The notes under the pieces: generated by a model
What the model was told of the DNA's origin: nothing
Databases searched by the model: none
The model's input: only the letters and a program-made list of their open reading frames with translations
Shown: piece by piece, positions 1 through 14,806 of the stretch
Position numbering within the stretch: position 1 is the first letter of the stretch
How the letters are laid out: every line of letters begins with the position of its first letter
Position numbers and translations under genes: made by a program
Assembly: GCA_964458565.1 (NCBI GenBank)
Contig: CAYWJO010000065.1
Coordinates: forward strand, 1 to 14,806
Length of the DNA stretch: 14,806 nucleotides
Source: an uncultured archaeon
GTDB lineage: Archaea > Asgardarchaeota > Thorarchaeia > Thorarchaeales > Thorarchaeaceae
Reading direction: 5' to 3'

Positions 1-1043
1 CTAACTCCCTCTTCTATGATTCCTGTATAGTTTATTCTCGTAGGTTCGCCATAAGCTCTTGACATAGAGTGAGCTATCGATGCTCCGATGCTAGCAACAG
101 TCTCATGAGCAAGTGTATAGTTATACATGGAATTATCCCATGTATCGGATGGGCTATGATATGCACTATCATATCCTGATCCACTCTCAAATGCGAAGAG
201 AACACCTTGATAGTCATATGTCAGAAATGAATAGTGATCTGATCTTGACCAAGCCGAGAATGAGTTAGACGCAAGAGGTAGTATCAAATCCCGTCCTAAA
301 TTTCTGCTCATCATTCTTGTTAGATCTGCCCAGTAGTGACTTGTTTCATATATTGTCCTGGGATCATTGTTATAGACCATCAATACCCTCTCGTCAGGTG
401 GTGAATATCCATTTTCAACAAGAAGCATATCGACATTGAAGTATTGAAGGATTTGAATTCCTGAGCTAGAAAACTGTGCCGCGACTTCATGACTTCCAAC
501 TAGTCCAATTTCTTCCGAGTTCCATGCACAGAAGTAAATATCCAGAGGCCATTCGTATTTCGATAAAACATATGCCAATTCTAATACTGTTGCAACTCCT
601 GTTCCATCATCATTAGCTCCCGGCGCTAAAGCTACACTATCATAATGTCCACCAATCATGATTACTGGCGAATTACCCCCGACCCATCCAGGAAGTCTGC
701 CAACCACTGATTTATGGTTTCCAATTAATTCAACTTCAATCTTTCCACTTGAAAGCTCACCTAATCGCTTTACCAACCAGTTTCTGGCATAGACGTTTGC
801 ATCACTGAATGTTGGTCCAGCAGATGTCCATCTAGAACCATTTTCCGTCAGTTTGATGATGAAGTTCTTATATCTATTTTGAGAAACTTTGTCATAGACC
901 TCCGATTCAAAATTCATACTGTAAACACGTATCATCGAATTCGAATCTGCATCGGGATCTGCGAGTGCTATTGCTTTGGGTGTAGGGTATAGTGGAACTA
1001 CCACTGACAGTATAAGGATAAGAGGAATCAAGCGCTTCAGCAT
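1..1043 (-). CDS. M28-family zinc metallopeptidase with N-terminal signal peptide (3' end runs off the window)
   Basis: Manual translation from ATG at 1043: MLKRLIPLILILSVVVPLYPTPKAIALAD... (signal-peptide-like). Contains the M28 motifs IGGHYDS, PGANDDGTG, WNSEEIGLVGS, FNVDM, RSDHYSF and YHSPSD. The frame stays open to base 1. Not in the ORF track because no stop codon lies in the window. Confidence 0.92.
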   Translation of the reverse strand, partial: MLKRLIPLILILSVVVPLYPTPKAIALADPDADSNSMIRVYSMNFESEVYDKVSQNRYKNFIIKLTENGSRWTSAGPTFSDANVYARNWLVKRLGELSSGKIEVELIGNHKSVVGRLPGWVGGNSPVIMIGGHYDSVALAPGANDDGTGVATVLELAYVLSKYEWPLDIYFCAWNSEEIGLVGSHEVAAQFSSSGIQILQYFNVDMLLVENGYSPPDERVLMVYNNDPRTIYETSHYWADLTRMMSRNLGRDLILPLASNSFSAWSRSDHYSFLTYDYQGVLFAFESGSGYDSAYHSPSDTWDNSMYNYTLAHETVASIGASIAHSMSRAYGEPTRINYTGIIEEGV

Positions 1044-1172
1044 ATCTTAGACAGGAAATTATTCTATCTTAATTGTTCCCAATCGCGTATTCTATTGCAA
1101 TGCAAACCCTTTTTGCTTAGACATTTAAAGAACTAAGACCCAATTAGTGAAAGTGTAGTGTGGAGGATTCAG

Positions 1173-2450
1173 ATGACACATTCAGAACTCCAATTTTCAT
1201 TGGAACTCAAAGACCCACTTCATGGGTACATTGGAATCACCTCAGTAGAACAAGAACTACTCAACCTTCGTCATGTTCAGAGACTCCGCAATATTCGATC
1301 ACCTGCAGGTACTCGACTGGTATATCCCGGTGCAGATTCATCTCTGATGGGTGCCATGCTCGGAACTGTGCATATGACTGGACTATTTGCTAGGTACCTC
1401 GAAGCTGATTTAGATGAGGTACAAAAAGCACGTTTAGGGGCATTCCTCCTTATAATTGCGAAAGGTCCTTGGACGAATGTAATGGATGAGTATTTAGGAA
1501 CTAGAGGTCACAATCGAGTGAAGCTTGCTGATACCATTATCAAATCCTCCAGAGTTGGTGAAGTACTAAAAGACAATGGCTTTTCGCTCTCTGAATTATC
1601 CGATATTGTGACAAAGGGTATTCTGGTAAAGGGAATACGAATCAATCTAATGACTACTCCCATCAATCCTGAGTTGATTGAGAATCTTGATCGTGATTCG
1701 TATTTCACGGGGGTGGATTATTCCCAACTAGAATATCATAGGTTATTTACTAGTACTAGAGTAGCAAAAAACAAAATTGCTCTGAAGCGAGATGCCCTTT
1801 ATACCCTAGAATCCTACCTTTCTGCTGGAGCTAATATGTTTGACGCTGTTTATTATCACAAAACATGTCGTGCTGCAGAGTTAATGTTGCTAAGAATTCT
1901 AGAACTCGCTGGAAGTCATATCATGACACATCCTGAGCAAAACATAGACAAATTCCTTGAATACGATGACTTGACATTCCACCACATTCTGAGATATTGC
2001 AAGGAAGAAGACAATGAATCAGTCAAAGAAGCAGGTAGACTCTATGATGATTTCTGTAAGAGGTATCTGTTAAAACGAGCAAGCAGCAGATCTATCTCTG
2101 ACAAGAGTTTTCTTGATAGAATCTCAACTCCTGATGGTCTCTTTGCAATTGAAACAGAAATTGCTGAAGATGCAGGTATTGATCCAAGTATGGTCTATGT
2201 TGATTATCCCGACCGAACCTCAGTCGCATTCTATCCTGGAAAACACGATTTAGAAGATCTTGTTCTCTATGAACGGGGTTCCAAAGGTTATGAATTCTGG
2301 CCAGTCACGGAAATGAGTTTAACTGCTCGAAGTTTTGGTCGGAACTTGAAAAGAGTTCGAGTCTATACTAGTAGGGGATATCGTGCACGCGTGAAGAAGA
2401 CAGCCGATAAATTACTTGAGAGTCTTGATACCCCTGGAATGGAGATATAA
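1173..2450 (+). CDS. SAMHD1/YwfO-like HD-superfamily (dNTP triphosphohydrolase-like) protein, catalytic motifs degenerate
   Basis: Family landmarks KDPLHGYI, QRLRNI, VYPGA, GPW, RDSYFTG, VYYHK and YDD are present. Start placed at ATG 1173 behind GGAGG (1162-1166) rather than GTG 1158. The HD dyad and first metal His are absent (see findings). Confidence 0.88.
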   Translation: MTHSELQFSLELKDPLHGYIGITSVEQELLNLRHVQRLRNIRSPAGTRLVYPGADSSLMGAMLGTVHMTGLFARYLEADLDEVQKARLGAFLLIIAKGPWTNVMDEYLGTRGHNRVKLADTIIKSSRVGEVLKDNGFSLSELSDIVTKGILVKGIRINLMTTPINPELIENLDRDSYFTGVDYSQLEYHRLFTSTRVAKNKIALKRDALYTLESYLSAGANMFDAVYYHKTCRAAELMLLRILELAGSHIMTHPEQNIDKFLEYDDLTFHHILRYCKEEDNESVKEAGRLYDDFCKRYLLKRASSRSISDKSFLDRISTPDGLFAIETEIAEDAGIDPSMVYVDYPDRTSVAFYPGKHDLEDLVLYERGSKGYEFWPVTEMSLTARSFGRNLKRVRVYTSRGYRARVKKTADKLLESLDTPGMEI

Positions 2451-2528
2451 TGGACATATCATCAATTGGCTTAAGAGGGGAAATTCCAAAAATATACTGT
2501 TGATAGTTCAATAATAGGAAGTTACATC

Positions 2529-4805
2529 GTGTTCTCCTGTAAAAGATGTGGATTGCCTCTCTACATAGAGAGTGCGGAACTTAAAGATCGAATCCTCAAG
2601 ATGGACGTCAGTTGCCTTCGCGGACATAAGAGTGTACGACGTTTGTCTGAACAGCAAGCAACTGAAATTGCTGAGGACCTCTTCCAAAAAATAACTGTTT
2701 GTCTGGATTGCGGGTCAACGATGACTCAGATAACATCTGATTTACAAGGCCCCCGTGTTGAGGCTGATTTTCTATGTCCCATTCACGGTGTTCAAGGACG
2801 TGAATATCCCTCTTCATTCCTACCAGCAGTAGGTCTTCTTGATACAGGAGACGACGTGAGAAGAGCCATCATTAACGCTTTCAAATGCGATCAATGTGGA
2901 CGGCTCTTTGCTGTGCGTGGTATAGACCTGATACCAGGTGGTCTTGAGCTCGAGGTTAGGTGTCCAAATGGTCACAGGAATACAAGATACGTCCCAAATG
3001 ATTTGGACTCTGATTTAATGACAAAGATATTCCAGCTGACAGCTAGTTGTGATAAATGTGGTTTACTTGGACACATTGGTAAACTTGAAGAAAGGAAGAG
3101 GAAATCAAAGATATTTGTTACATGTCCTATTCATGGGGACGAACGAAAGGATATTCCTAATGAAATTCTATCAAATGTAAAGAAAGCCATTGAAGAGATA
3201 TCTCCGGAAGCAGTCGTTGGAGCTATGTTGGTGACACGAGATTGTAACCATCCACTGGCAATTCGCAGTATTGAAGAAACGAAGACTGGTTTCAAATTCA
3301 AGTGCATCTGTCCCATAAAAGGACATTCAATGGATCGGGAAATCCCAATCATTTGGAATGAGGCTGTGAAAGAGAGAATCACGGCAGGTCTCCTTACATG
3401 CAGTGAATGTGGCCTTATGACACAAATCATTGATAGCAAGAAGAGTAAGAAAAGTATTGATTTCAAAATAACATGTCCAATCCATGGAGTGATGGAACGT
3501 TCAGTAACTCCTGATATCTTCAAGTATGTTATGGAAACTAAAAACTCAATTGATCAATTACCTTCGATTATTAAGAGTCTGAGTTGTGAAAAGTGCCGAC
3601 TACCTTCAATTATTCGAGATGTAGAACATCGACAAAATCTAACGGAACTCGAAGTCGACTGTAAAAACGGGCATAGAAGTAAGCGGTTCTTTGCTCCAGA
3701 CCTAGATGAAGTAACTCTTGTTGCCCTTTACAAGAATTTGTACCGTTGTCCTGAATGCTATGAAGATTTAGAATTAGTTTACATTGAACCTCAAGGACGT
3801 GAGTCTCGTGTTGTTCTTTTATGTAGTCTTCATGGTAAACATGTTGTTGATATTCCTCCAGAACATGCTGGAGCCTTACATAGGGCGTATGAAGAAATCC
3901 AGAAAGAGAAGATACATCCTCCTGTTGAGGCGGCTCCCGAACCTGAGCCACCAACCCTTGAGCCCACCACAGAGAGCGTTGAAGACATTGACGAAGCGGT
4001 AGTAGTACTTCGCGGCTGCGAAATCATTGGTGGAAAATTCGACTACAAATGCAAGGTGAAGAATGATAGTGGATATGTTATTACGAATGTAACTGTGAGT
4101 ATAGTTGCTTATCCGCAAGATTGCATGGAATTAGCTGGTGAATCTGTAAAGACGATCTCACGGATTGAAGTGGACGGATTTAGGTCTCCTCAATTCACAC
4201 TGTATCCAACAAAAGACTGTGTCCAAGGAAAGATAGTTGCTACTGTATCATTCATTGACTTTCGTGACCAGCTTCATACAATTCAAGTAGAACCTTATCT
4301 GATTCGGTCAGTATGCGACCTGCTAAAACCTCTCGAAGCCACTTCAAAAGAATTTGATCTCATTCTCACAAACCTAACAAAAACTCAGCAAGAACAGACA
4401 CTTGATTGGAATGCCAAAGTTCTCTTCACCAAAGCTGAGAAATTGTTGCCCTCTAAGAATTTTCATATTGTCGATACTGAGGAGAAGTCAATAGGTGGTC
4501 AGTTCATAGGGCTCATCCGAGGTTATGCTCAGGGAAAATATACGGGTAAGAAAGTCGCGGTAGTGTTTCTTATCTCAGGTCCAGAGAGTGGTCGACACTC
4601 ACAGGTTAAGGTCGAAGCTCTTGGCGAAGACATCGCAATGTTACCTACAACAATAGATGAACTAGCTGAAACAATGGACTCTTGGATTTGTCTTCGATGC
4701 GGTGCTCCACTTGATGAGGAACAAATAAGCGAACTTCATACACGCCTTCCTATAAGATGTCGATATTGTGCTCATTCACTCACAATCGCGCTCTACTTGC
4801 AATGA
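2529..4805 (+). CDS. Multi-metal-ribbon repeat protein (8 CxxC-x21-Cx2-3H modules) with C-terminal Ig-like + platform (adaptin/COP appendage-like) domain and terminal CxxC...CxxC Zn ribbon
   Basis: 758-aa ORF with a GTG start preceded by AGGAAG. Periodic Cys/His motifs over aa 4-435, Pro/Glu linker aa ~464-489, beta-rich domain aa ~490-719, CLRC...CRYC at aa 721-747. The CDS is well supported; the domain names are inference. Confidence 0.85.
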   Translation: MFSCKRCGLPLYIESAELKDRILKMDVSCLRGHKSVRRLSEQQATEIAEDLFQKITVCLDCGSTMTQITSDLQGPRVEADFLCPIHGVQGREYPSSFLPAVGLLDTGDDVRRAIINAFKCDQCGRLFAVRGIDLIPGGLELEVRCPNGHRNTRYVPNDLDSDLMTKIFQLTASCDKCGLLGHIGKLEERKRKSKIFVTCPIHGDERKDIPNEILSNVKKAIEEISPEAVVGAMLVTRDCNHPLAIRSIEETKTGFKFKCICPIKGHSMDREIPIIWNEAVKERITAGLLTCSECGLMTQIIDSKKSKKSIDFKITCPIHGVMERSVTPDIFKYVMETKNSIDQLPSIIKSLSCEKCRLPSIIRDVEHRQNLTELEVDCKNGHRSKRFFAPDLDEVTLVALYKNLYRCPECYEDLELVYIEPQGRESRVVLLCSLHGKHVVDIPPEHAGALHRAYEEIQKEKIHPPVEAAPEPEPPTLEPTTESVEDIDEAVVVLRGCEIIGGKFDYKCKVKNDSGYVITNVTVSIVAYPQDCMELAGESVKTISRIEVDGFRSPQFTLYPTKDCVQGKIVATVSFIDFRDQLHTIQVEPYLIRSVCDLLKPLEATSKEFDLILTNLTKTQQEQTLDWNAKVLFTKAEKLLPSKNFHIVDTEEKSIGGQFIGLIRGYAQGKYTGKKVAVVFLISGPESGRHSQVKVEALGEDIAMLPTTIDELAETMDSWICLRCGAPLDEEQISELHTRLPIRCRYCAHSLTIALYLQ
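2538..3908 (+). repeat. Protein-level tandem repeat: 4 copies of a ~116-aa A+B double metal-ribbon unit
   Basis: Module starts at aa 4, 58, 120, 174, 236, 291, 353 and 407 (spacings 54, 62, 54, 62, 55, 62, 54). A modules end CxxGH (CPIKGH in the third) and B modules end CPIHG/CSLHG. No obvious identity remains at the DNA level. Confidence 0.9.
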
Positions 4806-4810
4806 ATCTT

Positions 4811-5380
4811 TCAAATCTTATCTGACCATTCGATATCAGGTGTGTCTTTGGCTTTGATATGAATAAGGATCCTATCAATCACAGAATCAACCAATTCAGT
4901 TATTGACTTGGGTTTGTGCCAAAATGCTGGAGAAGCTGGAAACACGATTCCGCCTGCTTCTGTGACTATTGCCATGTTACGGATATGTATGAGATTCAAA
5001 GGAGATTCCCGTGGAACTAAAATTAGTTTTCTTCTCTCTTTTAGCGCGCAATCCGCAGCTCTTGTTATTAGATTGTCTGCATAGCCATGAGCGATACCTG
5101 CTAGTGTCTTCATTGTGCAGGGTGCGATAATTACTGCATCAAGATGATAGCTTCCACTTGCTGGTTGAGCTGACAAATCCTGCTCGTCATAAACACAATC
5201 AGCCTCTTTAGAAAGTACCTCCGAAGATATACCAAGTTCATATTCCAATGTCTTCTCTCCCCATCTGCTTATAATGATATGAACCTCATGTCCTAGGGTC
5301 TTTAGTGCGCGAATCAAATTGACTCCATAAATAGCACCACTGGCGCCTGTTATGCACACAAGTACTCTCTTCTTTGCCAT
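4811..5380 (-). CDS. ubiX: Flavin prenyltransferase UbiX/Pad1
   Basis: Motifs ITGASGAIYG, ASGS, IAPCTMKTLAGIAHG, NLITRAADCALKERRKLILVPRESP and PASPAFWHKP; 189 aa; GAGGAG upstream of the ATG. Confidence 0.96.
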   Translation of the reverse strand: MAKKRVLVCITGASGAIYGVNLIRALKTLGHEVHIIISRWGEKTLEYELGISSEVLSKEADCVYDEQDLSAQPASGSYHLDAVIIAPCTMKTLAGIAHGYADNLITRAADCALKERRKLILVPRESPLNLIHIRNMAIVTEAGGIVFPASPAFWHKPKSITELVDSVIDRILIHIKAKDTPDIEWSDKI

Positions 5381-5442
5381 CCTGATTGCTCCTCTAAATA
5401 CTCTTTATACTTCGTCTGATAACTTATTCGAAAGAACTATTG

Positions 5443-7284
5443 TCAAATGAAAAATGATAGAATCAAAGATATCAGGAACGCAGAACCAGCTGCAACAATC
5501 CCATTTCTTTTTGCAATTCCTGCTGCTTCAACAATGTCCTGAGTCAAGATATCGAATCCCCGTTCTCCAAAAGTACAGAGATCCTTAACTTCACTAAATC
5601 CGATTCCCATTTTCATCCGAGTCTTATTTTTCTCAGCAATTTCAACCGTTTTTTCTATTGAATCGATGATTTCATCTGGACAATATCGACCCACTGGTGG
5701 ATACCCTTTGCTGGATAATGATATTGCATTAACTAGATGGGTGTCCGTAGTGAAAATATCTGCACTGTCATATCCCATTGCCTTTACGGACTCAATCACT
5801 TTCTCTCTGAACCCTGGTTCAACATTGTTACCATCCACTACAGTGAAAACAGTCTTTCCGTCAGGTGTTTCGATGATTGTAGTAGTTATACCACCAGGTC
5901 CCAATCCTTGCTTCTGACTAATATTGTTGGGAACGAAGCTTCCTATACCCATCATGAATGAATGTTTTTGACAATCAATTGACTCTCGTACCGATTGTGT
6001 TAAGACGTCGGTGTATATCATTGCTTCAGGATCATCAGGCATAACAGATACCGCATCATCAGCAATGCAATTATGAGCATCTGCAATAGTAATTCGATCA
6101 ATCACATCATATTCATTAGTGATTTTTTTCTTTGTCCTCTCCCCAACTTCGAGGGCAATATCATCTGTAAACTCTGGTGCACTTGTTGAGATCAAAAGTG
6201 CATTTCTGTGTGAGTGAATTGCCCAGACTTTGAATTTTCCTCTATCAATCCACATTGGACCTGTAATGTCATCATGAACAGGTGTATTCGTAATCAATCT
6301 ATCAATCTCTGCCATCACTCTCGGATAATCCAGCTTGTCTGTGAGGTTCTGATGGTGAGTGCATGTTCCATGAAGCACAAATGACGGAATTTCATATTTC
6401 TCTTGGATGTGGTTCATTATTGCAAATGGAAGTCCACTACTACCAAGGTCTCTGAAAGGTCCTGGATGTATATAGAGAACAACTCCTACTGCTGCTAATC
6501 CATCATCATTCTTGAAAATCATCGCATCGATTGGTATATCCTGCTTTGACCCAATTTGCCGAATCAAGTGTTCAAAAGGTTCGGGATTTTCCATCAAATA
6601 GTCATATCCGAAAGCTCGCAAAAGTTCTGGACCATTGATTCCTAGATCTCTCTCAAATGGCACGCTTACAGCATTGAAGATGTAGTGTACTGCGATAGTG
6701 AATGCGATGATTGAACCCATTCCAATGAGAATCCATTGTTGTGGTAGAAATGGAATGAATGTATATTGAGGAAGTATGAACATTAGGCTATACCATAGAA
6801 GAGGAGGTATCATTGCAGCAAAAAATGTACGAATTGGATGATGATCGCTTAATCCTGTTAGTAGAAATGCAAAGAACACATAAGCTACACTGAGACCAAG
6901 CATTAACATTCTATTCTCAAAATGCTCTAGAACAAGAACGAAATCTAAGAGACCTCCAATTCCACCAAGAATGACCCAAAATAACACACCGAATTGGGAT
7001 GCTCCTGCTGTTCTTCGAGCATCCAAAGGTGAATCCTCTTTTCGTACTACTGCATACATTAGAAGAGTACCAAATAGCATACTAGCTGTATAGAGTAGTG
7101 CATAGGCGAGAAATGTGGGTGTGAATATATCGAAGGTGTTTTTCATAGATCTAAATAAGGAAAGTACTACTGACAAAACCGATACACTGATTATGAGATT
7201 GAAGATGATTCTGCGAAATGTAGGTAGCTGCCAAACTTTAGAATACAATTGAACAGTCTCTTTTACCTTGGCCTTCTCGCCCAT
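5443..7284 (-). CDS. DUF2070 (COG3356) archaeal membrane protein, predicted ceramidase-like lipid hydrolase
   Basis: About 6 N-terminal TM helices, then a soluble domain with HPGPF, HGTCTHH, DAHN, DGNN and TTDTH, and a C-terminal TM helix; 613 aa; GGTGG upstream of the ATG. Confidence 0.88.
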   Translation of the reverse strand: MGEKAKVKETVQLYSKVWQLPTFRRIIFNLIISVSVLSVVLSLFRSMKNTFDIFTPTFLAYALLYTASMLFGTLLMYAVVRKEDSPLDARRTAGASQFGVLFWVILGGIGGLLDFVLVLEHFENRMLMLGLSVAYVFFAFLLTGLSDHHPIRTFFAAMIPPLLWYSLMFILPQYTFIPFLPQQWILIGMGSIIAFTIAVHYIFNAVSVPFERDLGINGPELLRAFGYDYLMENPEPFEHLIRQIGSKQDIPIDAMIFKNDDGLAAVGVVLYIHPGPFRDLGSSGLPFAIMNHIQEKYEIPSFVLHGTCTHHQNLTDKLDYPRVMAEIDRLITNTPVHDDITGPMWIDRGKFKVWAIHSHRNALLISTSAPEFTDDIALEVGERTKKKITNEYDVIDRITIADAHNCIADDAVSVMPDDPEAMIYTDVLTQSVRESIDCQKHSFMMGIGSFVPNNISQKQGLGPGGITTTIIETPDGKTVFTVVDGNNVEPGFREKVIESVKAMGYDSADIFTTDTHLVNAISLSSKGYPPVGRYCPDEIIDSIEKTVEIAEKNKTRMKMGIGFSEVKDLCTFGERGFDILTQDIVEAAGIAKRNGIVAAGSAFLISLILSFFI

Positions 7285-7383
7285 TTAGTCCACCAGTAGA
7301 TTTGTTCCTCTCATGCTTATTCTTCTTATCAAAGTTCCTTTTGGTGTTTGATTTCCCACCAAACAAAGGTACAAATCAGCAAG

Positions 7384-7427
7384 TTTATATCGCATTCGAT
7401 ATCGCATTCGATAATCATATTCGATAT
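7384..7427 (+). promoter_or_regulatory. TATA box (TTTATAT) overlapped by tandem palindromic operator sites ATATCG-N4-CGATAT, probable PadR autoregulatory site
   Basis: ATATCGCATTCG occurs twice in tandem (7387-7398, 7399-7410) plus a degenerate third copy. This gives a perfect inverted repeat at 7387-7402 and overlapping imperfect ones, ~50 bp upstream of the padR start. Confidence 0.7.
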
Positions 7428-7477
7428 TGGTGAGTAAAACGACGCCGCAAAAACAAAATGAAGACTGCGAGGAACCA

Positions 7478-7972
7478 ATGCCGCATTCAATGCCACGTGG
7501 ATTTCTACGTATTCTAATCATGAGTCTTCTAAAATCTGACGAGCTAACTGGTTCTGAGATGATGGAGATACTAGAGGACAGAAGCGACGGTCGGTGGAAA
7601 CCAAGCCCTGGTTCGATTTACCCAATGCTTGATTCGCTGAAGGAAGATGGATTCATAGAAGTTGCAAGTGAGATTGGCAGAAGCAAGAAGTACAAAATAA
7701 CTCCAGCTGGTTCTGACCACTTCCGGAATATCTCTAGGAGGAAGAGGGATATGGAGCATAAAACCCGGTTGAGCAGAGTCTTGTGGTTGCATCTATTGAA
7801 TCCCTCAGATCGTGTTCATTTTCATCTAAGTGGTATTCTAGCTGCAGTGGAATTTCTTGAGGAATCCATTGAAGAATTATCCTCTTCTGAGAAGAAAAAA
7901 GTTAGTCCTCGTATCGAGCCTATTATCGAGAAACTCTCCTTATTGAAAAAAAACATCGAGAACGGAGAATAG
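7478..7972 (+). CDS. PadR-family transcriptional regulator
   Basis: RGFLRILIMSLL...TGSEMMEILEDRSDGRWKPSPGSIYPMLDSLKEDGFI...KYKITPAG is the PadR wHTH signature. Start placed at ATG 7478 behind GAGGA rather than at 7427. Confidence 0.93.
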   Translation: MPHSMPRGFLRILIMSLLKSDELTGSEMMEILEDRSDGRWKPSPGSIYPMLDSLKEDGFIEVASEIGRSKKYKITPAGSDHFRNISRRKRDMEHKTRLSRVLWLHLLNPSDRVHFHLSGILAAVEFLEESIEELSSSEKKKVSPRIEPIIEKLSLLKKNIENGE

Positions 7973-7976
7973 AACA

Positions 7977-9800
7977 ATGACAAACAATGACAATCAACAT
8001 AAAAGAACTCCAACCAGATACATGCTTGAAGGTCTCTTCAAACACCCAAGTGCAATTATTTTCGCAACAATCCTGACAATTATCTCTTCTCTATTGACTA
8101 CACTACCAAGTGTGTATTTGAAATATACCTTTGATGAATTAGAGGCTTCAAATGCAATAACTGCAACATTTATGGCATATATCTGGGCTATTGTTGCCTT
8201 TACTTTGATATACATGGTACTATATTTTGGAGTTGGGTACGTTTGGGCAGTAGTGACGCTAGGATGGGAACGAGATGCTCGGCAAGAATTTTTTGAAATT
8301 CTTCAGGAGAATAGCATGACTTTTCATGATGAGGTTGATAGTAAGAAACTTCTCTCTGTCGCAATGCAGGATATCAATTGGATTAGGATGTCGGTAAACC
8401 CAGGACTTCGAAACATTCTTGGTGGAATTGCATCTTTTGGAATCGTGGGTTTCTTTTTAGCTTTAAATGATTATCAACCTGGAATGGGTCCTGTTCCTAT
8501 ATTCACTCTTCTTATGGTGGTAGGCGCACCAATTTACCTATGGTTTGCTTATCGGTATGCTAGTGCTATTGAACCTGTAAGAAGATCCCGTTCAGAAACG
8601 ATAGAGAATCTTACTTCTATCTCACAAGGTGTATTTTCAGGTATTGAGGTTGTGAGGGCATTTGGAGCTGAGGATAGAGAATCTGAAAAATTCAGAAAAA
8701 CGTCTAAGGAATATTCGGATATTGTTACAAAAGAAGGTAGATTGTCTGCATTTTATCTTCCTGCACTTGTTCTAATTGCTATGACAACTATCGCATTCAT
8801 CTATGGCGCGGTAAATGTAATCGGTAATACGATGACCACTGGCTCTCTTATTCAAATTGTAACATTGCTCGTGTCATTAACATTTCTAAACTTCCAATTC
8901 CCATTTATGCTGCTGATGCTCAGAGGTGGTTGGGTCAACGCAAAACGGGTCGTAGATATACTCAACTGGGATGAGCCAATGATTGAACCCGAGCAGTCAT
9001 GTGAAGTTGAATGGGGTAGTGACATAGTCTTTGATAATGTGAGTTTCGCATATAATTCAAACAATGAGCATAATAATCATTATGCCCTTAAGGATTTCAA
9101 TATCACAATCCCTGGTGGCTCAAGAGTGGCACTCATAGGAGGTCCTGGAGGTGGAAAATCAACCATTCTTAAGTTGCTTCTACGTTTGTATGATCCTACA
9201 AACGGTAGTCTACGAATCGGCGGAGTTGATCTTCGACAAGTCAGTACCAACGATGTCCGAGCTGCAATGGGCTTAGTTGAACAAGATATTTTCCTATTTA
9301 GAATGACCGTCAGAGAGAATATTTCTTTCGGACGACCTGATGCTACAGATGAAGAGATAATAGAGGCGGCTAAGCGTGCACAAGCAGACGAATTTATTCA
9401 AGAATTACCCAATGGTTATGATTCCATGATTGGAGAAAGGGGTATGACTCTGAGTGGTGGTCAGAGACAGAGATTAGCAATCGCTAGAGCATTAGTTCAA
9501 GATCCCAAAATTCTTTTACTCGATGATTCAGTCAGTGCAGTTGACGCGCAAACTGAGTTTCTCCTGAGAAAAGCGCTGGGTGCAGCACTGGTCAATAGGA
9601 CGAGTATAACAGTCACACAACGGCTCAGAACACTGATTGAATCAGATATGGTAATTATTGTTGACAAGGGACAATTGATGGCTGCAGGTTGTCACGAAGA
9701 CCTACTTCAAACATCTGACCACTATAGACGCATCTTTGAACGATTGCCTGGAGCAAGCACAATTCTCAAAGTAGCTCCAATCAAAGGAGGTTTGAAATAA
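7977..9800 (+). CDS. ABC exporter half-transporter (TMD+NBD), degenerate-site subunit (TM287/LmrC-like)
   Basis: Roughly 6 TM helices, Walker A GGPGGGKST, signature LSGGQRQR, Walker B LLLDDS (Asp in place of the catalytic Glu), switch His replaced by Gln (VTQRL). Confidence 0.95.
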   Translation: MTNNDNQHKRTPTRYMLEGLFKHPSAIIFATILTIISSLLTTLPSVYLKYTFDELEASNAITATFMAYIWAIVAFTLIYMVLYFGVGYVWAVVTLGWERDARQEFFEILQENSMTFHDEVDSKKLLSVAMQDINWIRMSVNPGLRNILGGIASFGIVGFFLALNDYQPGMGPVPIFTLLMVVGAPIYLWFAYRYASAIEPVRRSRSETIENLTSISQGVFSGIEVVRAFGAEDRESEKFRKTSKEYSDIVTKEGRLSAFYLPALVLIAMTTIAFIYGAVNVIGNTMTTGSLIQIVTLLVSLTFLNFQFPFMLLMLRGGWVNAKRVVDILNWDEPMIEPEQSCEVEWGSDIVFDNVSFAYNSNNEHNNHYALKDFNITIPGGSRVALIGGPGGGKSTILKLLLRLYDPTNGSLRIGGVDLRQVSTNDVRAAMGLVEQDIFLFRMTVRENISFGRPDATDEEIIEAAKRAQADEFIQELPNGYDSMIGERGMTLSGGQRQRLAIARALVQDPKILLLDDSVSAVDAQTEFLLRKALGAALVNRTSITVTQRLRTLIESDMVIIVDKGQLMAAGCHEDLLQTSDHYRRIFERLPGASTILKVAPIKGGLK

Positions 9801-11863
9801 TGGGAATGCGTGGACATGGTGGTCCAAGAGCATTGGCTCTTCAGCGAGAGAAGAGAAGTCGCCCTATGCGAGTTCTCCTTGGCAGAATGGTACATTATCT
9901 TGGTGGTTTTAGAAAAATTGTCGCGATCGGTGCTGTCTTTTCACTCATTGCCAGCATTCTTGGTGTTATCATCCCCGTTATATTGACAGATGGTATTGAT
10001 GTAATCGCAGCTAATAATCCCATTCTCGCAGACGTACTCTATCTTATCACCCTGTATGTAGCTTTGAGTTTAGCCTATTGGATTATAGGGAGTCTAAAAA
10101 CATGGGTATTGTCATCCGCACAGGCTGGATTTGTGCAAATAATCCAATCTGATACTTACGATCATCTTGTTAATGCAGATTTAATGTTCCATAAGTCGCA
10201 GCAGAGCGGAAATATCACATCACGTGTAACAACAGATGCTGTTTCATTATCTACAGGCATTCAAGTTATTATTGATTTCTTTAGTCAAATCCTTCTATTA
10301 GGAACCACTTTCTACATATTATGGATAACCGCACCTGAAATTGCTATAACTGCACTCGTTGTGGTTCCTGGAGTAATCTTCATTGCAGTTCTCTTTGGTA
10401 CTGTGGGTCAACGTATCATGCTGGCATCCCAGAGGGCATATGGTGCCGTGTCTGGCCAGATTGCTGAGAATCTGAGTGGTGTACATGTTGCTAAAGCATT
10501 CAATAGAGAGGATGAGTTAGCGGAAGAGATGTGTGAGCTTAATGCTAAAGCTTACAGACATGGATTTAGATTCATGATACTGATGAGCGCGATGCAACCA
10601 ATGGTCCGGTCATTTGGACAAATTGGAACTGTAGCAATATTGTTTGTAGGAGCTTCCCTTGCGGTTCAGACCGTTCCATTACTGACCATTGGAGGTGTCG
10701 TTTTGGGAGTTCTTTTAGTGAACCAGTTCATGTTTCCGCTGTTAGGTCTATCAATGATGGCATCACAGGTGCAAGCTTCTTTAGCTGCAATGGATAGGAT
10801 ATCTGATGTATTGGAATCCAAACCCGCAATTGCTGATTCACCTGAATCCACAGATTTGCTTGAAGAGAGTGATGGAATTACTTTTGATAATGTGACGTTC
10901 TCGTATGTGAAGGATACACCTGTTCTCAAAGCAATCAGTTTTAAGATACTACCAGGCGAACTTATAGCGATTGTAGGTCATACTGGTGCGGGAAAGACAA
11001 CAATTGCTTCTCTCATAAACAGATTCTATGATCCCGATTCAGGAGCTATACGGATTGGGAATCAAGATATCAGAGATGTCACTCTCAAGTCACTACATGA
11101 TTCTATTTCATTGATTCCACAGGAACCATACCTATTCGATGGTACAATATTTGAAAACATCCGATATGGGAAGCCTGATGCAGATAATGAAGAGATTATC
11201 AAACTCTGCAAGATGATTGGTGCTGATGAGTTCATTGAAGCACTCGCTGATGGGTACAATTCGCTGATTCTTGAGAGTGGAAAGAATCTATCTGCTGGGC
11301 AAAAACAGATGATAACGATAGCTCGTACAATGCTGGCAGATCCCAAAATTCTAATCCTCGATGAAGCTACTAGTAGATTAGATGCTTACAGTGAATCCCT
11401 TGTTCAAGACGCTCAAGCAAAACTGTTTACTGATAGGACAACTATAGTAATTGCACATAGACTCACTACGATTGCAAATGCTTCACGGATCATAATGTTT
11501 GAGAACGGAGAAATCATCGAAGAAGGTACACATAAGGAACTTCTAGCGAAGGAGGGCAAGTTCAAAGCACTTTATGATACGTATTATGCTCATCAAGGTG
11601 TGGAGGAATTGACTGAAGATATTGCAGAAGTCGCCAAAGAAGAAGTTTCTAAGGCTGGTGAATCTCCAATTCCAGCTCAAGGTCCTGGTATGGGATTTGG
11701 TATGGGTGGAATGGGTATGGGTGGCATGCCTTCAGGTATGAGTCCACCAAGCCCTGAGCAATTGAAAAAGATGATTAAACATATGCCGCCTGAAATGGTC
11801 GAACAGATTAAAGAACGACATCCTGAGATGTTTGCATCCGATGATGCAGATACTGGGGAATGA
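9800..11863 (+). CDS. ABC exporter half-transporter (TMD+NBD), consensus-site subunit (TM288/LmrD-like) with Gly/Met/Pro-rich C-terminal tail
   Basis: Walker A GHTGAGKTT, degenerate signature LSAGQKQ, Walker B ILILDEATS, switch IAHRL. Coupled to the upstream gene by a TAATG stop/start overlap at 9798-9802. Confidence 0.95.
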   Translation: MGMRGHGGPRALALQREKRSRPMRVLLGRMVHYLGGFRKIVAIGAVFSLIASILGVIIPVILTDGIDVIAANNPILADVLYLITLYVALSLAYWIIGSLKTWVLSSAQAGFVQIIQSDTYDHLVNADLMFHKSQQSGNITSRVTTDAVSLSTGIQVIIDFFSQILLLGTTFYILWITAPEIAITALVVVPGVIFIAVLFGTVGQRIMLASQRAYGAVSGQIAENLSGVHVAKAFNREDELAEEMCELNAKAYRHGFRFMILMSAMQPMVRSFGQIGTVAILFVGASLAVQTVPLLTIGGVVLGVLLVNQFMFPLLGLSMMASQVQASLAAMDRISDVLESKPAIADSPESTDLLEESDGITFDNVTFSYVKDTPVLKAISFKILPGELIAIVGHTGAGKTTIASLINRFYDPDSGAIRIGNQDIRDVTLKSLHDSISLIPQEPYLFDGTIFENIRYGKPDADNEEIIKLCKMIGADEFIEALADGYNSLILESGKNLSAGQKQMITIARTMLADPKILILDEATSRLDAYSESLVQDAQAKLFTDRTTIVIAHRLTTIANASRIIMFENGEIIEEGTHKELLAKEGKFKALYDTYYAHQGVEELTEDIAEVAKEEVSKAGESPIPAQGPGMGFGMGGMGMGGMPSGMSPPSPEQLKKMIKHMPPEMVEQIKERHPEMFASDDADTGE

Positions 11864-11913
11864 GATTTGACCCATTTAGAAACCAGATTGAAACGAGATA
11901 TGGGATGTTAATG

Positions 11914-12717
11914 TTACACTTCTTGAACATCAATTGTGAGTTCTTGGGAGCAAATTAGAAAACCACCGATTAAGATGTAGCCTTCAATAGCCAGAATTCC
12001 AACAATGACGAGGATGATCATTGTTGATGCATACCATACTAATAGACTACTCAGGTACATTGCCATTAATCCCAAAAACAAGTAGCGAATGATCCCTCCA
12101 ATATGCCCCTCACGGAGTGCATAGTACTGAGTATAAATAGAAGCTGTAATTAATCCCATGATAACCGAGAAGAACAAATACCATGTCGATTCATATGGAC
12201 CATATTCGACATTTGCACCAAGTATACTTGGAAATGCAAGTATTAATGCTAGGGCTCCGAAGACTAGTGCAATTGCCCAAAGACGTGGAAACGCAAAACC
12301 CAGCACATTATTTGAGGCTCTCACATAACCTGCGACTCCAAGTATCCATAGAATGAGTGCAGTTGCTCTAGCACTTGATACCATGTATGGAAGAACTTGG
12401 TTTTCTGGTTGACTCAATGCGATGGCATTAGCAATATCCGCTAATGCTAGAACAAGAATACCTGCCGATAGGAGCACTCCTAGCATATGGAATGTATCAT
12501 CATGAAATAAGCCAGAGGAGCTATATTTGAGGAGACCAAAAAATCCGACTCCAAAGCCAAGCATCGCTGAGACCACCGCCATTGTGATTCCAATTGAATT
12601 AGCGGGTAGACCAGTAAACGGCAATAAAAGAAGTGAAAGAGCAGCAATCCCTATTGTAGCAAATGGTAGTATTCCTACACATTTTTTTCGAATGTGAGGC
12701 TTTGCTGCTTCTGTCAT
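11914..12717 (-). CDS. Uncharacterised integral membrane protein (~8 TM helices), resembling stand-alone membrane sensor modules
   Basis: 267 aa, eight hydrophobic segments with short loops and no soluble domain; 51 bp downstream of the longin gene on the same strand. Confidence 0.8.
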   Translation of the reverse strand: MTEAAKPHIRKKCVGILPFATIGIAALSLLLLPFTGLPANSIGITMAVVSAMLGFGVGFFGLLKYSSSGLFHDDTFHMLGVLLSAGILVLALADIANAIALSQPENQVLPYMVSSARATALILWILGVAGYVRASNNVLGFAFPRLWAIALVFGALALILAFPSILGANVEYGPYESTWYLFFSVIMGLITASIYTQYYALREGHIGGIIRYLFLGLMAMYLSSLLVWYASTMIILVIVGILAIEGYILIGGFLICSQELTIDVQEV

Positions 12718-12768
12718 GTAATCGTACCTTCAGTAGTTTGAACTTAGTATTGTGTGTTTTGCTTCTCA

Positions 12769-13962
12769 TTAAACGAAGAAACGTTCCCATTCAACTTCAA
12801 ATGCACGATTTGGGAAACGTGTTTCAACTTCATGTCGCGTTTGTGTGATAATCCTTTTCACGGGTGCCTTTCCTGTAAATTGATTTGCAGTCACACATAC
12901 CTCTTCCAATAATGCTCTTAATGCCTCTCGCAGTAATTGGGGTGATATTGCGCCTCTAGATACGCCCGCGATAAGTGATGGTCGCACCTCGATATCGACA
13001 TGCTCTTCTAACTCCACATACCCTAACCATGTGTATTGATTCACCAACTTGTTGCGTGCCTGAAGAAAGACCTGACGGGAGAGACGATATCCCAGTAGTT
13101 TGGAAAGCCTCTGTAAAAGACCTTGAAGGGTTGAGGCGTACAGGACTACTAATGCCTGTCCTGGTGAAACTTGCTCCACTTCTCTCCTTCTAGCAAGTGA
13201 TGCTATCTCTTGGAGAAACTGCCGTATATCAGATGTCTTGACTCTCTCTGCAGCTATGGAGAGTGGGGTTTCACCATCTAGCTGAGAGATAGCTCTTTTT
13301 ATCTCCTCTGAAACAGTCTGAGATGAATCACCGTTTTCTACAAATGTTGTTGGTTGATAGATATCATCTGGTCGAGGTAGCGTGGTTACTGTGACTGCTC
13401 TGTCCCAGAGCGCATCGACTGTGAGATTCATTGTAACCTCTACGGGAAGCTCGAGGAAATTACCTACATCTTCAACACTGCATTCTTCAGGTAATAGACT
13501 GAGAAACGCAGTGACATCTGGATTTCGAGTATAATATTCCCAATCTCTCTTTACATGAATTGTCGTGTGAGGATAGACCTGATCTCTGATGAACTCTTCA
13601 ATCATGACACGTTCAAAACGAGAATATACTGCAAGATCCATTTCAACCCAGCGAAGGAGATGAAACTGCTCCTCGAACCTGGCGATTACGCGAGATAGTT
13701 TATCTCTTAGAGCTGCTGTGTCATTTGAAGCAGCCATAGCTCCCATCGTCCACTCTCCGTTCTCAACGAGTAAGGTGTATCCTGTTCCTTCAAATGCTCT
13801 TGCTTTCGAATCTCGTGAGAGTGTTGCTTCATCAAAAAATGACGCCATCGCTACAATGAAGGATGAGAGTAAATGTGGGTCGAAAATCGATTCACCAAAG
13901 TCGTGATGGTACATACAAACCCCTGAGTCTCTTTTTATGATGTATAGGCTCTTCACGTCCAT
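12769..13962 (-). CDS. Longin-domain protein with two winged-helix-like repeats and a helical C-terminal domain
   Basis: aa 1-125 match the Asgard/eukaryotic longin pattern (SLYIIKRDSGVCMYHHDF...DPHLLSSFIVAMASFFDE...LSRVIARFEEQF...FERVMIEEF). aa ~148-193 and ~218-265 are wH-like (ISQLDGETPLSIAAE). GAGGT lies upstream of the ATG. Confidence 0.82.
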   Translation of the reverse strand: MDVKSLYIIKRDSGVCMYHHDFGESIFDPHLLSSFIVAMASFFDEATLSRDSKARAFEGTGYTLLVENGEWTMGAMAASNDTAALRDKLSRVIARFEEQFHLLRWVEMDLAVYSRFERVMIEEFIRDQVYPHTTIHVKRDWEYYTRNPDVTAFLSLLPEECSVEDVGNFLELPVEVTMNLTVDALWDRAVTVTTLPRPDDIYQPTTFVENGDSSQTVSEEIKRAISQLDGETPLSIAAERVKTSDIRQFLQEIASLARRREVEQVSPGQALVVLYASTLQGLLQRLSKLLGYRLSRQVFLQARNKLVNQYTWLGYVELEEHVDIEVRPSLIAGVSRGAISPQLLREALRALLEEVCVTANQFTGKAPVKRIITQTRHEVETRFPNRAFEVEWERFFV

Positions 13963-14096
13963 GGGTTTGTACCTCGGTGGAATATGCGGCTTCCCAAATA
14001 ATGATGAACTTAATCTCTTTTGAGGCTTCTAGTGAACCTCTACAGACTAATGCTATTGCATTATGACTATAAGTAATGAATCTTGTTTGTTGGGAT

Positions 14097-14708
14097 ATGA
14101 GCCGAGATAAAGAACTTGCAGTGAAATGTCCTTCATGTGGGACTGGAAATCTCAAAATCACTTCCATGATGTATAGCGTTCCTTTCTTCAATGAACTCGC
14201 GATGTTTACAATGGAATGTCCTGACTGCAACTTCCACCACAATGATGTTTTCTCTGCAGAACAACGAACTCCAAGTCGCTGGACACTACTAGTGAGTGAT
14301 CCTCAGTTACTTAGAGTAAGGGTTGTTCGTTCAGGATCAGGAACTATACGATTTCCTGAGTTTGGAATTGATGTGGAGCCAGGACCTGCAGCTGAGTCTT
14401 TCATCAGCAATGTAGAAGGGGTTCTTTACCGAACTAGGTCCGTTGTGGAAAGTGCTGTGAATTTCGCAGATACAGAAGAGCAACGCACTCAAGGTTTGAA
14501 AGTTTTGGATATGATGGAAAAGGCAATCAAAGGTGAACTCACCTTCACCCTTATCATTGAAGACCCAGCAGGTGTTAGTGGAATTTTACCTGATGATTTA
14601 CGTTTAGTAAAGCACGAAACACTCACTCTCGAGGAGGCTTCAGAGCTGAAAGGTGCTCCGATGTTCGTTGATTCGATTCGTGAAGAGTTCAGAGAGCACA
14701 AGGGTTAA
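14097..14708 (+). CDS. Archaeal ZPR1-related zinc-finger protein (COG1779)
   Basis: CPSCG...YSVPFFNE...CPDCNF, RVVRSGSGTIRFPEFGIDVEPGP, FISNVEGVL and FTLIIEDPAGVSGI are ZPR1 motifs. Start more likely ATG 14097 than 14076. Confidence 0.94.
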   Translation: MSRDKELAVKCPSCGTGNLKITSMMYSVPFFNELAMFTMECPDCNFHHNDVFSAEQRTPSRWTLLVSDPQLLRVRVVRSGSGTIRFPEFGIDVEPGPAAESFISNVEGVLYRTRSVVESAVNFADTEEQRTQGLKVLDMMEKAIKGELTFTLIIEDPAGVSGILPDDLRLVKHETLTLEEASELKGAPMFVDSIREEFREHKG

Positions 14709-14752
14709 AAACTGCGACGAAGGATGAGGGATTCGCCCCTGTGGCAATACAT

Positions 14753-14806
14753 GGGCCGGTAGATTAGCCCGGCAGATCGCATGGTTTGCATCCATGAGGC
14801 CGCGAG
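14753..14806 (+). tRNA. tRNA-Ala(UGC), 3' end truncated by the window
   Basis: GGGCCGG acceptor strand (G3 Ala identity base), TA, D-stem GATT/GATC, anticodon stem CATGG/CCATG with loop TT-TGC-AT, variable loop AGGCC, T-stem 5' strand GCGAG. No intron in the visible part. Confidence 0.9.

Follow-up and report, generated by a model that had tools for sequence, protein, structure and literature searches.

The window that we analysed, 14,806 nt of forward-strand DNA from an uncultured archaeon of the family Thorarchaeaceae, carries a gene for an HD-less protein of the SAMHD1/EF1143 type, here called P0001, and downstream of it a gene for a protein with an array of Cys3His ribbons, P0121 (Table 1). 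In line with the original prediction, which had noted a full-length open reading frame with a good ribosome-binding site, the frame encodes 425 aa and is preceded by a Shine-Dalgarno-like GGAGG; the assigned start agrees with the length of most of the orthologues listed (419-433 aa). A TTTAAA hexamer further upstream is a putative promoter element.

Table 1. Features of the HD-less gene, its neighbour and its HD-intact paralogues. Coordinates are those of the window, except for the two paralogues (loci L001 and L003); residues are those of P0001, and replacements are given from SAMHD1 to P0001.
Feature	Position	Strand	Remarks
TTTAAA, TATA-box-like	1124..1129	+	about 45 nt 5' of the start codon, read from the sequence
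GGAGG, Shine-Dalgarno-like	1162..1166	+	6 nt 5' of the ATG, read from the sequence
CDS of HD-less SAMHD1/EF1143-type protein P0001	1173..2450	+	ATG 1173, stop 2448-2450, 425 aa + stop
Interface site (allosteric site 1), first half, N-L-R-H-V-Q-R-L-R	1263..1289	+	residues 31-39; structure and profile alignments
Former HxRFxHSLG motif, ADSSLMGAMLG	1332..1364	+	residues 54-64; R164 to L58, H167 to A61
Former LLHDxGHGPFSH motif, AFLLIIAKGPWTNV	1440..1481	+	residues 90-103; H206 to L93, D207 to I94, H210 to K97, H215 to N102
Former DxDKxDYLxRD motif, NPELIENLDRD	1665..1697	+	residues 165-175; D311 to E167, K312 to L168, Y315 to N171
HD_assoc_2 (PF19276)	1734..2420	+	residues 188-416; Pfam E 1.3e-21, score 77.5 bits (cut-off 23.1)
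YYHK (SAMHD1 Y374, H376, K377)	1851..1862	+	residues 227-230; conservation in the clade 100% for Y and H, 99% for K
Interface site, second half, RYLLK	2061..2075	+	residues 297-301; profile-to-PDB alignment
GSKGYEFW, clade-specific insertion/hairpin in the C-terminal lobe	2277..2300	+	residues 369-376; alignment and model
P0121, 758 aa, Cys3His-ribbon array and C-terminal domain	2529..4805	+	downstream of the HD-less gene
HD-intact paralogue C5, 437 aa	L001 1468-2781	-	keeps HxRFxH, LLHDxGH..SH, DxDKxDY
HD-intact paralogue C1, 506 aa	L003 1444-2964	-	keeps HxRFxH, LLHDxGH..SH, DxDKxDY

Sequence and predicted structure place P0001 within the EF1143/SAMHD1-type family. Its best sequence matches among solved structures are three tetrameric HD dNTP triphosphohydrolases, EF1143 of Enterococcus faecalis (2o6i), the Aquifex protein O67745 (2HEK) and BT4208 of Bacteroides (2Q14), with E-values of 4e-20 to 3e-13 in single-sequence searches (4e-20 for 2hek, 6e-16 for EF1143) and of 2e-89 to 3e-67 in profile searches (2.4e-89 against 2hek). 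The AlphaFold2 model (mean pLDDT 93.1, pTM 0.90) adopts the SAMHD1/EF1143 fold, an HD core with a C-terminal lobe (Foldseek E 1e-16 to 3e-18, TM 0.68-0.78). SAMHD1 provides the top structural matches, the fungal 9mr6 (E 2.6e-18, TM 0.78) and the human 4zwg (TM 0.77), which head the list with 3irh and 2hek; unlike SAMHD1, P0001 has no SAM domain, and the two share only 15-18% identity. With the EF1143 group it has in common the fold (TM 0.68-0.73) and the HD_assoc_2 C-terminal region, and it differs from that group in a clade-specific GYEFW insertion and in having no Pfam match to the HD domain (PF01966) at E <= 0.01. The same pattern, PF19276 without PF01966, was returned for the 120 orthologue clusters. 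An NCBIfam search with P0001 gave no match, nor did a PADLOC search, anti-phage dGTPase included, with P0001 and P0121; the HD-intact paralogues match the PADLOC dGTPase model weakly.

The catalytic pocket has been replaced throughout. HMMER alignments to 2hek, EF1143/2o6i and 2q14 reproduce each of the motif substitutions of the original prediction: HTRFEHSLG reads S56-S57-L58-M59-G60-A61-M62-L63-G64, LLHDxGHxPFSH reads L92-L93-I94-I95-A96-K97-G98-P99-W100-T101-N102, DxxDY..RD reads E167-L168-I169-E170-N171-L172-D173-R174-D175, with R174 and D175 retained, and IKQLG reads I41-R42-S43-P44-A45. The structure alignments likewise bear out the claim that the metal ligands and substrate residues are all substituted. 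The H...HD...D quartet is absent, with only its last Asp conservatively changed to Glu, and the pocket residues follow (Table 1), Q149 being S43; to the earlier list we add H233, now R115, and R366, now G219. None of the eight pocket residues (R164, Q149, H210, H215, H233, K312, Y315 and R366) survives in P0001, and they are likewise replaced in at least 90% of its orthologues; for the catalytic residues, replacement reaches at least 95% of the 120 orthologue clusters. In EF1143 terms, the metal ligands, R63, Q48, H114 and H119 are replaced; so is the position that the profile alignment pairs with His-129 of the catalytic dyad, while the Glu-122 position stays acidic (D105). The HD-less protein differs at 17 positions that 137 active relatives conserve at 85% or more. 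Chance does not explain these substitutions: the homology is strong, and the HD-less clade alone is devoid of the ligands among about 140 full-length members that represent the wider family. Parts of the former motifs have become fixed in a new form: G98, P99, W100 and N102 are 99-100% conserved across the clade. Positions 61, 93, 94 and 97 vary between orthologues, as expected if the metal site is no longer used. Position 61, Ala in P0001, is Arg in 83% of orthologues, and in P0001 and P0002 A61 is paired with K97; the pattern hints that positive charge stands in for the lost metal, which we do not claim because at least 8 of the 120 clusters have no such residue.

The inter-subunit nucleotide site is a different matter. 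EF1143-type enzymes have one dGTP-specific interface site per subunit, in which R326 stacks on the guanine and K330 binds phosphate (PMC3190883), and our assignment of site 1 is based on these roles. Both halves of the site are present in P0001: N31, Q36 and R39 correspond to SAMHD1 D137, Q142 and R145 and to EF1143 N36, Q41 and R44, and R297 and K301 correspond to SAMHD1 R451 and K455 and to EF1143 R326 and K330. Across the 120 orthologue clusters, Q36 and R39 are invariant, and the guanine-contacting Asp of position 31, Asn in P0001, is found in 95%. R297 and K301 are each conserved at 100% in the HD-less clade, compared with 99% and 86% in active relatives; the residues of this site are thus under tighter conservation here than in the enzymes themselves. 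F165 of SAMHD1 (F64 of EF1143) is conservatively replaced by M59, and the equivalent of SAMHD1 R333 is kept. The original prediction that allosteric-type residues are retained therefore stands in part: DPLHG, QRLR and YYHK are present, but SAMHD1 K116, N119, R352, K354 and N358, several of which belong to site 2, have changed. Phosphate-binding K116 (EF1143 K14) is L10, at a position where only 40% of active relatives have Lys, N119 is K13, and the last three are K205, D207 and T211; position 205 is Glu in 87% of orthologues. Retention of site 1 is no proof of ligand binding, because its residues are conserved family-wide and are partly structural; EF1143 R44, for example, is bonded to main-chain atoms of helix alpha4 (PMC3190883). 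The HD-less proteins also have 57 clade-specific conserved positions of their own. Among them is the GYEFW insertion, whose residues G372, Y373, E374, F375 and W376 are at least 90% conserved in the clade and fall in a gap in 74-95% of active relatives; the model has strands at 363-369 and 372-377.

Could such a protein simply be the product of a decaying gene or an annotation artefact? Viewed alone, the P0001 copy, with no catalytic residue left, would be compatible with this idea, but comparison with its orthologues refutes it and leaves it a negligible probability. HD loss is found in 120 of 120 orthologue clusters. The HD-less orthologue is present in 72 of the 85 species genomes of the family, in all genera, and recurs in the sister family at 28% identity and in syntenic position. 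In a quick IQ-TREE analysis of the wider family, the HD-less sequences all group in a single clade (SH-aLRT 100) on a long stem. Reading frames are intact in about 70 genomes, dozens of residues are invariant, the structural model is confident, and dN/dS is 0.04-0.12 (dS 0.2-0.65), close to the 0.03-0.07 that the HD-intact paralogue shows across the same pairs of genomes. Because dS is saturated at the family level, this comparison covers pairs with dS below about 0.7. The original prediction had argued for selective loss rather than decay, and neither close orthologues that keep the HD residues nor relaxed selection came to light. With its essential catalytic residues absent under clade-wide purifying selection, the HD-less protein is a pseudoenzyme in the operational sense of the term. 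The literature searched, including two papers that survey the family, describes no HD-less Asgard clade, which does not imply that the clade is unpublished.

If the protein no longer hydrolyses dNTPs, what does it act upon? Regulatory subunits are a common fate of pseudoenzyme paralogues, and P0001 might join HD-intact paralogues in mixed tetramers, as a dominant-negative or tuning subunit that alters allosteric activation and the dNTP pool. Candidate partners are at hand: HD-intact paralogues co-occur with the HD-less gene in this genome, which has two, and in a sister-family genome (G311), most of the family genomes with an HD-less copy also have a second match of the C5 type (about 30% identity), and both halves of the inter-subunit site are kept. 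Both paralogues of this genome resemble P0001 in family and length class. The C5 paralogue is about 31% identical to P0001 and shares with it an archaeal group of the tree that is poorly resolved; its type has evolved more slowly than the HD-less type (mean pairwise identity 79% versus 63% in 21 genomes). We nevertheless consider mixed tetramers possible rather than probable. P0001 and the active paralogue are only about 30% identical, the HD-less clade has its 57 conserved positions of its own and an insertion in the interface-forming C-terminal lobe, and the genes are unlinked (contigs C65, C5 and C1). Subfunctionalisation, in which the active paralogue would have given up its own allosteric motifs, is rejected: C5 keeps IID..QRLR and RxxxK, and because these motifs are complete there is no sign of a division of catalytic and regulatory labour. 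The downstream gene offers another candidate partner, with the HD-less protein sensing the nucleotide and the 758-aa Cys3His-ribbon, appendage-like protein serving as effector or adaptor. The two genes are same-strand neighbours in most family genomes; a full-length orthologue of P0121 lies directly 3' in about 45 genomes, which represent at least 10 genera, and one genus (g12) has a paralogue of about 630 aa in its place. This adjacency may be inherited gene order, because synteny extends beyond the pair to the POR, flavoprotein, DUF2070, PadR and ABC genes around it. The spacer varies from 78 bp to 700 bp and sometimes holds an additional 155-aa ORF. In the sister-family genome G311 some 40 kb separates the two genes, and it is POR and DUF2070 that still adjoin the HD-less gene; its neighbour there, a 394-aa Big_7 protein, was ruled out as a relative of the 758-aa protein (BLASTP E 0.41), so that the pair is not conserved at the level of the order. 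In genus g13, no P0121 homologue was found within about 1.5 kb downstream in G382 and G384, or anywhere in either genome with a P0121-type query, nor downstream in G383, where about 60 bp of sequence follow the HD-less gene. On balance we regard a partnership with the ribbon protein as unlikely.

Two other readings concern the protein by itself. The guanine pocket and the interface might hold G-containing ssRNA or ssDNA, as described for the allosteric sites of SAMHD1, and the guanine-specific residues are indeed kept. However, Pfam finds no added nucleic-acid-binding domain in P0001, and such an activity is unreported for prokaryotic EF1143-type proteins in the literature examined; a role in nucleic-acid binding would come as some surprise. 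It would be more surprising still if P0001 were an enzyme with a remodelled site and a different reaction. Acidic residues that might conceivably form an unconventional metal site persist near the old one (E105, E167, D170 and D175), and conservation in the clade is 95-100% for N102, E167, D170 and D175. Against this, all His ligands are gone, the acid/base pair H233/E234 has become R115/V116, every positively charged ligand of the triphosphate is missing (R164, K312, R366, H210 and H215), and the pocket is now largely hydrophobic (L58, M59, L93, I94, L168 and P44), with former ligand positions that vary among orthologues.

The reading that we favour, from the pattern of residues lost and kept, is that the HD-less gene encodes a pseudoenzyme that probably binds (d)GTP at its oligomer interface without hydrolysing it and acts as a nucleotide regulator; nucleotide binding, oligomerisation and the regulatory or sensor role are what we infer. 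A non-catalytic nucleotide-binding regulator is probable, rather than a decaying gene, because selection has preserved the gene across the Thorarchaeota lineage. The protein arose once, at the base of the sampled Thorarchaeota lineage, as a paralogue of the tetrameric EF1143/SAMHD1-type dNTP triphosphohydrolase. Gone are the H..HD..D metal site and every residue of the catalytic pocket that binds triphosphate or sugar. Strong purifying selection has maintained the protein since then; the inter-subunit pocket for guanine nucleotides survives in both its halves, and the protein has gained a conserved surface of its own, including the GYEFW insertion in the C-terminal lobe. In the present-day cell, an oligomer would bind GTP or dGTP at its subunit interfaces and hydrolyse nothing, and the nucleotide level would set a state of assembly or conformation to which a partner may respond, be it an active paralogue or some other protein. 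At its most specific, and rather improbably, the model becomes an 'allosteric-site-only' oligomeric SAMHD1-type switch, gated by (d)GTP, that leaves dNTPs alone and controls a non-enzymatic partner, most plausibly the adjacent Cys3His-ribbon, appendage-like protein. If true, this would be an undescribed two-protein nucleotide-sensing module in an Asgard lineage.

What would a nucleotide site without its enzyme mean for these archaea? SAMHD1-type enzymes link a guanine-nucleotide sensing site to the destruction of dNTPs, and Thorarchaeota appear to have kept the sensing half and dropped the chemistry over at least family-to-order-level evolutionary time. Should binding of GTP or dGTP and oligomerisation prove true, the clade would offer a clean natural system for allosteric assembly without turnover. 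For its genes a phosphohydrolase annotation is unwarranted, and they can be re-annotated by a signature that consists of S57-x2-G60, G98-P99-W100-x-N102, N165-P166-E167-L168 and the GYEFW insertion. If they do bind and oligomerise in this way, these proteins would also point to control of the dNTP pool or of signalling at a level that present annotations of Asgard archaea conceal, because they name the genes 'HD superfamily phosphohydrolase' or 'hypothetical protein'.

With high confidence we take P0001, the HD-less SAMHD1/EF1143-type protein of the window, to be a maintained pseudoenzyme. Its sole Pfam match is HD_assoc_2 (PF19276; residues 188-416, 77.5 bits); an HD domain was not found by the Pfam search, and an NCBIfam search gave no match. 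The best matches among PDB sequences are Aquifex 2HEK (4e-20), EF1143 (2O6I; 6e-16), 2Q14 and a fungal SAMHD1 (9MR6). In this single-sequence search the match to human SAMHD1 is confined to the N-terminal 75 residues. A family profile of 106 members covers the full length of human SAMHD1 (E 1e-60) and EF1143 (3e-75), and this full-length alignment fixes the residue numbering between P0001 and the two proteins. Given the 106-member alignment as input, AlphaFold2 returned a model (mean pLDDT 93.1, pTM 0.90) whose top Foldseek matches in the PDB are SAMHD1/EF1143-type structures only (9mr6, E 2.6e-18, TM 0.78; human 4zwg, TM 0.77; 3irh, TM 0.72; 2hek). As modelled, P0001 is a well-folded member of the SAMHD1/EF1143 homologous family. 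Nearly all named close homologues come from Candidatus Thorarchaeota MAGs; the window has a G+C content of ~41%, and its other genes are archaeal in type by Pfam (DUF2070, ZPR1 zinc finger, flavoprotein, ABC exporter pair, M28 peptidase).

What has been lost and what has been kept? Each motif substitution listed in the original prediction was reproduced in alignments to PDB sequences. In SAMHD1 numbering, the four metal ligands are replaced (H167 by A61, H206 by L93, D207 by I94, D311 by E167), as are the catalytic-pocket residues R164 (L58), Q149 (S43), L150 (P44), H210 (K97), H215 (N102), H233 (R115), K312 (L168), Y315 (N171) and R366 (G219). Hydrophobic residues now make up most of the lining of the former pocket, from which all positively charged triphosphate ligands have gone; judging from the sequence, the old active site is therefore unlikely to bind dNTPs. 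The dGTP effector site of EF1143 is built from two chains by K14, N36, Q41, R44, F64, R326 and K330, and the equivalent interface pockets are occupied by GDP and ADP in crystals of 2HEK and 2Q14 (Vorontsov et al., PMC3190883). Two of the equivalent residues in P0001, K301 and R39, are conserved more strictly in the HD-less clade than in the 137 active relatives, where they reach 86% and 89%; the K14 equivalent is Lys in just 40% of these relatives. SAMHD1 R333, Y374, H376 and K377 are also retained, as R190, Y227, H229 and K230. The predicted retention of allosteric-type residues stands for Q36, R39, H229 and K230, to which R297 and K301 can be added; it does not extend to K14/K116 or to the other site-2 residues of SAMHD1, which are not kept. 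A systematic comparison found 39 positions conserved in the HD-less clade and active proteins alike. Another 17 are conserved in active proteins, nearly all in or beside catalytic motifs, and all 17 are lost in P0001. The 57 positions conserved solely in the HD-less clade lie in many cases in the C-terminal lobe and include a GYEFW insertion there that is missing from most active relatives.

Features of the window, and motif and effector-site equivalents in P0001
Feature	Position	Strand	Detail
P0001 ORF	1173-2450	+	425 codons, no interruption
GGAGG	6 nt 5' of P0001 ATG		read from sequence
TTTAAA box	~45 nt upstream of P0001 start		read from sequence
P0121, 758 aa	2529-4805	+	eight Cys3His ribbons (CxxC...CxxH), Pro/Glu-rich linker, C-terminal domain
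ORF, 267 aa	11914-12717	-	no significant Pfam family
ORF, 397 aa	12769-13962	-	no significant Pfam family
HTRFEHSLG			SSLMGAMLG in P0001
LLHDxGHxPFSH			LLIIAKGPWTN in P0001
DxxDYLxRD			ELIENLDRD in P0001
IKQLG			IRSPA in P0001
EF1143 K14, SAMHD1 K116	L10		L in 73% of 120 clusters
EF1143 N36, SAMHD1 D137	N31		D in 95% of 120 clusters
EF1143 Q41, SAMHD1 Q142	Q36		100% of 120 clusters
EF1143 R44, SAMHD1 R145	R39		100% of 120 clusters
EF1143 F64, SAMHD1 F165	M59		M in 87% of 120 clusters
EF1143 R326, SAMHD1 R451	R297		100% of 120 clusters
EF1143 K330, SAMHD1 K455	K301		100% of 120 clusters

The loss is clade-wide. A 90%-cluster search with P0001 gave 203 matches, and the 120 listed orthologue clusters (identity 55-76%) carry PF19276 only; none has the full HD ligand set when aligned. 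At the old metal-ligand positions, residue 61 is R in 83%, K in 5% and H in 3% of them, 93 is L in 66%, 94 is M in 63% and 167 is E in 95%, and G98, P99, W100, N102, N165, P166, L168, R174 and D175 are 99-100% conserved. When 1.84 billion representatives were searched exhaustively with HMMER, a sharp gap appeared: one further HD-less representative was recovered (51% identity, 474 bits), all others falling at ≤35% identity and ≤206 bits. Among the ~140 full-length representatives in its top 150, HD residues are absent only in P0001, P0122 and P0126. A survey of 400 species genomes from the phylum placed high-scoring orthologues (identity 48-61%) in 72 of the 85 genomes of the window's family, with all 15 other genera covered. 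The remaining 13 are MAGs, 52-93% complete, and in at least three (G321, G391, G396) the contig breaks off no more than ~170 bp from the neighbouring gene, on the side where the HD-less gene is expected. Beyond the family, phylum genomes gave only ~30%-identity matches at E ≤ 1e-40. The single sister-family genome, G311, encodes a 413-aa, P0126-like HD-less protein (28% identical) flanked by POR and DUF2070, the same genes as in the window's family. In a quick maximum-likelihood tree of 64 sequences, the 13 HD-less sequences all fall into one clade (SH-aLRT 100), whose stem measures 0.72 substitutions per site. This clade is nested in a group of archaeal HD-intact proteins with poor resolution, to which the C5 paralogue from the window's own genome also belongs; long-branch attraction is a concern here, countered by the shared synteny. 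A single ancient loss of the HD site is the simplest reading. Two orthologue matches in genus g13 (G383:C97:2052-3308, G382:C114:4140-5396) each carry one in-frame TGA; their longest stop-free ORFs still span 426 and 422 aa, so the TGA probably sits at one end of the match and not within the gene.

For the pseudo-copy, Nei-Gojobori dN/dS is 0.04-0.12 in orthologue pairs whose dS (0.20-0.65) is unsaturated, and the HD-intact C5 type gives 0.03-0.07 in the same genome pairs; mean pairwise identity over 21 genomes is 63% versus 79%. The pseudo-copy is faster-evolving, yet clearly constrained, which rules out gene decay. Selective loss, as originally proposed, agrees with this constraint and with the clade-wide intact orthologues.

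Could P0001 serve a partner? Two more HD_assoc_2 genes in the window's genome encode proteins of 437 aa (contig C5) and 506 aa (contig C1), both intact in HxRFxH, LLHDxGH..SH and DxDKxDY. G311 also has three paralogues, and most family genomes have a second match of C5 type. For the regulatory-subunit role once envisaged for P0001, HD-intact candidate partners exist in the genome, but as the C5 protein retains its own allosteric motifs, nothing points to a catalytic/regulatory split. The C1 paralogue (L003 1444-2964, -) is extended at its N terminus by ~70 aa and sits on a very long branch of the tree (1.64); it may be a distinct subfamily. A functional pair with the downstream ribbon protein P0121 seems improbable to us. 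Its orthologue adjoins the HD-less gene on the same strand in ~45 family genomes, but synteny extends over the entire neighbourhood. In G311 some 40 kb separate the 37%-identical orthologue from the HD-less gene, and the gene next to the latter is unrelated to P0121. In genus g12 a ~630-aa paralogue, the only copy beside the HD-less gene, occupies the position of the P0121 orthologue.

P0121 itself matched no Pfam family above threshold. Its C-terminal domain (~290 aa, residues ~465-757) belongs to no Pfam family and has expanded in the lineage: a single Thorarchaeota genome can hold as many as 12 separate matches (e.g. G321), in open frames that range from 250 to 2388 aa. Many family genomes carry a second ribbon-array paralogue (~620-700 aa, with 33-36% identity to P0121 residues 1-455; e.g. 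G346:C85:3242-4609, G357:C25:6514-7884), in tandem after the 758-aa gene in g11 and other genera. Some have a 155-aa ORF, without a Pfam match, between the HD-less and ribbon genes (L005 9345-9812, +; L006 4947-5414, +). It is missing from the window, whose spacer measures 78 bp; spacers of ~600-700 bp suggest its presence at many loci.

Full-text literature searches and recent family surveys yielded no description of the HD-less Asgard clade. In the source records the genes are labelled 'hypothetical protein' or 'HD superfamily phosphohydrolase'; the cluster's automatic name in the ESM Atlas is 'HD associated region domain-containing protein'. We place the clade as a pseudoenzyme branch of the known EF1143/SAMHD1 family. 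We propose that gene duplication would have come first, followed by a burst of change in which catalysis was lost; constraint would then have returned, on a protein keeping the interface guanine-nucleotide pocket and gaining new surfaces. Read in this way, P0001 would be a regulator or sensor that binds (d)GTP without catalysis, probably as an oligomer, a role that we favour by a modest degree and that it may exert alone, mixed with active paralogues or with another partner.

Follow-up and report, generated by a model that had tools for sequence, protein, structure and literature searches.

Long tandem arrays of Cys/His knuckles that resemble the protein described here are found in the bacterial DUF723/DUF4379 proteins (PF05265, PF14311; P0309, P0310), where 60-70-aa units with a strand-CPxHG-strand element occur together with Vsr-like nuclease or helicase domains. 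Classical zinc ribbons, such as the NrdR N-terminal ribbon (9fzf/7p37), the ZPR1 finger (2qkd), bL33 and eIF2beta/eIF5, are single or double Cys4 structures, and C2H2 or CCCH (tristetraprolin-type) fingers are either ~28-aa beta-beta-alpha units or follow the spacing C-x8-C-x5-C-x3-H. A rubredoxin-like Cys3His domain occurs once in the radical-SAM enzyme tetraether synthase (GDGT-MAS/MJ0619; PDB 7tom), where the motif C9-X2-C12-X20-C33-X2-H36 was shown experimentally to coordinate mononuclear iron (PMC9433317). A different set of relatives is given by the ears of AP-2 alpha and beta2 adaptin and of COPI beta-/gamma-COP (1b9k, 1w80, 1e42, 9qpq_H, 1r4x), in which an Ig-like sandwich and a TBP-like platform follow a flexible hinge and a HEAT/ARM solenoid trunk. 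Makarova et al. 2024 (bioRxiv 10.1101/2024.02.06.579148) reported Ig + TBP appendage domains for ESCRT-linked proteins of archaea, Asgard archaea among them; some of these domains come with a Zn ribbon, some lie behind a TM linker, and they were proposed to be interaction hubs. The ear type as such is thus already published for Asgard archaea.

The window, i.e., the whole stretch of 14,806 nucleotides that was analyzed, comes from a Thorarchaeota (Asgard) archaeon. It contains a gene (ORF 2529-4805) for a 758-aa protein, the first 60% of which is formed by an array of Cys/His modules. Orthologues begin with MFSC or MFTC at the same position as the GTG start of this ORF. A TM segment is absent from the protein, which by its sequence is predicted to be soluble. 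ORFs on the minus strand within the gene (3131-3523, 3610-3954, 3876-4118) were rejected as shadow frames. The features of the gene are as follows.

2529 to 4805, plus strand: whole array gene, 758 aa, GTG start, from the ORF translation
2529 to 2690, plus strand: module 1, type A (C4, C7, C29, H33), with one helix
2691 to 2876, plus strand: module 2, type B (C58, C61, C83, H86; CPIHG), with two helices
2877 to 3038, plus strand: module 3, type A (C120, C123, C145, H149)
3039 to 3233, plus strand: module 4, type B (C174, C177, C199, H202)
3234 to 3389, plus strand: module 5, assigned to type A by its profile; metal site degenerate (T236, C239, C261, H266; C259 nearby)
3390 to 3575, plus strand: module 6, type B (C291, C294, C316, H319)
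3576 to 3737, plus strand: module 7, type A (C353, C356, C378, H382)
3738 to 3914, plus strand: module 8, type B (C407, C410, C432, H435), with one long helix
3915 to 3995, plus strand: Pro/Glu-rich hinge, aa 463-489, where pLDDT is lowest in each of the two models (68 and 71)
3996 to 4331, plus strand: Ig-like beta-sandwich subdomain of the appendage-like domain, aa ~490-601
4332 to 4682, plus strand: platform (TBP-like alpha/beta) subdomain of the appendage-like domain, aa ~602-718
4683 to 4802, plus strand: C-terminal Cys4 zinc ribbon (C721, C724, C744, C747, with W719), all invariant among the aligned sequences

The eight modules at the N-terminus comprise ~57 aa each (units of 52-65 aa) and alternate strictly between two types, A and B, with a pitch of 116-117 aa per A/B unit. 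Modules 1, 3, and 7 carry the type A ligands C-x2-C-x21-C-x3-H and modules 2, 4, 6, and 8 the type B motif C-x2-C-x21-C-P-x-H-G. All seven ligand sets listed in a preliminary description of this DNA were recovered residue for residue in the translation, and the architecture of eight alternating modules, which had been recognized there, was confirmed by the translation and by profiles. That description had counted eight ribbons and listed seven sites: the eighth, module 5 (aa 236-287), genuinely belongs to type A according to both its profile and its predicted fold, but it lacks a full Cys3His set, as its site reads T236-x2-C239-x21-C261-x4-H266, with the first Cys replaced by Thr and the His displaced. 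H266 is kept in 19 of 36 relatives, and distant relatives possess an intact module 5 (CxxC-x21-CxxGH). When aa 1-470 were shuffled 200,000 times, no strict motif was obtained in 199,365 cases, one in 634 and two, the maximum, in a single case, compared to seven in the actual sequence; a chance origin of the seven Cys3His motifs is therefore excluded. The single-module profile comparison that had been proposed gave probabilities of 93-99% for A-A and 94-98.5% for B-B pairs but of 2-85% for A-B pairs, whose scores were two to four times below those of like with like, which shows that the alternation is real. The 21-residue spacer, previously noted as fixed within the protein, was exact in 229 of 233 motifs from 36 homologues, and the ligands of the seven modules were kept in 30-36 of 36 aligned sequences with identities down to 30%. 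Pairwise identity among the four di-modules is 17-29%.

Searches for the array in known families gave no family assignment. In Pfam nothing scored above cut-off, the best candidate being DUF723 with 17.2 bits (cut-off 20.9) over 13 residues; NCBIfam gave no match, a PDB sequence-profile search with a di-module nothing significant (best E 0.16), and the ESM Atlas a best score of 0.84, which is below the useful range. A profile search among longer proteins retrieved bacterial proteins with DUF723/DUF4379 repeats, with E values from 1e-8 to 1e-3. In type B modules the likeness is confined to the strand-CPxHG-strand element, with hhalign probabilities of 82-91% across 15-29 columns, whereas type A modules did not match (2-10%). 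Moreover, the ~65-aa unit of DUF723/DUF4379 has the reversed ligand order, with CPxHG first and CxxC second, and the arrays are built from a single repeat type without A/B alternation. By these comparisons DUF723/DUF4379 would be the nearest described tandem array, yet a different family with a different architecture. From classical ribbons, which matched at E 0.16 or worse, the array differs by its Cys3His sites, the fixed helix appendix of each ribbon and the fusion of eight ribbons in A/B alternation, and from C2H2 and CCCH fingers by its 52-65-aa units with C-x2-C-x21-C-x2/3-H spacing. The preliminary description had called the repeat architecture unfamiliar, and no described repeat family of the same architecture was found in Pfam, NCBIfam or the PDB.

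The AlphaFold2 model of the array, calculated from a 36-row alignment, had a mean pLDDT of 91.3 and a pTM of 0.80, and every 10-residue block within aa 1-460 reached a pLDDT of 75 or above. These values suggest that the modules are packed confidently against each other; for rigidity, the pTM is an indirect indication. The predicted modules have the zinc-ribbon fold, in which a three-stranded antiparallel sheet is flanked by two Cys/His knuckles that sit on beta-hairpins. The helical segment that had been surmised after each ribbon is seen in the model as one helix after A modules, two after B modules, and a single long one after module 8. Foldseek matches of the whole 470-aa array in the PDB were eight-bladed propellers and similar structures with TM ~0.1 and an rmsd of 18-30 A and were discarded as 3Di repeat artefacts, so that the combination of AlphaFold and Foldseek suggested earlier provided a confident model but no fold match for the entire array. 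A complex prediction of array and ear scored 0.04 against a mark of 0.32.

The preliminary description had pointed to a mononuclear iron site of the Cys3His type in GDGT-MAS, which is correct (PMC9433317), and had left a choice between an elongated Zn-ribbon scaffold and a multi-iron redox or metal-sensing chain. The type B motif C-X2-C-X21-C-X2-H is one residue longer than that of GDGT-MAS, and type A modules end in C-X3-H. Type B modules are close to the rubredoxin domain of GDGT-MAS in pattern and compatible with it in fold, and they have the Cys3His pattern with CPxHG in common with its iron site, so that zinc is an assumption. A chain of rubredoxin-like iron sites would relay electrons or make the fold metal- or redox-dependent. 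However, there was no Pfam match to GDGT-MAS, rubredoxin or radical-SAM families, and a profile search of the PDB with an E limit of 10 did not return 7tom; the array protein lacks a radical-SAM domain and shows no sequence relationship to GDGT-MAS or rubredoxin detectable at this level. The chain would also be interrupted, since module 5 is incomplete in the whole clade and, in a protein of the sister family, module 3 is devoid of all four ligands, which a relay would not tolerate. In the same protein module 4 has the ligands HCCH and module 8 CCCC, and His is replaced by Asp at metal sites in several relatives. Sites thus decay singly while the array persists, which fits structural sites buttressed by their neighbors and argues against an electron relay, though not against iron at the intact sites. 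Furthermore, Pfam and NCBIfam revealed no redox partner domain in the protein, its C-terminal domain is of the interaction-hub type rather than an enzyme, and the neighboring flavoprotein gene is convergent and not co-transcribed. A multi-iron chain or sensor is therefore very unlikely, whereas the scaffold half of the earlier interpretation is favored; most likely, the seven Cys3His sites hold structural Zn(II). If they bound iron instead of zinc, this would be an unusual poly-metal protein.

The C-terminal 270 residues were modelled at a pLDDT of 95.2 and match the adaptin/COPI appendage over both subdomains, with the AP2 alpha ear as best Foldseek hit (E 1e-9). The Ig-like sandwich precedes the TBP-like platform, the flexible hinge (aa 463-489) lies ahead of them, and the fold is shared with the adaptin and COPI ears at an identity of 6-13%; none of the Pfam appendage families matched at E up to 10. 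Unlike in adaptins and COPI subunits, the trunk is a zinc-ribbon array and not a HEAT/ARM solenoid (no Adaptin_N or HEAT match in Pfam), and an additional Cys4 ribbon follows the platform. The latter combination is also found in a Methanobacteriales protein with appendage and Zn ribbon described in the accessible part of Makarova et al. 2024 (bioRxiv 10.1101/2024.02.06.579148), which contains no mention of an eight-module Cys3His array. In contrast to the ESCRT-linked ears reported there, the array gene is not located in an ESCRT neighborhood. As the array precedes hinge and ear, it occupies the position of the adaptin solenoid trunk. A putatively metal-stapled repeat trunk of fixed copy number, joined to an ear by a hinge, is absent from Pfam, NCBIfam, the PDB and the literature searched.

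An exhaustive representative search with the ear+ribbon module gave 410 matches in proteins of 125 to 2867 aa, indicating that the module is mobile. Thorarchaeota paralogues have two tandem ears in place of the array. In 88 of 144 representatives with an ear match, a simple hydropathy window called a TM-like segment at most 150 aa upstream of the ear, which in the examples inspected was usually followed by an Arg/Lys run. The N-termini of these proteins are of extracellular type (SBBP propeller, DUF7948, TSP3, beta-helix/NosD, PKD, LVIVD, SBP_bac_5). By hydropathy and domain type, ear+ribbon is thus predicted to be the cytoplasmic tail of single-pass surface proteins in this group; surface proteins with such an ear+Cys4-ribbon tail include P0128, P0134, P0140, P0141, P0145, P0160, P0177 and others. 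Thirty-one ear representatives are soluble. Four of the ten that were scanned with Pfam carry TPR, LRR or weak WD40-type propeller repeats; among the rest, there are proteins with TSP3 repeats, with a TIR domain, with a weak match to E3_UFM1_ligase and, in one case, with EAP30/Vps36. In this last protein (P0227, soluble, 780 aa), the ear is followed by the EAP30/Vps36 (ESCRT-II) domain (PF04157, 1.5e-9), a direct fusion link between the ear family and ESCRT.

The array fills the slot held by TPR, LRR or WD40 repeats in sister ear proteins, and this is our main argument for a role as docking scaffold. We assign a probability of roughly 55% to the reading that the array is a Zn-stabilized docking scaffold that stands in for an adaptin trunk and is tethered to a predicted adaptin-like ear. 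In this model, aa 1-462 would form one rigid metal-stabilized repeat scaffold of four tandem ~116-aa twin zinc-ribbon units, each composed of an A ribbon with one helix and a B ribbon with two helices. Seven of the Cys3His sites would be stapled by structural Zn(II), one having decayed, and the flexible Pro/Glu hinge would tether the scaffold to the ear (Ig sandwich plus platform) and the Cys4 ribbon. The protein might then act as a soluble cytoplasmic adaptor whose array docks one or more partners while the ear recruits others. The model builds on the motif, its conservation, the fixed copy number, the predicted folds and the domain context, to which it would add zinc as the metal, rigidity, the docking function and a link to membrane trafficking.

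Zinc ribbons read nucleic acid in NrdR, TFIIB, RNA polymerase subunits and ribosomal proteins. The eight ribbons of the array might likewise read DNA or RNA while the ear recruits effectors, which we consider improbable. Small recurring ligands are bound in ESCRT-0/-II by NZF, UBZ or FYVE fingers. By analogy, the array could be a multivalent reader of tags or lipids and serve as an ESCRT-0-like cargo collector, each di-module binding, for example, a ubiquitin-like modifier, a short motif in a peptide or the surface of an acidic membrane. This alternative gains from the EAP30/Vps36 fusion in P0227, from the free-standing di-modules described below, which look like self-sufficient binding units, and from Asgard ESCRT-linked proteins, which, according to the accessible part of the preprint (bioRxiv 10.1101/2024.02.06.579148), often combine several Zn ribbons with an ear, a PH domain or a steadiness-box and were proposed to be ESCRT-0 analogues. 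On the other hand, the modules have no Pfam similarity to NZF, UBZ, FYVE or A20 fingers, ubiquitin and ESCRT genes are absent from the window, and at 17-29% identity the di-modules are unlikely to share one identical ligand, so that such a reader, including the candidate ligands named, appears unlikely.

The scaffold model can be extended. The 758-aa protein and a 615-aa paralogue (see below) could be archaeal proto-adaptors in which an eight-ribbon metal-stapled trunk replaces the HEAT solenoid and hinge and ear recruit accessory factors, as a working part of an Asgard membrane-sorting system akin to the ear-tailed surface proteins and the ESCRT-linked ear proteins. This extension is rather doubtful at present. 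If true, it would represent an independent "trunk-hinge-ear" solution predating eukaryotic coats, in a group of archaea in which precursors of the eukaryotic trafficking machinery are sought. In any case, the array-ear protein is compact, soluble and modelled with confidence, and suited to a search for the binding partners of archaeal ears.

In the genome of the window (93% complete), there are a single array, two full ear domains, and four more ORFs with the terminal helix and ribbon only. Its ear network is thus not large, and the idea that the array clusters ear-tailed receptors was rejected as unsupported in this genome. The other full ear gene (L003:1471-2655, minus strand; L003 corresponds to G000:C2:201821-205453) encodes a 394-aa protein that matches the ear profile with E 1.5e-39 and has no terminal ribbon; its N-terminal part appears HEAT-like by eye and had no Pfam match. 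It is located between genes for a Ras/Rab-family small GTPase (602-1180, plus strand, PF00071 6e-46) and a WD40 propeller protein (2782-3633, plus strand), and the locus could be a cluster of a "mini-adaptin", a GTPase and a WD40 protein. The four further ORFs (L036-L039 on G000 contigs C75, C69, C13, and C40) encode a TPR-like protein, a multi-CxxC protein, a membrane protein and a 66-aa product; they end in a helix and a CxxC-x19-22-CxxC ribbon and match the last ~60 positions of the ear profile only. From this pattern, the terminal ribbon may be a tail module in its own right that several proteins share.

More than 180 homologues of the array protein were collected, nearly all of them annotated as "hypothetical protein" in metagenome-assembled genomes of Thorarchaeota and 55-63% identical over the full length. 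When 400 genomes of the phylum were scanned, the full array was present in 68 of 85 genomes from the family to which the window belongs and in the single genome representing the sister family; with this query it was not found in the remaining ones. A second paralogue of ~615-634 aa with the same eight modules shares 33-37% identity with the 758-aa protein. In two genera its gene follows immediately downstream of the one for the 758-aa protein, and in one genus it stands alone in that slot, with the following examples.

L022:2765-4609, minus strand: ~615-aa paralogue
L032:9801-11639, plus strand: ~615-aa paralogue
L033:9600-11441, plus strand: ~615-aa paralogue

All eight modules of this paralogue are intact and are followed by platform and ribbon without the sandwich (hhalign 98%, E 2.4e-13); this relationship of its tail to the ear was found by profile-profile comparison, whereas BLASTP gave no match. 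The paralogue is absent from the window's genome, where it was lost or never present.

In a di-module tree, each of the positions 1-4 forms a supported clade containing both paralogue types (98/98, 100/96, 98/100, and 98/95), so that the fourfold duplication predates the paralogue split. A grouping of dm1 with dm3 and of dm2 with dm4 was weakly supported. As to repeat number, a survey of which had been proposed in the preliminary description, all collected proteins contain either four di-modules or one; those with three or two are fragments or probable shortened gene calls. In small ORFs of other Asgard families (155-250 aa, stop-to-stop), a single di-module is combined with a Pro-rich linker and a double-CxxC ribbon at the end. 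About 30 clusters of such free-standing di-module proteins, mostly of 152-163 aa, were present in the protein collection, named "zinc-ribbon domain-containing protein" from Hodarchaeota, Promethearchaeota and Hermodarchaeia, and their Pfam matches are limited to the terminal ribbon. Their di-modules align almost without gaps with those of the array. As single di-modules exist as free-standing proteins, the fourfold A/B unit is an evolutionary unit and not only a pattern. The twin zinc ribbon thereby constitutes a domain family without a name so far, which is present as a single copy in several Asgard lineages and in four copies in Thorarchaeota.

The array gene belongs to a gene block that is kept across genera of the family with 40-72% identity: genes for an M28 peptidase and an HD-associated-domain protein precede it, and genes for a flavoprotein, DUF2070, PadR and two ABC exporters follow. 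No trafficking context was found in the neighborhood within the window. The upstream co-directional gene (1158-2450, plus strand, 430 aa) ends 78 bp before the array gene begins, and its synteny extends over the whole family. Its product matches only PF19276 HD_assoc_2 (aa 193-421), with no Pfam HD-domain match in the first 190 residues and no NCBIfam family. A functional pair of the two genes was considered and rejected: the whole 15-kb block is equally conserved and the genes are not adjacent in the sister family, so that the adjacency reflects general synteny within one family. The ORFs at 11914-12717 and 12769-13962 (both minus strand, 267 and 397 aa) have partial matches in related genomes and no Pfam family at E up to 0.001. 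The sequencing runs in which the window DNA was detected are salt-marsh metagenomes only, one of them possibly the source, with no RNA run listed. A ZPR1-type gene at 14076-14708 (plus strand) encodes a zinc finger and a jelly-roll domain (PF03367/PF22794) and is akin to the array only as a zinc ribbon.

Follow-up and report, generated by a model that had tools for sequence, protein, structure and literature searches.

An appendage-like ear with a packed zinc ribbon, predicted at the end of a zinc-ribbon rod protein from an Asgard archaeon

In eukaryotic vesicle coats, the appendages, or ears, serve as interaction hubs, and where they came from bears on how endomembrane trafficking arose. The window analyzed here, a stretch of Asgard archaeal DNA of 14,806 nucleotides, encodes a 758-aa protein whose C-terminal part was proposed in an initial annotation to be such an ear. 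This raises the question of whether the fold is there and what it would do in a cell of this lineage. The best explanation, to which we give a probability of roughly 55%, is that the region is the C-terminal ear-plus-ribbon module of a soluble cytoplasmic protein and acts as a docking module on a scaffold. The gene and its parts are as follows:

2529..4805, + strand: complete gene of 758 aa, from the GTG start through the stop codon; zinc-ribbon rod, hinge, predicted ear and zinc ribbon
2529..3914, + strand: rod, aa 1-462; eight tandem zinc-ribbon modules of ~55 aa each
3915..3998, + strand: hinge, aa 463-490 (28 aa); Pro/Glu-rich and acidic in composition
3999..4316, + strand: predicted Ig-like beta-sandwich subdomain of the ear, aa 491-596; seen in AF2 strands and structural alignment
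4317..4682, + strand: predicted platform (alpha/beta) subdomain of the ear, aa 597-718
4683..4802, + strand: C-terminal C4 zinc ribbon, aa 719-758; packed on the ear

The segment first singled out, positions 3996-4769, corresponds to aa 490-747 of ORF 2529-4805, and every peptide string quoted for it was recovered in the + frame of this ORF: the hinge PPVEAAPEPEPPTLEPTTESVEDIDE at aa 464-489, YKCKVKN from aa 506, SFIDFRD from aa 574, the junction CDLLKPLE from aa 596 and LIRGYAQ from aa 662. A length-limited search returned 194 homologues of the 758-aa protein at E<=1e-3, and an exhaustive phmmer search placed the ear-plus-zinc-ribbon unit in 402 clusters at 50% identity (E<=1e-3). According to the ORF list, the sole opposite-strand ORF within the region is 80 aa long and none is longer. 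Given these homologues and clusters, and with no competing ORF above 80 aa, the 758-aa ORF is a real gene rather than a chance reading frame. Its orthologues share the same MFSCKKC start; promoter and terminator scans stayed at chance level. Judged by the names of its homologues, the organism belongs to the Asgard lineage Thorarchaeota. Since the protein has neither a transmembrane (TM) segment nor a signal peptide and carries nine zinc sites, it is placed in the cytoplasm. It is thus a soluble, zinc-rich, cytoplasmic protein in which a spacer links a rigid modular rod to a strongly conserved ear-plus-ribbon unit.

AF2 modeling of aa 488-758 yielded a mean pLDDT of 93.4, with the five models ranging from 92.2 to 93.4. 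The sandwich (aa 491-594) is predicted to form nine strands, mostly with pLDDT >90, and is followed by a short junction (aa 596-601) and a helix (aa 606-613); aa 617-716 then form a strand, a long helix, a four-stranded sheet and a terminal helix, after which comes the zinc ribbon. The succession proposed at the outset (hinge, all-beta segment, junction, alpha/beta segment, C4 ribbon) is present in both the ORF and the model. The top Foldseek matches were the AP2 alpha ear (E 1e-9) and beta-COP (TM 0.62/0.68), and ESM Atlas returned Coatomer beta (TM 0.64), AP-3 delta and alpha-adaptin appendage clusters. Structural comparison gave the following rows (target: value, aligned residues, rmsd):

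beta-COP 9qpq_H: 17.7, 223, 3.3
alpha ear: 16.2, 210, 4.2
beta2 ear: 14.6, 205, 3.9
gamma-COP: 13.2, 212, 6.6
AP-4 beta (platform only, model residues 110-231): 13.1, 112, 2.4
BBS9: 12.2, 189, 3.7

An exhaustive search of 48,161 representative chains, independent of Foldseek, produced the same ranking; all of its matches with at least 189 aligned residues were appendages or BBSome GAE-platform modules, and the remaining high rows spanned model residues 1-108 only. In structural alignment, the sandwich pairs with the corresponding subdomain of the alpha, beta2, beta-COP and gamma-COP ears, and the platform follows directly after it, in an orientation fixed as in adaptin/COPI appendages. The predicted structure therefore very probably has the two-lobed adaptin/COPI appendage fold, an Ig-like sandwich followed by a platform. 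The initial annotation had anticipated a match of both subdomains in order, and this was borne out, with beta-COP as the best target; the appendages matched over both lobes, not as a generic Ig domain lacking a platform. One of its remarks needs correcting, namely that the Trp typical of the eukaryotic platform helix is not evident: a Trp that may be its counterpart, W627 within 'DWNAK', is found in at least 80% of the family just before the platform helix. Together with an invariant N644-F645, W627 flanks this helix, as judged from family conservation; these residues bear on a putative platform ligand pocket of the kind lined by the FxxxW aromatic residues.

Family conservation was read from an alignment of 81 diverse members, 34-61% identical to the query. 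The ligands of the C-terminal ribbon, C721/C724/C744/C747, are invariant among these 81 proteins and the ribbon is modeled with pLDDT 92-95, its zinc-ribbon matches in Pfam and PDB being weak only. A further Cys3His metal site in the sandwich (C497/C564/H583/C596) was considered and rejected, strict co-occurrence of its residues not being seen.

At the sequence level, the appendage families considered were PF02883, PF02296, PF09066, PF07718 and PF14806. Pfam and NCBIfam searches with the 758-aa protein gave no match within the ear and no appendage family at E<=0.1. When Pfam was run on 81 modules at E<=5, only zinc-ribbon families emerged, with no appendage among the commonest families and with sub-threshold matches to GAE_BBS1 and TRAPPC13_C. 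Across the whole genome, no match to PF02883, PF07718 or PF09066 (Alpha_adaptinC2, Coatamer_beta_C, B2-adapt-app_C) was obtained at E<=10, and sequence and profile searches of the PDB likewise retrieved no appendage. Because sequence models do not match, homology to eukaryotic appendages is argued from the fold alone. Of the idea of an archaeal relative of vesicle-coat ears, the fold of both subdomains has thus held up; common descent would have to be argued without sequence signal, no Pfam appendage model matching even at E 10. The lack of sequence signal to any appendage family would suit an independent origin, in which an Ig sandwich and a TBP-like/helix-grip domain, each belonging to a common fold type, came together for an unrelated role such as small-molecule or metal binding. 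C564 and C596, both 98% conserved and accompanied by H583 at 75%, might then be involved. We consider such convergence rather unlikely, as the long structural matches are confined to appendages and BBSome GAE-platform modules, the orientation of the subdomains is kept over 223 residues, and trafficking-type partners (EAP30, BBS2/ITFG2-like propellers, HEAT) occur in the family.

The carriers of the module span 264-2867 aa, and the module is usually C-terminal. Among the best 150 of the 402 clusters, TM segments precede it in 96 of 141 complete modules (~70%), in three layouts: signal peptide, ectodomain, TM helix and ear; a single TM helix and ear; or several TM helices and ear. Between the last TM helix and the ear there is typically an RRRK-type cluster and a 20-60-aa linker rich in P, E and T, and this stop-transfer cluster and linker after the last helix place the ear of membrane carriers in the cytoplasm. 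The ectodomains include Beta_helix/NosD, SBBP, PKD, Big, TSP3, PQQ/WD40 propellers, LanC-like domains and glycosidases. Soluble carriers combine the module with HEAT, TPR, LRR or WD40 repeats, or with BBS2_Mid/ITFG2-like propellers in BBSome order. Others are an E3_UFM1_ligase plus PCI type (P0226 and P0234) and an EAP30, ESCRT-II-like type (P0223), all three retrieved by phmmer with the window's ear as query (E 1e-45 to 1e-48); the EAP30 domain stands after the ear in one soluble group. In one subfamily, two complete ear-plus-ribbon units lie in tandem, and double-ear paralogues adjoin FeoAB and LarA. Some relatives carry tails of 130-155 aa in place of the zinc ribbon, with no Pfam match. 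A FastTree built from the ear only groups the zinc-rod ears into a single clade (support 98), nested among membrane-tail ears. On this tree, read as unrooted, well-supported branches force at least 10 switches between membrane and soluble carriers, and parsimony counts 22 against a shuffled mean of 41.6. The ear-plus-ribbon unit is thus a portable Asgard module, used mainly as the cytoplasmic tail of membrane proteins.

An ear match at E<=1e-10 was found in 142 of 301 Asgard genomes. By genome family, the matches were distributed as follows:

window's own genome family: 70 of 76 other genomes
f9: 57 of 68, mostly weaker
f16: 5 of 5
f24: 6 of 7

The genomes searched from the large families f5, f12, f14, f22 and f27 gave no match. 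By prediction, the ear fold serves one Asgard lineage as an abundant, strongly conserved and mobile module: most copies form the inner tail of surface and membrane proteins, and one per genome sits on a soluble zinc-ribbon rod. Conservation within the protein was expressed as mean identity to the window's protein over 78 full-length orthologues aligned:

sandwich: 86%
platform: 75%
zinc ribbon: 69%
rod: 50%
hinge: 31%

The 86% and 75% of the two ear subdomains, against 50% in the rod and 31% in the hinge, mark the ear as the constrained business end.

Tandem arrays of membrane-anchored ears, present in many genomes of the window's own family, and the tandem double-ear subfamily would both suit ears that bind each other or the linkers, with soluble multi-module members, such as the zinc rod and the double-ear proteins, cross-linking the ear-bearing tails of membrane proteins into an assembly beneath the membrane, a primitive coat or sorting patch. 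A shared interaction of this kind also fits the very high conservation of the ear across unrelated carriers. Still, hinges and TM-to-ear linkers contain only P/E/T-rich low-complexity sequence and no conserved short motif was found for an ear to recognize. Moreover, the window's own assembly, 93% complete, has only two ear genes, the one in the window and one other ear protein; elsewhere in that assembly there are partial matches at the zinc-ribbon level and no membrane-tail ear copy. We regard this possibility as unlikely. Another, quite unlikely scheme has adaptor-type ears sitting on the membrane proteins' own cytoplasmic tails in Thorarchaeia, with soluble multi-module members such as the zinc-ribbon rod and the double-ear proteins bridging these tails to sorting or remodeling machinery; if true, vesicle-coat evolution would have passed through a pre-adaptor stage with the ear belonging to the cargo rather than to the coat.

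The proximity of the ear to the membrane, 20-60 residues from the TM helix in most members, may also suggest lipid binding. A conserved basic face of the sandwich (R495, K507, K509) and K670 and K674 of the platform hairpin would then bind anionic archaeal lipids, pinning tails or rod to the inner membrane face; the Y-K-V-K-V-x-N strand, with its alternating and nearly invariant Lys residues, is consistent with such a face. We find this improbable, since the ear, with 26 K+R vs 29 D+E, carries no net positive charge, the ligands of eukaryotic ears are peptides and not lipids, and a TM-tethered domain has little need of binding lipid.

We return to the docking module on a soluble scaffold and to the parts that precede it. 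The rod modules have ligands of the CxxC...Cx2-3H (Cys3His) kind, with C-x-x-G-H and C-P-I-H-G types alternating; in module 5 the first CxxC is replaced by C-x-H. The eight-module array is predicted with a pTM of 0.78. The hinge contains 7 P, 7 E and 2 D, with K and R absent, and among the 78 orthologues its length is almost constant and its PPVEA start conserved. The hinge has the character of a spacer, and evolution is faster in the rod than in the ear. The zinc rod was found in 63 of 80 sampled genomes of the window's own family, the 758-aa type in ~47 and a 615-634-aa paralogue, often encoded by the adjacent gene, in ~35. This paralogue shares the rod and ends in a zinc ribbon, but its C-terminus is shorter, with a weak match to DUF3568 (E 0.1); it was not found in the window's own assembly. 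The 758-aa gene lies in the order HD_assoc_2, 758-aa gene, UbiX and DUF2070 (opposite strand), PadR and two ABC exporters; the HD_assoc_2...ABC order is retained in orthologues down to 43% rod identity and lost in the most distant one. No trafficking-linked genes were seen near the gene or its orthologues, and neither an ESCRT gene neighborhood nor a fused ESCRT domain was found for the 758-aa protein.

The initial annotation had further described a trunk-hinge-ear protein, and descriptively this layout is right: a zinc rod is followed by a hinge of fixed length and poor conservation, and then by the ear. Taken literally, the layout would make the protein a true adaptor analogue, the large subunit of an archaeal coat-adaptor complex with the zinc rod replacing the alpha-solenoid trunk; the order of parts, the fixed hinge length and beta-COP as the best structural match speak for it. 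We nevertheless hold it to be highly improbable. No Adaptin_N alpha-solenoid trunk stands ahead of the hinge, eight zinc ribbons being there instead, and no solenoid match for the rod was found. Genes for a mu, sigma or second large subunit did not adjoin the gene in any of five loci (lack of linkage does not test assembly) and no such subunit was co-conserved; in several genera of the window's own family the rod gene itself was not found. The main use of the family as cytoplasmic tails of membrane proteins argues against the 758-aa protein as an adaptin-like coat subunit.

Considering these results, we hypothesize that the ear would serve protein-protein docking, its surface being bound by a single conserved partner in the cytosol or by a small number of them. 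Eukaryotic ears are hubs for short linear motifs (summarized in PMC10936438), and in a similar manner the archaeal ear would dock its carriers to a cytosolic partner that they have in common. On this view the window's protein would act as a soluble scaffold that holds out its ear from the tip of a rigid rod of eight zinc ribbons, by way of a flexible hinge of 28 residues; the rod probably carries a second, faster-evolving binding function. For this fuller picture, of ear docking combined with a soluble scaffold whose rod has a second function, our analysis suggests about even odds. Against docking stand the lack of a conserved motif in hinges and linkers, neighbors unrelated to trafficking and the missing sequence link to eukaryotic appendages. 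The confidently modeled aa 488-758 (~270 residues) offers a testable reagent with which to fish for the first archaeal ear ligand.

Ear-like domains have been reported from archaea before. Liu et al. 2021 (bioRxiv 10.1101/2020.10.19.343400) described Asgard fusions with the C-terminal domains of adaptin/COPI subunits, among them the E3_UFM1_ligase plus PCI fusion type, and Eme et al. 2023 (PMC10307638) noted that Asgard archaea have all AP domain types, not fused together. Makarova et al. 2024 (PMC10936438) identified adaptin appendage regions in Asgard ESCRT-linked proteins, as well as in 'Meth_adaptin' loci of the Methanosarcinales type, some of them with a zinc ribbon or a TM linker. The window's protein resembles the published Asgard appendage proteins in its predicted ear fold and in a non-eukaryotic combination of domains, and its sequence relatives carry UFM1 ligase/PCI and EAP30; it differs in that its gene has no ESCRT neighborhood. 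In the literature searched, neither an eight-module rod joined to an ear nor the ear-plus-ribbon unit as a general tail of membrane proteins has been described.

Compared with the ears of COPI beta-COP and gamma-COP and of AP-2 alpha and beta2 (PDB 9qpq_H, 5nzr_B, 1r4x, 1b9k/1w80, 1e42), that of the window shows 6-14% identity and has an additional C4 zinc ribbon packed after the platform. The large subunits of COPI and AP-2 are built on an Adaptin_N solenoid trunk, whereas the window's protein is built on a zinc-ribbon rod, in a gene context without mu or sigma partners. The GAE plus platform of BBSome BBS2/7/9 (PDB 6vbu chain 9) is a weaker match than the COPI/AP ears, and the propeller-GAE-platform order of these proteins does not occur here, the propeller being absent. 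Classical zinc ribbons, such as the N-terminal ribbon of NrdR (PDB 9fzf/7p37), differ from the rod, where the ligands are Cys3His, each module has an added helix and the eight modules form a defined array without a solved counterpart. Since ear-like domains of Asgard archaea are in the literature already, the advance made here stays incremental as long as no partner is identified; the window's protein is an undescribed layout of a known part.

The gene for the 758-aa ear protein lies among the following genes, given in window coordinates:

3-1043, (-), M28 peptidase
1158-2450, (+), HD_assoc_2 protein, 430 aa
4811-5380, (-), UbiX-type flavin prenyltransferase
5443-7284, (-), DUF2070 membrane protein
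7427-11863, (+), PadR regulator and two ABC exporter genes

The HD_assoc_2 gene ends 78 nt upstream of the 758-aa gene and is read in the same direction. Orthologous loci with rod identity as low as 43% retain the pairing, but the most distant one does not have it; no functional link between the two proteins is evident. The remaining neighbors look ordinary. In other genomes of the same family, the 758-aa gene is frequently adjoined by a paralogue of 615-634 aa (P0276-P0304), which shares the eight-module rod and also carries a zinc ribbon; its C-terminus is shorter, with a weak DUF3568/platform-like match. No copy of this paralogue turned up in the window's own assembly. Examples are:

G251:C85:3251-4609, rod paralogue
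G215:C25:6523-7884, rod paralogue

Within the ear, conservation across the family was mapped onto the following residues:

4218-4220, C564, sandwich/junction Cys, conserved in 98%
4314-4316, C596, sandwich/junction Cys, conserved in 98%
4275-4277, H583, conserved in 75%

C497 is conserved in 41%, and the four residues form no strict four-ligand pattern across the family.

The ear occurs with a variety of partners. In at least 20 clusters of ear relatives, the place of the zinc ribbon is taken by a tail of 130-155 aa that is apparently helical and has no Pfam match (e.g., P0161, P0176, P0198, P0231, P0242, and P0245). A two-ear subfamily (P0002-P0021, P0157) carries a conserved N-terminal motif, approximately LW-x-LDDERAFE-x2-AAWLR-x-RRRK, ahead of the first ear, and its genes adjoin FeoAB and LarA.

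Several soluble members combine the ear with other domains. The family includes Thorarchaeota E3_UFM1_ligase/PCI-ear-ribbon proteins (P0226 and P0234) as well as a cluster with a Njordarchaeum member in which the ear precedes an EAP30/ESCRT-II-like domain (P0223); these fusions tie the window's ear, at the sequence level, to published Asgard fusions. In P0262, P0247, and P0251, a BBS2_Mid/ITFG2/BBS7-like β-propeller is followed by the ear and then a zinc ribbon, with an additional TIR domain on P0251. Sequence support for this propeller from the PDB is weak (ITFG2, E 0.04); the domain order matches that of BBSome subunits.

The window's genome encodes a second ear protein, P0305:

L002:1471-2655, (-), 394 aa, equivalent to contig C2 of the window's own assembly (G000) near 203.3 kb

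The N-terminal part of P0305 is HEAT-like (HEAT_2, E 0.047), and the protein lacks the zinc ribbon. A comparison of the ear model with the ESM Atlas recovered a cluster of 407-aa Thorarchaeota proteins at a TM of 0.81, 80% of whose members contain HEAT_2. The solenoid-plus-ear layout of the P0305 type is nearer to adaptin than the zinc-rod-plus-ear layout.
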